In this document: positions 1-64,000 of the stretch, one piece after another
How positions within the stretch are numbered: position 1 is the first letter of the stretch
Layout of the letters: each line of letters opens with the position of its first letter
NCBI GenBank assembly: GCA_964548205.1
Contig: CAZJPJ010000001.1
Location: forward strand, 60,086-124,085
Length of the DNA stretch: 64,000 nucleotides
Source: an uncultured Candidatus Saccharibacteria bacterium
GTDB lineage: Bacteria > Patescibacteriota > Minisyncoccia > Phycocordibacterales > WO2-35-19
Reading direction: 5' to 3'
Translations under genes and position numbers: made by a program
The notes under the pieces: model-generated
Database searches by the model: none
Told to the model about the DNA's origin: nothing
Seen by the model: the letters and a program-made list of their open reading frames with translations, nothing else

Positions 1-1549
1 CTTCATCTGTCATCTTTTGTGGGTGAACAAAGTCGAAGCGAAGCCTTTCTGGTGTGATGTTGCTACCTTTTTGTTCTACATGAGGACCCAAGACTTCTCG
101 CAAAGCTTGATGAAGCAAGTGTGTGGCGGTGTGGTATTTTACACTCATTTCGCTTGTGTCGCCCAATCCTCCTTTGAACTTCTGCTCGCTACCCGCTCTG
201 CTTAACTCCTGATGTTTTTCCAACTCTTGTCTGAATTTCTCTTCATCTACTTCTATACCCTTTTCTTTTGCTAGCTCTCGTGTCAGTTCAAATGGGAAGC
301 CGTAAGAGGTGAAAAGAATAAATGGGTCAGTACCCTTCTCAAATTCTTTGAGCCCTTTCTCGAGAGTTTTTCTAAATTTTTCTTCTTCTGTTTTTATTTC
401 ACTCTCTATATTGCTTGTTTTGTCGTATGTGGCTCGATAAGCATCTTTGTAATGCTCGAGTAGCGGCAAGACTAGTTTGGAGAGGCCACTCTCGCCGATA
501 CCTATCTTGTCGGCATAGCGGACTGCCCTGCGCAAAAGACGGCGCACGAAGTAGCCTTGGTCGGTGTTGCTAGGTGTCACCCCGTCGCCTATTAGAAATA
601 CTGATGAACGCAAGTGGTCAGCTACTATTCGAAATGCTCCAGTGTATGTTTTGTCAGAATATTTTTTGCCCGACAATCCTTCTAGTTGTGATATTACGTT
701 TTGAAACACATCTATAAGAAACACGTCGCTCTTGTTTTCTGATACTGCAGTGATGCGCTCGAGTCCACCGCCGAAGTCTACATTTCTTTGGGGCAGTTTT
801 TCAAATCCGCTTTCTGTTCGTTTGAATTCCATAAAGACGGAGTTGCCGATCTCGAGGAAGCGACCACAATCGCAGTTGGGGTGGCAGTGCTCGCCAAACT
901 TTTTGTCGTGCTCGACATGCTCGAATTCATAAAATACTTCAGAGTCCGGCCCTCCCGGCTCGCCCACTGGCATGTTTTCTGGTACTCCAGAGCGCGACCA
1001 CCAGTTTTTCTTGGCATCATAATAAAAGATTCTGCCGCCTTGCATGCCTACTTTGGCCCCATTTTCTTCTGTGAGCAGTTCTACATCTTTTGCCTCTATA
1101 CCTTTTTCTCTAAAAAGTTTTTTCCATATTTCCATTGACTCTTGGTCGCGCTCTATATTTGCCTGCTTGTTGCCGGCAAAGACTGTCACAAAGAGCCTCT
1201 GTGGGTCGATACCTATCTCTTCGGTCAGAAACTCAAAAAACCAAGAAAGTTGTTCTTCTTTGAAATAATCACCTAAGGACCAGTTGCCAAGCATCTCAAA
1301 AAAAGTGGTGTGACGGTTGTCGCCGATATCGTCGATGTCGCCAGAGCGAAAAGATTTTTGTGAATTGGTCAGGCGCTTGCCAGCAGGGTGCGGCTCACCC
1401 AGAAGATATGGCACCAGAGGTTGCATGCCGCTCCCTGTAAAAAGTGTGGTCGGATCGTTTTCGGGTACGAGCGAAGCGCTAGGGATAACCTTGTGTCCCC
1501 TTTTCTCAAAAAATTCTAAATATTTCTTGCGTACCTCTCTCAATTGCAT
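1..1549 (-). CDS. alaS: alanine--tRNA ligase, 5' portion of the gene (about 516 codons); the C-terminal part lies beyond the window start
   Basis: Minus-strand translation from the ATG at 1547-1549 reads [29 protein letters not shown]...[18 protein letters not shown]...RLFVTVFAG...[37 protein letters not shown]. These are classic class II AlaRS motifs. The frame stays open to position 1. The ORF track misses it because the edge ORF has no in-window stop. Confidence 0.9.
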
Positions 1550-1689
1550 TCCTCGATATTACAATATTCTATTTGTTTTGAAAAATTGCAAAATGGTGTA
1601 TCTTTGGCGGCCGGCGTTCTTCGTATCCGTTTTATTTTTTTCCTGCTTGTTCATTTGCTTTTGTTTAGATAATAAATTATTCTCTCAGT

Positions 1690-2958
1690 ATGAATTTCAA
1701 AAAGAAAGTTTTAAAAAATGGTCTAAGAATCATTGTGGTGCCTATGAAAAACGCCTCCTCAGTCACTGTTATGAGCCTCATTGAGGCGGGTTCAAAGTAC
1801 GAAACCAAAGACATCAATGGGCTCTCTCACTTTTTGGAGCACATGTGTTTTAAGGGAACACAAAAGCGACCAAAGGCTATAGATATTGCAAAAGAGTTTG
1901 ATGCGATGGGAGCTCAAAATAATGCATTTACGTCGCAAGAATTTACTGGCTATTGGGCTAAAGCTCATCCTAAGCATAGTGAAAAGATGATCGAAATAAT
2001 TGCTGATATGTACTTAAACCCAACATTCCCAGCAAATGATTTGGAAACTGAGAAAGGTGTGATAATCGAAGAAATAAGTATGTATGAAGATCTACCAATG
2101 AGACATGTTCATGATGTTTGGTATGAACTGCTCTACGGCAACCAACCGGCCGGCTGGCCTATCATAGGCCCTCGAGAAAATATTCGTGCCTTTACTCGTG
2201 ATCATTTTGTCGATTATCGCGATAAGCTCTACAAATCTCATTCAACTATTGTACTAATTGCTGGTGATGTAGATACGAACAAAATATTTAAACAAGTCGA
2301 AAAATATTTTAAAGAAATGCCGATTGGTAAAAAAACTAAGAAGCAAAGAGTCATAGAGAAGCAAACCAATCCAGAGGTGAAAATAAAGCATAAAGACACA
2401 GACCAAACACATTTGATTATAGGAGTGAGGGCTTTCGGGGCGAGCGATAAAAGGACCACTGCTCTAAATGTGCTGTCTTCTGTTTTGGGTGGAGGTATGA
2501 GTTCAAGATTGTTTCAAAAAATGAGAGACGAGCTAGGTATTTGTTATTACGTCAAATCCTTTGCTGATCAATTTACTGACCACGGCACCCTAATGATTAC
2601 TGCCGGAGTTGATTCCAAAAGAGTAGAACAAGGCATAAACGGTATCTTGGAAGAGTTAAAGAAAATCCGCGACCAAAAAATAGACGAAAAAGAACTGAGA
2701 AAGGCCAAAGACTATCTTATAGGCAACATGTATCTAGGTCTCGAGTCTTCTGATTCGCTCACAGAGTTTTATGGGATGCAAGAAATTTTGGGCGATAAAA
2801 TAAAAACTCCGAAGGAGCGTGAAAGAGAAATAGAGAAAATAACCGCTTCTGATATTGCTAAAGTTGCCAAATCGATTATTCAAAATAATCGACTAAATAT
2901 GGCTATTGTTGGTAACTACAAAGAAGATAAGATCTTTAAAAAGATTCTTAAAGTCTAA
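1690..2958 (+). CDS. M16 family zinc peptidase (insulinase/pitrilysin-like)
   Basis: 422-aa ORF carrying the inverted zinc-binding motif HFLEHMCFKGT (HxxEH) near the N-terminus. Length is typical of single-chain M16B peptidases. Confidence 0.8.
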   Translation: MNFKKKVLKNGLRIIVVPMKNASSVTVMSLIEAGSKYETKDINGLSHFLEHMCFKGTQKRPKAIDIAKEFDAMGAQNNAFTSQEFTGYWAKAHPKHSEKMIEIIADMYLNPTFPANDLETEKGVIIEEISMYEDLPMRHVHDVWYELLYGNQPAGWPIIGPRENIRAFTRDHFVDYRDKLYKSHSTIVLIAGDVDTNKIFKQVEKYFKEMPIGKKTKKQRVIEKQTNPEVKIKHKDTDQTHLIIGVRAFGASDKRTTALNVLSSVLGGGMSSRLFQKMRDELGICYYVKSFADQFTDHGTLMITAGVDSKRVEQGINGILEELKKIRDQKIDEKELRKAKDYLIGNMYLGLESSDSLTEFYGMQEILGDKIKTPKEREREIEKITASDIAKVAKSIIQNNRLNMAIVGNYKEDKIFKKILKV

Positions 2959-2971
2959 ATCGTTTTAAAAT

Positions 2972-3000
2972 TTGACTCTAACCATACTGCGTGGTATTTT
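2972..3000 (+). promoter_or_regulatory. sigma70-like promoter: TTGACT, 17-nt spacer, TATTTT, followed by SD CTCGGAGGTG
   Basis: Read directly from the sequence. The same TTCTCGGAGGT ribosome-binding motif recurs at 3843-3853 before the next cassette. Confidence 0.45.
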
Positions 3001-3023
3001 CCTCTCGGAGGTGCAAGAAGCAC

Positions 3024-3635
3024 ATGGACGAAAACACACTTATAGGAGCCATCGTCGCTTTGATTGCTTTCGGCGCTGTTGTTGCCGTGGCTGTGGCGAT
3101 CGGGGTGAAGGGGCTAAGGGAAGAGCTTTCAAACGCAAGCTCTCAGGTATCGGACGTTGCTGATGAGACCAAGGGAGTGGCTGATATCTTAAAGGATATC
3201 GCTTACGATTCCAGACAGCGACAAATGCGGGAGACGCTCGATCGGATTGTGGTCATTTTGTCTGGAGTTGTTTTTCAAGCATATGTTACCACATCTGAAT
3301 GGGATGGGTGGGAACTCCAGGTTACCGACGTAGATAAACTTCCGTCTGTGACGTTCGGGGATCAAGGTGGTCATGTTGTGTTTTGGGTCGAGATCGTGGA
3401 CGAAAGAGAGTCCATGCATTTTCAAGTTTGTTGTGGCGAATCATTTCTCGATGATGATTTAAGAAATGAACTTTTCGGCACGGAGCCGTATCGTATCGAA
3501 TGGTACGATGAGCAGGCTCTCAAAGAGCGTGTGAGCGCGATCCTCTCTGCTTATCAAAAACAGGAGGAGAGAAATCGTCGAAACGCGGAGGTTGGGGGTG
3601 AAGATGATGGGGAGAATCCCCCAGTGAGTGATTGA
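3024..3635 (+). CDS. hypothetical membrane-anchored protein (one N-terminal TM helix), encoded in GC-rich segment A
   Basis: The ORF track gives 2991..3635, but the ATG at 3024 sits 12 nt after GGAGG. It starts MDENTLIGAIVALIAFGAVVAVAVAIGV (a TM helix). I recognised no conserved motif. GC content is clearly above the backbone. Confidence 0.5.
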   Translation: MDENTLIGAIVALIAFGAVVAVAVAIGVKGLREELSNASSQVSDVADETKGVADILKDIAYDSRQRQMRETLDRIVVILSGVVFQAYVTTSEWDGWELQVTDVDKLPSVTFGDQGGHVVFWVEIVDERESMHFQVCCGESFLDDDLRNELFGTEPYRIEWYDEQALKERVSAILSAYQKQEERNRRNAEVGGEDDGENPPVSD

Positions 3636-3651
3636 CGGTCTCTGAATTTAC

Positions 3652-3695
3652 GGCCCGCCCTGAGAGAAATCGAAGGGCGGGCCTCCATGTTTTTA
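3652..3695 (+). terminator. rho-independent terminator: GGCCCGCCC, 14-nt loop, GGGCGGGCC, then a T-run
   Basis: Perfect 9-bp GC stem at 3652-3660 and 3675-3683, followed by TCCATGTTTTTATATTTTT. Confidence 0.7.
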
Positions 3696-3790
3696 TATTT
3701 TTCCCTGAGGTAGCCGCGGCGGTGGCCGGTAATAAGCAGATCACATTCACCGACTAATTGAATTTTTCTCGGGTTTTGCTTTCTGGACAC

Positions 3791-3826
3791 AGCTCGCTCT
3801 CAAAAGGGGCGAGCTTGCTTTTTTAT
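3791..3826 (+). terminator. hairpin AGCTCGC...GCGAGCT followed by TTGCTTTTTT
   Basis: 7-bp stem plus a T-run with no CDS directly upstream. It may end a short untranslated transcript. Confidence 0.4.
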
Positions 3827-3863
3827 AAAAAAGTGGTAATTTTTTCTCGGAGGTATAGGTTCC

Positions 3864-4250
3864 ATGGATGATCATATGTTGTTGACTCAGTCGTCGATTT
3901 ATCCGGTACAGGATAGGTTGCGGCTCCTCGATCTAACCCTCATCGACTTCTTCACCAAGGAGAGGTTGAGCGAGACCAATATGCGGGTCAAAATCTATCT
4001 CAAAAAGATTGAGACTTGGATTGGTATTCTTCCTTCGAGGCTTAGAACCATGAGGGATCTTCTCAATGAATTTCCCAAAAGCGAGGTTCTCCGGAGTAAG
4101 AATGTTGGGGTGAAGACTACCGGAGCGATCTTGGGAACGATCGCCCATCACGGGCTCAGGTTTCGGTACGAGAGTCTCTCTGATCGGCCGACTGGTGCAT
4201 TCTCTTCTGACTCTTCAGATTATTGTGATGAACCAGAAAAGTGCTTCTGA
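3864..4250 (+). CDS. hypothetical protein, second gene of GC-rich segment A
   Basis: 128-aa ORF preceded by TTCTCGGAGGT 10 nt before the ATG. No recognisable family; the stretch KNVGVKTTGAILGTIAHHGL vaguely resembles a helix-hairpin-helix. Confidence 0.45.
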   Translation: MDDHMLLTQSSIYPVQDRLRLLDLTLIDFFTKERLSETNMRVKIYLKKIETWIGILPSRLRTMRDLLNEFPKSEVLRSKNVGVKTTGAILGTIAHHGLRFRYESLSDRPTGAFSSDSSDYCDEPEKCF

Positions 4251-4259
4251 GTTCCCAAT

Positions 4260-4297
4260 GGCCCGCCCGAGTAAATCTCGGGCGGGCCATCACTTTT
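4260..4297 (+). terminator. hairpin GGCCCGCCCGAG, loop taaat, CTCGGGCGGGCC
   Basis: Perfect 12-bp stem sharing the GGCCCGCCC core with the hairpin at 3652. A weak U-tract (CACTTTTGT) follows. Confidence 0.55.
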
Positions 4298-4325
4298 GTA
4301 TAGCGTATTTATTTCTATTTTCAGA

Positions 4326-4952
4326 TCAAATTTCTTTCAATACTTCGAAATCTTTTTTCAGTTGGTCAAGAGTGTGAGAGTTGTACACTGCTACAGCTGG
4401 GTGGTAGAGAGGTATTATCTTCACCTTGCTATTTTTCTGATATCCAAATTTCTCTAGCGCTTCTTTTGGAGCGTCAAAAACTTTGCCGTGCATCTTGCCT
4501 ATTGGCTCGAGTTCGAGCGAGAGCTCGAACTTTTGCATGATGTAACTACTCGCATATCTACCCAGAGCGGCGACGACTTTCGGCTGTATTATCTCTATCT
4601 GTCTGTCTAAGAATGGACCATATATTTCTATCTCTTCCAGCAGAGGGTCTCTGTTCTGAGGAGGTCGGTCTTTGACTATGTTTGTGACGTACACATCTTC
4701 TCTTTTTATACCTACAGATTCTAGAAGTTGGTCTAGTATCTGCCCTGCTCTGCCACAGAATGGCCTGCCGGTCTTTGCCTCATTTCTTCCCGGAGCCTCG
4801 CCTACAAACATGATCTTGGCATTATGGCTTCCCTCACCTATGACCGGCAGGTTTTTGCTCTCTACTCTAAATTTATAAAGCGGTGAATTCTTGAGTGCGA
4901 CTACCTCGTCTCTTATGGCTCTCATCTTTTCTTTTCTGTCTTCGGTTTTCAT
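4326..4952 (-). CDS. uracil-DNA glycosylase, family 4
   Basis: Motif GEAPGRNEAKTGRPFCGRAGQILDQLL is typical of family-4 UDG. The ORF track extends to 5105; the internal Met MKTEDRKEKMRAIRDEVVAL at 4952 gives a family-typical product of about 208 aa. Confidence 0.75.
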   Translation of the reverse strand: MKTEDRKEKMRAIRDEVVALKNSPLYKFRVESKNLPVIGEGSHNAKIMFVGEAPGRNEAKTGRPFCGRAGQILDQLLESVGIKREDVYVTNIVKDRPPQNRDPLLEEIEIYGPFLDRQIEIIQPKVVAALGRYASSYIMQKFELSLELEPIGKMHGKVFDAPKEALEKFGYQKNSKVKIIPLYHPAVAVYNSHTLDQLKKDFEVLKEI

Positions 4953-4988
4953 GATGATTTTATCGTTATATTGTGATATAATAACTTT

Positions 4989-5234
4989 ATGGCAAGAAAA
5001 TCTCAAAAAAGTAATAACCAGTTTATGATCGAGTTTGAGCGCGAAAATGATGGACGCTGGATAGCTGAAATATCTAGACTCCCTGGAGTTATGGTGTATG
5101 GTCATACTAAATCAGAAGCAAGGCAAAAAGTACACGCTCTTGCTCTCCGTGCTATCGCAGATAAAATAGAAAATAGTCGAACTACACCTATATCAATTGC
5201 TCAATTATTTACCTATGAAATGGCGGGCAATTAA
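4989..5234 (+). CDS. hicB: HicB-like antitoxin (UPF0150 family)
   Basis: FMIEFERENDGRWIAEISRLPGVMVYGHTKSEA matches the HicB/UPF0150 core pattern (Y.V..E.E.DG.Y.A..P.LPG....G.T.EEA). The start could instead be the Met at 5025. Confidence 0.6.
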   Translation: MARKSQKSNNQFMIEFERENDGRWIAEISRLPGVMVYGHTKSEARQKVHALALRAIADKIENSRTTPISIAQLFTYEMAGN

Positions 5235-5424
5235 AGCCTCATATCTTCTCAAGATATTTCTAAAATCCGGTTGGATTATAAAAAGACAAAGAGGTTCCCA
5301 TAGAATTTTAAGCAAGTTAAACTTCTCTGATTATACCTTTGCTTTTCATGATCGCGAAGAAATAGGTCCAAAAATGCTTGCACGAATATCAAAACATACG
5401 GGGTTAAAGCCAGAAGATTTATAA
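5215..5424 (+). CDS. hicA: HicA-like mRNA interferase toxin
   Basis: GWIIKRQRGSHRIL...ISKHTGL matches the HicA (YcfA) pattern G...vRq.GSHh.........IlkqaGl. It overlaps the hicB 3' end, which suggests an operon. The ORF track start is 5197. Confidence 0.65.
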   Translation: MKWRAIKASYLLKIFLKSGWIIKRQRGSHRILSKLNFSDYTFAFHDREEIGPKMLARISKHTGLKPEDL

Positions 5425-5426
5425 AG

Positions 5427-5684
5427 TTATTTCAAGGCGCCTTCCGCTTTTAGTTTTCTTATTTTCTCACTCCTTCCCCTGTTGTACTCCCCCGATACCC
5501 CATCGCTTCTTATCACCCTGTGGCAAGGAATTTGGGGATCATAATTTTTCTTCAATATACTCCCTACGGCTCTAGAAGCGTTTGGACTCCCCGCTTTCTT
5601 TGCTACTTCTTTGTATGTCATAGTTTTCCCTTTCGGGATTTTTCTCACTACTTCAAAAACTTTATCTTTAAACGATCTTGTCAT
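5427..5684 (-). CDS. MGMT-family DNA-binding domain protein (O6-alkylguanine-DNA alkyltransferase C-terminal domain only)
   Basis: 85 aa with the PCHRVI active-site motif and a helix-turn-helix stretch KTMTYKEVAKKAGSPNASRAVGSIL. It lacks the N-terminal domain of full-length Ogt. Confidence 0.65.
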   Translation of the reverse strand: MTRSFKDKVFEVVRKIPKGKTMTYKEVAKKAGSPNASRAVGSILKKNYDPQIPCHRVIRSDGVSGEYNRGRSEKIRKLKAEGALK

Positions 5685-6016
5685 GTTTTATGCTGAAGTT
5701 CGTCTATATCTTCTGATATCTCGTCCACATCTTCCTGTATCTCATCGACATCGTGCTGTATCTCGTCCACATCTTTCTGTATCTCTCCCACATCTTCCTC
5801 GACTTCTTTCAGACTTTCTGCCTGCTCGTTGACACTCATTTGGATGAAGATGGCTAGGTATATAGCTTCGAGCGAGACCACTGTAGTGAGAAAAAGTAGC
5901 ACAGTATCAAACCTGTAGCCAAAGAGAGGCAAAGCAAACATCAGCATGAAAAAAAGTGTATGAAGTATGAGAGAACTTCTAGAGCCGATCCATTTTGTAA
6001 ACTTTTTCTCGAGCAT
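5681..6016 (-). CDS. small membrane protein with a C-terminal acidic heptad repeat
   Basis: N-terminal hydrophobic segments, then EEDVGEIQKDVDEIQHDVDEIQEDVDEISEDIDELQ. The repeat is encoded by a 21-bp tandem DNA repeat. Confidence 0.5.
   Translation of the reverse strand: MLEKKFTKWIGSRSSLILHTLFFMLMFALPLFGYRFDTVLLFLTTVVSLEAIYLAIFIQMSVNEQAESLKEVEEDVGEIQKDVDEIQHDVDEIQEDVDEISEDIDELQHKT
5710..5806. repeat. tandem approximately 21-bp coding repeat (CTGTATCTCGTCCACATCTTC-like), 4-5 units
   Basis: Visible directly in the sequence. It encodes the DVDEIQ repeats of the 5681..6016 protein. Confidence 0.7.
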
Positions 6017-6020
6017 TTAT

Positions 6021-6779
6021 TTATTCTACTTTATTTCTATATTCTATATAATTGCAATACTCACACTCAGCACTTTTCTCCGGTAGTTCACTTTTATCCA
6101 ACGCATTTTTGATATCTTTTATTACTCCCTCTACCCAATCACTCTTACCGGTATGAGGTATCAGTGTCACATCAAACTCTAGTTTGCCGTCAAAGGCCTC
6201 CGCGTCTTTCTTGCCGTTTACATATACAAAATATCCTGTGTCACTCACATCAAAACTATTTTTGCGCAAGAGCCACTGGTAAATCTCCATCTGTCTTTTA
6301 TATTGGTTTTCCCATTTGGTGTCACTAAGTGCATCGAGCTTGCCTTCTTTGGCTGTAGCTTTGTAGTCTACTATCACAAGCTTGCCGTCTTTGTCTTGCC
6401 AGATGTCGTCGACTGCTCCAGAGATGGTCATACCGGTTTCTGTGTCGAAATATTCTACTCCTACAAAGTTGTCCCTCCACTTCTCCATATCTTTGTGAGC
6501 GAAGGGTATGGCCTCGACTCCATAACTTTCCATCAGTGGGTGCGATGTCTTTTGGGCTCGGTGCAGGTCGAACTCTTTTTTTAGAAGTGCGTCCACTGCT
6601 ACGTTCAAGGTGAAGGCTGGACCGCGCGGTCGAGATATCCCAAGTTTGTTGTCTATAAAAAAGCACCGAGGACACTCGACAAATAAGTCGATCTTGGAAC
6701 GAGAGAGCCGCCACTTCTTTCCACCATAATTCCAATCGCTACTGCGTGGACCAGTCCTTTTTGTATAAAAATCAGCCAT
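6021..6779 (-). CDS. PD-(D/E)xK nuclease, Cas4/RecB-like, with four Cys that could ligate an Fe-S or Zn centre
   Basis: N-terminal ECPRCFF and C-terminal CEYCNY give a CxxC...CxxC arrangement. Nuclease core GAVDDIWQDKDGKLVIVDYKATAKEG carries the D...D/ExK motifs. Its start overlaps the stop of the upstream gene at 6779. Confidence 0.65.
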   Translation of the reverse strand: MADFYTKRTGPRSSDWNYGGKKWRLSRSKIDLFVECPRCFFIDNKLGISRPRGPAFTLNVAVDALLKKEFDLHRAQKTSHPLMESYGVEAIPFAHKDMEKWRDNFVGVEYFDTETGMTISGAVDDIWQDKDGKLVIVDYKATAKEGKLDALSDTKWENQYKRQMEIYQWLLRKNSFDVSDTGYFVYVNGKKDAEAFDGKLEFDVTLIPHTGKSDWVEGVIKDIKNALDKSELPEKSAECEYCNYIEYRNKVE

Positions 6780-7612
6780 TAGTTTTGGATTAGGTTTATC
6801 TCGTTTATAACCCTCTTTATTTTGGCATCGTTGAGACCGGATTGTAGCAATATATCTTGGTTATCAAGGGCTTGGGTGCAGAGTACGACCCCGCTTTCCA
6901 TAAGCAGTTTCTTCTCTCTACCGGTGAGGCTTTGCAAACTTGTGATTGGATGCAAACCCATATCCTCTATCAGGTCCTGAAGGTTGCCTTCGCTTGGATA
7001 GTTCCAACCTATAAGTTTCATATTTCTGCACTTTGCGTACTGTATAGCTTGGGAAGAAAACTTGGTATTTGTCACGAGCCAACCCTCGTCTAGTTTTCTT
7101 GGTGAGCCAAAGTTGAACTGCTCTTTGGACAGATCGTCCCACCTAGCTTTGACGTATAGGGCCGCTTTCAAATCAGATTTTATACCGAACTGATTGTGGA
7201 ACTTGGCTTCGACCATCACGAGCTTGTTTTCATTCCATGCTACTACATCGATCTCATGGTCTACACACTGACCTTTGGCAATAAAGTCAGTCCTTACTTC
7301 AAAACCTTTTGCTCTAAAGATCTCTGAAACAAGTTGCTCGAAAGGAAAGCCAGTCGGGCCCATCTCCATAACTGCATTGCGAAGAGAATATCGTATAGCG
7401 GCTGGTTTGTGTTCTTTCTTTAGAAGTTCGAAAGCATGTTTGTAGATCTCCTTGGTGGTCATGCCCTCGCGGAGCTCGAGTTCGATGTGGGACATTATCT
7501 TTTCTATCGTGTTGTCGTTGTGTTCGACTCTACGCAAAGAGTTACGCAACTTGCTAGGTTCAAAAGGCTCTCTCTCGCCAGTGGCTTTGGTGATGAGTAT
7601 TTTGTCGTACAT
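6779..7612 (-). CDS. ATP-cone domain fused to an Mrr-like (PD-(D/E)xK) restriction endonuclease domain
   Basis: N-terminus KILITKATGEREPFEPSKLRNSLRR has an ATP-cone signature. The middle FEQLVSEIFRAKGFEV...DHEIDVVAWNENKLVMVEAK has an Mrr_cat-like nuclease core. Confidence 0.65.
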   Translation of the reverse strand: MYDKILITKATGEREPFEPSKLRNSLRRVEHNDNTIEKIMSHIELELREGMTTKEIYKHAFELLKKEHKPAAIRYSLRNAVMEMGPTGFPFEQLVSEIFRAKGFEVRTDFIAKGQCVDHEIDVVAWNENKLVMVEAKFHNQFGIKSDLKAALYVKARWDDLSKEQFNFGSPRKLDEGWLVTNTKFSSQAIQYAKCRNMKLIGWNYPSEGNLQDLIEDMGLHPITSLQSLTGREKKLLMESGVVLCTQALDNQDILLQSGLNDAKIKRVINEINLIQN

Positions 7613-7619
7613 GAGAGCA

Positions 7620-8777
7620 TTATAGCACCTTCTCTACCACTCCTCCTCCGAGGCATCTTTCGCCAGAATAAAATACCACTGATTGACCGCTTGCGAGGTC
7701 GCTCGCCTCGCTCTCGAACACGACGGTATCACCCGACAAGGTGCAAGGTATTTTATTCTGGCGATACCTGTATCTACATTCTATCTTTTTGTTCTCAATA
7801 TCTTTATCAAGCAGATTTATTTTTTCTAGTCTCGCAGAGTAATTTCCCAAAAAAAGTCCTCGGTTCTCCTCACTTGCTTCATGCGAGCTCGGAGTGACTT
7901 TCTTTTGAAAATTACTCTGCTCGCTGACTGTGATAGTATTTTTTTTGATATCTTTGTCTACTACATACATTGGAGTGCTCTGAGTATTTTTGTTTTCAAT
8001 CCGAAATCCGTGTCTTTCTCCTAGCGTGTAAAGTATTGCTCCATCGTGATCACCTATCACTTCCCCATCAGTGTTCAAAACTTGTCCTTTCTTGGGATTC
8101 AAATAATCCTTCAAAAATTCTTTCATATCGATCTGGCCTAGGAAACATAGGCCCTGACTATCTTTGCGAGTAGCTTGGGGTAAGCCAAACTTTGCTGCTA
8201 GTTTGCGCACTTCTTCTTTTTGTAAATGACCGATAGGAAAAAGAATATGGGAGAGTTGGTTTTGTGTGAGTGTCCAGAGGAAGTATGATTGGTCTTTGTT
8301 CTTATCTTTACTTTCCCATAATTCATAATTCATACTTCGTGATTCTGCACGAAGTGCATAGTGCCCCGTAGCTACGAAGTCAGCGCCATTCTCTAGTGCC
8401 CACTTCAAAAAGTGGCCGAACTTGATAGCCTTGTTGCACATGACGTCCGGATTTGGTGTCCGACCCGCTTTGTATTCGTCGAGCATGTAGTCGACCACTT
8501 CTTGTTTGTATTCCTTCTCTAGATCGAGTGACTTAAATGGTATGTCTAAGGTTGCCGCGGCGCGCATAGCGCTACGCCTGTCTTCTCTCCACGTGCATGT
8601 GTACCCAGGAGGATTCCACGCCTTTATAAAAACTCCTGTCACGTCAAAGCCCTCTTTCTTCAAAAGTGCCGCGCTGACTGCGCTATCTACTCCGCCCGAG
8701 AGTCCGACGAAAACCTTTTTAGCTTTTAGCTTCTGGCTTTTAGCTTCTAGGGTATTGATTACGGGTTGACTTTTCAT
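7620..8777 (-). CDS. mnmA: tRNA-specific 2-thiouridylase MnmA
   Basis: PP-loop SGGVDSAVSA plus the conserved C...C catalytic region and C-terminal barrel. Full length at 385 aa. Confidence 0.9.
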   Translation of the reverse strand: MKSQPVINTLEAKSQKLKAKKVFVGLSGGVDSAVSAALLKKEGFDVTGVFIKAWNPPGYTCTWREDRRSAMRAAATLDIPFKSLDLEKEYKQEVVDYMLDEYKAGRTPNPDVMCNKAIKFGHFLKWALENGADFVATGHYALRAESRSMNYELWESKDKNKDQSYFLWTLTQNQLSHILFPIGHLQKEEVRKLAAKFGLPQATRKDSQGLCFLGQIDMKEFLKDYLNPKKGQVLNTDGEVIGDHDGAILYTLGERHGFRIENKNTQSTPMYVVDKDIKKNTITVSEQSNFQKKVTPSSHEASEENRGLFLGNYSARLEKINLLDKDIENKKIECRYRYRQNKIPCTLSGDTVVFESEASDLASGQSVVFYSGERCLGGGVVEKVL

Positions 8778-8860
8778 ATATAAGTATTATAATACACTAG
8801 GAAGCCCAAGAGGGCAAATCGATCGATTCTAAATTGAAAGCGGAGAAGGAGAAGGAAATA

Positions 8861-9226
8861 ATGGAAGTCTCAACAAGGGTTGTTTTTGTTGCAAATCATG
8901 ATGCGAATCTTGCTGCCATATCTGTGGCCAGTGAGGTCGCAAAAGTGATCGCGAAGGCCCACCTAGAAATCGGGGTAGCCCTTGGTGGTGTGGTCGTGAT
9001 TAGAACTCATGACAATTTTACTTTTGCCTTTGAGAACATGTTGGCGCGGAGTGTAAGGGTGATCGTTAATGTAGAGCTATCCCCAGGATGCTCTACCGAA
9101 ACGGTTACGATCTGGGGGTACTATTCGGAAAGGGGCGTTTCTCTGGTCTACGAGGGTGGAGACGTTGTTTGTGGTTCTGGCCCATTCACCAACGCTGTTT
9201 TCAATCTTTTCAACATCCCAGCCTAA
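8861..9226 (+). CDS. hypothetical protein in GC-rich segment B; possibly GlcG/DUF336-like
   Basis: The ORF track gives 8834..9226; the ATG at 8861 follows GGAGAAGGAGAAGG. GVALGGVVVIRTHDNFTFAFENM and GGDVVCGSGP loosely resemble DUF336 (HbpS/GlcG) motifs. This is a weak call. Confidence 0.35.
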   Translation: MEVSTRVVFVANHDANLAAISVASEVAKVIAKAHLEIGVALGGVVVIRTHDNFTFAFENMLARSVRVIVNVELSPGCSTETVTIWGYYSERGVSLVYEGGDVVCGSGPFTNAVFNLFNIPA

Positions 9227-9240
9227 CCACGACCGACACC

Positions 9241-9275
9241 AAGCGGGCCCTCCTCCGTCGGGCCCGCTTTTTGAT
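9241..9275 (+). terminator. hairpin AAGCGGGCCC, 9-nt loop, GGGCCCGCTT, then TTTT
   Basis: 10-bp stem followed by TTTTGATATT. Confidence 0.65.
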
Positions 9276-9289
9276 ATTCACATTTTATC

Positions 9290-9387
9290 TTGACTTTTTT
9301 TTCCACCAAGTTATATTAGAGGAGAACGGTACTTTTAACACTCCTCCTAGGGGGCCACGATTCGCATCCGTGGCCCTCCATTTTTTT
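9290..9387 (+). ncRNA. candidate small RNA: promoter TTGACT, 16-nt spacer, TATATT, then about 65 nt with two hairpins and a T7 run
   Basis: After the -10 element come GAGGAG...CTCCTC (6-bp stem), then GGGGCCACG, loop attcgcatc, CGTGGCCC, then TCCATTTTTTT. There is no credible ORF. It converges on the mltG 3' end. Confidence 0.3.
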
Positions 9388-10516
9388 ATCTCAAATAATT
9401 CTCCCTATTGCTCTGATGACCGTCGAAGTTTTTGGCATAGTATGTATTGCCATATTTGTCTGACATAAAAAATAAGTATTCAGAGTTGGTCGGAGCGATA
9501 GCTGCTCGAAGAGAGTCGATCCCAGGGTTTGTGATGGCGGTGGGCGGTAGCCCTTTGTTTACATAAGTGTTGTAAGGGTGGTCTTCTCCCAAATCTTCTT
9601 TAGTCAAAGTATAAGAGTGTTTGCCGTTGTAGTAGCGGAAAGGGGCATCTACTTGTAGAGGCATATCTATCTTCATACGCTTCCATAGTATTCCAGATAT
9701 CAGTCTCTTCGATTCCAGAGTATTACCTTCTCCTTCTATTATTGAAGCCATGATGACGAGCTCTTCGAGTGGTCGCCCTGATTTCAAAATATCTTCTTCA
9801 TATGTCTTTATCTGCCGCGCAAAGTTTTCTCTCATAGCCAGTATCACATCGTCTGGTTTTGTATTCGGCATGAAGAAGTATGTATCAGGAAAAAGATATC
9901 CTTCATGGTTTCCATTTTCTACATCCCGAATAAATTCATTTGCATCAAAGGCTGGCAATGTTTCTTGAAGTAGTTTGGCAATGTCGATAGAAGAAGAACC
10001 TTCAAATATAGTCACTCTTATGGGTATGAGCCCGAATTCTCCCTTGTGTAGTGTTCTCACTACTTTGAATATCGAAACTTTGTTTGGGAAAAAATAATCC
10101 CCCGCTATCACCCTCCTCTCTCCTCCGGTTAAAAGTATGAAGAATTTTAACCAAAAACTTGATCTGACGATTTTTTGGTTTTGAAAATGATCTGCAATCT
10201 GCGACAATGTTTCACCTCGGTCTACCTCTACAAGTGCTTGGTCTGGAAAGTCTCTTGGGGCACTCCAAGAAAAGATATAGAAGCTTATGAAAAAGGATAA
10301 AATTAGTACAAAGCTCCCTATTATCCTCAGAAAGTATCTGCTTAGTAGTGGGCTGTAGCGCATTATTGATACGCGCCAGATAATGATGCGAGGGTGTATA
10401 ACTAACGCATCTCTCAGATAAGATATTTCAAATCTAATAAATTTCAAAAATTCTACTGATCTATAAAATATAAATCTGAGAAAAGTAATAATTTTTGCTA
10501 AAAAATTTCTAAGCAT
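9386..10516 (-). CDS. mltG: endolytic murein transglycosylase MltG (YceG family)
   Basis: N-terminal TM segment; YLFPDTYFF, LVIMASIIEGE and LQVDAPFRY are YceG signatures. An alternative start Met at 10363 (MRYSPLLS) would give about 325 aa. Confidence 0.8.
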   Translation of the reverse strand: MLRNFLAKIITFLRFIFYRSVEFLKFIRFEISYLRDALVIHPRIIIWRVSIMRYSPLLSRYFLRIIGSFVLILSFFISFYIFSWSAPRDFPDQALVEVDRGETLSQIADHFQNQKIVRSSFWLKFFILLTGGERRVIAGDYFFPNKVSIFKVVRTLHKGEFGLIPIRVTIFEGSSSIDIAKLLQETLPAFDANEFIRDVENGNHEGYLFPDTYFFMPNTKPDDVILAMRENFARQIKTYEEDILKSGRPLEELVIMASIIEGEGNTLESKRLISGILWKRMKIDMPLQVDAPFRYYNGKHSYTLTKEDLGEDHPYNTYVNKGLPPTAITNPGIDSLRAAIAPTNSEYLFFMSDKYGNTYYAKNFDGHQSNRENYLR

Positions 10517-10517
10517 C

Positions 10518-11744
10518 TTATGTAGGTAAGTTTGAAGGAGCCTCCACTTTTCTGGAAGGTACTCTATCTAGGGTAGGAGTGGTAGCTACAGCACCCGGTA
10601 GGTGGAAGATCGTAGCAAGCTCCTCACTGTTTAGTACAAATGGTTTGCTATAGAACCATTTACCCATATAAGGTGAGAAGAAAAACCTACGAAGCTTATA
10701 CTCTTGCATAATCATTTTCGAGAGCTCTCCCTTATCTGTTTTCCACCAATCTTTCCATGGGTTGCTGAAAGTGGAGTGCCACCCAGCAGATTTGAAGCCA
10801 TTGTATCCAAGGGCAGCATATTGTTTGAAACTCCCCAACAGTCCTCCTAGGTATACAGAATCAAATATTTCTTTTGGCGCAAAATACAAAGAACGTATGG
10901 ATACATCAAACGGAATTTTGCCTATACTTCTCTCGAGGGCAGAGATCCTATTCTTTTCCCCTTCTGTGGGTTGTCGTACAGAGCCTTCTTCCGGTCTGAA
11001 TTCCTTTATGATTTTGGTTATTTGTTCTCTGGCCTCATCTTCCCATGCGTCAGTAGTTTCAAACCAAGTCCCTGGTTTCCTCTGTTCTTTCTTGTGTGCT
11101 CTGACGATGATCTGGATCCATACATTGTGACCTTTGGTCAATGAACCCAAGAACTCTAGTTGGCTAGTCATCGGGTCGATCTTAAACTCTTCGTCTGGGT
11201 CTTTGTCCAAGCCATAGTCTACATATGTACTAATCGGCCACGGATCTGCTTGGTCCAGTTTCCACTGACACCCAAACATCTCATGTTGATTTGGGTCAAA
11301 ATAAAAATCTTTCGTATAGTCTTCTACTTGGTGTATCTCTATGCCTGGATACTGAGAATACAGATGGGCTTCTATACCATTTTTGTACTTTTTTCTAGCC
11401 CAAATATAAAACTTTATCTCCCCTCCGATAGATACTATCTCGAGTGAAAACCATGACCGTGTCTGGCCTCTCCAATATTTCCAGTACCAGTTGCCTTCAT
11501 CAGCAGTTTGGTGTAGTTGGTTTAGGACTAACTCCATTGCCAAGGGCGACTTGCTTACGTTTTGTGGAAGTTTTATCTCAAGTAAAACAGAGCCAAGTTT
11601 GTTCCAGTAAGCTTCTCTACGAAACCTAAGCCAAGCCTTAAATGCTGTGGTGAGAAAGAGTATTGGTAAGAAAATCGGTAAAGCATCTACCACATAACCC
11701 AGTGATTTGATGATGTTTTGCAAGAGGTCAGTATTTCCGAACAT
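10518..11744 (-). CDS. hypothetical protein with an N-terminal TM anchor and Trp-rich sequence (408 aa)
   Basis: No recognised motif. It abuts mltG with a 1-bp gap. Confidence 0.5.
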   Translation of the reverse strand: MFGNTDLLQNIIKSLGYVVDALPIFLPILFLTTAFKAWLRFRREAYWNKLGSVLLEIKLPQNVSKSPLAMELVLNQLHQTADEGNWYWKYWRGQTRSWFSLEIVSIGGEIKFYIWARKKYKNGIEAHLYSQYPGIEIHQVEDYTKDFYFDPNQHEMFGCQWKLDQADPWPISTYVDYGLDKDPDEEFKIDPMTSQLEFLGSLTKGHNVWIQIIVRAHKKEQRKPGTWFETTDAWEDEAREQITKIIKEFRPEEGSVRQPTEGEKNRISALERSIGKIPFDVSIRSLYFAPKEIFDSVYLGGLLGSFKQYAALGYNGFKSAGWHSTFSNPWKDWWKTDKGELSKMIMQEYKLRRFFFSPYMGKWFYSKPFVLNSEELATIFHLPGAVATTPTLDRVPSRKVEAPSNLPT

Positions 11745-11826
11745 GGCAGAATTATATCATAAGAAAAATACCGACGTTAATCTTTGGATTCAAAAATTAG
11801 GTGCCGGTGCTTTTCTTAGAAACAAA

Positions 11827-12900
11827 TTAGACCACTGTATATAATCCTTGCTTATTTTTCTTGAAGTATTTTGGATTTTGCAGGTTTACTAGTATGGTGT
11901 TTTCTTTTACATAGCGTTCTTTGAGCACGTTTTTCATGATGTCTTCCTTAGAAAGTGGTCCGTGTTTCTTTATTATATCCGCTATCACTTCTCGTACTAC
12001 ACCAGTCTTATAACCCCATTCTTTCAGAGCATAAAGACCTCGTCCTACAAGTACAAATCTAGAATCTTTGATAAGTTCGTTGTGAGTAGTAGCTACATGA
12101 GCCTTCTTTTTAAATATTTGAGTTATTAGTTTGGCTACTTCTCTGAAATGTATCGGAGAACCATGTTGTCTTAGTATCAAGTAAGCATAATCCCTAACTC
12201 CTTTTGTTTTGATATTTGAGGACTTGGATTTGCCCCATTCGCCCAGAGGATTTTTGGCTATGTTTTTAGAAATAGAAAGCCAACGTGTTAGTATTTCGTC
12301 TTGTTTATAATCTTCAGATACGTCCTTCAAGTGGTCTAGAAAATTCGACACCATATCAGACTCTGGGATAATTTCATCGTCATCTAGTTTTGAGTACATG
12401 TTTTTGAGAGCGTCATGTATTCTGTCTGAGAGCTCTTTGTCTATATGCCATCTATGGTGGTAGTCGGTGTCCTCTTTTAGCTTGTGAAATTCGTCTCCTA
12501 CTACAAGGATAAAGTGGATATATTTCTTTGTAGTTTTTTCTTTGGAGAGTAAGTTTAAAAGCTCTTCTTCAGATACTATACTACCCATCTCCTTAATCAC
12601 TCCTTTCAATTCAGCAAAAACTCCCTCTTCTTTTTTATAGTTTTCAGACTTTCTTATGTGATTTATGGCATAATTTTCTATCTGTCTAACTCGCTCTCTT
12701 GTTATGCCGTATTTTTTGCCGATAGCTTCAAGGGTCATATCTTCTCCAGTCTGATTTAGGCCAAAACGTCCGGAAATAACATCCTGAGCCCTAGCAGGCA
12801 ATGATGCCAAAAGGCGCTTTACAACCTGCTTTGGATTGAAGCTCAGAGTATATACTTTTGCTTTGTTTTCGCTCTTCTTCATAATTAAATTAGACCACAA
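11827..12900 (-). CDS. sigma-70 region-4 domain protein with a C-terminal HARE-HTH-like winged helix
   Basis: N-terminus LEAIGKKYGITRERVRQIENYAINHIRK is sigma70 region 4. C-terminus DYAYLILRQHGSPIHFREVAKLI...GRGLYALKEW resembles HARE-HTH (RpoE-delta/Mrr N-terminal type). Confidence 0.5.
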   Translation of the reverse strand: MWSNLIMKKSENKAKVYTLSFNPKQVVKRLLASLPARAQDVISGRFGLNQTGEDMTLEAIGKKYGITRERVRQIENYAINHIRKSENYKKEEGVFAELKGVIKEMGSIVSEEELLNLLSKEKTTKKYIHFILVVGDEFHKLKEDTDYHHRWHIDKELSDRIHDALKNMYSKLDDDEIIPESDMVSNFLDHLKDVSEDYKQDEILTRWLSISKNIAKNPLGEWGKSKSSNIKTKGVRDYAYLILRQHGSPIHFREVAKLITQIFKKKAHVATTHNELIKDSRFVLVGRGLYALKEWGYKTGVVREVIADIIKKHGPLSKEDIMKNVLKERYVKENTILVNLQNPKYFKKNKQGLYTVV

Positions 12901-12962
12901 TATTATACCATATTTAATAGTCTACACAATATCATAGTCCCAAATATTGTCAAATTTAGATA

Positions 12963-15900
12963 TTAAGCCACTATATTTAGGAGCTTGTTTGGGACAAAGA
13001 TAACTTTTTTTATATCCCTGTCCCCTATCCACTTTTGGATTTCGGGCAGAGATAGAGCTTTTTCTTTTGCTGTACTTTCGTCGATATTTGCTTCTGCTTC
13101 GAAGCTGGCTCTAACTTTGCTGTTGACTTGTACGACGATAGTTACTTTTTCTTCTTTGATTTTATTTTCATCATACTCTGGCCACTTTTCTAAATGTATG
13201 GACGTCTTATTTCCTATGTCGGATTTATCCCGCGAAGCCTCGGCGAAGTGGGACCAAAGCTCTTCTGTGATATGAGGGGCAAAGGGGCCTAAAATTTTTA
13301 AGAATTTTTCAAAATCTTCTCTTTCAACTTGCGTCTTTCCACTTTCCAACTCATTTACATATATCATCATTGCTGATATGGCAGTATTGAATTTGTAGTT
13401 TTCTATATCCTCAGTAACTTTCTTGATAGTTTTGTGAAGCAAGGTTTCAAGTTTGGTGTTTTTTTCATCAGAGTTTATTTGTGATTTAGAGTTTGGTTCT
13501 TGTAAATTGATTCCAATTCTCCACACTCTCTCCAAAAACCTCCTAACTCCTGCTATGCCTCCAAGGTCCCAAGGGTATTGCCCCACTTCGTTGTATGGAC
13601 CTATGAAAGCAAGATAAAGTCTGACTGTATCTGCTCCTACTTTTGAAACCCATTCATCCGGATCGATGACATTGCCTTTGCTCTTACTCATCTTTTGCCC
13701 ATCTGGTCCGAGTATCAAGCCTCTGTTCATCCTGATTTTGTATGGCTCGCTTTCTTGTACCAAACCCATGTCGAAAAGGGCTTTGTGGAAAAATCTTGAA
13801 TAAAGCAAGTGCATAGTAGTATGCTCGGCTCCGCCTGAGTATCTATCTACAGGCATCCAAGATTTGATTTTGTTTTCTATTTCTCTATTTTCAAATTGTT
13901 TGGAAATCGGAGCTTGAGACTTGAGATTTTCGCGTATGCAATAAGCGAGAAAATACCAAGACGAGTCGACAAACGTATCCATAGTATCGAGTTCGGGTTT
14001 CCAACCTTTACCAAATATTTTTTCAGTTTTTTCTACCAACTCTTTCGAGCTACCAAGTGGTGAAGTCCCCTTAGGTAAAAAGTCTATATTGTCCTCTGGT
14101 AAGAGCCAAGGCAGATGCTCTTCTGGTATCGGGTGTGGCTGGCCTTCTGTATCATAGACCATAGGTATAGGGCAGCCCCAATATCTCTGTCTGCTTAGTA
14201 ACCAGTCTCTCAGTTTGTATTTGGTCACTTTTTGTCCGTACTTTTCTGCGATTTTATCTCGGGCTTGTACTGACGTCATTCTTGTAAATTCTTTGGAATC
14301 AAACAGCACCCCTTCTTCTACAAAAGCTTTTTCTTCAGAATTTAGATTTTCCAAAATCAGAGACATCTCGCTATGAGTCATGTCCTTCTGTTTTATACCT
14401 GTCAGATCTCTCCATTCCAATTCATGTATTTCTGATTCTTCGGCTGAAAGTTCGTCTTGTTCTTCGTCTGTTAGTTCAAAAAGTAAGTTTCTTGTGTGAG
14501 CGATCCTGTTTACATCCTTATGAGCGGCAAAAAATTCAGATTGTGCAATACCGAGTTTTTTTACAAATCTAAAATTTTTGTAACCGGTCTCTTCTTTTAT
14601 TTCTCTCTCAGCCGCTTCTATTTCTGTTTCGCCTTCTTCTATGCCCCCCATCACAAAGGTGACCCAAGGATGCTTTTTCCATTTCAAACACAAGTATTTG
14701 TCAGTTTTTGGATTTCTCACTACCACTATCACTGCATCCCTAAAGATAGTTTCCTTGCCTTCTCTGTGAGGGTTCCTTGGGTCGGGCATTTTTTGGATAA
14801 CCACGCTTTTTGTTGGTAAGTTGTATTTCTTTGCAAAAGTAAAATCACGCTCATCGTGGGCTGGTACGGCCATGACAGCTCCAGTGCCGTAGTTGCCTAG
14901 GACATAATCTGCTACCCATACTGGCAACTCTTCTCCTGTGGCAGGGTGGATGGCCTTGATACCCTTTAGTTCCACTCCAGTCTTTTGCTTTTTGGCATCA
15001 GTTCTTTCTATTTCTGTTTTACTTTTTGTCTCGTTTAAATAATTTTGGATTTCTTGCTTATTTGTAATTTGCGATTTGGAATTTGTGATTTCTTGTTGCA
15101 GCCATTCATTTTCTGGCGCAATCACAATATATGTAACTCCAAAGAGAGTATCGGCTCGTGTTGTGAAGACCTTGACTTCCCCCTGAAAGCTAGAAGCTAG
15201 AAGCTTAAAGCTAATTTCTGCTCCGCTACTTTTCCCTATCCAATTTCTCTGGGTGTCTTTGATCGGTTCAGGCCAGTCTAGGTTTTCCAAGTCGGAAAGA
15301 AGCCTCTCGGCATAATCAGTGATTTTGAAAAACCATTGCTCCAGATCTTTTTGGACCACTTCGCTTCCGCACCTTTCGCACTCACCACTTACCACCTGTT
15401 CGTTTGCAAGTACAGTCTGATCATTCGGGCACCAGTTGACCTTGGCTTTCTTTTTATAAACCAGACCTCTTTTATAAAACTCCAAGAAGAGCCATTGGGT
15501 CCACCGGTAATATTCTGGATCAGAAGTGACAACTTTGCGTGACCAGTCGAAGGAGTTGCCCATGCTCATGAGCTGCTTCTCCATATGAGCAATGTTTTCG
15601 TAAGTCCATTTTTTAGGATCGATGTTTCTCTTTATGGCGGCATTTTCTGCTGGTAGGCCGAACGCGTCGAAACCTATGGGGAATAAGACATTGTGCCCCT
15701 GCATCCTTTTTGCTCGTGCAAAAATATCTGGCACTGCAAAGGCGTACCAGTGGCCTATGTGCAAATTGCCGGATGGGTATGGGAATTCTACAAGAGTATA
15801 AAAATTGTCCCTACCCTTCACTTCATCAGCGACTTCGTAAAGATTGTTTTTTTTCCAGATTTCTTGCCACTTCGCTTCTATCGTTCTATGATCATAAATT

Positions 15901-15980
15901 TCTTTTGCTTGCCCGTCCGAAGCTTTAGCGGAGGCGGGCCACTTCCCCTCTATCTCTTTGTGATCATAATTTTTTTCCAT
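12963..15980 (-). CDS. leuS: leucine--tRNA ligase with an inserted NUDIX-box domain
   Basis: HIGH motif (NLHIGHWYAF), editing-domain motif TTRADTLFGVT, KMSKS motif (QKMSKSKGNVIDP), and 1005 aa in total. Residues around 395-550 carry the NUDIX box GGIEEGETEIEAAEREIKEETGY. Confidence 0.9.
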   Translation of the reverse strand: MEKNYDHKEIEGKWPASAKASDGQAKEIYDHRTIEAKWQEIWKKNNLYEVADEVKGRDNFYTLVEFPYPSGNLHIGHWYAFAVPDIFARAKRMQGHNVLFPIGFDAFGLPAENAAIKRNIDPKKWTYENIAHMEKQLMSMGNSFDWSRKVVTSDPEYYRWTQWLFLEFYKRGLVYKKKAKVNWCPNDQTVLANEQVVSGECERCGSEVVQKDLEQWFFKITDYAERLLSDLENLDWPEPIKDTQRNWIGKSSGAEISFKLLASSFQGEVKVFTTRADTLFGVTYIVIAPENEWLQQEITNSKSQITNKQEIQNYLNETKSKTEIERTDAKKQKTGVELKGIKAIHPATGEELPVWVADYVLGNYGTGAVMAVPAHDERDFTFAKKYNLPTKSVVIQKMPDPRNPHREGKETIFRDAVIVVVRNPKTDKYLCLKWKKHPWVTFVMGGIEEGETEIEAAEREIKEETGYKNFRFVKKLGIAQSEFFAAHKDVNRIAHTRNLLFELTDEEQDELSAEESEIHELEWRDLTGIKQKDMTHSEMSLILENLNSEEKAFVEEGVLFDSKEFTRMTSVQARDKIAEKYGQKVTKYKLRDWLLSRQRYWGCPIPMVYDTEGQPHPIPEEHLPWLLPEDNIDFLPKGTSPLGSSKELVEKTEKIFGKGWKPELDTMDTFVDSSWYFLAYCIRENLKSQAPISKQFENREIENKIKSWMPVDRYSGGAEHTTMHLLYSRFFHKALFDMGLVQESEPYKIRMNRGLILGPDGQKMSKSKGNVIDPDEWVSKVGADTVRLYLAFIGPYNEVGQYPWDLGGIAGVRRFLERVWRIGINLQEPNSKSQINSDEKNTKLETLLHKTIKKVTEDIENYKFNTAISAMMIYVNELESGKTQVEREDFEKFLKILGPFAPHITEELWSHFAEASRDKSDIGNKTSIHLEKWPEYDENKIKEEKVTIVVQVNSKVRASFEAEANIDESTAKEKALSLPEIQKWIGDRDIKKVIFVPNKLLNIVA

Positions 15981-16035
15981 TGATCAAAATATACAATAAA
16001 AAATGATTTTTTCATAACCACCAGAATGCTTTTTG

Positions 16036-16085
16036 ACAGAAAAAAGCCCAACGGCTCAAATACCTGTATTTGAGCCGTTGGGCTA
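16036..16085 (-). terminator. 19-bp perfect stem AGCCCAACGGCTCAAATAC, loop ctg, GTATTTGAGCCGTTGGGCT, with a T6 run on the minus strand; lies in the leuS 5' leader
   Basis: It sits 55 nt upstream of the leuS start. Further upstream, GAACGGCTCA repeats part of the 5' stem half and could form an alternative antiterminator pairing. Confidence 0.5.
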
Positions 16086-16145
16086 GAGGCTGTGAGCCGT
16101 TCGATAGACTCACGATAAACCGCTAAATTTGACTCATGATTAAGC

Positions 16146-16174
16146 AATATTGTGAAGTACGGCACAATATTGAC
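16146..16174. promoter_or_regulatory. 10-bp perfect inverted repeat CAATATTGTG, 9-nt spacer, CACAATATTG, overlapping the -35 of the NfeD operon promoter
   Basis: Read directly. It lies in the divergent region between the leuS leader and the nfeD promoter. Confidence 0.4.
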
Positions 16175-16198
16175 AAAAAACCTATATGTACTATAATT
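16171..16198 (+). promoter_or_regulatory. consensus sigma70 promoter: TTGACA, 16-nt spacer, TATAAT; SD AAGGAG 6 nt before the ATG at 16245
   Basis: Exact hexamers read from the sequence. Confidence 0.55.
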
Positions 16199-16244
16199 GT
16201 GACCAGACCTGGAAACAGGAATTGTAGTTTAACAAGGAGTAAGA

Positions 16245-16814
16245 ATGTCGAGCTTATATCAGCTTGCGAACTCAATGCATTTTGCGTGGATCGCGTTGTT
16301 CGGTACAGCAATGCTGTGTCTATCTCTCTTTTTCGGTGGTGATCATGACCACGAGGTCGATCATGGTGCCGATGGGGGCGGAGAACACGATGCTGACCAC
16401 GGCGGCGATGGAAACATGTCTATCTTGTCGTTCAAAGTGTTGTGGATGTTCATGGTTGGCTTCGGTGCTGGAGGCTACTTCGGTGCTCAAGCTAAAGCGA
16501 CTGTTCTCGGTGCTTCCATGTCCGGGCTCTTAGCGGGTCTCATAATGGGCGCGCTTGGATATGTCGCTATGAACTATCTGTACCGACACCAAGGCAACAG
16601 CGTCACGAAGACGAGTTCTGTCGTTGGGTCCACTGCTGTAGTGGACACGGCAATTTTGCCTGGCCAACTTGGTGAGGTGAAGTGCATCACTGACGGTCGC
16701 ACGGAATACTTTTCGGCACAATCAAATGTCGGGACACCGATTCCGGTGGCGTCGAGAGTTAAAGTGGTAGACTCAACGGGCAGCGTGCTCGTAGTAGAGC
16801 CATACAACAACTGA
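16245..16814 (+). CDS. NfeD-like membrane protein (short form, C-terminal OB-fold), partner of SPFH/flotillin proteins
   Basis: His/Asp-rich N-terminus and TM helices, then C-terminal GEVKCITDGRTEYFSAQSNVGTPIPVASRVKVVDSTGSVLVVEP (NfeD beta-barrel). It immediately precedes the flotillin gene. Strongly GC-rich. Confidence 0.7.
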   Translation: MSSLYQLANSMHFAWIALFGTAMLCLSLFFGGDHDHEVDHGADGGGEHDADHGGDGNMSILSFKVLWMFMVGFGAGGYFGAQAKATVLGASMSGLLAGLIMGALGYVAMNYLYRHQGNSVTKTSSVVGSTAVVDTAILPGQLGEVKCITDGRTEYFSAQSNVGTPIPVASRVKVVDSTGSVLVVEPYNN

Positions 16815-16834
16815 TCAACAAAAAGGAGAAAAAC

Positions 16835-18598
16835 ATGCAGATTACAAACGACCTCTGGTCTATCATTGCAACCCCAATCATAATCTTGCTCGTAGTGGCA
16901 GCAATCGGTGGGCTCTTACACACACTGAGCAATCGCTACGTCAAGGTTCCTCCGCAGAAGGCACTCATCGTCTATGGCGGCGGGAAAACTCGCGTTGTGT
17001 CTGGTGGTGCCAAGTTCGTAATGCCGTTCGTCGAGAACTTTTTCTTTCTCGACCTGTCGCTGTTCCAGTTCAACGTCTCATTGGAAAATGTGCCAAACAA
17101 GGACAGTGTGCCGGTCAACGTGAAGGCAAGTGTTTCGGCGAAGATTAGCAACAAGGAGGAGATGCTCCCTGTTGCGGCTGGCATTTTCGGCGAGGGCTCG
17201 CTCAAAGAGATTTCGGATAAGGTTCGCGGCATTGTCGACGGCCACGTCCGAGCACTCATCGGCCAGTCCGACATGGAAACCATCCTGCGTGACCAGGATA
17301 CCTTCAAGCAGCAGATCAGCAACCTCGTTTCAACCGAGATGGCTAAAATCGGCTGCGAGATTATCGTCCTGAACATTCAGGAAGTCAGCGATCCTCACGG
17401 GGTCATCGAATCTTTGGGCAAACCGAAGATCGCTGAGGTGAAAGCCGAAGCGGCCATTCGAGAAGCCGAGCAGACTCGACGCCAGACCATCGATACCACC
17501 AACGCTCAGCGCGAAGCTGAGAAGGTGGCTGCTGCCAACAAGGCGCAGATCGCCGAGGCCCAGCGTGATCTAAACACCAAGCAGGCCGGTTACGACGCGG
17601 AAGTGGCCAGGCAGCGAGCAATCGCTGCTCAAGCTGGTCCGCTCGCCGAAGCCGAAGCCCGCAGGGGTGTGGTTGTGGCGGAGGTGGCGGTCGAAGAGGC
17701 TGACACCGAGGCTCGGACCAAACTGCAAGGCAAGGTCAAGGAGCTGAAGAAAGCCGAACTCGACGCTAACCTCATAACCGAGGCTAATGCCAAGGCGGAA
17801 CAATCCGTCATTGTGGCGGAGGGTGCTAAGAAAGCGGCGGTTATCACCGCAGAAGCGGCACGCACCAAACTCACCATCGAGGCTGAAGCTGCGGCGTCTG
17901 CTCGCGAAAAGAAGGCCGAGGGTGATCGTAAGGCTCTCGAACTCGAGGGTCAGGGCGAAGCGGCTAAGGCCAAGCTGGTCGGCGAAGCTGCGGCGGAAGT
18001 CGCTCGCAAAACCGGTGAAGGCGAAGCGGCGGCGAAGAAGGCGAACCTTCTAGCTGAAGCTGAAGGTCGTGAAGCCAATGCCAAAGCGACGCAAGCTCAA
18101 CTTTTGGCTGAAGCCGAAGGTCAGAAGGCCAAGGCAGCTGCAACCAAGGAAGAATTGCTTGCACGCGCGGCTGGTACGGAAGCCGAACTGCTTGCTCAGG
18201 CAATGGGTGTGGCTAAAATGTTGGAAAACTTCCAAGATCTCACTCCGGAGCAGATGAGAATGCTCCAGACCAAGTGGGTTCTGGAAATCCTTCCTTCAGC
18301 CATCGAGAAACTCGGTGGTGCCGGCGAAAAGATCATGGCTGAAGTAGCTAAGCCAATTGCGGCAGCTCTTGGGTCCATCGATAACATCACTGTGTACGAT
18401 TCTGGCTCCGGTACCAATGGTGCTGGTGGCCTAGAACGCTACGCGAAGATCGCTCCGCAGGCACTCATGCAGGCCTTCATGTCATTGAAGGAAACTGGCA
18501 TGTTGCCGATGGTCGCGACGGCTTTGAAGAAGGCTGGTGTGGATGTGTCCTCTCTTATGCCAATGGGCACTGAAGACGACACGGCCAAGCTGTCGTAG
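16835..18598 (+). CDS. floT: flotillin-like SPFH (band 7) protein (FloT/YuaG-like)
   Basis: N-terminal TM, SPFH domain (KALIVYGGGKTRVVSGG...ILRDQDTFKQQISNLV), then a long Ala/Glu-rich coiled-coil (EA repeats) and a C-terminal flotillin tail. About 60% GC by eye against an AT-rich backbone. Confidence 0.85.
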   Translation: MQITNDLWSIIATPIIILLVVAAIGGLLHTLSNRYVKVPPQKALIVYGGGKTRVVSGGAKFVMPFVENFFFLDLSLFQFNVSLENVPNKDSVPVNVKASVSAKISNKEEMLPVAAGIFGEGSLKEISDKVRGIVDGHVRALIGQSDMETILRDQDTFKQQISNLVSTEMAKIGCEIIVLNIQEVSDPHGVIESLGKPKIAEVKAEAAIREAEQTRRQTIDTTNAQREAEKVAAANKAQIAEAQRDLNTKQAGYDAEVARQRAIAAQAGPLAEAEARRGVVVAEVAVEEADTEARTKLQGKVKELKKAELDANLITEANAKAEQSVIVAEGAKKAAVITAEAARTKLTIEAEAAASAREKKAEGDRKALELEGQGEAAKAKLVGEAAAEVARKTGEGEAAAKKANLLAEAEGREANAKATQAQLLAEAEGQKAKAAATKEELLARAAGTEAELLAQAMGVAKMLENFQDLTPEQMRMLQTKWVLEILPSAIEKLGGAGEKIMAEVAKPIAAALGSIDNITVYDSGSGTNGAGGLERYAKIAPQALMQAFMSLKETGMLPMVATALKKAGVDVSSLMPMGTEDDTAKLS

Positions 18599-18600
18599 AC

Positions 18601-18640
18601 ATGTAGGGCCGAGCAAGCAGCTCGGCCCTACATTTTAAGG
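18601..18640 (+). terminator. hairpin ATGTAGGGCCGAGC, loop aagca, GCTCGGCCCTACAT, then TTTAAGG
   Basis: 14-bp perfect stem immediately after the floT stop. Confidence 0.6.
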
Positions 18641-18653
18641 AGAAAGGAAAAAG

Positions 18654-19109
18654 ATGAGAACTTATACTTCAAGTAGTGTCTGGAACGACAAACGGCCAAG
18701 TGCCTTAGTTGTATACTGTAGCGATGGAAGGTTCCATCAACACATCCAAGAATTTGTTGACATGGGGCTCGGTATACCTGAGAGCGATCTCTTGGCTATC
18801 CCTGGTGGGCCGCATGCGCTACAACATGTCTCTGCTTATCCTAAGGCACGGTGGGCAAGCAAGTTTTTTCTTGAGTTCTTAGCCAAGCATCACCAGATTT
18901 CTCGGATTGTTCTAATCGGGCACGAGGGGTGCGCGTGGTATCGATCGGTGGTTTTTCAGGAGGTCGAGCTCAATGTGCTTAGAGATCGACAAAGTAAAGA
19001 TCTGAAGAACGTGCTGGGTCTAGTGAAGGAGACGCACCCAGGAGCCACAGTCGAGTTGTACTTCGCTAGACCAAAAGGAGATTCGGTGGAGTTCACTTTG
19101 ATTAAGTAG
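18654..19109 (+). CDS. hypothetical protein with beta-carbonic-anhydrase-like Cys/Asp/His motifs
   Basis: VVYCSDGRF and LIGHEGCAW resemble the beta-CA zinc-site motifs C(S)D(S)R and HxxC. The product is only 151 aa, so the assignment is tentative. GC-rich. Confidence 0.35.
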   Translation: MRTYTSSSVWNDKRPSALVVYCSDGRFHQHIQEFVDMGLGIPESDLLAIPGGPHALQHVSAYPKARWASKFFLEFLAKHHQISRIVLIGHEGCAWYRSVVFQEVELNVLRDRQSKDLKNVLGLVKETHPGATVELYFARPKGDSVEFTLIK

Positions 19110-19128
19110 CGACTTCTTACCCCATGGT

Positions 19129-19170
19129 CCGGCGTTTCCCTAGGGGGAGCGCCGGGCTATTTCTTTTGAC
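19129..19170 (+). terminator. hairpin CCGGCG, 15-nt loop, CGCCGG, then CTATTTCTTTT
   Basis: Read directly after the stop of the 18654..19109 ORF. Confidence 0.5.
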
Positions 19171-19221
19171 AATTTTTAGTTTTTACTTGCCCCCTGCTTT
19201 GTATGGGGGTATATTTTTTAT

Positions 19222-19758
19222 ATGGACGATGAAGAAGAAAAACAAGAGGATAAGAAGATAGGTGCAGAATCAGAATCAAAAGCTAAGACAGAAGAATCTA
19301 TAGAAAGTGCTGACCAAGCTCTCGATCAGCCGGACGCATCTGAAAATATAGAGGTGAAGAAGGAAGAAGAACCGGAAGAGCATATTGTAGTAGAAAAGAT
19401 AGGTAATAAGACGGTTGAAAGAAGAGGGGGTGATGTCACTATCACAGAAGTGATGCAAGAAGAGCCCGCCCCGCCAAGGGCGGGGCGGGCCTCAGAATCA
19501 GTCGCCTTCCCTGCCCCGTTCACACAAAAAGGTCTTTGGCAACAGTATTTGCAAAAAACTAACGAAAGAAAAAGAAAGAAGCTCGATAAGATAGTGGAGT
19601 ATTTGAACAAAAATCAAAAAATATCGAACGATCAAGTAGAAAAACTTTTGCGTGTCTCTGATGCTACGGCTACACGGTATCTAGACCAGCTCGAGAAAGA
19701 AAACAAAATAAAACAAGTAGGAACGACCGGAAGACATACTCATTATGTTTTGTCCTAA
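19222..19758 (+). CDS. acidic protein with a C-terminal winged-helix DNA-binding domain
   Basis: N-terminus is Glu/Asp/Lys-rich low complexity. C-terminus ISNDQVEKLLRVSDATATRYLDQLEKENKIKQVGTTGRHTHYVL is DeoR/FaeA-like wHTH. A GC-rich palindrome (19471-19497) is embedded in-frame. Confidence 0.5.
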   Translation: MDDEEEKQEDKKIGAESESKAKTEESIESADQALDQPDASENIEVKKEEEPEEHIVVEKIGNKTVERRGGDVTITEVMQEEPAPPRAGRASESVAFPAPFTQKGLWQQYLQKTNERKRKKLDKIVEYLNKNQKISNDQVEKLLRVSDATATRYLDQLEKENKIKQVGTTGRHTHYVLS

Positions 19759-19958
19759 TAGGACATTTATTTGCAAGGGTTGACACACTCTCTCACTTTG
19801 TTAGACTTCTTCTATTACCAGCTAATCTTTTTTGAAATGAATCCAGACGAAACAACAAATGGTGACGCAACAATGCCAGAAGGTGAAATGATGCCTGAAG
19901 GCGCAGAAGGAGAAGCTCTAGCTGATAAAGAATAATTTCGCAAGAAATATTCAAGCAC

Positions 19959-19990
19959 AAAAAAATCGCGAGTCTTCGCGATTTTTTTGT
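19959..19990. terminator. bidirectional intrinsic terminator: A7, TCGCGA, loop gtct, TCGCGA, T7
   Basis: Perfect hairpin flanked by an A-run and a T-run. Confidence 0.6.
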
Positions 19991-20018
19991 GAGGATTATT
20001 TATTTTACTCCTTCACTG

Positions 20019-20963
20019 TCATCTTGTGTGTGATGGATATATTTGCGTATCAATACGTCTGATAAAACAATACTCCCCCTCCGGGTGAAACCAGTTGTAA
20101 TTATCGGAGGTCGGTGCATATTGAGGCGCATTGCCCTGATTGTTCGAATTAAAGCTTGCGCATAGCTCAAAATTAATTTCTCCAGTTTTGTTGTAGATTA
20201 TAGAACTTGTATTGTCGCTGTATTTAATGTTCATTTCTTCTAGAGATTCTCCGATCATACCGTTTGTTTGCCAATAATTTATTATTTGCCATTGCATGTT
20301 TTGCATCGATAATATTGTTTGCTCGTCCTCTCTTGCCAGCCTCTGGTTTTTTGGTGAGCCAATTATAGCAAAACCTAGGATTATGGAAGCGATAACAAGT
20401 ACCACCGATATGTAGGTGTAGACCCTCCGAGCTTTGATAGTTACATGATCTCTTATTTCAGATATATAGTAGCCAAATACTACTCCGCTTACTCCGAGTA
20501 CTGTCAGAGCTTTTAGTATGAACGCCCAAGTGATATCTTGACCATCCAAAAATTTGTACAGAATCCAAATAAGGTCTCCAGTAAAGATAATACCTGCTAT
20601 GAACAAGGTTATATAAGTCAGCCATTTTCTGACACTTAGATTTTTCTTGTTCTGGTCTTCGTTGTAACTTTTATTTACCAAATATGAGATCAAGATGAAT
20701 AGTGGAAATACGATGATAAGTACCGCTACAGGGAAGCTGATCTCTGAGCTATTGGCCCAGTAGTAATATTTGTTTACCTCTGGGTAGGATTTGTTTATTA
20801 TCCGAAAAAGTAAATTGACGAAACTTATACACACAGCATAAAGGCTGATCATTGAGCCAAGATGTAAGAAAAAATCTCTGGCATGAGAGGTCGTTTTCAG
20901 TTCTGAGCTGTTATAAACGATTGTGTTATTTTCCATTGAATAATTTTTATCTAATAAAATCAA
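20019..20963 (-). CDS. polytopic membrane protein with a C-terminal extracytoplasmic domain (hypothetical)
   Basis: Several hydrophobic helices. Its start overlaps the stop of the upstream gene at 20947-20963. Confidence 0.5.
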   Translation of the reverse strand: MILLDKNYSMENNTIVYNSSELKTTSHARDFFLHLGSMISLYAVCISFVNLLFRIINKSYPEVNKYYYWANSSEISFPVAVLIIVFPLFILISYLVNKSYNEDQNKKNLSVRKWLTYITLFIAGIIFTGDLIWILYKFLDGQDITWAFILKALTVLGVSGVVFGYYISEIRDHVTIKARRVYTYISVVLVIASIILGFAIIGSPKNQRLAREDEQTILSMQNMQWQIINYWQTNGMIGESLEEMNIKYSDNTSSIIYNKTGEINFELCASFNSNNQGNAPQYAPTSDNYNWFHPEGEYCFIRRIDTQIYPSHTR

Positions 20964-21459
20964 AAGTGTCTATGATGATGTCTCTGTATTCAGCTCTGTC
21001 GAAATGTATCTCTACGACCTGTTGATTGTCAGACAGTAAACCAAAAAACTTGATCATGATATTTTTATCTTGTTCATTCATATTATACTCTACCCCATTT
21101 TTGTTTGTAGCCACTCTTATATGCTCTTCGCCATTCTTTTTTAGTATCACATTGATTTCGGATACACTTTTGGTTTGTCCCGAGTCTTTGTTTTTATAAT
21201 CATGATTTATTCTCACTATAAAGTTTTCTTCGCTTACCTTCTCTATACTCGAGGCTTCGTTTGTGGCAAGTGGGTAGTTGAAGACAAACGGGGCTCCAAG
21301 AAAACTAAACTCTCCCAAAGTTCTGTTTGGATATAAGACTGGAGAATCTTTTTGTTCTTGTAGGGTTTTATTATTAATCCGATCTTTCTGAAAGGTAAAG
21401 AGGTAGACTAAGTAGACAAGTGCTAAGGCCACCAAAACTAATATCGTTATTTTCAACAT
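20947..21459 (-). CDS. hypothetical signal-anchored protein
   Basis: N-terminus MLKITILVLVALALVYLVYLF; no recognised motif. Confidence 0.45.
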   Translation of the reverse strand: MLKITILVLVALALVYLVYLFTFQKDRINNKTLQEQKDSPVLYPNRTLGEFSFLGAPFVFNYPLATNEASSIEKVSEENFIVRINHDYKNKDSGQTKSVSEINVILKKNGEEHIRVATNKNGVEYNMNEQDKNIMIKFFGLLSDNQQVVEIHFDRAEYRDIIIDTFDFIR

Positions 21460-21514
21460 GCTTATATTATACCATTTTTTGCCATTCCAATATTCTTAAG
21501 AAAAGCAGAATAGT

Positions 21515-22615
21515 TTAGATTCTAAACTCGATCACATCACCATCTTTCACAATGTATTCCTTGCCTTCAGTACGCAAAAGGCCCTTTTCGCGGGCGGCGG
21601 CGTATGAGCCTGCTTCAAGAAGTTTGTCCCACTCTATGACCTCGGCTCGGATAAACTTATCGCGAAAATCAGTGTGTATGGCAGTGCCTGCTATAGGTGC
21701 CGTACTCCCCTTCTTTATCGTCCAAGCTCTTGTCTCATCTTCGCCTGTAGTAAAGAAAGATTGGAGGCCGAGCAATTCGTAGCTTTGTATCACGAGCTCC
21801 GATAATCCATCGTCATTAGAACCCATTTCTTTTCTGAACACCTCTTTTTCCTCACCCTCAAAATCTTTTAGTTCATTCTCGATATTGGCATCTATTATGG
21901 TGTATTTTGATCCGGTCTTCTGCATAAAATCTATGAGCTTATCAAATCGTTCGTCGCCTACTTCATCAAGATTTTTGCCGCCAGCTTTTTTGTTCAGTGC
22001 ATACATCAAGGGCTTCATGGTGAGAAGTTGGAGCTGCTTTATTAGTGGTTGTTCTTCTTTTTCCAACTCTACAGTACTGGCTAGTTGTCCGGCCTCAAAA
22101 GTGGCAAGCATTTTCTTTATTATTTTTTCTAGAAATAGGGCTTCATTGTCGCCTCTCTTGATATCTTTCTCAAGAGATTTCAATCGATTTGACACTGTCT
22201 CCATATCTTTGAGTATGAGCTCAAGGTTTATTGTCTCTATATCTCTCAGTGGGTCTATGCCTCCATCTACGTGTATTACCCTTTCGTCATCAAATATACG
22301 TACCACTTCTAGTATAGCGTCGCATCCACTTATGTATTGCAAAAATTCATTTCCTCTTCCCTCGTCCTTAGAAGCACCTCTTACTAGCCCAGCTATATCG
22401 ACAAATTCTATGACGGCTGGAATCTTTTTTTTCGATTTTGAAAAGTCGTTCAATTTTTCAAGTCTATGATCTGGTACTGGCAAAACTCCATATGAAGGGT
22501 CGATAGTACAAAAAGGATAATTTTCGGCCGCCACACTCTTTTTGGTAAGCGCATTAAAAAGTGTGGACTTCCCCACGTTTGGCAGACCCACTATTCCTAC
22601 TGAAATATTCGCCAT
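21515..22615 (-). CDS. ychF: ribosome-binding ATPase YchF (Obg-family GTPase) with C-terminal TGS domain
   Basis: P-loop GIVGLPNVGKSTLFNALT, the YchF-specific NYPFCTIDP, and a C-terminal TGS end EYIVKDGDVIEFRI. Confidence 0.9.
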   Translation of the reverse strand: MANISVGIVGLPNVGKSTLFNALTKKSVAAENYPFCTIDPSYGVLPVPDHRLEKLNDFSKSKKKIPAVIEFVDIAGLVRGASKDEGRGNEFLQYISGCDAILEVVRIFDDERVIHVDGGIDPLRDIETINLELILKDMETVSNRLKSLEKDIKRGDNEALFLEKIIKKMLATFEAGQLASTVELEKEEQPLIKQLQLLTMKPLMYALNKKAGGKNLDEVGDERFDKLIDFMQKTGSKYTIIDANIENELKDFEGEEKEVFRKEMGSNDDGLSELVIQSYELLGLQSFFTTGEDETRAWTIKKGSTAPIAGTAIHTDFRDKFIRAEVIEWDKLLEAGSYAAAREKGLLRTEGKEYIVKDGDVIEFRI

Positions 22616-22651
22616 AGTCGTTTAAATATAATGAAAAATTGGGTAAAAAGA

Positions 22652-22695
22652 AAGCCCGCGCTAGGCCAAAGGGCCTAGCGCGGGCGATGATCTGA
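22652..22695 (-). terminator. hairpin GCCCGCGCTAGGCC, loop aaag, GGCCTAGCGCGGGC, with TTTCTTTTT on the minus strand
   Basis: 14-bp perfect stem downstream of the 22749..23450 gene. Confidence 0.6.
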
Positions 22696-22748
22696 TTCTT
22701 GGGCAGCACGAGGTGTTTCGTTATGATAATTCCGAAAGTGGCATGTCT

Positions 22749-23450
22749 CTACAAAGCTACAAACGACTGCGGCCACGATACGCTTACATTACCAGCTTGA
22801 TCGATTGATTCGATCATATAGTAGTAAGTGCTGCCGGGTATCAGATTTACAAGTCCGAGTGAGTGAAAGTTCGACTGATAAGCTGTATTGTCGTTGACAA
22901 CCTGACCTAGTATCAGAGGAGCTGTCTTTGGTGTATTTGTCTCAAAGAATGTCAGTGGTTGTGTACTGTAATAGACTTTGTTTCTCGTCAGTTCGTTTGT
23001 GTTCCATTGTATCGATGCAGTGTTGGATGTTCTGTTTATCACTACTCCAGATATGATGGGTGCATTGATATCGCCTGAAACACTGCCAGTAGTTCCAGTA
23101 CCAAAGGCCAAGTTGTTGAGTTGGTTTATAGTGATCGGTCCTATTCTGCCGACTGGAGATATGCCATATGCAGATTGAAATCTAGTAACCGCTGCTCTGG
23201 TAAGCGGTCCGAAATATCCTGTCACCAAACCTTCTGGATATATTGCGCTATTGCCAGCAAGAAAAGTTTGTAACTTTGTAACTTCAGAACCACTGTCGCC
23301 TTCATCCATCTGTATCGAGAACGGTGCACTTATGGGGCCAAACCCACCCGACTGTGCCTGTGTCGTAGTACTCCAAAAGACTAGTCCGGATACAAGCAGA
23401 CTCACTACCAAAGCAAAAGATATTTTGTTGTTTTTGTTTAATTTTTTCAT
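22749..23450 (-). CDS. secreted protein with a peptidoglycan-binding-like domain and an Fn3-like domain
   Basis: Signal peptide; VTKLQTFLAGNSAIYPEGLVTGYFGPLTRAAVTRFQSAYGI is a PG_binding_1-like motif. C-terminus SIQWNTNELTRNKVYYST...STYYYMIESIDQAGN is paralogous to 56112..56795. Confidence 0.55.
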   Translation of the reverse strand: MKKLNKNNKISFALVVSLLVSGLVFWSTTTQAQSGGFGPISAPFSIQMDEGDSGSEVTKLQTFLAGNSAIYPEGLVTGYFGPLTRAAVTRFQSAYGISPVGRIGPITINQLNNLAFGTGTTGSVSGDINAPIISGVVINRTSNTASIQWNTNELTRNKVYYSTQPLTFFETNTPKTAPLILGQVVNDNTAYQSNFHSLGLVNLIPGSTYYYMIESIDQAGNVSVSWPQSFVAL

Positions 23451-23588
23451 ATTTTTCGTCTATTTTTGTAGATTTAAGGCTAGTAATGACGACCTATACT
23501 TATATAGACGATTTGAGCGACCTATTCTTTTGTTTACATAGCACTTTATGTGTCCCCTGCTTTGTTTTGGAGTATGTCTAAGTTGGGC

Positions 23589-23617
23589 TTGACAAATATT
23601 CTATACTATATTAGTAT
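23589..23617 (+). promoter_or_regulatory. sigma70-like promoter: TTGACA, 17-nt spacer, TAGTAT; SD GAGGAG at about 23665
   Basis: Read directly. Confidence 0.45.
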
Positions 23618-23682
23618 ACCCCCCGGACCCCGAGGTAGCGATACCGAGGGGCCGAACTCTCAAAACTGAGGAGAAAGAAACT

Positions 23683-24297
23683 TTGAAAATCAAGACAATG
23701 TTGTTGGCGGTGTTAGCCGTCTTTCTGATGCTCGTCTCGCCCGCCGCGGCGGGGCTGATCGATGGTTTCGACGTATCTCAAGCCGAACTGACCACGACTG
23801 GTTGCAACGGACCTGTGGCGATCGGCGGAGGTGTGACTCGGGGGATGTGTCTCACGTCAAACGGTGGCGTCCCGCCGGTGGATCACCGGTCTGTCATCGA
23901 CTTTGGTGTCCTTGAGATCAACAATGGCACCGGCGATGACAGCGATGTTGTATTGACCTATTCCGGGCTATCCCTGCCGTCGGGTGGTTACTTCTACATC
24001 CAAGCCTCGCTGGATGGGAATCCGGCAATGATCACCTTTGGAGGTACGGCGTCGGGGGTCATCAACTTGGCTCCCAATACCACCATGGCGTGGTATCAAA
24101 CCACGGCTCAGGGGGCGATTACCAGCGATGTGACACTAACCTTCACTGGTGCGCGAGGGTACGATTTGCAGGCTGATAATTTCGGCCATCAGGCCGTCCC
24201 CGAGCCGGGGACGACCGCACTACTCGGCCTCGGCCTTGCAGGCCTCGGCCTCGCGCGGCGGCGCGATCGGATCGTCGCCGCAATCAAACGGGAGTGA
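23683..24297 (+). CDS. PEP-CTERM sorting-domain secreted protein
   Basis: Signal peptide MKIKTMLLAVLAVFLMLVSPAAA. C-terminus VPEPGTTALLGLGLAGLGLARRRDR is the PEP motif, a hydrophobic helix and an Arg cluster. TTG start at 23683 per the ORF track, or ATG at 23698. Very GC-rich. Confidence 0.7.
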   Translation: MKIKTMLLAVLAVFLMLVSPAAAGLIDGFDVSQAELTTTGCNGPVAIGGGVTRGMCLTSNGGVPPVDHRSVIDFGVLEINNGTGDDSDVVLTYSGLSLPSGGYFYIQASLDGNPAMITFGGTASGVINLAPNTTMAWYQTTAQGAITSDVTLTFTGARGYDLQADNFGHQAVPEPGTTALLGLGLAGLGLARRRDRIVAAIKRE

Positions 24298-24309
24298 ACC
24301 TCCCACAAC

Positions 24310-24350
24310 CTGCCCGCACACCCAACGGTGTGCGGGCAGTATTCGTTTTA
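24310..24350 (+). terminator. hairpin CTGCCCGCACAC, loop ccaacg, GTGTGCGGGCAG, then TATTCGTTTT
   Basis: 12-bp perfect stem plus a U-tract. Confidence 0.6.
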
Positions 24351-24418
24351 CATTTTCGTATTTATAATTTTTTGCTACAATTAACCTTTAATCGCAATAA
24401 TTTCTCAAATATTTTTTA

Positions 24419-24946
24419 ATGCAAAGTATCAAATCAAAGTTTTGGAATTATTTGCCAGAGTTTGTTTATGGCTCTATCGACGGTACTGTCACTACTTTTG
24501 CGATCATAGCTGGCATCGCAGGGGCAGAGCTCAATTCAGGCATTGTGCTTATCCTAGGATTTTCAAATGTTTTGGCAGATGGTTTTTCCATGGCTTCTTC
24601 GAACTTTCTGTCCGAAGAGTCGCACAAAGATCAGTTGGCAAATAATGGTGAAGTCCACGAGAGCAACCCATGGAAGACAGCTCTTGCTACTTTTTTCTCT
24701 TTTATCATAGTCGGGTCTGTGCCTCTTGTTTCTTATGTACTGAGCTACTTATCTCCCGGTCTTATCACAGATGAATTCAAAGTTGCCTCTATTCTGACTC
24801 TCCTAACCTTTTTCTTTATAGGTTTGATTCGCGGCGCAGTCTCTCATAAGTCTTCGCTAAAGACAGCCCTTCAGACTTGTCTTATCGGTATCATTGCCGC
24901 CCTTGTCGCCTACTTTGTCGGCGCTGCTCTCAAAAACCTAGCCTAA
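24419..24946 (+). CDS. VIT1/CCC1-family membrane protein (putative Fe/Mn transporter)
   Basis: YGSIDGTVTTFAIIAGIAGAELN...ILGFSNVLADGFSMA matches the VIT family signature. Confidence 0.65.
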   Translation: MQSIKSKFWNYLPEFVYGSIDGTVTTFAIIAGIAGAELNSGIVLILGFSNVLADGFSMASSNFLSEESHKDQLANNGEVHESNPWKTALATFFSFIIVGSVPLVSYVLSYLSPGLITDEFKVASILTLLTFFFIGLIRGAVSHKSSLKTALQTCLIGIIAALVAYFVGAALKNLA

Positions 24947-24968
24947 ACCCGACTCCCTTTTGACATAA

Positions 24969-24994
24969 TAGTACTCTTATATATAATTAACCCC
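24969..24994 (+). promoter_or_regulatory. candidate promoter of the atp operon: TTGACA, 17-nt spacer, TATATA/TATAAT
   Basis: TTGACATAATAGTACTCTTATATATAATT read directly. Confidence 0.4.
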
Positions 24995-25004
24995 TTGTTT
25001 TGCT

Positions 25005-25358
25005 GTGGTCGGCTTTTTGAGGTCTAGATCTGTGGCGGACAGGGATAAAATGGAGAGTGATAACCAAGACAAAGAGCTCGGTCGGCTTATTCTTTTGCGA
25101 GAATCATATAGGCACAAGGCTTTTCTTATGATGTTTGAAATACTGGTGATCTTTGGTCTCCCAGCCCTACTCGGGTTTTTCTTGGCCGACTATCTTGCTG
25201 CAAGATATGCTTTGCCAAAGATAGTAGAAGTTTTGATACTCTTGCCATTTTTTATACTCTCTTGGGTCATACTTATATTCAGGTACAAGATAGTAGACAG
25301 AGAACTCAAAGATGTGAACAAAAAGATACAAGAAATAAAAAACAAACAAACAAGTTAA
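25005..25358 (+). CDS. atpI: AtpI/AtpZ-like small membrane protein preceding atpB
   Basis: Two hydrophobic helices, located before atpB. A Met at 25050 is an alternative start. Confidence 0.4.
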   Translation: MVGFLRSRSVADRDKMESDNQDKELGRLILLRESYRHKAFLMMFEILVIFGLPALLGFFLADYLAARYALPKIVEVLILLPFFILSWVILIFRYKIVDRELKDVNKKIQEIKNKQTS

Positions 25359-25367
25359 AACTAAAAT

Positions 25368-26159
25368 ATGAATCCCCTTTCAATACAATCAGAAATACCA
25401 GATGTGGCTCCAGATATACTTTTTGATTTGTATTCTTGGCCTATAAGCAATTCTTTTCTTCTTTCTGTTTTGATAACTATATGCTTCTTAGTATTTGGTA
25501 TTTTGATAAAAAAAATATTGACCGAGAGAGCTGGCAAAGTACAGACATTTATAGAGATAGTCTACGAATGGATTGTTGGCCTCATCGTCCAAATCACGGG
25601 CGATAGAGAGAGGGCTGAGACAATTCTTCCGCTTGTCTCCTCTATATTTTTGTTTATAGCTGTGTCAAACGTCATAGGGGTAGTCCCCGGACTTTCTAGT
25701 TTTACTTATGAAGGCACTCCCCTCTTTCGTACTCCTACTACTGACTTCAACACTACTTTTGGTCTGGCTTTGGGCATGATAGTTATCATAAACATCATAA
25801 GTATCAAAGACTATGGATTATTTGGTTTTATCGGCAAGTTTGTCCAACTCGGAGAAGTGTGGAAAGGTTTCAGAGGTGGTTTGGGTAGTGGGCTGATGTC
25901 GCTTGTAAATTTTGGTATTGGTCTTCTAGATATCATTTCTGAACTTGCAAAGATAGTGTCACTTTCTTTGCGTCTTTTTGGCAATGTCTACGCTGGTGAA
26001 GTGCTAGTGGTAGTTATCTTCGGAGCTATAGCCTACGGTGCTCCAGGATTGTGGCTTGCAGTCTCTATGTTTTTTGGGCTAGTGCAAGCCGTAGTATTTA
26101 GCGCTTTGGTTACTGCTTATTATTCACAATCTAGAAAACCGAAAGAGATGATTGTATAG
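25368..26159 (+). CDS. atpB: F0F1 ATP synthase subunit a
   Basis: LSLRLFGNVYAGEVLVVVIF carries the conserved Arg of subunit a. Confidence 0.85.
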   Translation: MNPLSIQSEIPDVAPDILFDLYSWPISNSFLLSVLITICFLVFGILIKKILTERAGKVQTFIEIVYEWIVGLIVQITGDRERAETILPLVSSIFLFIAVSNVIGVVPGLSSFTYEGTPLFRTPTTDFNTTFGLALGMIVIINIISIKDYGLFGFIGKFVQLGEVWKGFRGGLGSGLMSLVNFGIGLLDIISELAKIVSLSLRLFGNVYAGEVLVVVIFGAIAYGAPGLWLAVSMFFGLVQAVVFSALVTAYYSQSRKPKEMIV

Positions 26160-26242
26160 CAGATAGAAAACAGGAAGTACCTAGGGTATCGCCTGTTCAC
26201 TGTCAGTTATTAAAAGTATTAAAAGAAATTAATTACAAAAAA

Positions 26243-26473
26243 ATGGAACAAGCTTTTCTAAGTCCGGAAGCAGCAAAGTATATCGCAAAAGGTATCATAG
26301 CTATATCGATGCTAGGTACAGCTATCGGTGAAGGTCTAGTGGTAGCCAAGGCTCTCGAGTCTATGGGTAGAAACCCTGAGCAAACTGACTCTCTCTTTAG
26401 CAAGATGATCATCGGTGTTGCTATGTGTGAGTCGACCGCTATCTACGCTCTCGTTATGTTCTTCGTTATCTAG
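26243..26473 (+). CDS. atpE: F0F1 ATP synthase subunit c
   Basis: 76-aa hairpin protein; GEGLVVAKALESMGRNPEQ is the loop motif and a conserved acidic residue sits in helix 2 (MCESTAIYALV). Confidence 0.85.
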   Translation: MEQAFLSPEAAKYIAKGIIAISMLGTAIGEGLVVAKALESMGRNPEQTDSLFSKMIIGVAMCESTAIYALVMFFVI

Positions 26474-26510
26474 CACTTTAAATGTCTGCATTTAATTTTT
26501 AAAAAATATT

Positions 26511-27002
26511 ATGCTTGAGATCTTGGGTAAAATCGGCTTTGACACCAAACTGGCCATTGCCAACATGGTGAACTTCATCGTGGTTTTTCTTGTCTTGCGT
26601 AGTCTTGTTTTTAAACCGATAAGGGAAGCTATAGAAGAAAGACAGAAAAAAATAAACGAAGGGTTGTCTTTTGCTGATGACGCCAAAGAGCGTATGGCAG
26701 AGGCTATGGCAGAAAAAGAATCTATATTGCAGTCTGCAAGAGGTGAGGCGGATACGCTGATCAAGTCTTCAACACAGAAAGCTAAGAACATCGAAGATAG
26801 CGCGGTCCAAAAATCACAAGAGTCTATCGAGAAGATGAAGCAAGAGGCTATACAAGAGATAGAAAGGAAAGAGAGTGATTCTATGAACAAACTCAGAAGT
26901 AAGGCTGGTGAATTGGCTCTAGATATGGCAGAGAAGATCATCAAGAGCGATGACTTCTCTAAAGACCGAAAGCAATTCTCAGAAAATATGTCAGCAAGAT
27001 AA
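26511..27002 (+). CDS. atpF: F0F1 ATP synthase subunit b
   Basis: N-terminal TM then a long charged helix; correct position in the operon. Confidence 0.75.
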   Translation: MLEILGKIGFDTKLAIANMVNFIVVFLVLRSLVFKPIREAIEERQKKINEGLSFADDAKERMAEAMAEKESILQSARGEADTLIKSSTQKAKNIEDSAVQKSQESIEKMKQEAIQEIERKESDSMNKLRSKAGELALDMAEKIIKSDDFSKDRKQFSENMSAR

Positions 27003-27015
27003 ATTTCCAAGTATT

Positions 27016-27405
27016 ATGTTGAATTCTAAGAACATAAAAAAAGCCATTGCTGAGTTGTCTAGTAGAGGTGTTTCTGACAAAGAGATTTCGAGCTCTGTTA
27101 TTTCTTTTCTTTCGAAACATCACATGCAGAGCATGCTACCTAGGGTACTATCTCTTTTGGATCATGATAATGCAAAAGAAAAAAAAGATAGCACACTGAA
27201 AATAAAAGTTTCTGCTAATAGCGAAGTCAGCACCAAGACGATCGATGCTATAAAGGTGAGAATGGACGCAATGAAAGCAGAGACTGAAATAGAAGAGGAC
27301 CCCTTCTTGGGTGCCGGATTCTTGGCAGAGTATAGAGGTATGGTTCTTGATGGTAGCGCAAGTAACCAGTTGAAGAAAATGAAGGAAACATTTAATAGAA
27401 AATAA
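27016..27405 (+). CDS. atpH: F0F1 ATP synthase subunit delta (short OSCP-like)
   Basis: C-terminus [26 protein letters not shown] matches the delta-subunit end. The ORF track start at 26950 overlaps atpF; the Met at 27016 avoids the overlap. Confidence 0.6.
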
Positions 27406-27412
27406 AAAAATT

Positions 27413-28903
27413 ATGAGTACCGAAAAAATAATCAGCGAACTAGAGAAATCAATAAAAGACTTCATAGTCTCTGCAGATTTTGTATCTGTAGGTAAAGTAG
27501 TAGAAGCCAATGATTCTATCGTCAAAGTATCTGGTCTTTCTGGATGTGGTGCCGCAGAAATGCTTGAACTGCCAAACGGAGTCAAGGCTCTAGCTCTCAA
27601 CCTTGAAGAAGATTTTGTCGGAGCTGTTGTTTTCGATGCAAATGCGGAAGTGAAAGAAGGTGATGAAGTTCGACGCACAGGGAAGATTCTTTCGGTACCT
27701 GTAGGAAAGGCTTTTCTCGGTAGAGTGGTAGACCCTCTACTCAGACCAGTCGATGATAAGGGTGATATAAAATCTGACGCCGAATATTTGGTAGAAAAGA
27801 AAGCTCCTGGGGTGATGGAAAGACAAGCTGTCAGCGTACCTATGCAGACTGGTATAAAGTCTATCGACGCTATGATCCCGATCGGTCGTGGTCAGAGAGA
27901 GCTTATTATCGGCGATAGGCAGACCGGCAAGACTACTATTGCTATAGATACGATCCTAAACCAAAAAGGTAAAGATGTTGTCTGTATCTATGTTGCTATA
28001 GGTCAAAAGAAATCAAAGGTAGCACGCGTAGTAGAAACTCTACATGCAAATGGTGCCCTAGACTATACCACTGTGGTCCTTGCTGGAAGTTCCGATGGAG
28101 CTGCATTTTCCTACATTGCTCCTTATTCTGGGGCAGCTCTGGCGGAGTATTTTATGGATCAGGGCAAAGATGTGCTGATAGTTTATGACGATCTTTCGAA
28201 ACACGCAGTTGCTTACAGAGAGATTTCGTTGCTCTTGCGCCGCCCGCCCGGACGCGAAGCTTATCCGGGAGATGTTTTTTATCTACACTCTCGCCTACTA
28301 GAACGTGCAGCTAGGAGAAATAAGGAAGCAGGAGGCGGTTCTATCACAGCCTTGCCGATCATAGAGACACAAGCCAATGATATCAGTGCTTATATTCCTA
28401 CAAATGTCATTTCGATCACTGATGGGCAGATATTCCTAGAGTCTGCACTGTTCAACAAAGGTCTAAGACCTGCGATAAATGTCGGTCTTTCTGTGTCTCG
28501 AGTTGGGGGTGCTGCTCAGATAAAGTCAGTAAAATCAGCGGCTGGAAAGGTAAAACTCGATCTTGCTCAGTACAGAGAACTCGAAGCTTTTGCCCAGTTT
28601 GCAAGTGACCTAGATCCAGATACTAAGAAAGTTATTGAACGCGGTAGAAGAGTGACTGAGCTTATGAAGCAACCGCCGGGTAAACCAGTAAGAGTGGGTG
28701 TGCAAGTGGTACTCTTCTATGCAGCCAAGGATGGTAGATTGGACGCTTTGAACGTGGAAGATATCGGTGCTTGGGAAAGGCAAATAACAGAAAGATTGAT
28801 CAGTTCGGAAGAATCTATGCTCAAGGAGATCGAATCAGGTTGGAGTGAAGAGATAGAAGGAAATATAAAGAAGTTTCTAGATAATTTTGTATTTTCTAAA
28901 TAA
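27413..28903 (+). CDS. atpA: F0F1 ATP synthase subunit alpha
   Basis: Walker [19 protein letters not shown] and other alpha-subunit signatures. Confidence 0.95.
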
Positions 28904-28912
28904 TCAGGAAAT

Positions 28913-29836
28913 ATGGCTGAAAACATCAAAGAATTAAAACAGAAGATACGCTCAGTAGAGTCCATAGGTAAGATAACTAAAGCTATGGAGATGATCGCTC
29001 GTTCCAAGATGAAACAAGCGGTAGACAACGCTCTTGCTACTCGTACATATGCTACCCTAGCCTTGGAGCTTTTGGTCAACATATCAAGCAAAAACGGAGA
29101 TGAACCGCATGTTCTTCTGTCCAGACCTAAATCACCCAAGACTCTTATTATCCACATCGCATCAAACAAAGGGCTTTGTGGCAGCTTCAATGCCCAGATG
29201 AACAAGGTTTTGCATTTGGTAATAAGTGGAGGTGGTTTGGAAGAGGTAGATTTTATAACTATCGGCAAGAAAGCAAGAGAACAAGTAGTGAGACTCGGTA
29301 AATACCCCATTCTTACATTTGACGAAACAAACGATTCTCCAAAGTTCGAGGATTATAGGATGCTTTACGATGAAGTCATATCTAGTTTTATGCAAGAAAA
29401 GTATAAAAGTGTAGTTATGCTATACTCTAACTTCTTGAATGTCTTTAGTCGAGAACAAATCGGCCGAGAGATTTTGCCTGTATCTGCTCAAAACGTAAAA
29501 AACCTTATCGAGCATTTGGGAAGAATAGAAGATGATATAGAAATAATAAACCTAGAAAAACAGCAACAATTTTCTGAATATGTTTATGAACCGAATGTAA
29601 ATGTTATTCTTGAAACGGTCTTGCCAAAATTGGTAGCTGTGCAGATATTTCAAGGACTTCTAGAATCTAGAGCTAGTGAAGAATCTGCTCGTATGGTTGC
29701 TATGAAGAGTGCTACTGACAATAGCAATAAGTTCAAAAATGATCTGAGTGTTCGCTATAACCGTGCTCGTCAGGCTAGTATCACCAATGAAATCATAGAG
29801 ATATCGAGTGGGGCTAGTGCGGTAGCAACCGGATAA
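28913..29836 (+). CDS. atpG: F0F1 ATP synthase subunit gamma
   Basis: Position in operon and the conserved C-terminus ITNEIIEI...GA.A. Confidence 0.85.
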   Translation: MAENIKELKQKIRSVESIGKITKAMEMIARSKMKQAVDNALATRTYATLALELLVNISSKNGDEPHVLLSRPKSPKTLIIHIASNKGLCGSFNAQMNKVLHLVISGGGLEEVDFITIGKKAREQVVRLGKYPILTFDETNDSPKFEDYRMLYDEVISSFMQEKYKSVVMLYSNFLNVFSREQIGREILPVSAQNVKNLIEHLGRIEDDIEIINLEKQQQFSEYVYEPNVNVILETVLPKLVAVQIFQGLLESRASEESARMVAMKSATDNSNKFKNDLSVRYNRARQASITNEIIEISSGASAVATG

Positions 29837-29852
29837 TTATAAATTTTATTAA

Positions 29853-31235
<1,383 letters not shown>

Positions 31236-31258
31236 AAATAAAAAGAGTAATAAAACAA

Positions 31259-31519
31259 GTGAGCAAGAATACTCTAAAACTAAAGATCGCTACTCCCGAT
31301 GGTATCGCCTACAACGACACAGTTTTCAGTGTAAACCTAAAGACAGAGATGGGAGAAATAACTATTTTGCCAAACCACATTCCCCTAGTCTCTGCTCTTG
31401 CGGCCGGACCGATAAGGATCATGGCGGAAAAGGAAAACAAAGCTTTTCTATCTGGTAGTGGTGTCATCGAAGTCAAACGTGGTAGCGAAGTCACTATCCT
31501 TGCCGACCACATCGGGTAG
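31259..31519 (+). CDS. atpC: F0F1 ATP synthase subunit epsilon (beta-sandwich domain only)
   Basis: LKIATPDGIAYNDTVFSVNLKTEMGEITILPNHIPLVSAL matches the epsilon N-terminal domain. Confidence 0.75.
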   Translation: MSKNTLKLKIATPDGIAYNDTVFSVNLKTEMGEITILPNHIPLVSALAAGPIRIMAEKENKAFLSGSGVIEVKRGSEVTILADHIG

Positions 31520-31600
31520 GTGAAGAGAGGGGTCTGGTGTTTGATTCCCGTATTTGCCCAAGTAGTTTTCATGTAGCAGGAAAGGTGATGGCTACCAAGT

Positions 31601-32611
31601 CTATTTTATCGTTAGAGTGTTTATTATCTGATGGAATGAATTCACACAACTTGAGGATATAGCACTCCCTCCGATTGGGGATATCTCAAGGGTGTTTCCA
31701 AGTGTGGGAAAATCAAAGATACCAGCCCAGACAAGATTTATACCTGAATATATGTATCTAGATTGAAATTTATTACCACTTAAATCAATGATTTTATTCT
31801 CTGCACGGTATTCTGCTCCCTCAAAGTCCCTACCTGTGCCGTCATGGGAAAATGTCACCACACATTTTTCTCCTCGAAATTGAGTTAGGTCATCACTGTA
31901 TTCAGGGCTTTCACCTAAAGGAGGACCTCCCAATTTCCAATTAGAAGGATATTTGATTGCGAAATTGTGCTTATTGTTGGTGTAAGTATTCCAGTCCGAA
32001 ATACTTGTCAATGTTTCTAGATTATCCAATTCTGTATTTTCTGGGGCCAACCTATTATCGTATAAAAATTGGACTTCGACATACATACCATTGGCCACTG
32101 CATCGCGAGAGCCTACTCTCAAGATCAATGGTCGGTTATCCTTTTTATAAATATAATCATTGTAATAGCTAATATCATCAGGTTTTGCTATAACCGACCA
32201 ATCATTATTTGTGAGAGCTTCCTTTATTAAATCAACATCGCTATTTAGTCTTTCATGCGCTCCATCTACTTGAGATCCCCCCTCATTAAAAATTTTTAAC
32301 AGACGGAGTATTCTTCCTTTTTGTAGTTTATCCAACACACTCATATTGGCGCTATTTATCTGGTTTACTTGCCAATCGGAAATATATTCACTAGATTGCC
32401 AATCTATGGCTCTACTCAATAAATTGTAATCTTCCTGATATGGGTTGCTTATGTATTCAGCTGTAGAAGGTAGATTATTATTCCTCTGTGTCAGGCCTAG
32501 ATTTTTCTGGGTTATTTCTTTATTTGTGATAAGAAAATATACCAGTACACAAAATGCCAGTATTGCCATAAATACTAATGTTGCATTCCTAACATTTTTG
32601 TTTTGATCCAT
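31601..32611 (-). CDS. hypothetical exported protein (N-terminal TM anchor)
   Basis: MDQNKNVRNATLVFMAILAFCVLVYFLI; Trp/Tyr/Asn-rich; no recognised motif. Confidence 0.5.
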   Translation of the reverse strand: MDQNKNVRNATLVFMAILAFCVLVYFLITNKEITQKNLGLTQRNNNLPSTAEYISNPYQEDYNLLSRAIDWQSSEYISDWQVNQINSANMSVLDKLQKGRILRLLKIFNEGGSQVDGAHERLNSDVDLIKEALTNNDWSVIAKPDDISYYNDYIYKKDNRPLILRVGSRDAVANGMYVEVQFLYDNRLAPENTELDNLETLTSISDWNTYTNNKHNFAIKYPSNWKLGGPPLGESPEYSDDLTQFRGEKCVVTFSHDGTGRDFEGAEYRAENKIIDLSGNKFQSRYIYSGINLVWAGIFDFPTLGNTLEISPIGGSAISSSCVNSFHQIINTLTIK

Positions 32612-32677
32612 TTAATTTTAATTACTCATTATTAAATTTAGGTATAGTTTATTTTTTAATCGTAACAAAGTTGATTA

Positions 32678-32715
32678 CCCAAATCAACAACCACCGCGGC
32701 ACACAAGGTGCCGCG
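32678..32715 (-). terminator. hairpin CCACCGCGGCAC, loop acaag, GTGCCGCGGTGG
   Basis: 12-bp GC stem downstream of the 32726..32932 ORF. Confidence 0.45.
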
Positions 32716-32725
32716 GTGGTTTGGG

Positions 32726-32932
32726 TCAGATTCGATCCAGCCTCCTTCCTCTCACTGCCTTATCACGGAGTTTCTGAACTTCCTCCGTTGTTATTTGGCA
32801 ATACGTTGCGACTCCCTTGAGAAATTGGAAGTCGTCTATTAGTCTATGGTGCACTCGGTTCATTTTATGGGGGTGCACCACACTACCCTCCGAGACTAAT
32901 TTTATCAATTCACCAACTTCGTGTACGTGCAT
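32726..32932 (-). CDS. small hypothetical protein (68 aa), moderately GC-rich
   Basis: ORF followed by the terminator hairpin; no SD seen; weak call. Confidence 0.3.
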   Translation of the reverse strand: MHVHEVGELIKLVSEGSVVHPHKMNRVHHRLIDDFQFLKGVATYCQITTEEVQKLRDKAVRGRRLDRI

Positions 32933-33058
32933 ATCTACTGAATATTACACAACAATCCCAAAAAAAGTATATATAAATATGGCACTTTATTCTACATTAC
33001 AAAACCAAACTACCTATCTATTTCGCTATACGAAATGTTATAATAAGACCAAGTTATT

Positions 33059-33733
33059 ATGAACGAAGATACCAAATACCCAGAAGTTATAGCCCTTTCT
33101 TGCTCTCCTTCTCGAGGGAGAAATTCTGACACTATGCTCGATAGCTTTATCGAAGGTTTCAAAGAAAAAAGTAATCATAGTGTAGAAAAGATATATCTCT
33201 ATGATATACCGATAGATGATTTTTGTTTTGAAAATAGATTAGGGGCTTGCGGTCATGAAGAAAAATTTAAAGAATTGTGCGACAAAATTTTACACGCCAA
33301 AGCTCTTGTCATAGCTACCCCTACATACAACTTCAGTGTCCCTGCTAGGCTCAAAAATTTTATAGATAGAATAAGGTTTTTTGCTCTCGATTTTGAAAAC
33401 AAGAGCCGACTCGGTCAGCCCGGTGGCAAGCTCGAACACCTGAGGGTCTACTTTATTGTTTCAGGTGGTACTCCTAGTTGGGCTCAAAAAATGTTGTTTT
33501 TTGCCTTCCCTCCTTTTTGGCTCAGGGGTGTTTTTCTTTACTATGGCGCGCATTGTTTGGGTGCTATATATAGTGGTGATATCAATACTTTTCAAAACCA
33601 GAAGATATTAAACTCTTGTAAAAGGAGGGGGGCTCGCTTTGCAGTAAGACTATACAAAGGTCATGAAAATGCTTTTCTTGAGAGGTTGTTCTTCAGACCT
33701 CCAGATCATTCAGAACATTTTACAAAACAATAA
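33059..33733 (+). CDS. flavodoxin-like NAD(P)H-dependent FMN reductase family protein
   Basis: VIALSCSPSRGRNSDTMLDSF...ALVIATPTYNFSVPARLKNFIDR is the FMN_red / iron-sulfur flavoprotein pattern. Confidence 0.6.
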   Translation: MNEDTKYPEVIALSCSPSRGRNSDTMLDSFIEGFKEKSNHSVEKIYLYDIPIDDFCFENRLGACGHEEKFKELCDKILHAKALVIATPTYNFSVPARLKNFIDRIRFFALDFENKSRLGQPGGKLEHLRVYFIVSGGTPSWAQKMLFFAFPPFWLRGVFLYYGAHCLGAIYSGDINTFQNQKILNSCKRRGARFAVRLYKGHENAFLERLFFRPPDHSEHFTKQ

Positions 33734-33751
33734 TTTTTTAGTTTTTTGATA

Positions 33752-33976
33752 CTAAGCCAGTTTTTGGAGCTCGTCTTTGTACTTTTGCATTACACTCATA
33801 GCTGCATCCATCTCGCTTTTACCTTTTTTCATCTCTTCTTGAGTTTCTAGAGCTATTTTTTGAAATAGTTCTGGGTTTTTCTCTACCATATTCAAAACCA
33901 TTTCTTGTTGGTCTTTGGGTATGTCTTTCATCTTAGACTCAAGCATCTTCCTCATTAAAAAGTTTTTTATGCCCAT
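33752..33976 (-). CDS. small helical hypothetical protein (74 aa)
   Basis: Charged helical sequence; no motif. Confidence 0.35.
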   Translation of the reverse strand: MGIKNFLMRKMLESKMKDIPKDQQEMVLNMVEKNPELFQKIALETQEEMKKGKSEMDAAMSVMQKYKDELQKLA

Positions 33977-33986
33977 ATTTTTATGT

Positions 33987-34814
33987 TTATTGTGTTATGT
34001 TTCTCATAAAAGCCAGCGCCCCATACAATCCTCCGACATCATTCAGTTCTGATTTCTTGAGTATTGGTATTTCCGGAAATATTTTTAGAGTTTCCTTTAG
34101 GTATTCTCTGGTTTTATCTACCGATATAGCCGGATCTCCAGTGATCATGGATCCGCCCAGGACTATACAATCAGGCGACCAAAATATACAAACATTACAG
34201 AGTCCAAAGGCTAGCTTCTTGGCATAGTCGTCCCAAAAGCTTGGGTCTGTTATCTCCCTCGGTTTTTTACCAAGTCTATTTTCTAGTTCTCGCCCACCTA
34301 TCAGTTGTTGTAGGGTCTCATTTTTTTCAATATTTAGCAATTGGTGACCGGGTTCGAAGCCAATGAGCTTTTCATCCACCTTTCCATCTACAAGGCGAGC
34401 TCCTCCTACACCAGTAGATACTGTGATGTAAGCTACTATTCTGTTCCCTCTGCCAGCACCGAAGACAGTTTCGCCCAGGCCCACCATAGCCGCATCATTT
34501 TCTATATATATATTTACACCAAGCTCTCTCTCAATATCAGCTTTTAGGGGCCTGCCTATCCAGCCTTGAAGATTTGGGCTGCCTACTAAGCTCCTTTTTT
34601 TCTCGTCAAATGGTCCTGCAATGCCACCAACTACCATGTCTATTTTTTCATTGCCGGCCACCTTCTTGGCTGTTTCGACAAATTTTGCCACCCCGACATT
34701 GTAGTCTTGTGGCGTTTCTATTATTTCTGGTTGCTCGAAAGATATGCCATCTTTGCTGAAGGCCAGACGCATCTTACTTCCACCTATATCAAAAAGTATG
34801 GCGCTTTTACTCAT
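33987..34814 (-). CDS. glk: ROK-family sugar kinase (glucokinase-like)
   Basis: ILFDIGGSKMRLAF...ENDAAMVGLGE...YITVSTGVGGARL are ROK/glucokinase signatures. Confidence 0.75.
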   Translation of the reverse strand: MSKSAILFDIGGSKMRLAFSKDGISFEQPEIIETPQDYNVGVAKFVETAKKVAGNEKIDMVVGGIAGPFDEKKRSLVGSPNLQGWIGRPLKADIERELGVNIYIENDAAMVGLGETVFGAGRGNRIVAYITVSTGVGGARLVDGKVDEKLIGFEPGHQLLNIEKNETLQQLIGGRELENRLGKKPREITDPSFWDDYAKKLAFGLCNVCIFWSPDCIVLGGSMITGDPAISVDKTREYLKETLKIFPEIPILKKSELNDVGGLYGALAFMRNITQ

Positions 34815-34832
34815 ATTACGTATTTATGTATT

Positions 34833-35924
34833 CTACCTCAAATTAGCCTTATATTCTTCCACAGCTGGTTGGTTGTACGGATCGACCTTAAGCAGTCTAC
34901 ATACAGATACCGTAAGCAGCATCATAAAAGCAAAATACCTACCTATATTATATTCGTCTACTTTTTCAAATATAAACTCATAGTAAGGTATATTTTTCTC
35001 CATGTATGCTGTAAGGATCTCTTGGTAGGAACTTGCTTCTATGCTGCCTACAGCTTCTTCTTGTGTGTACAAGAAAATAGTAAAGCGCTTTTTCTTGCCC
35101 CCCAAATCGAGCTGCAACATAGAGTGCAAATCTCTAGGGCCTATGGAGACTATGGGCGTCAGGTCTATCTTCTCCCCTTCTTCTGATGTTTTACCTATAC
35201 TTTCTGCTATCAGTTGTCGAGTCCAATCACCCAATGCTTCGAGTTGGGAATTGAATGTAAAAAGGTCGATAATGTCGGTGCCGCTTTCATATAAGTGTCT
35301 TATTTTTGATGCCAAAACTTCTACCTTATCTAGTAGCTCACTGTCGTTGACTACACTTTGCCCTCCTTCTTTTAACTGTTTTGTTTTGGTGCCTAGTATC
35401 TCAAGAGGTAAAGTGTGAGCGACGCTAAATGCACTGTATCTACCACCTATTTCTCCATCCCAATCAAGTATTTTAAAGCCGTATCTTAGGGCAATTTCTC
35501 TGAGTGCTCCATTTTTACCTGTTATCACAAGAGTCCTTTGGTTTATCTTGTCTCCAAATTTTTCTGAGAGTAATACTTCAACTTTCTTATATGTGTCCAA
35601 TGTCTCTCTTGTATTTCCAGACTTGCTAGACACTATTAGGCAAAAATCCTTTGGATCAGATATTTTATTTATAACCTCTTTTATTTTTTGTTGTTCGCGG
35701 CCGTCTAAAGATTCTAAAAAGAATACTTCTTTATCTTCTTTCCACAAAGCTTCCCAGACTGCTTTCGTGGCCAAATTTGATCCACCTATACCAACAAGAA
35801 AGACAGTGCTAGTACCAGCAAACTGTGAAGCAACTTCTTTTATTTGGTCTATCTTACTATTATCAAAAAGGGGGGACAGGAATCCAGAAGGCTTGGTTTT
35901 ATCTCTAAATTGAGCTATGTCCAT
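34833..35924 (-). CDS. pgi: glucose-6-phosphate isomerase (short SIS-type PGI)
   Basis: VFLVGIGGSNLATKAVWEAL and GGRYSAFSVAHTLPLEILG are PGI signatures. Confidence 0.8.
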   Translation of the reverse strand: MDIAQFRDKTKPSGFLSPLFDNSKIDQIKEVASQFAGTSTVFLVGIGGSNLATKAVWEALWKEDKEVFFLESLDGREQQKIKEVINKISDPKDFCLIVSSKSGNTRETLDTYKKVEVLLSEKFGDKINQRTLVITGKNGALREIALRYGFKILDWDGEIGGRYSAFSVAHTLPLEILGTKTKQLKEGGQSVVNDSELLDKVEVLASKIRHLYESGTDIIDLFTFNSQLEALGDWTRQLIAESIGKTSEEGEKIDLTPIVSIGPRDLHSMLQLDLGGKKKRFTIFLYTQEEAVGSIEASSYQEILTAYMEKNIPYYEFIFEKVDEYNIGRYFAFMMLLTVSVCRLLKVDPYNQPAVEEYKANLR

Positions 35925-35982
35925 ATGTCTCCATTATATCAAATTGTAGTATAATGCCTCTAGTTCTAATCTGACACAAAGC

Positions 35983-37647
35983 ATGTCAAAAATATTGGAC
36001 AAAATATTTAGTATCAGGTCTTATTTTGAGGGCTTACCCCTCAGTGTCGGGTCTTGGTTTGTGGGTGTCTCGGCTGTTTTTATGGTCCGCTTTTTCCTAG
36101 AAGCTATGACTAGCCCATCCTCTACTCGTATCCTAGCTACAGACGCTTCCTCACTACTACACTACTATGTATTTTTCATGGCTTTTGCTTTTGTTTTTAT
36201 GATCTTTCTTTTTTATGCTCTACCAAGTTGGCGCAAAGCAATACCAGGGTTTACCGTAGCTGCTCTTGCTAGTATCTTTATCGCTCCCATTATCCATTTT
36301 GTCATGAGTCCTAGTTATGGAGTGGCTATTGCCTATGTATTTGAGCCACCGCTTGAGACTCTTATTTCCCTCCTAACTTTTTTTGGGCCACTCTCAGGTA
36401 GTGGTATATCGCTTGGTATACGTATCGAAGTGGTTATTATCTTGCTTAGTATCTTTGGTCTTGTGTATGTAGAAAGCAGGAAAATATCAAGAAGCCTTCT
36501 TTATACAGCGCTTCTTTATCTCATCATTTTCTTTTTCTTGGCGTTGCCCAGTATTATCAATATAGTTGCAGTAGGTTTCGGGGTTGGAGGATATTTCGGT
36601 GTACCACTAGACTTTTTTGCTAGCAGTGTGAACAAGTCACTCACTGTGACAAACCACATACACCAGACACTTTCCTATGCTAGCGAGACAAGGTTTTTGG
36701 AAGTCGGGTTTAATTATCTTATAGGCAAATTTTTCTTTATTATTCTTGTTGGAGCTGTGTTTGTTTGGTTTTATAAGAATAGTAAAGAGAAGCTTTTTAC
36801 TGTTCTCAAAAATTCTCGGCTTGAGAGGGTGGCTCACTACATACTGATGATACTTATCGGAGTCTTTGTGGCCTACAGATTGTTTCTAGCAAAGTATGCT
36901 AGCCTCTCTGTACTTTTCGGGCTCAACGATACTCTTTCTACCCTGATGCTTATACTCTCTTTCTATTTTTCTTGGATGTTTGCTGTGGCTATAAATGATA
37001 TTGTGGATGTGGAGATCGATAAAGTGACCAATGCCGAGCGACCTCTTTGCAAGGGGTCGCTCGGCCCCTCCGACATGAAAGACTCGGCTCTCATCTTTGC
37101 GCTCCTCGCTCTTCTTTCTGGCTTTCTTGCTGGTTTGGTCCCCTTCTTTATGCTCCTTGCCTTCAGTGCTCTCTACTACATATACAGTGCTCCTCCTACC
37201 CGCTTCAAACTGGTCCCTTTTTTCTCTTCTTTTCTTATCGGTCTTTGTTGTCTTACTGCTGTTCTTGCCGGATTTTTCCTTTTTGCTCCGGTCAAAGATT
37301 TTTCTCTCATCCCGACAAATCTCACTATCGGCATAGTAGTTTTCTTCTTCCTTTGGTCACATATCAGAGATATGAAAGATATCGAAGGGGACAAAAAGGA
37401 AGGTGTCATGACCGTGCCCGTACTTTTCGGAGACGCTTGGGGACCGAGAACAGTAGCTATACTCTCTTCCCTCGCATATCTCCTCGTGCCTATTTTTACC
37501 AACAACTCTGCTCTCTTTTTGCCGGCCGCTGTAGCGGCTTATGCCAATGCCCGCTTCATATTACGCAAGCCATATCTCGAAAAATACATCTTCCGCACTT
37601 ACTTTGTTTTTGTCATAGTCTCTCTCCTCTTTATCTTTCTGCTTTAG
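35983..37647 (+). CDS. UbiA-family prenyltransferase with an N-terminal polytopic membrane extension of about 300 aa
   Basis: C-terminal half carries NDIVDVEIDKV (NDxxDxxxD) and RDMKDIEGDKKEG, the two Asp-rich UbiA motifs. The N-terminal half is an additional multi-TM region. Confidence 0.7.
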   Translation: MSKILDKIFSIRSYFEGLPLSVGSWFVGVSAVFMVRFFLEAMTSPSSTRILATDASSLLHYYVFFMAFAFVFMIFLFYALPSWRKAIPGFTVAALASIFIAPIIHFVMSPSYGVAIAYVFEPPLETLISLLTFFGPLSGSGISLGIRIEVVIILLSIFGLVYVESRKISRSLLYTALLYLIIFFFLALPSIINIVAVGFGVGGYFGVPLDFFASSVNKSLTVTNHIHQTLSYASETRFLEVGFNYLIGKFFFIILVGAVFVWFYKNSKEKLFTVLKNSRLERVAHYILMILIGVFVAYRLFLAKYASLSVLFGLNDTLSTLMLILSFYFSWMFAVAINDIVDVEIDKVTNAERPLCKGSLGPSDMKDSALIFALLALLSGFLAGLVPFFMLLAFSALYYIYSAPPTRFKLVPFFSSFLIGLCCLTAVLAGFFLFAPVKDFSLIPTNLTIGIVVFFFLWSHIRDMKDIEGDKKEGVMTVPVLFGDAWGPRTVAILSSLAYLLVPIFTNNSALFLPAAVAAYANARFILRKPYLEKYIFRTYFVFVIVSLLFIFLL

Positions 37648-37715
37648 ACTTCTAACTTTATAAACTTTCTACTTTCTAACTTTGTACTTTTTACTTTATT
37701 TTTTACACGTAAAAA

Positions 37716-37790
37716 GGACTTACGGGAACCAGCGCATCTGGGTGCGCATTGCTCTCGTAAGTCCTTACGGCCACTACGGGCCGCTCAATG
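37716..37790. terminator. nested hairpin: outer GGACTTACGGGA...TCTCGTAAGTCC, inner GCGCA tctgg TGCGC, with TTTTTAC on the minus strand
   Basis: Lies between the convergent UbiA gene (+) and the Zn-ribbon gene (-). Confidence 0.5.
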
Positions 37791-37838
37791 TCTTCTTGTC
37801 CCTTTTCCGTCTTCGCGGCTTTTGGGGACGTATCATGC

Positions 37839-38054
37839 CTAAGCGAACACCTGCAACGGTTTCCTTGAGGCGACTCCTGTCCTCTTTCTTTGGGCGGTTA
37901 CGATGTAACCGCCTTCTTTGTTTTTTCGCCACGTCAGCTCGTGGCCGCAACCATGCTCGCACATTTGGATCGTTGTTTTTCCTTCCTGTGCGAGTGCCGG
38001 AGCCACATGGTAGATGTGGCAATTGGGGCAGTGAGCCCCATTGTCTCGAAACAT
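37839..38054 (-). CDS. small zinc-ribbon protein with a basic tail (about 71 aa), GC-rich
   Basis: MFRDNGAHCPNCHIYHV...QMCEHGCGHELTW gives a CxxC...CxxC arrangement. The ORF track extends to 38153; the Met at 38054 was chosen. Confidence 0.4.
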   Translation of the reverse strand: MFRDNGAHCPNCHIYHVAPALAQEGKTTIQMCEHGCGHELTWRKNKEGGYIVTAQRKRTGVASRKPLQVFA

Positions 38055-38132
38055 TTTCTTCTTCTTTCTGTCGTGAAATAGGACTCGGGAGGGTGTGACC
38101 CCTCTCTTACTGCGTCCGGTTATCTTTATACT

Positions 38133-38171
38133 CCTCATTTGACAAAAATGCAAGTCAAAGGCCCCTGGGGA
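38133..38171. repeat. left copy of a roughly 30-bp direct repeat (CAAAAATGcaagTCAAAGGCCCCTGGGGATAA)
   Basis: Second copy at 38587-38618 (CAAAAATGTCAAAGGCCCCTGGGGATAAC). Together they bracket a roughly 450-bp AT-rich gene cassette. Confidence 0.6.
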
Positions 38172-38243
38172 TAAGTGAGGTGTACTCTTCCCTATTCTAC
38201 TCTATATATTGTTGATAAAATTGAATTATTGATTACAAAAAAT

Positions 38244-38513
38244 ATGCAAAAAGATTTTGATAGTTGGAACAAGCTTAAGCAAACGCTAGATAATAAGAAA
38301 GAAGAAGAAAGATTGTATTTCAAAGACGCCGAAGTGCGGTGGGTCAATTTAGGTATAAACGTGGGTTTTGAAATGGATGGCAAAGACTCGTACGCCAATC
38401 TTTCACAAATCAGAAATTTGGATAGTAAAAGATTGATAAATAAAGTCGGTCATATAGAAGAAGGCTTATTTAAGGAGGTAAAGAAAAAAGTCAGTGAAGC
38501 AAACTTGCACTGA
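38244..38513 (+). CDS. small hypothetical protein (90 aa) encoded between the direct repeats
   Basis: MQKDFDSWNKLKQTLDNKKEEERLYFKDAEVRWVNLGINVGFEMDGK...; an intrinsic terminator (AGTCAGTG...CACTGACT then TTTTTT) overlaps its stop codon. Confidence 0.4.
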   Translation: MQKDFDSWNKLKQTLDNKKEEERLYFKDAEVRWVNLGINVGFEMDGKDSYANLSQIRNLDSKRLINKVGHIEEGLFKEVKKKVSEANLH

Positions 38514-38586
38514 CTTTTTTCTTTTATTCTCCCCACTATGTGGGGCGAGCCCGAAGGCCATCTATACTACCATTATACACCCTCTA

Positions 38587-38618
38587 GCCAAAAATGTCAA
38601 AGGCCCCTGGGGATAACG
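38587..38618. repeat. right copy of the roughly 30-bp direct repeat
   Basis: See 38133..38171. Confidence 0.6.
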
Positions 38619-39032
38619 CTCTATGGCGTTTCTCCTTCAGGGGCCGGATATGATGGCCGTCTGCCACGTCTACTTTTTCTTTGATTGGGAACGACGCTTG
38701 ATCTGCCTTGCGGCCGCGGAACAACAGCGCGGTGCCAGACGTGTAATAACTTTTCTCTTTTTCGTGAAATTTGTGCGCGTTTTTCTCGCCTCTCTCTTTT
38801 GGGGATTCCTGTTGGGAGAAAAACCGAATTGGGTCATATGCTTCTTTCCTTCTTTCTATTTTTATCACTGCGTCGTGCATCAGCTGGTGCACGATCTGAT
38901 GAGAATAATAACTCCAAAAATAAAAAATGCAAGAAAGAGAGTTAAAAGTAGAAAGTCTATAAAGCTAAAAGTCGAAAGGTCTATAAAGTGAAAAGCAGAA
39001 AGTCAAAATTTTTGTAAACAAAAACCCCGCTA

Positions 39033-39095
39033 AGCGAGTCTGCTAGGCTCAGGTAAGAGCTTTGCAGACTGCTAGCGGAGTGTTTCCCCAAAGGA
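39033..39095 (-). terminator. imperfect long hairpin CCGCTA(AGC)GAGTCTGC...GCAGACTGCTAGCGG, with GGGGTTTTTGTTTAC on the minus strand
   Basis: Downstream of the PEP-CTERM gene 39121..39855. Confidence 0.45.
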
Positions 39096-39120
39096 CGCCT
39101 CCTCTGGGGTGCTGGAGAAA

Positions 39121-39855
39121 TTATTCGCGGAGCTGTCGCCGCCGCCGGCGTCTGGCTATGCCAAGACCGAGCAGTCCAGCGCCGGCAAGGAAAAATGTTG
39201 TCGGCTCTGGCACTTCTCCGCCGGGTGGCGGACAGTGTCCCCCGCGACACTCGTACGTGGCACTTAGTGCCACAGAGATCGCGAGGGGGTAGGCCTCAAA
39301 CCCGTCGTTTTTGTAGACGTCGAAGTTGAAGCTCTCGAAGCCGTCCTTCAACCACTTGGTGACATCGAAGGTCGATATGGTTCCCTGTGGGACCAAACTC
39401 CCGACTCCTCCGATGTTGAACCATGTGCTCGATCCCGTCGGAGAGTCGACGATCAGTGAGGCGCTGAGGATTCTGCAATCCTCAGGTACTTCATAATCGA
39501 GGTATCCCCAGAACACTTTTTCTTGGACGACGCCGTTAAATACAGCACTGACGAAGTCGGCCCCGTACGGGCCGCCTCCGCCTTGGTTGAGTATATCGGC
39601 CTCGACCATCAGATGTTCCTCTGGCATCACGAACAGTAAAGTGTTGCATCTCGGGTCAGTTTGACCCGTTCCGCAAAGCTCCAAGAATGTCGAGTCGTGA
39701 CGCGGCGCAGGGCCGAGGTGTGGCCCATCGGGCGGATGCCCGATGACACCGGCGGAGACGGTGGCTGGCGCGACGGCCAGCGCGAGCAACAAAACGGCCA
39801 ACAGCGTGGTCAGAAGATGGGGGCCGAAGCCCCAGACTAGACCTTTTGCGGTCAT
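39121..39855 (-). CDS. PEP-CTERM sorting-domain secreted protein (second copy, not a close paralogue of the first)
   Basis: Signal peptide; C-terminus GGEVPEPTTFFLAGAGLLGLGIARRRRRRQLRE. SD AAGGAG 6 nt before the ATG. Very GC-rich. Confidence 0.7.
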   Translation of the reverse strand: MTAKGLVWGFGPHLLTTLLAVLLLALAVAPATVSAGVIGHPPDGPHLGPAPRHDSTFLELCGTGQTDPRCNTLLFVMPEEHLMVEADILNQGGGGPYGADFVSAVFNGVVQEKVFWGYLDYEVPEDCRILSASLIVDSPTGSSTWFNIGGVGSLVPQGTISTFDVTKWLKDGFESFNFDVYKNDGFEAYPLAISVALSATYECRGGHCPPPGGEVPEPTTFFLAGAGLLGLGIARRRRRRQLRE

Positions 39856-39880
39856 GTTTTTCTCCTTGTATTGTCTAGAA

Positions 39881-39954
39881 CTTCTCTCGTTTGCCCCGAC
39901 TGATCGGGAACGAGAAAGCCGTTTTCAACCTAGCACGAAAAAAGCTCTGTGTCA
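39881..39954 (-). promoter_or_regulatory. promoter (TTGACA, 16-nt spacer, TAGGTT on the minus strand) plus a nested 5'-UTR hairpin (TTCTCTCGTT tg CCCGA ctga TCGGG a ACGAGAAAG)
   Basis: Read from the reverse complement of 39856-39960. Confidence 0.4.
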
Positions 39955-40013
39955 ATCACAATTTATGTATGGCTAAGAAAAAACTTTAGACAGTCGTGTG
40001 GAGAGTCCGAGTA

Positions 40014-40559
40014 CTACAAATCTAGAAAATTAATACCACTTGGAAGTTCAAATATCGTGAGGTTCTGGTTCCAAGGCTTGCACTCGTAGTCTTGTTTGTC
40101 GTTTATGCCTACTATCTGAGCCTGTTCTTCCTGAGAAGCGTTTTTGCTCGCACTCTTTGCTACTCCTGCTTTATAACCTACAGGTTGAAGCGAGGTCCAA
40201 GTATAAGAAGTGTCATCTTTTATTATGAAGTGAGTAGCAAAACTTCTGGGCGTTTCTTGGTTTGGCGCATCTTCCGGTATCACAAGTTCTACATCAAAAT
40301 CCCCCCGCAAGTCCCCCTCGTCTGATAGTCGTATCTCACCTATTACTCTAGAAGTTTCTCCTATTTTTATGAAAGTACAAGAAAATGGTTTCTTCTGATC
40401 GAGCACGTCTTTCAAGCTATATGTACCGACTATCGCCCCTTCGTTGTTTGGCAAAGGTAAATCACTTGAGAACACGTTTATCTCTTCTTTAGTCTTATTT
40501 AGAGCAAAATATGCTCCTATCGCCACTATCACTATGATCAAAAACAATACTTTCTTCAT
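40014..40559 (-). CDS. hypothetical exported protein (N-terminal TM anchor)
   Basis: MKKVLFLIIVIVAIGAYFAL; no motif recognised. Confidence 0.5.
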   Translation of the reverse strand: MKKVLFLIIVIVAIGAYFALNKTKEEINVFSSDLPLPNNEGAIVGTYSLKDVLDQKKPFSCTFIKIGETSRVIGEIRLSDEGDLRGDFDVELVIPEDAPNQETPRSFATHFIIKDDTSYTWTSLQPVGYKAGVAKSASKNASQEEQAQIVGINDKQDYECKPWNQNLTIFELPSGINFLDL

Positions 40560-40603
40560 TTTGAGTTGTTAATTTCTAACAATATTCCCTATTCCCCATG
40601 ATA

Positions 40604-41251
40604 TTACCTATTTTGGTACTCTGCAAGGATGGCTGCATTGCGTTCCATCTTTCCTGCTTTGCGTAGGTATCTAGATGTTTCTTTGGGAACGATCTCTGTA
40701 TGTTCGTACTTATCTAGCGCTAGGGCTATATCGTCCAAATCTTCTTCTTGTGCTATCCAACTGTAGCCAAAATTTTTCCATACATTGTACGGTTTTGAAA
40801 AAGATTTAAGTGTCTTTTCTCCGCTATCTATAAAGTATTCGTGGTAGTAACTGATAGCGAGTTCACGCGCACTTTTATAAATTGGATCACGATAACGCAG
40901 GACTGCATGATTGGTTTTGCTTATCGCTCCCCAATGTTTTCCGATTTTGAATGCGCAAAGCGTATGATCGTCATCTTTTTTCAGGTCTTTTACTTTTAAA
41001 TCCATGAGAAAGTTTGGGTAGCCGTGGTACTCAAGACACAAAAGTCCGAATAAAGCTCCTTCAAAGCAGTGCATTTTGTTTGCTTTCAGGGCTCGACTTG
41101 GCGACATATAAGTCTCACCACTGTTTTCGAAATTGAAAGGCACACTATCCAAAAAGTCTTGGACTTTGCTTGGAGTATTTAATTTCCTGATTATATTTAT
41201 CTGCTCTCTGGGCAGAAACTTCTCAATTGTTTTCTTGCTGTTTTTTTTCAT
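40604..41251 (-). CDS. hypothetical protein, possibly a papain/transglutaminase-like Cys-His fold
   Basis: NKMHCFEGALFGL then ...H...D downstream; weak. Confidence 0.4.
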   Translation of the reverse strand: MKKNSKKTIEKFLPREQINIIRKLNTPSKVQDFLDSVPFNFENSGETYMSPSRALKANKMHCFEGALFGLLCLEYHGYPNFLMDLKVKDLKKDDDHTLCAFKIGKHWGAISKTNHAVLRYRDPIYKSARELAISYYHEYFIDSGEKTLKSFSKPYNVWKNFGYSWIAQEEDLDDIALALDKYEHTEIVPKETSRYLRKAGKMERNAAILAEYQNR

Positions 41252-41370
41252 ATCGTATTTTCGTCTGGCAAAATAATTGTTCCGCTAGATACGGAAATTT
41301 TGTTGAAGAAAATTTCCTTGTCCTCGGCCCGTCGGCCTGCGGAATCTCGCTACACAATTATTTTGCCAGA

Positions 41371-43782
41371 CTAGGTTATCGAATGCCCTCCAAACTGATT
41401 GCGCAGAGCGCTAAGGACTTTACCAGTGAAAGAAGGCATATCTCCCGAATGGATACGAAACTCAAGCGAGCCTTCTATGATCTTGGCTTCGAGCCCCATC
41501 TCCTTGGCCGCTTCGATTGTCCACTTACCCTCTCCTGTGTGAGCGACAGTGCTCGATATTTGCTCTAAATCATTGCCGTACAGTACTAGAGCTTTTTTGA
41601 GCCAACCGACAAGCCGCGACTCGATGACGCTGCCGTGGTTATAAATATCAGCTACTTCAGTCAGGTCTAGTTTGTACTCTGAATTTTTCATTATATTAAA
41701 CCCCTCGGCTATAGCCTGCATCATGCCGTACTCGATACCATTGTGGACCATTTTTACAAAGTGTCCAGCTCCGGCTCCATCGAAAAATTTATAGCCGTTT
41801 GGTATGCTTATGTCTCTAAATACTTTTTCTACTTTTTCAAACACTTCTCTTTCTCCTCCGATCATGATCGAAGCTCCGTTTCTAGCACCGCTTGGACCAC
41901 CAGAGACTCCTGCGTCTACAAAATATATACCCCCCTCTTTCAACTTCTGAAATCTTCTCTTGCTATCGTTGAAGTTTGAATTGCCTCCGTCTATTACGAT
42001 GTCTCCTTTTTCCAAGCTATCCGAAAGTCCTTCTTCGAACAATACTTTATCTATGGTCTCTCCGGCAGTGAGCATCAACCATATAATTGTGGGAGATTTT
42101 TTTTCTGCTTTTATTTTTTCTACCATATCTTTCACACCTATCGTCTTTAGCATGCCTTCTCTTGATAACTCTTCCACTATTTCTTGTGATCTGTTGTGGC
42201 CGTATATCCTATAACCTTTCTCTAGTAATTGTCTAACAAGTCCAGCTCCCATTTTGCCTAGACCGACAATACCTATGGTATTTGTTTTTTCTACTTCTAT
42301 AATATTTTTTTCTATGTGTGCTGATTTGTCACTTGCTTCGAATGTATCTGGTTTGTAGCTATCGAGGGTTACTAGATCATTCTTCCAGGCAGATACTATG
42401 GGGTCCACAAATCTCCACATGGCCGCCACTTCTTTGCTCGATACGAAGAGGGTCTGGTTGCCAGCTATACAGTCTAGAAGCAGTTTCTCGTATTCTTCGG
42501 TATACTGACTTCTCTCGGTCAATTCTCGGTATGGCAATATGACCTCTCTTTTTTCTGTCTCATAAGTCAACCCAGGCTTTTTTGACCAAAGTTCTATCAC
42601 TATTTCTTCTTTTGGTTCTAGTTTTATGATTACTTTATTTTTGTGGTGACCACTATTGTTGCCGCAAAGACACGGACTCGGATGTTTAAATGTGACCACG
42701 ATTTCTTTTATCTGTTCTTTCATCCTTTTTCCAAACTCCATGGTTATGGGCACTCCTACCCATTTATCATGTCTCAGTTCTGCCTTTACCTTGAAGTAGG
42801 TTTCGGTCTTAGAATCTTCTCGTACCCCTTCTATTTGTCTGAAGCCTATATATTGAGACCTGTATGTATTTGAGACTATAAAATCTTTTTCCGGTGTCAC
42901 CAAAGTTTCTAGTATCTCCTCTCTTTTTTTTATTATCGAAGACGCTTCGAAACTCTTTGGGTGTTCCATGGTAAGTAACGCAAGGATTTGAATCAGGTGG
43001 TTTTGACCTACGTCTCGGAAGGCTCCTATTTTGTCATAGAAGGCGCCGCGTTTTTCTACCCCCAGTGTTTCCCAAAGTTTTATTTCTATCTTCTCGATAA
43101 ATCTGTTGTTCCAATTTTCTTCAAAAATATTGTTTGAAAATCTAAAAGAAAGAATGTTTTGCAGCATTTCTTTTGCTAGATAGTGATCTATCCTATATAT
43201 CTGTTCCTCCTTAAACAATTCTCCGAGTTGGGTATCCAATTTTTCTGCTGTTTTCATATCTTCACCGAATGGTTTTTCTACTATGATGCGAGTCCAACCT
43301 TCGAGCGGCCCACAGCCGTCGGCAAGACCAGATTTTTTTAGATGGGTGAATATGTTTACATACAATTCTGGGGGCACGCTAAGGTAGAAAAGCTTGTTAG
43401 TGCATATACCGACTTTCTGATCGAAAGACGAAAGTAATTTTTTAAGTTCTAGGTAAGAAGCATCTTCATTCAAATCACCTCTATGGTACTCAAACAGTTC
43501 CAAGAAATCATGAAGATTATTAGAATCTTTGATTTTTTGACTATGTCTTATAAGTGCTTCTCTTGCAAATTCTCTGTAGCCTTGGTTGCCTAGATCTTTT
43601 CTAGCAAAGGCTACTATTTTGAAATAATCAGGCAGATTACCTTTGTTATATAAGTGAAAAAGTGAGGGTATTATCTTTCTTTGAGTTAGGTCTCCAGTAG
43701 CTCCGAATATAGTCAGAGTCGTAGGTATATTTGAGCGAGCTTCCATATTGTGCAGCATTATAGCATAACCAAAAGCACCCAC
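41371..43782 (-). CDS. zwf-gnd: bifunctional fusion: glucose-6-phosphate dehydrogenase (N-terminal) and 6-phosphogluconate dehydrogenase, decarboxylating (C-terminal)
   Basis: N-terminal half has TIFGATGDLTQRKIIPSLFHLY, EKPFGEDMKTAEKLD and RIDHYLAKEM (G6PD). C-terminal half has IGIVGLGKMGAGLVRQLLEKGY and VKMVHNGIEYGMMQAIAEGF (6PGDH). A single 803-aa ORF. Confidence 0.8.
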   Translation of the reverse strand: MGAFGYAIMLHNMEARSNIPTTLTIFGATGDLTQRKIIPSLFHLYNKGNLPDYFKIVAFARKDLGNQGYREFAREALIRHSQKIKDSNNLHDFLELFEYHRGDLNEDASYLELKKLLSSFDQKVGICTNKLFYLSVPPELYVNIFTHLKKSGLADGCGPLEGWTRIIVEKPFGEDMKTAEKLDTQLGELFKEEQIYRIDHYLAKEMLQNILSFRFSNNIFEENWNNRFIEKIEIKLWETLGVEKRGAFYDKIGAFRDVGQNHLIQILALLTMEHPKSFEASSIIKKREEILETLVTPEKDFIVSNTYRSQYIGFRQIEGVREDSKTETYFKVKAELRHDKWVGVPITMEFGKRMKEQIKEIVVTFKHPSPCLCGNNSGHHKNKVIIKLEPKEEIVIELWSKKPGLTYETEKREVILPYRELTERSQYTEEYEKLLLDCIAGNQTLFVSSKEVAAMWRFVDPIVSAWKNDLVTLDSYKPDTFEASDKSAHIEKNIIEVEKTNTIGIVGLGKMGAGLVRQLLEKGYRIYGHNRSQEIVEELSREGMLKTIGVKDMVEKIKAEKKSPTIIWLMLTAGETIDKVLFEEGLSDSLEKGDIVIDGGNSNFNDSKRRFQKLKEGGIYFVDAGVSGGPSGARNGASIMIGGEREVFEKVEKVFRDISIPNGYKFFDGAGAGHFVKMVHNGIEYGMMQAIAEGFNIMKNSEYKLDLTEVADIYNHGSVIESRLVGWLKKALVLYGNDLEQISSTVAHTGEGKWTIEAAKEMGLEAKIIEGSLEFRIHSGDMPSFTGKVLSALRNQFGGHSIT

Positions 43783-43817
43783 TAAAGGGTGCTTTTGGTT
43801 AGACGGAAAGACTCTAT

Positions 43818-44078
43818 CTATTTAGTCAGGTGGGCTGACACAAGCTTTGTCATCTTGAACATATCGACAGATGACTGACCACCGAAAACCACTTTAAGCT
43901 TTTCATCAGCGTTGATGACTCGCTTATTTTTCTGGTCTTGCAGGTCATGCTTCTTAATGTACTCCCAGAGCTTTTTTACTACCTGAGATCGAGGCATAGG
44001 TCCTTTGCCCACTACTTCTGCAAGTTCGTCACTTACATTGAGTGGTTGCAATAATGCAGGATTTGCTTTTCTTGGCAT
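43818..44078 (-). CDS. SWIB/MDM2-domain protein
   Basis: LSDELAEVVGKGPMPRSQVVKKLWEYIKKHDLQDQKNKRVINADEKLKVVFG matches the SWIB domain. Confidence 0.7.
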   Translation of the reverse strand: MPRKANPALLQPLNVSDELAEVVGKGPMPRSQVVKKLWEYIKKHDLQDQKNKRVINADEKLKVVFGGQSSVDMFKMTKLVSAHLTK

Positions 44079-44164
44079 TTTTACAAAATTAAATACTAAA
44101 AACCTCCACGTCTCTGATTATACCTTATTGTGTATAGTAAAGTCCAGTCGAACAGTCTTGTCGA

Positions 44165-45469
44165 TTATTTGACAGTACCAAGAAACGGTATACCCAAATG
44201 CTTCCGTCTAGTTTCTCCTTTCAGTAAATTTCCAACTCTTTGTGTATTTTGCCCCCGTGCACCAGTGTGTTGGGGTTTCCTTATAGCTCCAAAACTCGAG
44301 CACAAAAATACAGTGTGTTTACCAAACTTATCTGCGAGCAAATCTACTTTTTTGTATATATGAGCAATTCTCTCTATTTTGTCGCCTAGATCAAATAGGC
44401 TCTTAGTTATAGCTTTTTCTTCCACAAGATTTAGAAGGGTTACCCCCGTGGCTCTGTACAGCTTTTTTTCTTTGAAAATACTGTCAAAGTACTTGTCTAC
44501 CGTGCTTATTATTTCTTCTGGGGTACAAACTGATTGAGATAGCTCTAGCTCTATTCCATGATAATCAAACTCCTGAGTCTTAATAAAGAAGTGAAAGCGT
44601 TGAGTCCAAAGCTCATGTCGGCGTAGCTTGATACAGGCGTTCTCTATGTTTTTGGAAAGCTGCGAGAATATAAAGGCCCTATCTCTACTTGGGGGAGTGA
44701 AGGTTTTAGTCTTGCTTATCGAAGCATAGCTCCTTTTTTTCTCCAAATTTAGGGGCAAGACAAATTTGCCATTGAGTTCAAGCCAAGTTTCTATTGTAGG
44801 TTTGGTAAAATTTTTTAAGACCCAGTTTTCATCTTTGTTTGCAAATTCAAATGCAGTTGGCACTCCAAGTTTTCTTAGTTTTGCACCTATGTTTGTACCT
44901 ATGCCCCATATTTTTTCGACCTCTGTGTCTTTCAAAAAGTATTCTCGTCTTGTTTTTGGTATACAGGTGAGACCGGAGGGTTTTTCCCACTTCGATCCTA
45001 CTTTTGCTAGAGTTTTATTTATAGATAATCCCACCGAAAAGGATAGCCCGAGCTCACTTTCAAGAGTTTGCTTTATTTTCTCGGAAATCTCTTCGTAGTT
45101 CATTCTTAAAATTCGTCGAGAAGCAGTTATATCTGCAAAACATTCATCTATGCCGTACTCGTCTACTTCGTCTGTAAAACGCCGTACGATGTTATACATG
45201 CGCTGTGAGTACAAACTATATGTCTCATAATCAGAGGGCAATATTATAAGCTCTGGACAAAGTTTTTTTATCTCGCTTATTTTCATTCCCCTTTTTGCAC
45301 CACGAGCTTTGGCCTCGTAACTCAAAGCAGAAGCGATACCTCTCTCTGCTCCAGTGATAACACACTTGCCACGAAGTGCTGGGTTCTTGGCCACTTCACA
45401 AGCTACGAAAAAAGCATCCCCATCGACGTGCATTATAGCTTGTGGGAATTGTTTGTTTTCTCCCCACAT
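44165..45469 (-). CDS. dinB: Y-family DNA polymerase (DinB/UmuC-like)
   Basis: IMHVDGDAFFVACE near the N-terminus, the catalytic Asp/Glu motif GIDECFADIT, and a little-finger region. Confidence 0.85.
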   Translation of the reverse strand: MWGENKQFPQAIMHVDGDAFFVACEVAKNPALRGKCVITGAERGIASALSYEAKARGAKRGMKISEIKKLCPELIILPSDYETYSLYSQRMYNIVRRFTDEVDEYGIDECFADITASRRILRMNYEEISEKIKQTLESELGLSFSVGLSINKTLAKVGSKWEKPSGLTCIPKTRREYFLKDTEVEKIWGIGTNIGAKLRKLGVPTAFEFANKDENWVLKNFTKPTIETWLELNGKFVLPLNLEKKRSYASISKTKTFTPPSRDRAFIFSQLSKNIENACIKLRRHELWTQRFHFFIKTQEFDYHGIELELSQSVCTPEEIISTVDKYFDSIFKEKKLYRATGVTLLNLVEEKAITKSLFDLGDKIERIAHIYKKVDLLADKFGKHTVFLCSSFGAIRKPQHTGARGQNTQRVGNLLKGETRRKHLGIPFLGTVK

Positions 45470-45490
45470 GATGTTAATGATATTTAGGAA

Positions 45491-46057
45491 TCAATATTTG
45501 CGTATCACCCCCTTCACTACCGCTGCTATCTTTAGATCGTATTCAGGGTATATCGGTTTGTATTTTTTGTTGGCTGGTTCGAGATATGTTTTGCCATTTT
45601 TCTTTCGCAGGTATTTCATCGTCCACCCTCCATCTACTTCTGCTATCACTATCTCCCCTTCTTTGGCTTCGGTTCTTCTTTCTACTATGACCAAGTCTCC
45701 TTCTTTGATCCCCTCCTCGATCATGGAGTCACCTTTTACTTCTAGTATATATGTAGATTCTTTGTTTTTGATCATGTACTCATCGAGGCTCATGGTGTCA
45801 GAAAGCTCTTCTTCTGCTGGGCTGGGGAACCCCGCTTCTACTAAGCCGAGCACTGGTACCTCACCTACAAGTTGTTTTGGAAGTATTTTGCCACTTCTGT
45901 CTTTCTCTACTACTCCAGCTTCTACAAGTTTATTTATAAGCTTATAAACAGCATTTTTGGATTTGAAACCAAGTAGTGCCATCATCTCTTTGTAGCCGGG
46001 CATCCGTTTGTGATCTTTGTAGAATTTTATGATTTTGTTTTTCTGATTTTCAAACAT
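45491..46057 (-). CDS. lexA: LexA repressor (S24 peptidase)
   Basis: N-terminal wHTH; cleavage-site region VEAGFPSP; GDSMIEEGI (Ser nucleophile) and TMKYLRKK (Lys). It lies directly upstream of, and on the same strand as, the Y-family polymerase. Confidence 0.85.
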   Translation of the reverse strand: MFENQKNKIIKFYKDHKRMPGYKEMMALLGFKSKNAVYKLINKLVEAGVVEKDRSGKILPKQLVGEVPVLGLVEAGFPSPAEEELSDTMSLDEYMIKNKESTYILEVKGDSMIEEGIKEGDLVIVERRTEAKEGEIVIAEVDGGWTMKYLRKKNGKTYLEPANKKYKPIYPEYDLKIAAVVKGVIRKY

Positions 46058-46060
46058 GTT
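46046..46060. promoter_or_regulatory. 10-bp perfect palindrome AAACATGTTT overlapping the lexA start codon (candidate SOS/LexA operator)
   Basis: Read directly (ttttcAAACATGTTTctag). Confidence 0.3.
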
Positions 46061-46076
46061 TCTAGAGTATCAGATC

Positions 46077-46295
46077 TTAGGCTCTTGCAAACTTGCTTAT
46101 ACTGAACACTGATGAGATACGAGAGAGGAAGTTTTGTGAACTGTGTCGATTTAGGCTGACCAGTCGAGCAATGAGCGCCTTGTGTCGTTTGGCCTCTGTG
46201 GCATAGGAAAGGCCGCGCAGGATCTTTTCATCAATACGCTTGTTTAGCATATCGAGTTCTTTTTGTATCGCTTTTACTATTTGATTCTTGCTCAT
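46077..46295 (-). CDS. small hypothetical protein (72 aa)
   Basis: ORF only. Confidence 0.3.
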   Translation of the reverse strand: MSKNQIVKAIQKELDMLNKRIDEKILRGLSYATEAKRHKALIARLVSLNRHSSQNFLSRISSVFSISKFARA

Positions 46296-46511
46296 GGTGT
46301 TTGTAGTTAGTTATTAATGCGCTCTACTAATATCTTCTTTTGATACAAAGAATTATAGGTGAACCACAGTTCACCTTGCAACTCCTAGTTGTGGATAACT
46401 GATAACAAGCCAATAAAATGTACACAAAATTTGCAATTGATTTTACATTATGTTATAATAATCTTTGGAAAAGAGACCTAAGAAGGTCTCAAATACCGAA
46501 GGGAGATAACC

Positions 46512-46802
46512 GTGACAGCACCGTATGATGGAAAAGTTTTGGTTGTCGATGGAGGAGATGAAGTCTCTTCTCACGTGGTGAAATGGATTGAAGGGGCGAA
46601 GATTGGAGGCACAATGCCTCTCGGTACCCTTCTCGAATCGTTGCTCGTGGAATTCGGGCATATCAACTGCCATATCTTGCCGATGGATGAGTTCTTGCCG
46701 CTCTATGAGGCTAATCAGTTCTATCTGGCCAACCTCTTCTTCTTTGTGGGCAACAAGATCCTCACTCACGAAGAGCGGTCCATGACCACTCAAACCCTGT
46801 AA
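46512..46802 (+). CDS. small hypothetical protein (96 aa) in a GC-richer cassette; GTG start
   Basis: Preceded by hairpin GAGACC taagaa GGTCTC and SD GGGAG. Followed by a terminator hairpin at 46804-46860 (CCCGCTCC...GGAAGCGGG then TTTTGTCG). Confidence 0.4.
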   Translation: MTAPYDGKVLVVDGGDEVSSHVVKWIEGAKIGGTMPLGTLLESLLVEFGHINCHILPMDEFLPLYEANQFYLANLFFFVGNKILTHEERSMTTQTL

Positions 46803-46803
46803 C

Positions 46804-46860
46804 AACCCGCTCCTAGGCGGCAGGCAGAGCCTGCAGTCGGAGGAAGCGGGTTTTGTCGTA
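46804..46860 (+). terminator. nested GC hairpin followed by a T-run
   Basis: AACCCGCTCC taggc GGCAGGC aga GCCTGC agtcggaGGAAGCGGGTTTTGTCG. Confidence 0.45.
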
Positions 46861-46884
46861 TTGAAATTTGTAAAACAAATCCGC

Positions 46885-48693
46885 CTAAGCTTCTTTCTCT
46901 TTCTTACTCTTTGATTTTGCACGCTCGGATTCTGTAAGTAGCTTCTTACGCAAGCGTACGCTCGAAGGTGTTATCTCCAAGTATTCATCGCTCGACATTA
47001 TCTCGAGCCCACTCTCTATTGAGAGTCTTTTTGGTGGAGTAAGGTAGATGTTCTCATCGCTCCCCGATGCTCTCATGTTGGTCAGCTGTTTGCCTTTTGT
47101 AGGGTTGACCGCTAGTTCGTCTCCTCTCGATGTGTTGCCTATGACCATGCCTTCATACACTTCCTCGCTCGCTCCGATATAGAGCTCACCTCTGTCTTGT
47201 AGGTTGGCCAAGGAAAAGCCAAGAGCTTTGCCGCTCATCATGCTAGTCATCGAGCCGACGGCTCTCTTTTCTATCTCTCCTGCATAGGCCTTGAAGTCTA
47301 TGACTCTCGATGCAAATATACCTTCACCTTTTGTATCTATAACAAACTGGTTGCGATAGCCCAGAAGCCCCCTTGTCGGTCCTTCAAATATCATGCGCAC
47401 TCTATCGCCATCTTGCTTCATGTTCATCATGATACTGCCGCGTTTTGAAAGCTTTTCGATCACTGCACCTTGAAATTCGCTTGGTATGTCGACAGTTACT
47501 TCTTCAAATGGTTCACTTTTTACCCCATCTATTTCTTTTATGATGACTTGTGGTTCTGATACCTGTACCTCATAACCCTCTCGTCGCATATTTTCTAGAA
47601 GTATAGCTATATGAAGTTCTCCTCTACCTGCAACTCTCATGTCATCTCCGTCGAAGCGCACTTTCAAACCGACATTCACCTCAAGTTCCCTCTCAAGTCT
47701 TTCTCTTATTTGTCTACCTGTTACAAACTTTCCTTCTCTGCCAGCAAATGGCGAATTGTTAACTAGGAAATTGAGTTCAATAGTGGGTTCATCTACTTCT
47801 ATAGATGGCAAAAGTTCACTGTCTTCTTTTTCACATACTGTATCTCCTATATAAATATTAGGAAGGCCGGCAAACATCACTATATCTCCTGCTTGTGCCT
47901 CGGCTACTTCTACTCTCCTCGTACCTTCAAATGTAAATAGTTTGGTGATGCGACCCTTTTCTACTTTCCCGTCTTTGTTTTTTGCAAAAATACTAGCTCC
48001 GTTTTTCATCACTCCTTTATAAATACGAGCGATACCTGCTCTACCCATGAAGCTGTCATAGCCGAGGTTGAAGGTCTGAGCAATAAGATCCTCAGAAGCC
48101 GCGTCACTATGTGACGCGGCCGGCACCTTCTCCAATATCGTATCCAAAAGCGGATCTAGATTTTTCCTCTCATCGTTTAGATTTCTCATAGCCACTCCCT
48201 CTTTGCCTATGGCATATATAGTGGTGAAGTCGAGTTGATCGTCTGTCGCTCCAAGTTCCAAGAAAAGTTCCAAAAGCTCCTCATGGACTCTTTCTGGATC
48301 TGCTGCTGGCTTGTCTATTTTGTTTAAAACTACTATCGGGTGATGTCCGAGTTCTAGAGATTTTTTGAGTACAAAACGTGTCTGAGGCATTGGACCTTCT
48401 TGGGCGTCAACGACGAGAAGTACACAATCGATTGATCGCAATACTCTCTCTACTTCACTTCCGAAGTCTGCGTGGCCGGGGGTGTCTACTATGTTTATTT
48501 TAGTGTCTCGATATCTAACGCTAGTATTTTTGGCATAAATAGTAATACCGCGCTCTTTTTCTAGCGCGTTGTTGTCCATACTTGTGCTCTCGTCTGCCAT
48601 ACCTGTCTGTCGCATCAGGGCGTCGGTTAGTGTAGTCTTACCGTGGTCGACGTGAGCTATTATTGCTATGTTTCGTATTTCCATATTTGGCAT
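46885..48693 (-). CDS. typA: translational GTPase TypA/BipA
   Basis: [36 protein letters not shown] and a BipA-type C-terminal domain. An alternative start Met lies 3 codons in. Confidence 0.9.
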
Positions 48694-48807
48694 GTCGCAA
48701 AATAGCTTTTTTCACTCGAGAACTATTTTGCTTACTTTGTATTTAGAATAAAAAAGGCCTCCTTCCGGCCGCAAACACTATAACATAAAAAGTATAAAAG
48801 TTAAAAG

Positions 48808-49677
48808 TTACCCCAAACACGTCCTAAGCTCATTTTTGTGAGAAAGGTAGCAAGAGTTGCAGCAGATCACTTTGCGCGAAGGTTTGTAAGTATCGTTGCT
48901 GTAGTATGTCTCGCACTTGTTGCCACAATATATACACTCTCCCACTACCTCTTTCTCGGGGGTATCTACAACATCAGTGACCATCCTATTGTCAAAGACG
49001 AAGAGCGTACCTTTGAAATGCTCCCCAGGGTATTTGGCCATATAAGTATGTATGCCATCTTTGAGTTGGTATAGGTTTTCGAAGCCTTCTCGTTTGAGCA
49101 GACATGTGGCCTTCTCGCATCTTATCCCTCCGGTGCAGACTGATACTATTTTCTTGTCTTTGATATTTTTCAACTCTGCTATTTTGGCACTCAAATCACG
49201 GAAGTTTTCAAGTTTTGGATCGACGGTTTTTTCAAAATATCCAGACTGTATCTCATAGTCGTTGCGCAGATCTAAGACTACAAAATCTTCACCACTCTCA
49301 TACATCTTGTGAAGTTCTTCGACACTCACTTCTGGGGCAGTTTCTTTTTTGACATCAAACCTTCCGGCCCGCAGTGTCACTATCTCTGGCCTTACTTTTA
49401 CCTTCAGTTTTGTAAAGGCTTCGCCGGTACCTTCGCTTTGTTTGAAAGGCATGTCAGCAAAAAGCTTGTGTCGGCCCATTGCCTCTATATACTTGTCTGT
49501 AGCTTCTAGTGTGCCCTCGAGTGTGCCGTTTATACCCTCTTCGGCTAGGAGTATCCGCCCGAGTAGCCCAAGGCTCTTGCAGAGCTCTCTCTGTTCTTCC
49601 ATCACTGCTTTTGGATCTGCTATGTCTACAAATTTGTAGAAAAGTAGCACTTTGTATTTTTGCTGATCATTTTTCAC
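48808..49677 (-). CDS. trhO: rhodanese-domain protein of the TrhO/YceA (UPF0176) family
   Basis: N-terminal YceA-like domain, a rhodanese domain with an active Cys (SVCTGGIRCEKA), and a C-terminal Cys-rich tail (CIYCGNKCE...ICCNSC). Confidence 0.7.
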   Translation of the reverse strand: MKNDQQKYKVLLFYKFVDIADPKAVMEEQRELCKSLGLLGRILLAEEGINGTLEGTLEATDKYIEAMGRHKLFADMPFKQSEGTGEAFTKLKVKVRPEIVTLRAGRFDVKKETAPEVSVEELHKMYESGEDFVVLDLRNDYEIQSGYFEKTVDPKLENFRDLSAKIAELKNIKDKKIVSVCTGGIRCEKATCLLKREGFENLYQLKDGIHTYMAKYPGEHFKGTLFVFDNRMVTDVVDTPEKEVVGECIYCGNKCETYYSNDTYKPSRKVICCNSCYLSHKNELRTCLG

Positions 49678-49711
49678 AGCTATTTTATAGCATATTTAGG
49701 AACTTTGTTCT

Positions 49712-50287
49712 ATGGTACAATCTTTATTTATGGAACAATTTGATATCAAAACCATAGCCACTATCATACACGTCTTTGGTGCTGTGCTCGGTGCCGGAGG
49801 CGCCTATCTCAGCGACGCTATGTTTTTCAGCTCAGTCAAAGACGAAAAGATAAGCCGGACTGAGCTAAGGTTTTTGCGCATCGGTTCGCGCTTTGTCTGG
49901 ATTGGGCTTTTGATTCTTGTTTTGTCCGGCTTTGTGCTTTTCTTTCTCGATACTCAGAAGTATCTGGCCTCAAGCAAATTCCTTGCTAAAGCTACTATAG
50001 TGCTCATTATCATAATAAACGGTATTATTTTCCACCGAGTACATCTGCCTCGCATACACCGCCATGCGGGGCACCATTTTCCGTCTTCAGATGAATTCAT
50101 GCGTCACCGCCCACTCCTCCTCGCAAGTGGTGCTATATCTTTCTTGTCTTGGACCACCGTACTTATCCTAGGCAAACTCAAATCAGTGCCGCTCTCATAT
50201 AGCACCATCATGCTCGCCTATCTTATTCTCATCATCGGCGCATCATTTACGAGCCAAGTTTTGTTTAAACACAAATCAAAAAGATAA
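49712..50287 (+). CDS. hypothetical polytopic membrane protein
   Basis: Four or five hydrophobic helices; no motif. Confidence 0.45.
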   Translation: MVQSLFMEQFDIKTIATIIHVFGAVLGAGGAYLSDAMFFSSVKDEKISRTELRFLRIGSRFVWIGLLILVLSGFVLFFLDTQKYLASSKFLAKATIVLIIIINGIIFHRVHLPRIHRHAGHHFPSSDEFMRHRPLLLASGAISFLSWTTVLILGKLKSVPLSYSTIMLAYLILIIGASFTSQVLFKHKSKR

Positions 50288-50302
50288 CTAAGATCTCCAT
50301 TC

Positions 50303-51139
50303 CTACCACCCCATCATTCCACGGCCAAACCAACCATCACTACGACTTCTATTACCTCTACCAGTGTTCGATCCTATGATTGCTGTATACTCTTCTTCGC
50401 TTATGTATTGTGGTGTGTAGCTACCTCCTTTAGCTTCTAGTTGCGCTACAAAGGCTCTCATGTGGTTTTCTGACCCTCTTTTCAAGTTGTTATATACAAG
50501 ATTAATATCCTGATTGTCTGTATCTTTTATATAATTATTCAAGTCTTTTATATCTAAGTCTTCGATCGTAGCGCCCACTTTCAGAGCTTCCTCTAGAGAT
50601 ACGGAACCCTGATCGGTCAGTTGTTTGTATAAGTCAGCAAGTTCTCGGTTTTTGAATACCCCGATCTCATCGTTTGTCACTGGGTCAGCTATCTTATATT
50701 TTGACAACAGACTCTTTACTGCATTTGTATGAACCTCTTCACTTCTCGATATATTTGAGAATATCTGTGTTCCCCACTTTTTGTATAAGGTTATGTATAC
50801 GTCGCGGGCCAGCTTTTCTTCTTCTCTCATATATAAGAGCCCGGCTGATTCAGCACTTGATATACTTTCTGTCGGGAGCGATTCTACTTCTGGGCGCATC
50901 GATACAAAGTCGCTCATCACTGTGTATCCACTACTTCCATATTTTTCACTATATCCTCCCATCATGTATCCGTTCTTGTCTCCGTCGTATCTGTGTAAGA
51001 AATCCTTACCTCTATTATTGTCTCCGCTTAGGAACATGCCAAGAGCCAAGCCGACCACCACAAACGTTATAGCAAATAATGTCTTGTTTTCTTTCCACTT
51101 CTCCATTTTATTGTTATTAGATATTGATAAACAGATCAA
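50303..51139 (-). CDS. exported ferritin-like (DUF2202-type) hypothetical protein
   Basis: Signal anchor; helical pairs with E..H spacing (SRSEEVHTNAV, GSENHMRAFVAQLE). Confidence 0.4.
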   Translation of the reverse strand: MICLSISNNNKMEKWKENKTLFAITFVVVGLALGMFLSGDNNRGKDFLHRYDGDKNGYMMGGYSEKYGSSGYTVMSDFVSMRPEVESLPTESISSAESAGLLYMREEEKLARDVYITLYKKWGTQIFSNISRSEEVHTNAVKSLLSKYKIADPVTNDEIGVFKNRELADLYKQLTDQGSVSLEEALKVGATIEDLDIKDLNNYIKDTDNQDINLVYNNLKRGSENHMRAFVAQLEAKGGSYTPQYISEEEYTAIIGSNTGRGNRSRSDGWFGRGMMGW

Positions 51140-51220
51140 AATGAGTGCTTTATTGAGCGTATTTACTCCTAATATCGACCAAGTTTGCCCTTCTCTTGAA
51201 GGGCATTTTCTCTTATTATA

Positions 51221-52972
51221 TCACTTTATACTCTTTTCAGCAGATTGCTCGCGCCAGAGAGCGGCGTATAGGTTGTTGTTGTCCAGCAGTTCTTCGTGTG
51301 TGCCGCTCTCTATTATCCGTCCTTTTTCAAACACAAATATTCTATCAGCGTGCACAATAGTCGATAGTCTATGAGCTACAAGTATTTGTGTCAGATTTTT
51401 GTTGGTTTTTTTGAGATTTTTGATCGTATTTGTTATGTGCGACTCTGTTATCGAATCAAGGCTTGAGGTAGCTTCGTCGAAGATGATAAGGTCAGGGTTA
51501 CGCAGTAGCGCTCTTGCTATGGCGAGGCGCTGCTTTTCTCCGCCAGAAAGCTTCAACCCTCCTTCACCTATCTTAGTTTCCAGTCCCATGTTTGTACGCT
51601 CAAGTATGGTATAAGCTTGAGCAAGTTTTAGAGCTTCTATACATTCGCCGTCTGTCGCTTTCGGCTTTACGAAGAGCAAGTTTTCTCTTACTGTCCCAGC
51701 GAAGAGCTGGGTGTCCTGAGCTACTAGCCCCACTTTTTTTCTAAGAGTGTTGGGGTCGATGTCTTTGATATCTACATCATTTATGAGTACCGATCCTTTC
51801 GTTGGTGTGTACAATCCAAGCAAGATTTTTATCATTGTACTTTTGCCAGATCCACTTGGTCCGACTAGAGCCACCGACTTACCAGCGCTTATCTCTATAC
51901 TTATATCCCTCAAAGCTTCCTTGGCTCCAGAATCATATGAATGGCTAATCCCCTTGTATTCTATTTTATCTACCCTCTCTACTTTCTTAGCATTTTCTGG
52001 TACTTTTATCGGATCAAGTCTGAAAAGCCCTTCAAGTTGTTCGAGGCTAGCTCTGGCTTCTTGGTAAGAAGAGACCAGTTGTCCAATCGAAGCCAGTGGA
52101 GCGAAGATGAAAAACTGGTATATCCATAGTGTCAAAAATTGACCTATAGATATTGTTCCCTCAAATATAAACCAGAGCATCACAAACAAAAGTGTACTGC
52201 GAAGCGCGTTGATCAATGTGCCCTGAGTAAAATCTAGTTTCCGTACAATCTTTACTTTGTGTATCTCGAGCCCAAGTATTTTTTCGTTTACTTTGTTGAG
52301 CCTCTTTATCTCTTGCTCATCTAGTCCAAGACTTTTGACCAGCTCTACGTTGCGCAGGGTTTCAGTCGTAGATCCAGAGAGAGCCGCAGTCTCCTTTACT
52401 ATAGCCTGTTGAGCTTGCTTTATCTTTTTGCTCAATATAAAGATGGCTGTGCCTATGGTCGGTATGATGAGTACATAAGAGAGTCCGATAAACCAATGTA
52501 TCGATACCGCATACCCGACTGCAAAAAGTATGCCGATCAGAGAAAAGAAAAGTATGTTTATAGTGTTGCTTATGAGTGCTTGTGAGTCAGTCCTAGCTTT
52601 CTGCAACTTATTAAGTATCTCACCACTTCTTTCGTCTTCGAAAATAGAAAAAGGCAAAGAAAAAGCATGATCGACACTTTTAGAGTACAGATTTGTGCCT
52701 ACTCTTTGGGTGATGACGTTTACATAGTAGTCCTGAAAAGCTTTTGCCACTCTCGATACAAGTGCTACTCCGACTGAGCCAAGGAGTAAGATAAGGATAC
52801 CCGAAATAAATACACTCTTATCCAATTGATCTGCTTTTGTGGCGAAGTTGTCGATGATGAGGCGAAATAGCTGCGGATCGAGCATGCTAAATATCTGGTT
52901 TATGCTCGCGAGTATTAGAGCTATTATTACCAAACTTTTGTATCGTAAGAGTTCTCTGAATAGTAGTTGCAT
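51221..52972 (-). CDS. ABC transporter, fused permease/ATPase (MsbA-like exporter)
   Basis: Six-TM N-terminal domain; Walker A GPSGSGKST, signature LSGGEKQRLAIARAL, Walker B LIIFDEATSSLD. Confidence 0.85.
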   Translation of the reverse strand: MQLLFRELLRYKSLVIIALILASINQIFSMLDPQLFRLIIDNFATKADQLDKSVFISGILILLLGSVGVALVSRVAKAFQDYYVNVITQRVGTNLYSKSVDHAFSLPFSIFEDERSGEILNKLQKARTDSQALISNTINILFFSLIGILFAVGYAVSIHWFIGLSYVLIIPTIGTAIFILSKKIKQAQQAIVKETAALSGSTTETLRNVELVKSLGLDEQEIKRLNKVNEKILGLEIHKVKIVRKLDFTQGTLINALRSTLLFVMLWFIFEGTISIGQFLTLWIYQFFIFAPLASIGQLVSSYQEARASLEQLEGLFRLDPIKVPENAKKVERVDKIEYKGISHSYDSGAKEALRDISIEISAGKSVALVGPSGSGKSTMIKILLGLYTPTKGSVLINDVDIKDIDPNTLRKKVGLVAQDTQLFAGTVRENLLFVKPKATDGECIEALKLAQAYTILERTNMGLETKIGEGGLKLSGGEKQRLAIARALLRNPDLIIFDEATSSLDSITESHITNTIKNLKKTNKNLTQILVAHRLSTIVHADRIFVFEKGRIIESGTHEELLDNNNLYAALWREQSAEKSIK

Positions 52973-52996
52973 TTCTATTATTTTTTAGATTTTGTA

Positions 52997-53290
52997 TCAT
53001 CGACCCCCCCACTGCCAACGAGGCTTCTCGCCCTTTTTGTAGCAGATAAATATGAGTATAAAAGTGAGCGCTGCAAATGGTGCGACTATGCCGATAAGTG
53101 TGTCGCTTACAGAGTGTGAGGTGTTGTCAACATCTTTGAAAATCTGGATCAAAGCAAGCATATAGAGTAGTATCACAAGTACCCCTTGCCAACGCACTGG
53201 TGTCCAGCCCCACCCGAAAACTTTGCGCTTAAACCAGTATCCTTCTGGGTTGTCTTTGAGATAATCGATGTATTTTTTCACGAAGCTCAT
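52997..53290 (-). CDS. small membrane protein (97 aa)
   Basis: Two hydrophobic helices. Confidence 0.4.
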   Translation of the reverse strand: MSFVKKYIDYLKDNPEGYWFKRKVFGWGWTPVRWQGVLVILLYMLALIQIFKDVDNTSHSVSDTLIGIVAPFAALTFILIFICYKKGEKPRWQWGGR

Positions 53291-53370
53291 CCTTTGATTT
53301 TATCACAAAATAGCTTCGAACAGTCTTGGTCACCCTCCGAGAGTCTCTTGTGTCTCCAGTGTGCTCTACA

Positions 53371-53595
53371 TTATTCTACTACGATCGTAGCAAAATAATG
53401 GGAAGAGATTTTTAAAAAATCAAAAGCCCGGTTCGCCAAGAGGCGAACCGGGCTCGGGGGCGGGGGTGGCGCGGCTTGTTCTGCCGGACACGGCGCGGGC
53501 CGTTTTTCCCACAGATGAACTGTCCCTCCGCCCAGCATGGCCCCGGTGGCTAGCAACATAGCCACCACGAGCCACGCCTTTGTTTTCGGATGCAT
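53371..53595 (-). CDS. small single-TM protein in a very GC-rich cassette; the 3' boundary is uncertain
   Basis: MHPKTKAWLVVAMLLATGAMLGGG... is preceded on the minus strand by TTGCAT, a 17-nt spacer, TATAAT and SD GGAGG. A terminator hairpin (AGCCCGGTTCGCC aagag GCGAACCGGGCT then T-run) lies inside the 3' part of the called ORF, so the true stop or frame may differ. Confidence 0.3.
   Translation of the reverse strand: MHPKTKAWLVVAMLLATGAMLGGGTVHLWEKRPAPCPAEQAAPPPPPSPVRLLANRAFDFLKISSHYFATIVVE
53411..53454 (-). terminator. hairpin AGCCCGGTTCGCC, loop aagag, GCGAACCGGGCT, then TTTTGATTTTTT on the minus strand
   Basis: Read directly. Confidence 0.55.
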
Positions 53596-53600
53596 GGGAC

Positions 53601-53641
53601 CTCCTACCCTATATTATAGCACGTTTCGTACCAAAATGCAA
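53601..53641 (-). promoter_or_regulatory. near-perfect sigma70 promoter (TTGCAT, 17-nt spacer, TATAAT) and SD GGAGG on the minus strand
   Basis: Reverse complement of 53596-53641 is TTGCATTTTGGTACGAAACGTGCTATAATATAGGGTAGGAGGTCCC, then ATG. Confidence 0.5.
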
Positions 53642-53664
53642 GTAGGTTATAAACTTACTGCAGG

Positions 53665-54498
53665 CTATGCTTGTGGGTCAGGTTTCTTTATATTGAGAAC
53701 CAAAACAATGATGAAGAGCAAGAGCTTATATACAAAACTCAAGGCTTGTATGCCGAAAAAAGAAAGTACGGTCTCAATCACCAATGCGGGAGCTAGGGCA
53801 AACATCGATATTGTGTAGCTATCGCTAAATGTCTCTGGCCTGCTCTTAATGCGCAGCATGATCAATGTTATTATTGCAAAAACAATCAAGCCAACCATCG
53901 TCCAGAGCATCGTTGCTGCCGATACAAATATAGATGCAGCTAGCACAAAAGGTATCACAAGTATTTTGAGCCACCCGAATAGTTTGGTTGCCCACTCAGT
54001 CACCTCTTGTTCGTTTATTATAAGATCTTCGATGTCGTTCAATTGGAAAATTCTCTGCTCGTTTTTCTGATTTAGTACCAGCCCGCTCTTGGTGAGTATC
54101 AGAGCAGAGTCGAAGTTTGCTATGTCAGAAAGGGAGAGTTCTCGGCTATTGTCGATGACTAGTATGTTCGATGGGTCGCTATTTGTTTTTATTTCATTAG
54201 GATAAGGTATCGTATAAGGCACTTCTACGTTTGTCTCTACCTCACCTTTGGAGATATGTATCACTAGGTCGTCTGGATAATATTTTTCTACCGTACTTTC
54301 TATAGAAAAATCCCTCACACTCTTTAGGCTTTTTATGGCGCTTGGAAAAAATGTCAAAGCTACATCTATAATGACGATTACAAACAAGAACCAAAAACCA
54401 TTCCAAAAAGTTCTGCTCTTTGGTAATGAGGCATAGAACGATGGGTTATAAAACGAAGATCTCAAATTTTGCCAGAAGCTTCTAATGATACTATTCAT
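53665..54498 (-). CDS. hypothetical membrane protein (277 aa)
   Basis: Several TM helices flanking a soluble middle region. Confidence 0.5.
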   Translation of the reverse strand: MNSIIRSFWQNLRSSFYNPSFYASLPKSRTFWNGFWFLFVIVIIDVALTFFPSAIKSLKSVRDFSIESTVEKYYPDDLVIHISKGEVETNVEVPYTIPYPNEIKTNSDPSNILVIDNSRELSLSDIANFDSALILTKSGLVLNQKNEQRIFQLNDIEDLIINEQEVTEWATKLFGWLKILVIPFVLAASIFVSAATMLWTMVGLIVFAIITLIMLRIKSRPETFSDSYTISMFALAPALVIETVLSFFGIQALSFVYKLLLFIIVLVLNIKKPDPQA

Positions 54499-54554
54499 AT
54501 TACCTACTATTATACCATATCTGGCTTGTTTAGTACATTTTTTACTCTCTTTGC

Positions 54555-55391
54555 CTAATCATCTTTGCTTTTTTCGCTAGATTCACTCTTAGATTTTTCA
54601 GATTTTTTGTAAGCCTTCTCTTTATTTTCTTTCAATGTTCGGATGCGCTTGTCTATGTCTTCTCTAGCCTTCTCGATTCTTTCTTTTACCTCCTTCTCTA
54701 TCTCACTCCTTCTCTTTTCATTTTCTTCTGCTATCTTCTTCTGCTCTTTAGCAATTTCTTCATTTTGTTTTTCTATTTTACTCCAGACTTCGGTATTTAT
54801 TTTTTCTGCCTGCATATCTGTGCTAGTAGCGTTACTGCCATGTGATTTGTTTCCTATATCTGATTTTTTCCTAGTCTTGGTTTCGAAAGCGTCCTCTTCG
54901 CTTACACTTTTCTTTGCTTCTTTTTCTATTTCTTTCTCTGCATTTCTTACAAATCTTTCTGTGTGCTTTGTAAACAATATTTCTACTTTTTGTTTTTTAT
55001 CTTCATCAAATTTTTCTTTCGATATAAGGGCTTCCACCTCTTCGATACGTCGATTGGCTTTTTGTGCTTCCCACTCTACTTTTTGTTCGGGCAATATCTG
55101 GACAATATCCCTAATAGGTTCTGTTATGTCTACCTTCAGAGGGTAAAGTAGGTCTCCAGGCAAAGAACTTTCTGCTGCATAAGACACTCCTCCAGTGGCG
55201 AGGACCAAAAGGGCTACTAAAGTGACAAAAGCATGCGTTCTTACAGCTACAAATGATCTTGTGAATATATTTGAAGGTATGCTTGCATATGGCGATCTGG
55301 TCAAAATACGCTGTAGCAAAAAACTCTTCTCTTCTCTGCTGAGATTTATTTTCTTCAGATCTTCTATTCCTTTTTGCCACTTCTCATTCAC
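54555..55391 (-). CDS. putative anti-sigma factor (cytoplasmic N-terminal domain, one TM, Lys/Glu-rich C-terminus)
   Basis: Overlaps the ECF sigma gene stop by 4 nt. Has a TM helix FVTLVALLVLATGGVSYAA. Confidence 0.5.
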   Translation of the reverse strand: MNEKWQKGIEDLKKINLSREEKSFLLQRILTRSPYASIPSNIFTRSFVAVRTHAFVTLVALLVLATGGVSYAAESSLPGDLLYPLKVDITEPIRDIVQILPEQKVEWEAQKANRRIEEVEALISKEKFDEDKKQKVEILFTKHTERFVRNAEKEIEKEAKKSVSEEDAFETKTRKKSDIGNKSHGSNATSTDMQAEKINTEVWSKIEKQNEEIAKEQKKIAEENEKRRSEIEKEVKERIEKAREDIDKRIRTLKENKEKAYKKSEKSKSESSEKSKDD

Positions 55392-55927
55392 TTTGTATCG
55401 ACTTCTTTTCTTTCTATTATTATCTCTCTCAATTTTTGTAAAGCGTGGTTGATCCTTAGGGAGGCTGCGTTTGCTGATATCTCAAGTATCTCTGAGATTT
55501 CCTTTGGCGACAGATCATCCATATATCTCATCCTTATTATATCTCTATATTGCTTAGGTAGTTCTTCGATCTTTTCTAAAACATATGAAGCTTCTACCGA
55601 TATCTCTAGTTTGTGGTGCGCATCAGGGTCGGCAATATCTGTGCTGTACTCATCTTCCTCGTTGTAAGTCATTTCCTCAAGAGAGACCGCCTTCCTTTTT
55701 TTATAGGTGTCTATTACCCTATTTCTTGCTACTCTGAGCAACCATGCACGAGGGTTTTCTATGGCCTCACCTTCTACTATTTTTTGCCACAATTTGTAAA
55801 ATGATTCCTCTACTATATCTAGAACTTCCTCTCTATCAGAGAGTCTAAACATAATGTACCTGAAGACCCTATCAGATTCTTGATGATATATTTTTTCGAA
55901 AATATTTCTTTTTTCATCTTGGTCCAT
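55388..55927 (-). CDS. ECF-type RNA polymerase sigma factor (sigma-70 regions 2 and 4)
   Basis: Region 2 FRYIMFRLSDREEVLDIVEESFYKLW and region 4 LPKQYRDIIRMRYMDDLSPKEISEILEISANAASLRINHALQKLR. Confidence 0.85.
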   Translation of the reverse strand: MDQDEKRNIFEKIYHQESDRVFRYIMFRLSDREEVLDIVEESFYKLWQKIVEGEAIENPRAWLLRVARNRVIDTYKKRKAVSLEEMTYNEEDEYSTDIADPDAHHKLEISVEASYVLEKIEELPKQYRDIIRMRYMDDLSPKEISEILEISANAASLRINHALQKLREIIIERKEVDTK

Positions 55928-55930
55928 ATA

Positions 55931-55975
55931 TGTAGACGATGTAAAGTATCAACTCTTTCATCAGCGAAAAAACAC
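55931..55975 (-). promoter_or_regulatory. candidate ECF-type promoter TGAAAG, 16-nt spacer, CGTC, ending about 6 nt before the sigma start codon
   Basis: Reverse complement reads TGAAAGAGTTGATACTTTACATCGTCTACATA then ATG. Confidence 0.3.
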
Positions 55976-56111
55976 TGATATTTCTTACAAAAAATACAAC
56001 ATAACCATGAAAAAGTCTATGAAAGAGGGTCTCACTGCTCTCGTCTATCATACTATCAGTCTTGGTTACTTCATACTTTAGCCTAGACTGACATTATAAA
56101 GAACATACTAT

Positions 56112-56795
56112 ATGAAAAACCTAAAAAACATTTTATTTGCAAGCTTTATTATCGGTTCACTTGTACTTTCTCCTGTCTTTGTTGGGGCCCATAAGGACGA
56201 TGATGATTCTGATTCAAGAAAAGAAGACAGGATCGAAAGGCGTATCGCGAAGCAAACAGAAAAATTTGAAAAGAAACAACAGAACCTTGCTGAAAAGTTT
56301 GAGAAAAAACAACAGAAATTAGAAGAAAAGTTTGAAAAGAAATTTGGCAGAGTGAGCGATGATGATGGAGAAAAGTGCTTCACAAGCTGGGGTCACCTCA
56401 TAGCTTTCGGTTGGCTCAAGAAAAATTCTTCTTCTGAGGTTGAGCTCAAAGATTGCCGTTTCCCATTTGGCATCTGGAAAAAGTTTGGTCACCACAAAGC
56501 TACCACTACTCCCCCTCTTATCTCTGCTACTAGCACTACTGTAGGTACTTCTACTATCAATGTCAGCTGGACTACAAACGAAGCGGCTACATCCAAGGTT
56601 TACTACTCTACTACTACTCCGATAAATCTCTCTCTAAGCAATTTTGTACAGAGTGGATCGTTCGTCACATCTCACTCACTCGATATTACGAACCTTGCTA
56701 CCAGTACCCTATACTACATGCTTATCGAGTCCAAGGACGCTGCTACCAACACTGCCACTTCATCTGAGTTTGCTACTACTACATTATCCGAATGA
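56112..56795 (+). CDS. secreted protein with EKFEKKQQ(N/K)L tandem repeats and a C-terminal Fn3-like domain
   Basis: Signal peptide; three 10-aa repeats; C-terminus NVSWTTNEAATSKVYYST...STLYYMLIESKDAATN is paralogous to the C-terminus of 22749..23450. Confidence 0.55.
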   Translation: MKNLKNILFASFIIGSLVLSPVFVGAHKDDDDSDSRKEDRIERRIAKQTEKFEKKQQNLAEKFEKKQQKLEEKFEKKFGRVSDDDGEKCFTSWGHLIAFGWLKKNSSSEVELKDCRFPFGIWKKFGHHKATTTPPLISATSTTVGTSTINVSWTTNEAATSKVYYSTTTPINLSLSNFVQSGSFVTSHSLDITNLATSTLYYMLIESKDAATNTATSSEFATTTLSE

Positions 56796-56939
56796 TCCAA
56801 AGTGTCTGCCTGATCTTTAGTGTATAGTCGCTAAAACAAGTGAAAGTGGAATAAGTGTAAAATCGATTGCTACGATTTGCCAAAAACTGCCCATCGACTT
56901 CGCTCAGGGCAGTTTTTGGTATATATTATTCTTTGCTCA

Positions 56940-57824
56940 TTATTTCAACTTGTCGATCTCAATCTTTTTCATCTCAAGCATTGCTTTCATCGCGCTTTCT
57001 CTTTTTTCTTTGTCTTCTGAGTTTAGTATCTCTTCCATCCCCTTTGGTACGATTTGCCAAGAGACTCCATGCTTATCTTTGAGCCAGCCACATTGTTCTG
57101 CCTCTGGTACTGCAGAAAGGGCCTCCCAATATTTGTCTATCTCATTCTGGTCTTCGCACTCTACTATCAAAGAAAAGGCCTCATTGAAAGTAAACTTGTG
57201 CGGGCCGCTGCTGTCCATGGCCATAAAGCTGTTGCCGCAAAGGGTAAATCTAGCGTGTTTCAAGTTGTCTTCGCTATCATCATCGTCTGGGTCATAGGGT
57301 AACAACAGATCGATTTTTGAGTTATCAAATATTTTTGTATATGTCTCTATGGCTTCTCTTGCCTTACCTGTTACATCCTGAGTAAACATAAACAAAGGCG
57401 TTATTTTTTGCCCTTCCTTCACTGGCAGACCCCAAGATAATTGCCAAGAAAGACCATATTTGTCATTTAGCCAGCCGTACTTTAAAGCCCATGGATAATC
57501 TCTAAATTCCATCAACACTTCACCTCCTTCTACCAACTTGTTCCATGCATTAGTTATCTCTTCTTCGTTTTCAAATTGTACAAACAAAGATATCGAAGGG
57601 TTTATCTTGAACACTGGGCCGCCGTTTAGTGCGAGCATCCTTAGACCTTCGAGCTCAAACGACACTGTCATAGTACTGCCCGGGGTTTGTCCGTGTATTT
57701 CATTTCCAGCTTCTGGGTATTTTGTTGTACTGAGTATTTTGCTGTTTTTGAATACAGAAGAGTAAAACTTTGCAGCATCTTCTGCTTCTCTGTCGAACCA
57801 AATATTCGGTATGATTTTTTGCAT
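56940..57824 (-). CDS. VOC/glyoxalase-fold protein (PhnB-like), tandem duplicated domain
   Basis: Two repeats of the IWFD...A..FY...F...Y.WA/Y.W. pattern (MQKIIPNIWFDREAEDAAKFYSSVF, then ...GWLKDKHGVSWQIVP). The ORF track start is 57848. Confidence 0.6.
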   Translation of the reverse strand: MQKIIPNIWFDREAEDAAKFYSSVFKNSKILSTTKYPEAGNEIHGQTPGSTMTVSFELEGLRMLALNGGPVFKINPSISLFVQFENEEEITNAWNKLVEGGEVLMEFRDYPWALKYGWLNDKYGLSWQLSWGLPVKEGQKITPLFMFTQDVTGKAREAIETYTKIFDNSKIDLLLPYDPDDDDSEDNLKHARFTLCGNSFMAMDSSGPHKFTFNEAFSLIVECEDQNEIDKYWEALSAVPEAEQCGWLKDKHGVSWQIVPKGMEEILNSEDKEKRESAMKAMLEMKKIEIDKLK

Positions 57825-57825
57825 C

Positions 57826-58566
57826 TTATTGTTTTTTAAATCCTTCAAATGCCTTCAATATCTCAAGTGGGATTGTAAATATTACTGTATTAGACTGATC
57901 TGAAGAAAGATCGTTTATGGATTGTAGAGTGCGCAAATGTAGTGCTCCCTCGGTGGTAGTAAGGATCCTGGCAGCTTCTGCCATGTTTTGCGCAGCAGCA
58001 AGTTCTCCTTCAGAGTTTATGATCACAGCCCTCTTTTCTCTTTCTGCTTCTGCTTGCTTTGCTATAGTACGCTCCATGTCTGACGGCAGGCTTATGTCTT
58101 TGAGCTCTACGTTGCTCACCTTTAGGCCCCAAGCGTCTGTCTCTTTGTCTACTATCTGCAATATACGATCAGCCAGCTTTTCTCTGTTGGCCAGAAGTTC
58201 GTCGAGTGTCACTTCGCCGACTATGTTGCGCATAGTTGTTTGAGCGTATTGCGATATGGCGTATTTGAAATCTTCTACTTCTAGTATGGCTTTTTCTGCG
58301 GACTCTACTTTGTAATATATAACTGCGTTTACTTTGACCGACACGTTGTCTCTTGTTATTCCTTTCTGGTCGGGCACATCTACTGCCTTTACACGCATGT
58401 CTACTTTGCTTGCACTCTGAAATATCGGCAACACCAAGCGCCACCCGGGGTCCATAATTCCCGAAAATCTACCCATAGTAAATCTTACCCCCCTTTCATA
58501 TTCGTTGACCTGCCTCAGGCTGGAGAGGAAGATCATGAGTAGCACAAAAAACAATAGGTAAGACAT
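57826..58566 (-). CDS. SPFH/band-7 protein (stomatin/prohibitin-like, QmcA-type)
   Basis: N-terminal TM; SPFH core YERGVRFTMGRF...AVIYYKVESAEKAI...AEREKRAVIINSEGE. Confidence 0.8.
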   Translation of the reverse strand: MSYLLFFVLLMIFLSSLRQVNEYERGVRFTMGRFSGIMDPGWRLVLPIFQSASKVDMRVKAVDVPDQKGITRDNVSVKVNAVIYYKVESAEKAILEVEDFKYAISQYAQTTMRNIVGEVTLDELLANREKLADRILQIVDKETDAWGLKVSNVELKDISLPSDMERTIAKQAEAEREKRAVIINSEGELAAAQNMAEAARILTTTEGALHLRTLQSINDLSSDQSNTVIFTIPLEILKAFEGFKKQ

Positions 58567-58599
58567 GGCTTTAGCGTTAGCTTCTAATTTCCCCTATTA

Positions 58600-58636
58600 T
58601 ACCACAAAATGAAATGGCCGCCCCTCCGGGGCGGCC
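58600..58636 (-). terminator. hairpin GGCCGCCCC, 3-nt loop tcc, GGGGCGGCC
   Basis: Downstream of the 58655..58942 ORF; an A/T-rich run follows on the minus strand. Confidence 0.45.
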
Positions 58637-58654
58637 GTCTCTGCGTGCTGAAGT

Positions 58655-58942
58655 TCAGATAAGATCGTGCGTGAACGGCAACGCAATGAATACCGATCCG
58701 CACTTACACCGAAAATCGGTTACCGCCTTCGCCACGTCTCGAGTTTCTTTGTTACAATCAGGGCAACGGATATCGCCCCATATGTTGAACGCGTAGAGCT
58801 TTCTCGTCTCTGTTGGCTTGACTGGCTCCGGCTTCTGAAACATCCCCGCTAGTGAAGCGGGAACGACCGATGAACCAGTTGGTGCTACTGCTAGGTAGCA
58901 CATCATGACTCCTGGTCTACTTTCCACTCTAATTATTGGCAT
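58655..58942 (-). CDS. small zinc-ribbon protein (CPDC...CKC), moderately GC-rich
   Basis: CPDCNKETRDVAKAVTDFRCKCGS; the start is uncertain. Confidence 0.35.
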   Translation of the reverse strand: MPIIRVESRPGVMMCYLAVAPTGSSVVPASLAGMFQKPEPVKPTETRKLYAFNIWGDIRCPDCNKETRDVAKAVTDFRCKCGSVFIALPFTHDLI

Positions 58943-59133
58943 TCATGCCTCCTTTTGGTTTCTAATCCAACCCCTAAGATATAACTATCACCCAAAAAGT
59001 CAACGAAAACTGCCCGCGAAAGCGAGGAGCTTTCGCGGGTAGTTTTCGATTGTTTGTTTCTTAAATAATATCACTTAGCTCATTATTTTATTGTTTCTTG
59101 TCAGACTTTACTTTTCTCCCGCTTTAGTTTATT

Positions 59134-59150
59134 ATGCAAGTTACTTGCAT
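59134..59150. promoter_or_regulatory. 17-bp perfect palindrome ATGCAAGT-T-ACTTGCAT at the fur start
   Basis: Read directly. A Fur-box-like AT-rich segment (AATAATATCAC...TCATTATTTTATTG) lies about 70 nt upstream. Confidence 0.35.
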
Positions 59151-59481
59151 TATGAGAACAAACGTATACAAAGAACATATACTGAAACTGCTCAAGAAAA
59201 AGCATCTTTTAACCATTGCCAAAATCCACAAGGCCATACCCGATGCCGACTATTCGACCGTTTTTCGTAATGTCGAACAACTTCTTAAGGACAAGGAGAT
59301 TAAGAAAGTGATGATAGACAACAAATCTATTGCCTACGAGGCCTCAAAAGACAGCCACGATCACTTCATCTGTAATGACTGCGGTACGGTTGAATCTATT
59401 CATATTCCTCATAAATCCATCAAAGGTAGAAAGGTTGATGATATTACGGTACGAGGTTCATGTAATAAATGTGCTGATTAA
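59134..59481 (+). CDS. fur: Fur-family metalloregulator
   Basis: The HTH region and HDHFICNDCGTVESIH...CNKCAD (HHDH/CxxC metal sites) are typical of Fur. The Met at 59152 is an alternative start. Confidence 0.75.
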   Translation: MQVTCIMRTNVYKEHILKLLKKKHLLTIAKIHKAIPDADYSTVFRNVEQLLKDKEIKKVMIDNKSIAYEASKDSHDHFICNDCGTVESIHIPHKSIKGRKVDDITVRGSCNKCAD

Positions 59482-59484
59482 TAT

Positions 59485-60435
59485 ATGAGAATTGCCTTTG
59501 TTGGAAAAGGCGGATCAGGTAAAAGCACCCTTTCAGCCTCATTCGCCTCATATGTAGCACAACAAATAACTAAACCAGTTGTTGTTTTCGATGCGGATCT
59601 CAATATTCACACACCGGAGCTACTCGGTTTTGAACCTATTCCCTTTGAAAAACATCTCTCAAGCCCTCAGACAACAAAGACCATTCAGAAGTGGCTCATT
59701 GGTGAAAATGATATACAAAATCTCGGCGCTTTTCGTAAATCTACACCACCAACCAGAAAATCTAATATCATAAAGATTGAATCAATCAAAGATACTCCTG
59801 TCGGATCATTTGGATTACACAGATACAATCTCTCCGTCTTCGCCGTCGGGACCTATCAAGAAGAAGATATCGGTGCAAGTTGTTACCACAACAACCTTGC
59901 AATCTTTGAAAGCATTTTGAACCATACCGACGACAAAAAAGGATATCTCATTGCCGACATGGTGGCGGGTGTGGACTCATTTGCCGGAACACTTCATGCA
60001 CAATTCGATCTGACGTATCTCATCGTCGAGCCAACAATGCGAAGTATTGATGTATACACCAAGTATATCGAGCTTGCTACTGAGGCTGGTGTTGCTGATG
60101 GTGTAAGAGTTATCGGCAATAAAGTGCGAAATCAGAAAGATATCGATTTCGTCAAGAAACACATCCCATCTGGAAAAATAATCGGATTTTTTACAGATGA
60201 CGAGCATATTCGAGATATTGATCAGAACGGCGCAACACTCTCTGTCTCAAAAATTCATCCTGATAATCAAGAACTTTTGAAAATAATACTAGAGTTTACT
60301 AACACACTACCTGACACTCGTAATGTACGACTCAAGAAAATTTGGGAATTACATAAAAAATATGTTAACAGACCCCTTATAACAGAAAGATTTGGGGACC
60401 TGACCGGTCAAATCGACGAAGAATTTAGATTTTAA
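59485..60435 (+). CDS. MinD/ParA/CooC-superfamily P-loop ATPase (deviant Walker A KGGSGKST)
   Basis: IAFVGKGGSGKSTLSASFASYVA...VVFDADLN...; 4-nt gap from fur and 3-nt gap to the next gene. Confidence 0.6.
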   Translation: MRIAFVGKGGSGKSTLSASFASYVAQQITKPVVVFDADLNIHTPELLGFEPIPFEKHLSSPQTTKTIQKWLIGENDIQNLGAFRKSTPPTRKSNIIKIESIKDTPVGSFGLHRYNLSVFAVGTYQEEDIGASCYHNNLAIFESILNHTDDKKGYLIADMVAGVDSFAGTLHAQFDLTYLIVEPTMRSIDVYTKYIELATEAGVADGVRVIGNKVRNQKDIDFVKKHIPSGKIIGFFTDDEHIRDIDQNGATLSVSKIHPDNQELLKIILEFTNTLPDTRNVRLKKIWELHKKYVNRPLITERFGDLTGQIDEEFRF

Positions 60436-60437
60436 CT

Positions 60438-61919
60438 ATGAAAACTGTTTATAATAAAAAAGTATTTGCTGGCGAAAATTCAATGCTTGATTTTGTAAAT
60501 CCAGCAAATTCCATAACTCCCTTAGTCGAGATACATAAGAACATAAACCCATTTTATACAGATGGGGTCAGATTTTACGCAAAGCTGTTGCAGTTTTCCC
60601 CGCTTGCTCAAGTCAAATCAATACCTGCCTACGAGATGCTCATCCAAGCAAATGCACGCAATGAGATCAATGGAAAAGATACCATTATCGAAGCATCATC
60701 TGGGAACACTTCTTACGGCCTTTCCGTGATAAGCAGACTTCTTTCAATAAATAACATAGAAGCCTATGTATCTCACGAAATAAGTGACAAGAAAATTAGC
60801 CTGCTCCGTCTTTTTGGAATCAAAGCAAAAGTATTTGAAGATCCTCTTTGTGCGGACGCTACTGATCCAGAAAGTAGAATATATAAAGCAAGAGACGCCG
60901 GAAAAATAAAAAATATCTATAACCCAGGACAATATTCAAACATAGACAATCCTTCCTCACATTACAAATATACCGCAAAACAAATATGGGAGCAGACGAA
61001 TGGCGAAATTGCTATATTCTGTTGCGGATTAGGAACTAGTGGCACCTTCTCAGGATGTAGCATGTTCTTGAAAGAAAAAAATGAAAAAATACACTGCATT
61101 GCTGGTTTACGAAGTGAAAATAATATGGTCCCCGGGCTTAGAACCGAAAATCAAATGAGAGAAATAGACTTTCCATGGAAGGAATACTTGGACGCATCAA
61201 TAAAAATCAGTTCGATAGATTCATATGCTAACAGTCTTGATCTGATACGCTACGGAATTATTGCTGGACCTAGTTCAGGCTTGGCATTTGCTACCGCAAA
61301 AGAATATATAGGGATCCTAAAAAAAGATAATAAATTGGAAAAACTAAAAAATCAGGAAGGCTATATAAATGTCATCTTTATATGTTGTGATTTTCCCTAT
61401 TTATATTTGAATGAATACTTCCAATACCTCGATCCATCGAGTTTCCCCAATATAGAGAATGAGCAGTTGCTTAGAGAAAGAGGAGAACACAATACTCCTC
61501 AAACGATTCCAACAGTAAAAGAATTATCTTCTCATGAAGTGTTTGATCTTGCATTCAATGAAAGTCCTGAGAAGGTTTGGGGACAAATAAAGCACAAGGA
61601 GAAAATTGAGCTAAAGAAAGATGTTTCGATAATCGATGTTCGTAATGAGAGCGAATATGAAGATCGCCATGTTCCTGAATCAGTACATGTTCCATTTCAT
61701 GATCTGGATACATTCCTACAGAAAAATAAAAAGGAGCTCAGTAAAAATAATGCTGTGATATTCGTATGTAGGCGTGGAAACACCAGCCGTTTGGCGGCGC
61801 ACAAAGCCGAACAACTAGGTATCAAGTCTATCAGCCTCAAGGGCGGTGATGCCGAGTGGAGTAGACTCAATCTTCCACGTATTCGTCCAGAGAAATGTAT
61901 TTTAAGGTTTGATCTATAA
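60438..61919 (+). CDS. PLP-dependent cysteine-synthase-family (Trp-synthase-beta fold) enzyme fused to a C-terminal rhodanese domain
   Basis: N-terminal ITPLVEI...QVKSIPAYEM (PLP Lys), EASSGNTSYGLS and GLGTSGTFSGCSMFLKE (Gly-rich phosphate loop). C-terminal IIDVRNESEYEDRHVPESVHVP...VIFVCRRGNTSRLAA has the rhodanese active-site Cys. Confidence 0.7.
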   Translation: MKTVYNKKVFAGENSMLDFVNPANSITPLVEIHKNINPFYTDGVRFYAKLLQFSPLAQVKSIPAYEMLIQANARNEINGKDTIIEASSGNTSYGLSVISRLLSINNIEAYVSHEISDKKISLLRLFGIKAKVFEDPLCADATDPESRIYKARDAGKIKNIYNPGQYSNIDNPSSHYKYTAKQIWEQTNGEIAIFCCGLGTSGTFSGCSMFLKEKNEKIHCIAGLRSENNMVPGLRTENQMREIDFPWKEYLDASIKISSIDSYANSLDLIRYGIIAGPSSGLAFATAKEYIGILKKDNKLEKLKNQEGYINVIFICCDFPYLYLNEYFQYLDPSSFPNIENEQLLRERGEHNTPQTIPTVKELSSHEVFDLAFNESPEKVWGQIKHKEKIELKKDVSIIDVRNESEYEDRHVPESVHVPFHDLDTFLQKNKKELSKNNAVIFVCRRGNTSRLAAHKAEQLGIKSISLKGGDAEWSRLNLPRIRPEKCILRFDL

Positions 61920-62167
61920 AAAAACCATTTAGGACTCGAACCATAGAAATGGCTTAAATTAAGAATATTTTGATATCGACAAAAATAGCAAAAGTTCGAG
62001 TCCATGACTCGTTTTTAAAATATGTTGCAAAATATAGCTATTTTACCCCTCTCGGTAGGGGTCACATGACTGCTGGCCGTCTGGGACGGTATTAGAACAA
62101 GTATAATCCTAAAGACATGAAAATAGAACCGCCGGACTCGAAAGCCCGGCGGGTGTTGGTCCTGCTG

Positions 62168-62515
62168 TTAGGCAGGAGTTGATGTGTCAGCGAGTTCTTG
62201 TTCGCCTTTCTCTTCTTTCTTCGACTTCTCCTTGGGGTTGTCCCTAAGGACATCACCCATGTTAAAGACGATCAGAGCCAAGGCTACAAGTCCCGCCAAG
62301 CGGAGAGAGCTTTGAAACTCAGGGGTCCGAATCGGTTGAACCCACCCAAATTCCACAGCGCCGTTCCACAGTAGAGGAACAACTACGTAGAGAACCAGTC
62401 CGACGACGAACAACAGCATCCGCGTACGCTTACGACGCTGGTGCTCCTCTGCTCGAAGCCGGCTCTGTTCCGCACGTTCTTCTTTAGTCAAGGTACACCT
62501 CTTTCTACCTACCAC
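62168..62515 (-). CDS. small basic membrane protein (115 aa)
   Basis: One or two TM helices; a hairpin terminator lies at about 62125-62160 on the minus strand. Confidence 0.4.
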   Translation of the reverse strand: MVGRKRCTLTKEERAEQSRLRAEEHQRRKRTRMLLFVVGLVLYVVVPLLWNGAVEFGWVQPIRTPEFQSSLRLAGLVALALIVFNMGDVLRDNPKEKSKKEEKGEQELADTSTPA

Positions 62516-62579
62516 AGGTGCGAATCGCTACTAAGGGCAGGCTTAAGTATTATATATTATATAGATGGATATGTAAATA

Positions 62580-62867
62580 TCACCCGTTTGTCCACCAAGA
62601 ACCAATACTAGAAATCATGAGTTTTCCGAAACCTAAAATTATTAAGAGTACTCCAAAACCTCTTAAATCCCCTCCAAGCATCATCACCCCAATTATTATA
62701 AAGGCAACACCCCAAAGACTCTTCTTTTTCCATTTTTTGCTAGTCCTTTCAACTTCTACCACCTCCACTTTTTGAGAATTTGTATTTATAGGGTTGCCAC
62801 AATGAGGACAGGATTCAGCCTTGTCTGATATTTCTTTTTGGCACTCACTACACTTTACTAGAGCCAT
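62580..62867 (-). CDS. zinc-ribbon (CSEC...CPHC) plus TM small protein
   Basis: MALVKCSECQKEISDKAESCPHCGNPI followed by a hydrophobic helix. Confidence 0.4.
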   Translation of the reverse strand: MALVKCSECQKEISDKAESCPHCGNPINTNSQKVEVVEVERTSKKWKKKSLWGVAFIIIGVMMLGGDLRGFGVLLIILGFGKLMISSIGSWWTNG

Positions 62868-62918
62868 ATTTGTTAAAGATAGCTAATAAACATATGCTAA
62901 CTATAGTATGTAGAACCA

Positions 62919-63161
62919 TTGTTAGCAAGTTTCTATGCTTTTAGTATTGTGAACAAGCAAATACTAAAACAATTTGGCAAAAGGGTGCGAGAAGAAAGAG
63001 AAAAACAAGGTATTTCTCAAGAAAGATTGGGAGAACTAGCCAAAGTCCATAGAACTTACATAGGCATGATTGAGCGTGCCGAGAAAAATATTACTCTTAC
63101 CAATATGGAGAAAATCGCTAGAGCTTTGGGTAAAAAGGTGAATAATTTGGTAGACTTTTAG
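62919..63161 (+). CDS. XRE-family helix-turn-helix transcriptional regulator
   Basis: QISQERLGELAKVHRTYIGMIERAEKNITLTNMEKIARALG is a Cro/C1-type HTH. Confidence 0.7.
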   Translation: MLASFYAFSIVNKQILKQFGKRVREEREKQGISQERLGELAKVHRTYIGMIERAEKNITLTNMEKIARALGKKVNNLVDF

Positions 63162-63387
63162 ACTCCTCTTATTGCTTTTATAATATCTGTTATTTCTCCG
63201 AGACTCATCTGTTTTTTTGTCTGTCGATAGATACCCGTTATCTTGGTTTGCATAAATCGTCTGTGCCAATTCTTTTATTACGTGATCTCGCGTGTCTTTG
63301 TGATCAGTATTAGATATCAATATATCAAAAGATTGCAAAGCATTTTGTCTGTGTAGGTTTAAGTTATATAAATGCATATTAGGGGAA

Positions 63388-63660
63388 ATGGGGTCAGGAA
63401 ATGGGGTCACAGGAAATGGGGTCAGCCACCTTTTTTCGTGGAAATGGGGTCAGCCACCTTTTTTCGGGGAAATGGAAATGGGGTCAGCCACCTTTTTTCG
63501 GCCTCCCCACATTATGGAGTACTTGTTCAATATCAAATTTCCTAACTATTCTATCAATCCATGTGGAAATGGGGTCAGCCACCTTTTTTCGGCCTCCCCA
63601 CATTATGGAGTACTTGTTCAATATCAAATTTCCTAACTATTCTATCAATCCATGCATCCT
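63388..63660. repeat. nested tandem duplication: about 95-bp unit x2 plus 5 partial copies (13-27 bp) of its GAAATGGGGTCAGCCACCTTTTTTCG end
   Basis: The units duplicate the last roughly 25 codons and stop of the minus-strand transposase-like gene. There are no unique spacers. Confidence 0.8.
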
Positions 63661-64000
63661 TTCCAAAAGGTATGCTCTTTTCTTCAGATTGTTCCAGTCT
63701 TTCCAACTCTTTTATGGTGATAGGATCATTAACCATTCTTAGATAATTCTTTGGCATGTCAGTTGGCCAAACTGAAAGAAACACCTTCTGCTTTTCTGTA
63801 CCGAATTCCCTCCTCCAAAGGCTCGACCACTTCCAGTTTTCTGCTTTCTTAACCAAATTCGCTGTCTTAGCATTCCTCTCTACATACCGGAGTACTGTAA
63901 GGAGGTGTTGGTCTTGTTCGCAGATGAATGATTTGTATCGACCTTGATACAGGTGCCCTTGCCCGACTGTAGCTTTAGCAACATGCCACCGACGGGTATG
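63575..64000 (-). mobile_element. tnpA: HuH Y1 tyrosine transposase (IS200/IS605-RAYT type), C-terminal part; the N-terminus lies beyond the window end
   Basis: Minus-strand frame open from 64000 reads ...GHLYQGRYKSFICEQDQHLLTVLRYVERNAKTANLVKKAENWKWSSLWRR..., matching the Y1-transposase C-terminal signature W/Y-Q-x-R-Y/F...YI-x-x-N-P/A-V-x-A-x-L-V...(D/N)-W-x-W-S-S. It ends ...GRPKKGG at 63575. Confidence 0.55.

Follow-up and report, generated by a model that had tools for sequence, protein, structure and literature searches.

A conserved operon of CPR bacteria combining a Fur-family regulator, a CooC-lineage ATPase and a PLP-rhodanese enzyme related to aspergillomarasmine A synthase, with a possible role in metal starvation

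Aspergillomarasmine A (AMA) is presented in two accounts as a zinc, nickel and cobalt metallophore that is produced by a single enzyme (PMC8829947, PMC11091072), the AMA synthase of Aspergillus oryzae (Guo et al. 2020, ACS Catal), of which there are structures in the apo form (PDB 8H4H) and with O-phosphoserine (PDB 8H4Q). Fda4 of Fusarium poae (PMC12751119), which according to its published description has the same PLP plus rhodanese-like combination as the enzyme discussed below, condenses O-phosphoserine with L-Ala in vitro, forming a C–N bond, and feeds L-Dap into an NRPS pathway with an FAD oxidase. The reaction of O-phosphoserine with the amine of an amino acid to give an N-(2-amino-2-carboxyethyl)-amino acid has been shown only for AMA synthase, Fda4 and Tln5.

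Holo-repressors of the Fur family switch genes off when metal is abundant. The [S,S]-EDDS zincophore genes of Amycolatopsis japonicum are under the control of Zur; zinc starvation induces the EDDS pathway, in which the first enzyme is a PLP enzyme resembling SbnA/CysK. CooC serves CODH, and the G-protein chaperone MeaB its client mutase (the two being naturally fused in IcmF); maturation NTPases are typically better conserved than their partners. A COG0523 gene beside a zur-type repressor is a hallmark of zinc-starvation regulons (PMC2770081), and Nur, the nickel-responsive Fur-family regulator of Streptomyces coelicolor, recognizes a footprinted box, tTGCaa-N5-ttGCAA, whose 6-5-6 palindrome is distinguished from the n-1-n layout of the Fur box (PMC2691836).

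The locus described here lies in a window of 64,000 nucleotides, the whole stretch of DNA that was analysed. Three open reading frames on the plus strand, 59134-59481 (115 aa), 59485-60435 (316 aa) and 60438-61919 (493 aa), encode, in this order, a small regulator of the Fur family, an ATPase with a deviant Walker A motif and a fusion of a PLP enzyme of the CysK fold with a rhodanese. The intervening sequence between a stop codon and the next start is 3 and then 2 nt, in agreement with the tight spacing noted in the preliminary description, where the same gaps were counted as coordinate differences of 4 and 3. The three co-directional genes are bracketed by two terminator hairpins, and the features of the locus are the following:

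59004..59048, no strand: bidirectional terminator-like hairpin with a 20-bp stem (terminator scan and sequence reading), which closes the upstream minus-strand genes and forms the 5' boundary of the operon
59107..59135, plus strand: promoter-like site TTTACT-17-TATTAT (consensus scan, 9/12 matches, weak alone), with the -10 hexamer abutting and overlapping the operator
59134..59150, no strand: operator, a perfect 17-bp palindrome, ATGCAAGTTACTTGCAT (consensus aTGCAA-N5-TTGCAt)
59152..59481, plus strand: short Fur-family metalloregulator (Pfam FUR, homologue alignment, independent gene call)
59485..60435, plus strand: CooC-lineage deviant-Walker-A ATPase, 316 aa (Pfam, NCBIfam, PDB sequence search, AlphaFold, Foldseek)
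60438..61919, plus strand: PLP enzyme of the AMA synthase family with a C-terminal rhodanese, 493 aa (full-length match to 8h4q/8h4h)
60504..61328, plus strand: fold-type-II PLP domain, aa 23-297 (Pfam PALP 1.8e-34, invariant columns, alignment to CysM and AMA synthase)
61602..61865, plus strand: rhodanese domain, aa 389-476 (Pfam Rhodanese 4e-16, invariant Cys)
61997..62011, no strand: terminator-like hairpin followed by a T-run (terminator scan), 78 nt past the stop codon, the 3' boundary of the operon

We tentatively favour, as quite possible though short of probable, the view of the locus as an autoregulated operon of CPR/Patescibacteria, self-contained and serving in metal starvation, which makes an amino-acid-derived chelator and employs a dedicated Cys/His metallochaperone. 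The metal would most likely be zinc; nickel or cobalt are possible.

In 35 of the 36 evaluable CPR/DPANN loci, the genes for the ATPase and the PLP-rhodanese protein are direct neighbours or form a fusion, and the flanks are otherwise unrelated (these loci come from MAGs labelled as Paceibacteria, Saccharibacteria, Dojka-, Peri- and Berkelbacteria and from one DPANN archaeon). The linkage is far beyond chance, and the original view of the three genes as one functional cluster is upheld. In one lineage (P0044), the ATPase and the PLP-rhodanese protein are fused end to end, an arrangement for which IcmF provides a precedent as an NTPase metallochaperone joined to the enzyme that it serves; the NTPase family (G3E), the cofactor (B12) and the client are all different there. 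At one locus (L027), the enzyme gene is located behind a box of its own and lacks a neighbouring ATPase. When sequences from the same contigs are compared, the ATPase is 70-78% and the PLP-rhodanese protein 49-53% identical. We found no published account of this partnership, in line with the earlier statement that the combination does not correspond to a described pathway.

All the domains initially recognized are recovered by profile searches (FUR 3.6e-12, CbiA/MinD/ParA 7.5e-8, PALP 1.8e-34, Rhodanese 4e-16), and in the third protein a PLP enzyme of fold type II is indeed joined to a rhodanese that carries its active-site Cys. Its closest characterised full-length relative is AMA synthase (8h4q/8h4h; phmmer 1.5e-66, residues 9-482), followed by a CBS (1e-29), and Foldseek comparison of the predicted structure (pLDDT 89.2) retrieves the same two AMA synthase entries, apo and with O-phosphoserine (E 2e-41, 30% identity); an identity to AMA synthase of only this level counts against a chelator product. 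The two proteins have the same layout, in which a conserved 'FICCDxPYxYxxEYF' linker follows the PLP domain of fold type II and precedes a rhodanese-like domain that carries a loop Cys; their PLP lysine, substrate loop and CysM-type arginine are conserved as well. This relationship agrees with metallophore precursor synthesis, one of the options offered in the preliminary description. NCBIfam scores led us to reject a cysteine synthase or SbnA equivalog (cysKM 127.7 against a cut-off of 344, CysM 120-123 against 394-413, cysK 105.6 against 351, SbnA 111.4 against 350); the search for SbnA/CysM-like relatives ended at 105-128 bits where the cut-offs are 344 upward.

In the PLP domain, the PLP lysine K60, the Asn loop S87-S-G-N-T91, the glycine-containing stretches G197-L-G-T-S-G-T (G197-T203) and G277-P-S-S-G281, and R235 are invariant, and comprise the PLP Lys, the substrate/phosphate loops and the anion-binding Arg; R235 aligns with R210 of CysM and is retained in AMA synthase. 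Three further cysteines stand out. C444 in the rhodanese loop (CRRGNTS) is invariant in 35/35 family members and is present in AMA synthase as well; C487 in the C-terminal tail (LPRxRxxxC) is nearly invariant; and C138, a loop Cys of the PLP domain, is invariant in the CPR family and co-occurs with the rhodanese domain in the CPR and Nocardia forms, whereas AMA synthase has Gln at this position. For an enzyme that only forms C–N bonds, there is no obvious reason to keep C444 and C138 invariant, an observation that does not sit easily with chelator synthesis.

By sequence and predicted fold, the ATPase belongs to the CooC lineage, with a Cys-x-His motif in place of the Cys-x-Cys nickel site of CooC. 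Pfam assigns it to the CbiA/MinD/ParA NTPases (7.5e-8); its best PDB sequence match is CooC1 of Carboxydothermus hydrogenoformans, the ATPase for nickel insertion into CO dehydrogenase (3kje; 1.7e-14 with the single sequence, 4.7e-21 with a profile), and CooC1 is also the top Foldseek match of the AlphaFold model (pLDDT 90.9; target-normalised TM 0.77), so that the early comparison with metal-centre maturation ATPases proved apt. The motifs are GKGGSGKST (7-15), DADxNxH (36-42), DMVAG (158-162) and NK (212-213), accompanied by H147, H171 and, at the C terminus, a helical extension that is conserved and includes H290. The deviant Walker A, DMxAG and NKV motifs are common to the two ATPases, and their metal-site loops occupy the same position: S-C133-Y-H135, which is invariant, aligns with C112-Y-C114 of CooC1. 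The Cys-Tyr-His motif is present in 28/28 and 32/32 sequences of two alignments of the family, in which GKGGxGK[ST]T is likewise invariant and no CooC-type Cys-x-Cys motif was found. The family differs from CooC1 in being ~60 residues longer, the helical extension included, and in its partner, a PLP enzyme; CODH/ACS genes are absent from all of the ~40 loci. A partition or division ATPase of the ParA/MinD type was considered and rejected (minD_arch 38 bits, cut-off 202; ParA_partition 20, cut-off 180), and the context census revealed no ParB/parS or MinC/MinE partners near the module. The fungal AMA synthase acts alone, and to our knowledge it has neither a partner ATPase nor a Fur-type regulator; a synthase for a chelator has no evident use for an ATPase, which counts against this product.

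The regulator matches Pfam FUR (PF01475) with an E-value of 3.6e-12 and 46.9 bits (cut-off 23.1), and its matches to the NCBIfam PerR, Fur and Zur models are weak and sub-threshold. Its true start is probably the ATG at 59152, giving a protein of 109 aa, as in an independent gene call, because the first ATG of the reading frame (59134) falls within the conserved operator palindrome. The recognition helix (T42-V-F-R45) and Y68-E69 are followed by H75-x-H77 and by the two CxxC motifs of the structural zinc site (C80, C83, C110, C113), the HxH preceding the first CxxC as in the Fur family, and these two His and four Cys residues are invariant in an alignment of 22/22 module-linked homologues. A Fur-family gene adjoins the module in ~27/37 loci, and in at least 10 loci the neighbours carry the FUR label in the gene callers' precomputed Pfam annotation.

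The operator motif TGCAA-N5-TTGCA occurs in its perfect form once in the 64 kb window (0.10 expected), and a box with no more than one mismatch is located upstream of the module in ~28/37 loci. It matches the Nur box in the 6-5-6 layout and in the core, and a classical Fur box (the AT-rich n-1-n type, GATAATGATAATCATTATC) was rejected for this conserved operator; the search for a Fur box upstream of the cluster yielded a Nur-type palindrome instead. Of the proposed iron control, the Fur-family regulator stands and the iron is unproven, given the Nur-type operator and the accessory ZigA-type zinc chaperones; none of the loci in the context census has iron-uptake or Fe-S genes beside the box. 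The regulators of the module share with Nur the family and the operator but are much shorter (102-165 aa), and the 22 module-linked sequences do not preserve the nickel ligands of Nur (His70 and His72, both of the wing, and His126); only two of them (L020 and L029) have H-N-H-A-H in the wing. The regulatory site of Zur carries a Cys ligand a few residues before the HxH, and in the 22-sequence alignment this Cys is absent, the position being occupied by an invariant Glu, E69; the operator also differs from the Zur boxes known to us. The metal is therefore not fixed by the regulator, which lacks both the Cys ligand typical of Zur and the Ni-site histidines of Nur.

Genes of the zinc-chaperone type, which cover only 3 of ~37 loci, include ZigA-type metallochaperone GTPases (NF038288, 586 bits, E 3.5e-176), which at L092 and L093 are part of the operon and are preceded by its box, and a CobW-like gene in the L008 operon. 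A Fur-family repressor beside ZigA-type GTPases is shared with the Zur regulons that contain COG0523 proteins (YciC/ZigA), whereas the CooC-type ATPase has no counterpart in those regulons or in the EDDS system; SbnB-like and decarboxylase genes are missing from the CPR loci, as are, in the context census, the FAD oxidase and NRPS that accompany Fda4. Some loci add a methyltransferase under the same operator: homologous enzymes of this kind are encoded by a gene that separates ATPase and synthase in L021 and by part of a fusion with the synthase in L095/L096, which points to a small-molecule product. YibE/F membrane proteins are likewise under this operator at some loci (~5). Apart from YibE/F, the census revealed no consistently linked chelator exporter, importer or receptor, a point that weighs against a chelator.

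By analogy with the behaviour of the family, the Fur-family dimer, loaded with metal under replete conditions, would occupy the 17-bp palindrome that covers the promoter and start site and keep the operon off; scarcity of the metal would lead to expression. Judging from homology, the PLP enzyme would convert O-phosphoserine to a PLP-aminoacrylate, R235 serving to bind the anion, and a nucleophile, for which an amino-acid amine is the likeliest candidate, would then add to this intermediate. The product would be an aminopolycarboxylate, a small chelator resembling toxin A or AMA, which the methyltransferase might tailor afterwards in some lineages. The ATPase is predicted to dimerise on ATP and to hold one metal ion between two Cys-x-His motifs, that is, in a Cys2His2 site, in probable physical contact with the synthase to which it is fused in one lineage; it could transfer the metal, in either direction, between clients in the cell and the chelator or the enzyme, or gate the enzyme according to metal status.

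Possible, though in our view doubtful, is the more specific proposal that, in CPR and in one or more DPANN archaea, the two proteins form a minimal and sometimes mobile metal-scavenging machine, in which a one-enzyme synthase of an AMA-type (or thiol-modified) metallophore is physically coupled to a new Cys2His2 ATPase of the CooC family that loads or strips the metal, under the control of a Fur-family regulator and a Nur-type operator. An AMA-like metallophore pathway would then be known for the first time from prokaryotes, and the ATPase would be the first of the CooC lineage with a client other than CODH/ACS; ultra-small episymbionts would thereby have a means of competing for zinc or nickel against their hosts.

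Persulfide delivery for the synthesis of cysteine or a thio-amino acid, as proposed in the preliminary description, is the strongest competitor of the chelator and, on balance, somewhat unlikely. Sulfane sulfur on C444, derived from thiosulfate or a cysteine desulfurase, would attack the PLP-aminoacrylate, possibly via C138, to yield cysteine, cysteine persulfide or a thiol ligand, with the ATPase and the regulator providing a tie to metal-sulfur or iron homeostasis. This fits the invariant rhodanese Cys in a six-residue loop of the sulfurtransferase type with basic residues, the way in which C138 tracks the rhodanese domain, and the placement of R235 at the position of the CysM arginine, which accommodates thiosulfate; the top NCBIfam models are, moreover, cysKM and CysM, though far under the cut-offs, and a SufS-like desulfurase is found among the distant PLP-rhodanese clusters. 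The closest PLP-only relatives, from marine Proteobacteria (40-43% identity), are encoded in islands with ArsR, ArsD, ArsA and an aquaporin (aquaglyceroporin), where thiol products are plausible and, contrary to the chelator reading, fit better than an aminocarboxylate. However, the two characterised enzymes with the PLP-rhodanese architecture, AMA synthase and Fda4, both join O-phosphoserine to an amino acid through a C–N bond, and the former retains the rhodanese Cys with no known role in sulfur transfer. No sulfur-donor gene is linked to the module in any CPR locus of the census, a classical Fur box is lacking, the accessory genes are those of zinc chaperones rather than of iron or Fe-S metabolism, and the strictly linked ATPase is left without a task. 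Persulfide delivery as the main mechanism thus lacks support.

In another reading, the PLP-rhodanese protein is itself a metalloenzyme, with a candidate site formed by C138, C444 and C487, into which the CooC-type ATPase installs the metal for a metal-assisted beta-substitution. We consider this unlikely. The strict pairing, the overlapping genes and the natural fusion are what would be expected of a chaperone and its client, as in CooC or MeaB, and the same applies to the far better conservation of the ATPase than of its partner, to the three invariant or nearly invariant Cys residues of the enzyme and to the metal site retained as Cys-x-His. Against it, neither AMA synthase nor any other PLP enzyme of fold type II in the clade has a known metal site, C138 and C487 are missing from AMA synthase and the PLP-only relatives, and at L027 the enzyme gene has its own box and no ATPase gene beside it.

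A metal(loid) detoxification unit related to the ars islands, in which a ligand made by the PLP enzyme sequesters the toxic metal(loid) handled by the ATPase, is very improbable: the PLP-only relatives lie beside ars genes, and ArsA belongs to the same ATPase class and is weakly matched by the N-terminal part of the window's ATPase (ArsA_ATPase), but the logic of a Fur-family holo-repressor is opposite to that of resistance, the ATPase is of the CooC type (DMxAG, Cys-x-His) rather than the ArsA type, and the accessory genes encode zinc-starvation chaperones. Finally, a chance neighbourhood of a common housekeeping CysK-rhodanese, a ParA/MinD ATPase and an unrelated fur gene, the objection raised at the outset, is hardly conceivable and refuted by the context census, since, even though Pfam does not resolve the ATPase beyond the broad CbiA/MinD/ParA family and there are weak MinD matches, the neighbours stay linked at nearly all evaluable loci despite unrelated flanks, with gene overlaps, fusions and a common operator, and the MinD, ParA, cysK, cysM and SbnA scores are far under the cut-offs.

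Beyond the CPR module, the distant PLP-rhodanese relatives are encoded together with decarboxylases, the SufS-like enzyme or an HMA-domain protein, company that likewise points to small-molecule synthesis, and in a Clostridiales relative, an ATPase with the CYH motif is encoded near a distant PLP-rhodanese gene.

The three genes lie head to tail, with stop-to-start spacings of 3 nt and then 2 nt; the features of the operon, in window coordinates, are listed below.

59004-59048, 5' of the operon: bidirectional terminator hairpin with a 20-bp stem
59134-59150: operator, the perfect 17-mer ATGCAAGTTACTTGCAT, beside a promoter-like -10 element
59134-59481, forward strand: ORF of the Fur-family regulator, 115 aa
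59485-60435, forward strand: ORF of the ATPase, 316 aa
60438-61919, forward strand: ORF of the PLP-rhodanese enzyme, 493 aa
61997-62011, 3' of the operon: hairpin with a T-run

Because terminator hairpins stand on both sides, we treat the three genes as one transcription unit with an 85-nt leader. The Pfam matches are FUR for the regulator (46.9 bits against a cut-off of 23.1), a CbiA/MinD/ParA-type NTPase for the ATPase and PALP plus Rhodanese for the enzyme. The NCBIfam matches are all below threshold and are to PerR/Fur/Zur for the regulator, to MinD/ParA/ArsA for the ATPase and to cysKM/CysM/CBS/SbnA and rhodanese models for the enzyme. These searches bear out the preliminary description of the genes, namely fur, a ParA/MinD-type ATPase and a CysK-like PLP enzyme fused to a rhodanese, including the cysteine in the rhodanese loop (C444 in CRRGNTS). 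A housekeeping CysK identity of the enzyme and a ParA/MinD partition role of the ATPase were both ruled out by model scores and context.

No Rfam family was detected in the 56-64 kb part of the window and no tRNA in the entire 64 kb. Small Cys-rich zinc-ribbon ORFs are encoded on the reverse strand on either side of the operon (58655-58942 and 62580-62867), one with a CxxC...CxxC pattern and a weak HypA-like match, the other with an N-terminal zinc ribbon and a hydrophobic C-terminal half; neither is kept beside the module in other loci. The upstream neighbors, also on the reverse strand (56940-57848 and 57826-58566), encode a tandem PhnB/3-demethylubiquinone-9 3-methyltransferase-like glyoxalase-fold protein and an SPFH/Band-7 protein, and farther upstream are genes for an ECF-type sigma factor (55388-55927) and a DUF5667 protein; judging by context conservation, all these genes are unrelated to the module.

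The best PDB match of the PLP-rhodanese enzyme is aspergillomarasmine A (AMA) synthase (8h4q/8h4h), aligned over residues 9-482 with an E-value of 1.5e-66; the next matches, CBS and CysM (1e-29 to 1e-26), cover the PLP domain only. A Foldseek search with the confident structural model of the enzyme (pLDDT 89.2) leads to the same protein, both as the apo form (8h4h) and with O-phosphoserine (8h4q); the identity is 30%, and model and crystal structure do not agree in how the domains are oriented relative to each other (TM 0.65). AMA synthase makes toxin A from L-Asp and O-phosphoserine and, with a second O-phosphoserine, AMA. The latter is a Zn2+ metallophore with a narrow specificity for Zn, Ni and Co (PMC8829947, PMC11091072). 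The only other characterized PLP enzyme with a rhodanese-like domain, Fda4, joins L-Ala and O-phosphoserine. In the family from Candidate Phyla Radiation (CPR) bacteria, the lysine that binds PLP (K60), the substrate loop SSGNT and the GLGTSGT and GPSSG motifs are invariant, as is a linker, CCDxPYxYxxEYF, shared with AMA synthase. Furthermore, R235 aligns with Arg210 of CysM and is retained in AMA synthase; an arginine of this type binds anionic groups, for example the phosphate of O-phosphoserine, or thiosulfate.

Among solved proteins, the ATPase is nearest to CooC1, which inserts nickel into CO dehydrogenase (E-value of 1.7e-14 with the single sequence and 4.7e-21 with the family profile). 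The confident AlphaFold model of the ATPase alone (pLDDT 90.9, pTM 0.90) also retrieves CooC1 as the best Foldseek match (E-value of 7e-12, target-normalized TM 0.77), followed by NifH, MinD and ATPase-type HypB. Alignments of 28 and 32 family members show (near-)invariant GKGGxGK[ST]T, DADxNxH and DMVAG motifs, H147, H171, N212-K213 and a C-terminal extension that includes H290. The invariant S-C133-Y-H135 is paired in the HMMER alignment with G-S-Q-C112-Y-C114 of CooC1, where C112-Y-C114 is the Cys-x-Cys motif responsible for binding Ni or Zn between the two subunits of the dimer. The module ATPase, as a dimer, would offer a Cys2His2 site, and UreG arrives at the same metal-site solution through a Cys-Pro-His motif. 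Because no CODH/ACS gene is present in any collected locus, the ATPase can be described as CooC-like in fold, and probably also in its mode of action, but not as CooC.

In 22 aligned module-linked regulators, the recognition-helix residues T42, Y/F44 and R45 are invariant, along with Y68-E69, H75-x-H77 and the CxxC pairs C80/C83 and C110/C113. The assignment to the Fur family is solid although it does not fix the sensed metal. The upstream regions of the loci have in common a palindrome, aTGCAA-N5-TTGCAt, that is not an n-1-n Fur box; perfect TGCAA-N5-TTGCA occurs once in the 64 kb, against 0.10 expected. Since the operator overlaps the first ATG, the most likely start of the regulator is ATG 59152, which an independent gene call also chose (109 aa). 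About 28 of the 37 loci described below have a perfect or one-mismatch box ahead of the module, often in two copies where the arrangement is divergent, and the box is also present in four loci that lack an adjacent regulator gene (L025, L028, L031 and L092). The operator has the same 6-5-6 layout and core as the DNase-footprinted Nur box of Streptomyces, tTGCaa-N5-ttGCAA (PMC2691836). However, the Ni-specific ligands of Nur (His70, His72 and His126) are not kept in the module regulators. A candidate classical Fur box, AAATAAT-N12-ATTATTT (~59064-59089), was dropped because, in contrast to TGCAA-N5-TTGCA, it is not conserved elsewhere. As for Zur, the module regulators have an invariant Glu at the position of its Cys ligand, and the module box presumably differs from the known Zur boxes.

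Full-length homologs with both PALP and Rhodanese domains number about 60 in the protein database, with 36-60% identity, and those with named sources come from Candidatus Paceibacterota or Saccharibacteria. The family is of modest size: an exhaustive profile search yields a few dozen full-length representatives after clustering at 50% identity, and 663 proteins at E <= 1e-30 when PLP-only forms are included. Loci surrounding such homologs were gathered from metagenome contigs and species-representative genomes and then searched with the three proteins of the window and with profiles; of 37 distinct CPR-type loci, 36 have sufficient upstream sequence to be evaluated. Their labels include Saccharibacteria, Dojkabacteria, Peribacteria, Berkelbacteria, Parcubacteria, 'Gammaproteobacteria' MAGs and one DPANN Iainarchaeum. 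Metagenome-assembled genomes are the source of almost all related sequences, and the taxonomic labels are in part doubtful. The ATPase gene is present in 35 of the 36 evaluable loci, immediately upstream of the PLP-rhodanese gene and often overlapping it, with three exceptions: a methyltransferase-like gene (L021) or domain (L095/L096) intervenes, as described below, and in L001 the two proteins are fused. In the fused protein P0044 (829 aa, one contig), residues 1-318 are a complete ATPase, joined end to end through 16 linker residues to a complete PLP-rhodanese protein. The sole evaluable locus without the ATPase, L027, has the regulator gene (507-926) directly before the PLP-rhodanese gene (980-2485) and a perfect box before each (133-147 and 970-984). 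About 27 of the 37 loci have an adjacent Fur-family gene, which is either upstream in the same orientation or divergent, or in one case downstream; the remaining flanking genes vary. On shared contigs, the identity to the proteins of the window is 70-78% for the ATPase versus 49-53% for the PLP-rhodanese enzyme. The cluster is a conserved module rather than a coincidence.

Three loci (L003, L004 and L014) carry genes for FtsK/SpoIIIE-like, Replic_Relax (relaxase-like) and SSB proteins with the module directly after them (~300-4600 in L003), which suggests mobility of the module by way of an integrative or conjugative element. The module also adjoins an MmeI-type restriction-modification gene in these loci. 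In L039 and L040 (~7270-9440), the standard code splits the ATPase and PLP-rhodanese genes, both clearly there, into many short ORFs; an alternative genetic code is probable here, for example one with UGA as a sense codon, as in Gracilibacteria or Absconditabacteria.

Several loci contain additional genes. In L092 and L093, a COG0523 gene is the first in the operon, behind the same box, and its product matches the NCBIfam model of the ZigA zinc metallochaperone over the full length (586 bits against a cut-off of 600, E-value of 3.5e-176); in L008, the PLP-rhodanese gene is followed by a CobW-like gene. A COG0523 gene in a cluster with a zur-type repressor classically marks a zinc-starvation regulon (PMC2770081). 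In five loci (L022, L023, L035, L038 and L091), the divergent regulator gene shares an operon with genes for one or two membrane proteins of the YibE/F family. In L021, the ATPase and enzyme genes are separated by a methyltransferase-like gene; in L095/L096, the enzyme P0243 has a homologous domain (E-value of 4e-29) fused to its N-terminus, again behind Fur and the ATPase. These accessory genes suggest a role in metal starvation and a small molecule as the product.

Alongside the observed homologies, linkage, operator and accessory genes, the product, the metal and the direction of its transfer are what we infer, and it is with somewhat less than even confidence that we propose a metal-starvation operon making a chelator of the AMA or toxin A type. 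Under this model, the holo-repressor would occupy the palindrome, and metal depletion would lead to expression of the operon; the PLP enzyme would convert O-phosphoserine to the chelator, and the Cys/His ATPase, in contact with the enzyme, would move the metal. Zinc is the most likely metal, given ZigA and the Cys2His2 site; the operator of the Nur type, the descent from CooC and the metal specificity of AMA make nickel or cobalt possible.

The persulfide-dependent cysteine or thio-amino-acid synthase under iron control that was proposed in the preliminary description appears rather unlikely, although it draws support from invariant cysteines and from distant relatives of the enzyme. The main argument for sulfur chemistry, or else for a metal site, comes from C138, C444 and the C-terminal tail C487, which might serve either. 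C444 is invariant in the CPR family and is also there in AMA synthase, whereas C138, found in the CPR and Nocardia PLP-rhodanese forms, is replaced by Gln in AMA synthase and PLP-only relatives. The distant PLP-rhodanese genes (26-29% identity) of Nocardia spp. (L077-L090), an oral Clostridiales MAG (L085) and a Bdellovibrionota MAG (L086) directly follow an Orn/DAP-type decarboxylase gene, and a SufS-like class-V aminotransferase, which favors the persulfide chemistry, and a protein ending in an HMA domain are encoded nearby; L085 also contains a CooC-like ATPase homolog with a C-Y-H motif. This looks like an uncharacterized, possibly sulfur-containing metallophore cluster. Improbable, too, is a chaperone-client pair, with the PLP enzyme itself as the metalloenzyme.

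Marine alpha- and gammaproteobacterial PLP-only relatives (L036, L041-L047, L052, L053 and L055; 40-43% identity, ~350 aa, without rhodanese) are encoded at ~8000-9050 of each locus within arsenic-type islands, together with ArsR, ArsD (PF06953, 1e-41), ArsA (PF02374, 2e-95), a MIP/aquaglyceroporin and a class I/II aminotransferase. To our knowledge, an AMA-synthase-like PLP enzyme has not been described as a component of ars islands. These relatives lend some support to the persulfide model and also to an ars-like detoxification unit, but the Fur-type regulatory logic and the CooC-type motifs make the latter highly improbable. Chance adjacency of the three genes is rejected by the census of loci, with a negligible probability.

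Acidobacteriota PLP-only relatives (L057-L073, 36-38% identity) adjoin a group-II PLP decarboxylase (PF00282). Several of these loci add an AsnB-like protein and a flippase-like membrane protein. Three other PLP-only proteins, P0288 (922 aa), P0295 (894 aa) and P0280 (617 aa), have N-terminal extensions of 220-570 residues without a Pfam match. Across its range, the PLP clade accompanies genes for metal or metalloid handling. Its presence in proteobacterial arsenic islands and in actinobacterial clusters with HMA proteins hints at a wider, undescribed link between beta-substituting PLP enzymes and metal(loid) handling.

All parts of the module come from known superfamilies, and a Fur-type repressor combined with a metallochaperone NTPase and a chelator synthase follows a familiar logic. 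In the open-access literature, we found no description of a CooC-lineage Cys-x-His ATPase paired or fused with an AMA synthase homolog, of a prokaryotic AMA-synthase-type PLP-rhodanese system, or of the module operator in CPR bacteria. These bacteria (Patescibacteria) have tiny genomes with very little biosynthesis, and their trace-metal acquisition is essentially a blank, so that a conserved, self-regulated operon for a metallophore synthase homolog and a dedicated metallochaperone would give a testable handle on it. With such an operon, the CooC family would no longer be limited to CO dehydrogenase, nor the AMA synthase family to fungi. AMA also inhibits metallo-beta-lactamases and nickel uptake, which makes it medically interesting, and bacterial relatives of its one-step synthase could therefore serve as biocatalysts or as new sources of aminopolycarboxylate chelators.

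Downstream of the operon, a 30-nt unit, GGAAATGGGGTCAGCCACCTTTTTTCG, occurs four times in the region 63410-63654, which also has a stretch of 91 nt perfectly duplicated in tandem (63473-63563 and 63564-63654). These repeats overlap an ORF on the minus strand (63575-63856) at its 3' end; its product, we presume, resembles the C-terminal part of an IS200/RAYT-type transposase.

Follow-up and report, generated by a model that had tools for sequence, protein, structure and literature searches.

The 64-kb stretch of DNA analysed here (the window) ends within what is probably a TIRtron of ~0.73 kb, an element built around one Y1/HUH nuclease-ligase gene (TIRYT; RAYT Group 1, TnpA-Y1 subclass 2.1), and a head-to-tail series of nested partial copies of the element end lies directly outside this gene. 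With the same moderate confidence, the element would be bounded by two inverted, imperfect palindromes of ~21-25 nt with GGGGTCAG, the right one overlapping the stop codon. Such stutter arrays recur from Patescibacteria to proteobacterial plasmids. We favour, on balance, the reading that the nested repeats are scars of the Y1/HUH enzyme acting on its own element end, by a route in which the end is nicked, the freed flank is extended and the strand is resealed.

Repeat array at the end of the window

Seven head-to-tail copies, each starting with (T)GGAAATGGGG, were found at positions 63384-63654 on the plus strand, with lengths of 13, 15, 27, 29, 5, 91 and 91 nt. The outer boundary is common to all copies in the window, and the inner boundary is variable. 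The features of this region are listed below by position, strand and description.

63575-64000, minus strand: 3′ part of the Y1/HUH (TIRYT-type) gene, 141 codons and TGA at 63575-63577 (translation, identity to protein P0001, Pfam, fold)
63565-63589, plus strand: gene-proximal complete right TIR, GGAAATGGGGTCAGCCACCTTTTTT (outer to inner), which contains GGGGTCAG and has an inverted counterpart upstream of the gene in relatives
63564-63654, plus strand: reference 91-nt unit, right repeat and last ~25 codons (repeat finding)
63473-63563, plus strand: duplicate 91-nt unit, 100% identical, outside the gene (repeat finding)
63468-63472, plus strand: 5-nt remnant GGAAA, the shortest partial unit (sequence)
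63439-63467, plus strand: 29-nt unit TGGAAATGGGGTCAGCCACCTTTTTTCGG, complete repeat (sequence and repeat finding)
63412-63438, plus strand: 27-nt unit GGAAATGGGGTCAGCCACCTTTTTTCG, complete repeat (sequence and repeat finding)
63397-63411, plus strand: 15-nt unit GGAAATGGGGTCACA, outer arm only, a variant ending in CA (sequence and repeat finding)
63384-63396, plus strand: 13-nt unit GGAAATGGGGTCA, outer arm only, the outermost unit (sequence and repeat finding)

The perfect 91-nt unit, present twice with 100% identity at 63473-63654, was recovered with Tandem Repeats Finder and a repeat finder. An earlier note on this DNA, made from its letters, had described a 95-bp unit present twice; the duplication is exact, but its unit measures 91 nt. 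Read in the sense of the gene, the unit comprises 77 nt of coding sequence (~25.7 codons), the TGA at 63575-63577 and 11 nt past the stop, in keeping with the description in that note of a duplicated segment holding the last ~25 codons and the stop. The junctions of the duplication are without microhomology (63472 is A where 63563 is G, and 63655 is C where 63473 is T). Beyond the duplication, the five shorter partial copies that had also been noted are present and measure, going outward, 5, 29, 27, 15 and 13 nt. Together they span 63384-63472, and unrelated flank starts at 63383, beyond the 13-nt unit.

The copies differ in how much of the repeat they retain. Among the five shorter ones, the full GAAATGGGGTCAGCCACCTTTTTTCG string is present in the 29- and 27-nt copies only. 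GGGGTCAG is found in four copies of the window (the 27-nt, the 29-nt and both 91-nt units), whereas the 13- and 15-nt copies have GGGGTCA only and end there. All six occurrences of GGAAATGGGGTCA fall in 63384-63577, with none elsewhere in the 64 kb (0.04 expected), and all four occurrences of GGGGTCAGCCACC in the 64 kb are likewise within the array.

The stop codon is located at the centre of the right TIR (63565-63589), the inner arm of which codes for the last residues, K-K-G-G. As single-stranded DNA, this right repeat folds poorly and no better than shuffled sequences (−2.1 kcal/mol, z +0.8), and a consensus scan returned no intrinsic terminator at it. A scan of the whole window against Rfam gave no family and a tRNA scan gave no tRNA, which rules out that the array is a displaced attachment site of a tRNA or other RNA gene. 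Displacement of the gene 3′ end by an integrative element was also rejected, given that nothing is present between the copies and that mirror arrays occur on the 5′ side of the gene too.

Identity of the enzyme

The gene runs past the end of the window. The partial minus-strand ORF, the translation of which is as quoted in the earlier note, corresponds to residues 84-224 of the full-length 224-aa protein P0001 with 100% identity; P0001 is encoded on an NCBI contig of 163.6 kb. Against the Pfam model Y1_Tnp (PF01797; cut-off 23), P0001 scored 63.8 bits and the 141-aa window fragment alone 14.8 bits. Scores against the NCBIfam models REP_Tyr_transpos (61.4 bits, cut-off 80) and IS200 (16.6 bits, cut-off 55) were under the respective cut-offs. 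Only marginal matches were obtained in a sequence search of the PDB, and a fold search was therefore needed. The AlphaFold model of P0001 (pLDDT 87.1) was compared with the PDB using Foldseek, which ranked 4ER8 first (the E. coli REP-associated tyrosine transposase in complex with a REP hairpin; E 7.6e-8) and then the TnpA proteins of ISDra2 and IS608 (E 1e-6 to 1e-4). By its Pfam score and its best fold match, the window gene is a Y1/HUH enzyme, and the Y1 (HuH) transposase gene proposed earlier is supported.

Both catalytic motifs, which the earlier note had allowed might be missing from the full-length protein, are intact. The HUH motif of P0001 is N59-H60-W61-H62 and its Tyr motif is Y122-V-E-R-N126; residues Y122-N126 fall inside the window (RYVERNA), and the HUH motif is past the window end and is visible in P0001 only. 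H60, H62, Y122, E124 and N126, together with a C-terminal G-R-P, are invariant among 40-42 homologues. The C-terminal extension of ~85 aa is helical in the AlphaFold model, and this tail has no Pfam helix-turn-helix match. Close homologues (60-84% identity) are nearly all from Patescibacteria (Nomura-, Pace-, Taylor- and Kaiserbacteria), and distant ones were found in Planctomycetota, Acidobacteria and Proteobacteria. The best match in a scan of representative genomes was 67% identical, and the closest relative, at locus L025, is 84% identical.

Repeats at both ends of related elements

A set of 83 related loci from reference genomes and metagenomes was used for comparison. For the window element the right repeat alone falls within the window; relatives have both repeats, and these are mutually reverse-complementary. 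The reverse complement of the right repeat is located ~33-49 nt upstream of the ATG, and in many close relatives an extended −10 box, TGATATAAT, directly adjoins this left repeat, which also spans the −35 position. At the other end, close relatives have an imperfect palindrome with the stop codon in its middle (for example, AAATGGTGGC-TGA-CCCCATTT), and the stop codon of more distant subfamilies is ~10 nt upstream of the repeat.

Left and right repeats form matching pairs in each subfamily (GCCACC/GGTGGC, GTCACC/GGTGAC, GGAGCC/GGCTCC and GACCCC/GGGGTC). Since the two copies change together, the last codons of the gene (KKGG, KKGD or KKGS) co-vary with non-coding sequence 700 nt away. One pair of the stem covaries (UA 16, AU 11, CG 2), the repeats of relatives form good single-stranded folds (z −2 to −4), and 34 aligned ends show a GGGGWSAS-type motif with hardly any variation. 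The left end of the window element is predicted to read GGAAATGGGGTCAGCCACC(A/T)TTT followed by TGATAYAAT, ~33 nt upstream of the ATG, and it may have partial copies of its own on the outer side.

From their distribution in the sequences compared, the elements appear to be mobile. Units of ~725 nt that are 96-97% identical were found in unrelated flanks (L004/L031 and L036/L037/L041), and their homology stops 4-6 nt outside GGGG. L051 and L060 have the element in inverse orientation against the same flank, which meets one element end in L051 and the opposite one in L060. At L001, a mini-copy with an internal deletion lies 1.1 kb away from its master, and immediately upstream of the left repeat L026 and L064 have remnants of the right type that belong to another repeat variant. 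Among the related loci compared, neither a conserved target sequence nor a target duplication was found to flank the units.

Partial copies across the family

Many related loci have arrays of partial copies that extend outward from either end, mirror-symmetric, each with a fixed outer and a variable inner boundary. Unit lengths in these homologous loci range from 5 nt to >300 nt. L001 has 7-8 units on each side. The right-end units of L025 (7, 7, 33, ~150 and ~47 nt) reach into the last ~50 codons of the gene, and left-end units of L032 and L042 extend through the promoter into codons ~36-75.

A generic 9-mer statistic at two or more copies was positive in 11.6% of control windows and was replaced by a count of the locus-specific outer 9-mer. 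Of 52 non-redundant ends, 22 have one or more additional outer 9-mers in the 150 nt going outward; more than half of these ends are without an array. The extra units number 58, or 1.1 per 150 nt versus 0.019 elsewhere in the same loci, a ~60-fold enrichment. Windows in which a 9-mer is present at least three times made up 9 of 45 on the left and 6 of 44 on the right, versus 5 of 1189 controls.

Each array copies the variant of its own end (in L001, GAAATGGGG on the left and GAATTGGGG on the right), and the two ends are never mixed. Inner boundaries cluster at GGGGTCA or GGGGTCAG, where many short units end precisely; a second group ends at the palindrome end, and a tail ranges from 34 to >90 nt. 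In arrays of short units the 12-nt core never changes but the 1-2 nt that separate units do, which points to independently formed junctions. A variant ending in TCACA recurs in four independent loci. The close relatives L036 and L041 have a common right flank but different stutter content, and units therefore turn over quickly. Unit starts can be placed only to within 1-2 nt; the base in front of them is not the same from locus to locus, and there is no conserved flanking base.

The stutter pattern is also present in complete plasmids of cultured bacteria. On plasmid pSR-1 of Skermanella rosea, the left end reads GGAAATGGGGTCAG-A-GGAAATGGGGTCAGAG... with an older, longer unit, upstream of a gene for a 29%-identical homologue. 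The orthologous locus of Skermanella sp. TT6, which also adjoins mazEF, has a single copy; compared with it, pSR-1 has two more left units. One extra partial unit, ACTCTGGAGGGTCC-ACTCTGGAGGGTCAGGCC..., was found in Legionella adelaidensis. The portions of the TIRYT literature available to us contain no description of nested, end-anchored partial duplications, and the stutter arrays, their presence at two ends and their recurrence from Patescibacteria to plasmids of Proteobacteria appear to be undescribed.

Placement among known Y1/HUH systems

The element class itself is already known: TIRtrons and TIRYTs have been described but barely studied. In the excerpts consulted, Di Nocera et al. (2013) named RAYT-like genes with flanking inverted repeats TIRtrons and their enzymes TIRYTs, and reported a GGGGWSAS motif common to TIRYT repeats as well as an overlap of the repeats with the gene 3′ end (PMC3733652). 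The parts of Quentin et al. (2018) that were available assign most TIRYTs to TnpA-Y1 subclass 2.1, equivalent to Group 1 of Bertels, report no REPs near subclass 2.1 genes, and characterise the subclass by NH[VYF]H, by Y[IV](E/H)LNP and by a helix-turn-helix-like domain at the C-terminus (PMC6006769, Table 1). Group 1 is the largest and most IS-like RAYT group according to the available part of Bertels et al. (2017; PMC5581495). TIRYT repeats in "dimers or clusters" are also mentioned in these excerpts.

The window element and its relatives share with TIRtrons a RAYT-like Y1 gene of ~220-240 aa with a C-terminal extension, a GGGGWSAS motif in the repeat (here GGGGTCAG), which in relatives is present as a TIR at both ends, a right repeat overlapping the gene 3′ end, and low copy number, patchy distribution and IS-like traits. 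There is also full-length homology, at 27% identity, to a protein of a Pseudomonas plasmid that has the canonical motifs NHVH and YIELNP and a GGGGACAG repeat. The window clade (Patescibacteria and relatives) differs in having NHWH and Y-V-E-R-N-A in place of NH[VYF]H and Y---NP, and its tail is without a Pfam helix-turn-helix match. Because of the NHWH and YVERNA motifs, this tail and the identity of only 27% to the canonical-motif protein, the window clade is filed as a divergent relative or sister clade of TIRYT and not as a typical member.

A REP-like array associated with a RAYT, as suggested in the earlier note, was close but imprecise. Like REPtrons, elements of this family have a Y1/HUH gene (TnpA-REP in the REPtron) between inverted cognate palindromes, and 4ER8 is the best structural match. 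The repeat, however, is a TIR with GGGGWSAS and not a GTAG REP; there is no GTAG beside the window palindrome, and REP_Tyr_transpos was under its cut-off. Nor is there a dispersed REP population in the 64 kb, since the remaining 63 kb do not contain the motif. BIME arrays consist of whole units of equal size, whereas the units of the window are nested truncations that reach into the gene.

With IS200/IS605 elements (IS608, ISDra2) the family shares the Y1/HUH fold, imperfect-palindrome ends and the lack of an evident target duplication. It differs from them in that the IS200 model was under its cut-off, the Tyr motif is Y---N and not Y---Q, the ends are inverted repeats and not two hairpins read on one strand, and no tetranucleotide target is conserved at the left flank. 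A further likeness is to rolling-circle elements (IS91/ISCR, Helitrons) and Rep origins, where an HUH nick primes synthesis and the held 5′ end is rejoined to a new 3′ end. Among rolling-circle elements, copies fixed at one terminus and either truncated or extended by read-through are known. Those systems, in contrast, use Y2 or Rep-type enzymes with another domain architecture and have much larger units; here the "round" of synthesis would cover only 5-300 nt and is mirror-image at both ends.

Origin of the partial copies

Of the two routes named in the earlier note, end-directed strand transfer at a transposon end is favoured, as homologues repeatedly show, on the left and on the right, nested copies that are anchored at the outer boundary. 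In the proposed route, the enzyme would nick at 5-7 nt outside GGGG, in the strand with the inward reading 5′-GGAAATGGGGTCAG-3′, and would stay covalently bound through its tyrosine to the 5′ end of the repeat. To the freed 3′-OH of the flank a host polymerase would then add N nt, copying the beginning of the repeat once more and, when an event is long, also part of the gene. The new 3′-OH would attack the phosphotyrosine bond and the strand would be resealed. Each round would leave N nt duplicated in tandem, the outer boundary being fixed and the inner one variable, and because the duplication is added outside the gene, the gene would stay intact. Repeated rounds could produce the series of 13, 15, 27, 29, 5 and 91 nt. 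The polymerase step, the nicked strand and the position of the nick (± 2 nt) are what we infer, the strand and position from HUH polarity only.

The chemistry of related enzymes is consistent with this route. In vitro, RAYTs cleave single-stranded DNA beside a hairpin and bind the 5′ phosphate through tyrosine, and any single-stranded 3′-OH, including that of an unrelated end, can resolve the link (PMC3479197); the cleavage and strand-transfer assay of Corneloup et al. exploits this resolution by an arbitrary 3′-OH (PMC8266576). Resolution by any 3′-OH joins a fixed 5′ end to an arbitrary 3′ end, and on the inward-reading strand (GGAAATGGGGTCAG...) the array junctions at both element ends are all of this fixed-5′/arbitrary-3′ form. 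The route also matches the model of BIME amplification of Ton-Hoang et al. (2012), which comprises nicking, polymerase extension and resealing (PMC3333891, Fig. 7B), and would be the simplest one. If the polymerase stopped at random, the exact ending of many short units at GGGGTCA or GGGGTCAG would not be expected; this bias towards TCA(G) may reflect a second specific cleavage in the centre of the palindrome, or a preference for particular 3′ ends. Also counting against the route are the poor single-stranded fold of the right repeat in the window, the boundary ambiguity of 1-2 nt with no conserved base beside it, and the lack of an array at more than half of the ends.

The most serious rival, though in our view an unlikely one, is abortive or self-targeted transposition, in which whole or 5′-truncated single-stranded copies of an end would be excised and inserted at the element's own end, because this end resembles the preferred target, or a second, tandem copy would afterwards suffer a deletion running inward from the junction, with truncated end fragments left behind. 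The signs of mobility favour it, namely the ~725-nt units with 96-97% identity in unrelated flanks, the internally deleted mini-copy of L001 at 1.1 kb from its master, the right-type remnants of another variant upstream of the left repeat in L026 and L064, and the inversion of the element against the same flank in L051 and L060. The units are nevertheless flanked by no conserved target or duplication, and those of 5-15 nt are without the palindrome on which excision would depend. No rule of sequence governs the inner ends, so there is no sign of a second cleavage at a specific sequence, and every array copies the adjacent end only. Slippage, the other route named in the earlier note and taken here as slippage in replication or template switching that the palindrome and A/T runs would provoke without the enzyme, is quite improbable as the origin. 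It alone fits poorly because the units of one array differ greatly in length and yet have one fixed, common boundary, and because the junction of the 91-nt duplication has zero microhomology. In addition, spacer nucleotides differ between otherwise identical units, arrays are on the outer side of each repeat only and mirror-symmetric, and control windows in the same AT-rich genomes rarely show arrays. What slippage could contribute is expansion of an array once seeded, as the near-constant short period of some arrays would allow (14 nt on the right of L001, 7-8 nt on the left of L010), in repeats that are palindromic in relatives.

The partial copies could also be selected binding sites, as iterons or decoys that titrate the protein or tune a promoter or terminator. 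The left repeat abuts the conserved extended −10 box TGATATAAT and covers the −35 position, and the GGGGTCA core is kept in nearly all short units. Copy number, however, varies from 0 to ~10 even between close relatives, many units are truncated inside GGGG, and the gene-fragment units of 91, ~150 and >300 nt have no plausible binding role. We consider such selection very improbable as an explanation of the arrays; it is compatible with the favoured one, of which binding may be a secondary consequence rather than the origin of the copies. Hardly credible, finally, is an assembly artefact from mis-joined or duplicated reads, or an origin of the units as reverse-transcribed, 5′-truncated copies of mRNA 3′ ends. 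The source does look like a metagenome-assembled genome, but the same architecture occurs in independent assemblies and in complete plasmids of isolates, which argues against an artefact. A shared 3′ end and 5′ truncation resemble retro-copies; against these stand the left-end mirror arrays, which are upstream of the promoter where no transcript gives a template, and the result that no reverse transcriptase gene was found in the 4 kb of window beside the array.

Significance of the arrays

If the enzyme-driven route of nicking, extension and resealing holds, nested duplications would provide a read-out, obtained from sequence alone, of where these enzymes act (5-7 nt outside GGGGWSAS), and they would report enzyme activity in the streamlined genomes of Patescibacteria as well as in proteobacterial plasmids. 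In the excerpts of the literature examined, no biochemistry on TIRYTs was found. Through the arrays, activity of this enzyme class in vivo becomes open to direct testing. The behaviour of RAYTs in vitro, where any 3′-OH resolves the covalent intermediate, probably operates in cells. The arrays also support the polymerase-assisted model of BIME amplification more specifically than equal-sized BIME arrays can, because unequal crossing-over would hardly yield units that vary in length and yet keep one boundary fixed. More tentatively, the arrays might be a natural in vivo record of promiscuous 3′-OH capture by the largest and least understood group of RAYTs, in which case their boundaries could serve for computational mapping of cleavage sites in thousands of uncharacterised members of the family, and nicking, short extension and resealing might be the general route by which Y1 enzymes form and multiply tandem copies of the sequence they recognise, the birth step of REP- and BIME-like families.

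Gene and RNA content of the window

Three features of the window lie outside the transposable element:

12963-15980, minus strand, leucyl-tRNA synthetase of 1005 aa
16245-18598, plus strand, segment with genes for an NfeD-like membrane protein and a 587-aa SPFH/Band_7 flotillin-like protein
60438-61919, plus strand, PLP-dependent (PALP) enzyme fused to a C-terminal rhodanese domain, 493 aa

The leucyl-tRNA synthetase carries a NUDIX domain at residues 413-534 (Pfam PF00293, 58.9 bits). This insertion immediately follows an editing domain that is shortened to profile positions 1-146 of 185. The GC content of segment 16245-18598 is 0.53 versus about 0.42 in its surroundings, and its coding strand is opposite to that of the neighbouring genes; given these two properties and its gene content, the segment may be an acquired island. 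Scans of the whole 64-kb window found no tRNA genes and no Rfam families at the gathering threshold.

Copies and rearrangements of the element

Related loci from reference genomes and metagenomes, each given in its own coordinates, were compared at the element and in the flanks. In one metagenome (L027, 1394-3065, and L030, 173-2381, and also L068), two copies are 99% identical and apparently separated by about 1.9 kb. The right flanks of the L027 and L030 copies agree over their first ~320 nt, and their left flanks and stutters (the partial repeat copies lying outward of an element end) differ, which suggests either a duplication that included flanking sequence or right-end read-through.

A change of orientation is seen between L051 (1752-3259) and L060 (1-1509), which have one flank in common. 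In L051 this flank adjoins the element's right end, and in L060 its reverse complement adjoins the left end; the junction coincides precisely with the repeat's outer edge. This arrangement indicates either an inversion in place or re-insertion in the opposite orientation.

Reduced forms were found at two loci:

L001, 7773-7956, internally deleted mini-element, in which a unit of the left end is combined with the gene's final ~95 nt and a separate stutter array at the mini-element's right end
L004, 5241-5290, solo left-type repeat with stutter and without a gene

The mini-element is located 1.1 kb downstream of the full copy in L001, and a 260-aa ORF lies between the two. In L026 and L064, right-type stutter remnants of another repeat variant were observed just outside the resident left end, ~60-70 nt upstream of the left repeats. 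The pattern in L004, L026 and L064 points to elements that either land beside one another or replace one another.

Gain of units is also apparent in cultured isolates, in orthologous plasmid loci adjoining mazEF. Two extra left-end units are present in Skermanella rosea pSR-1 (L085) and absent from Skermanella sp. TT6 (L088), and they are a lineage-specific gain.

Unit ends, terminal codons and promoter

In four independent loci, a unit has the end ...GGGG(T/A)CAC-A in place of the native ...TCAG (window 63397-63411 and the left arrays of L033, L013 and L038); this recurrent end may mark a specific junction chemistry.

At the right ends of all loci, including window 63575-63592, the last 4-5 codons of the gene (KKGG, KNGG, KKGD or KKGS, followed by TGA) double as the right repeat's inner arm. 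These codons co-vary with the non-coding left repeat, and just upstream of them is an invariant G-R-P, similar to the AT-hook core.

At the left ends of L002-L042, a conserved extended -10 box (TGATATAAT) is located directly after the left repeat and ~15 nt ahead of the ATG (for example, L033 2963-3000). Because the left repeat directly abuts this box, it covers the -35 position. It is plausible that the enzyme regulates its own gene.
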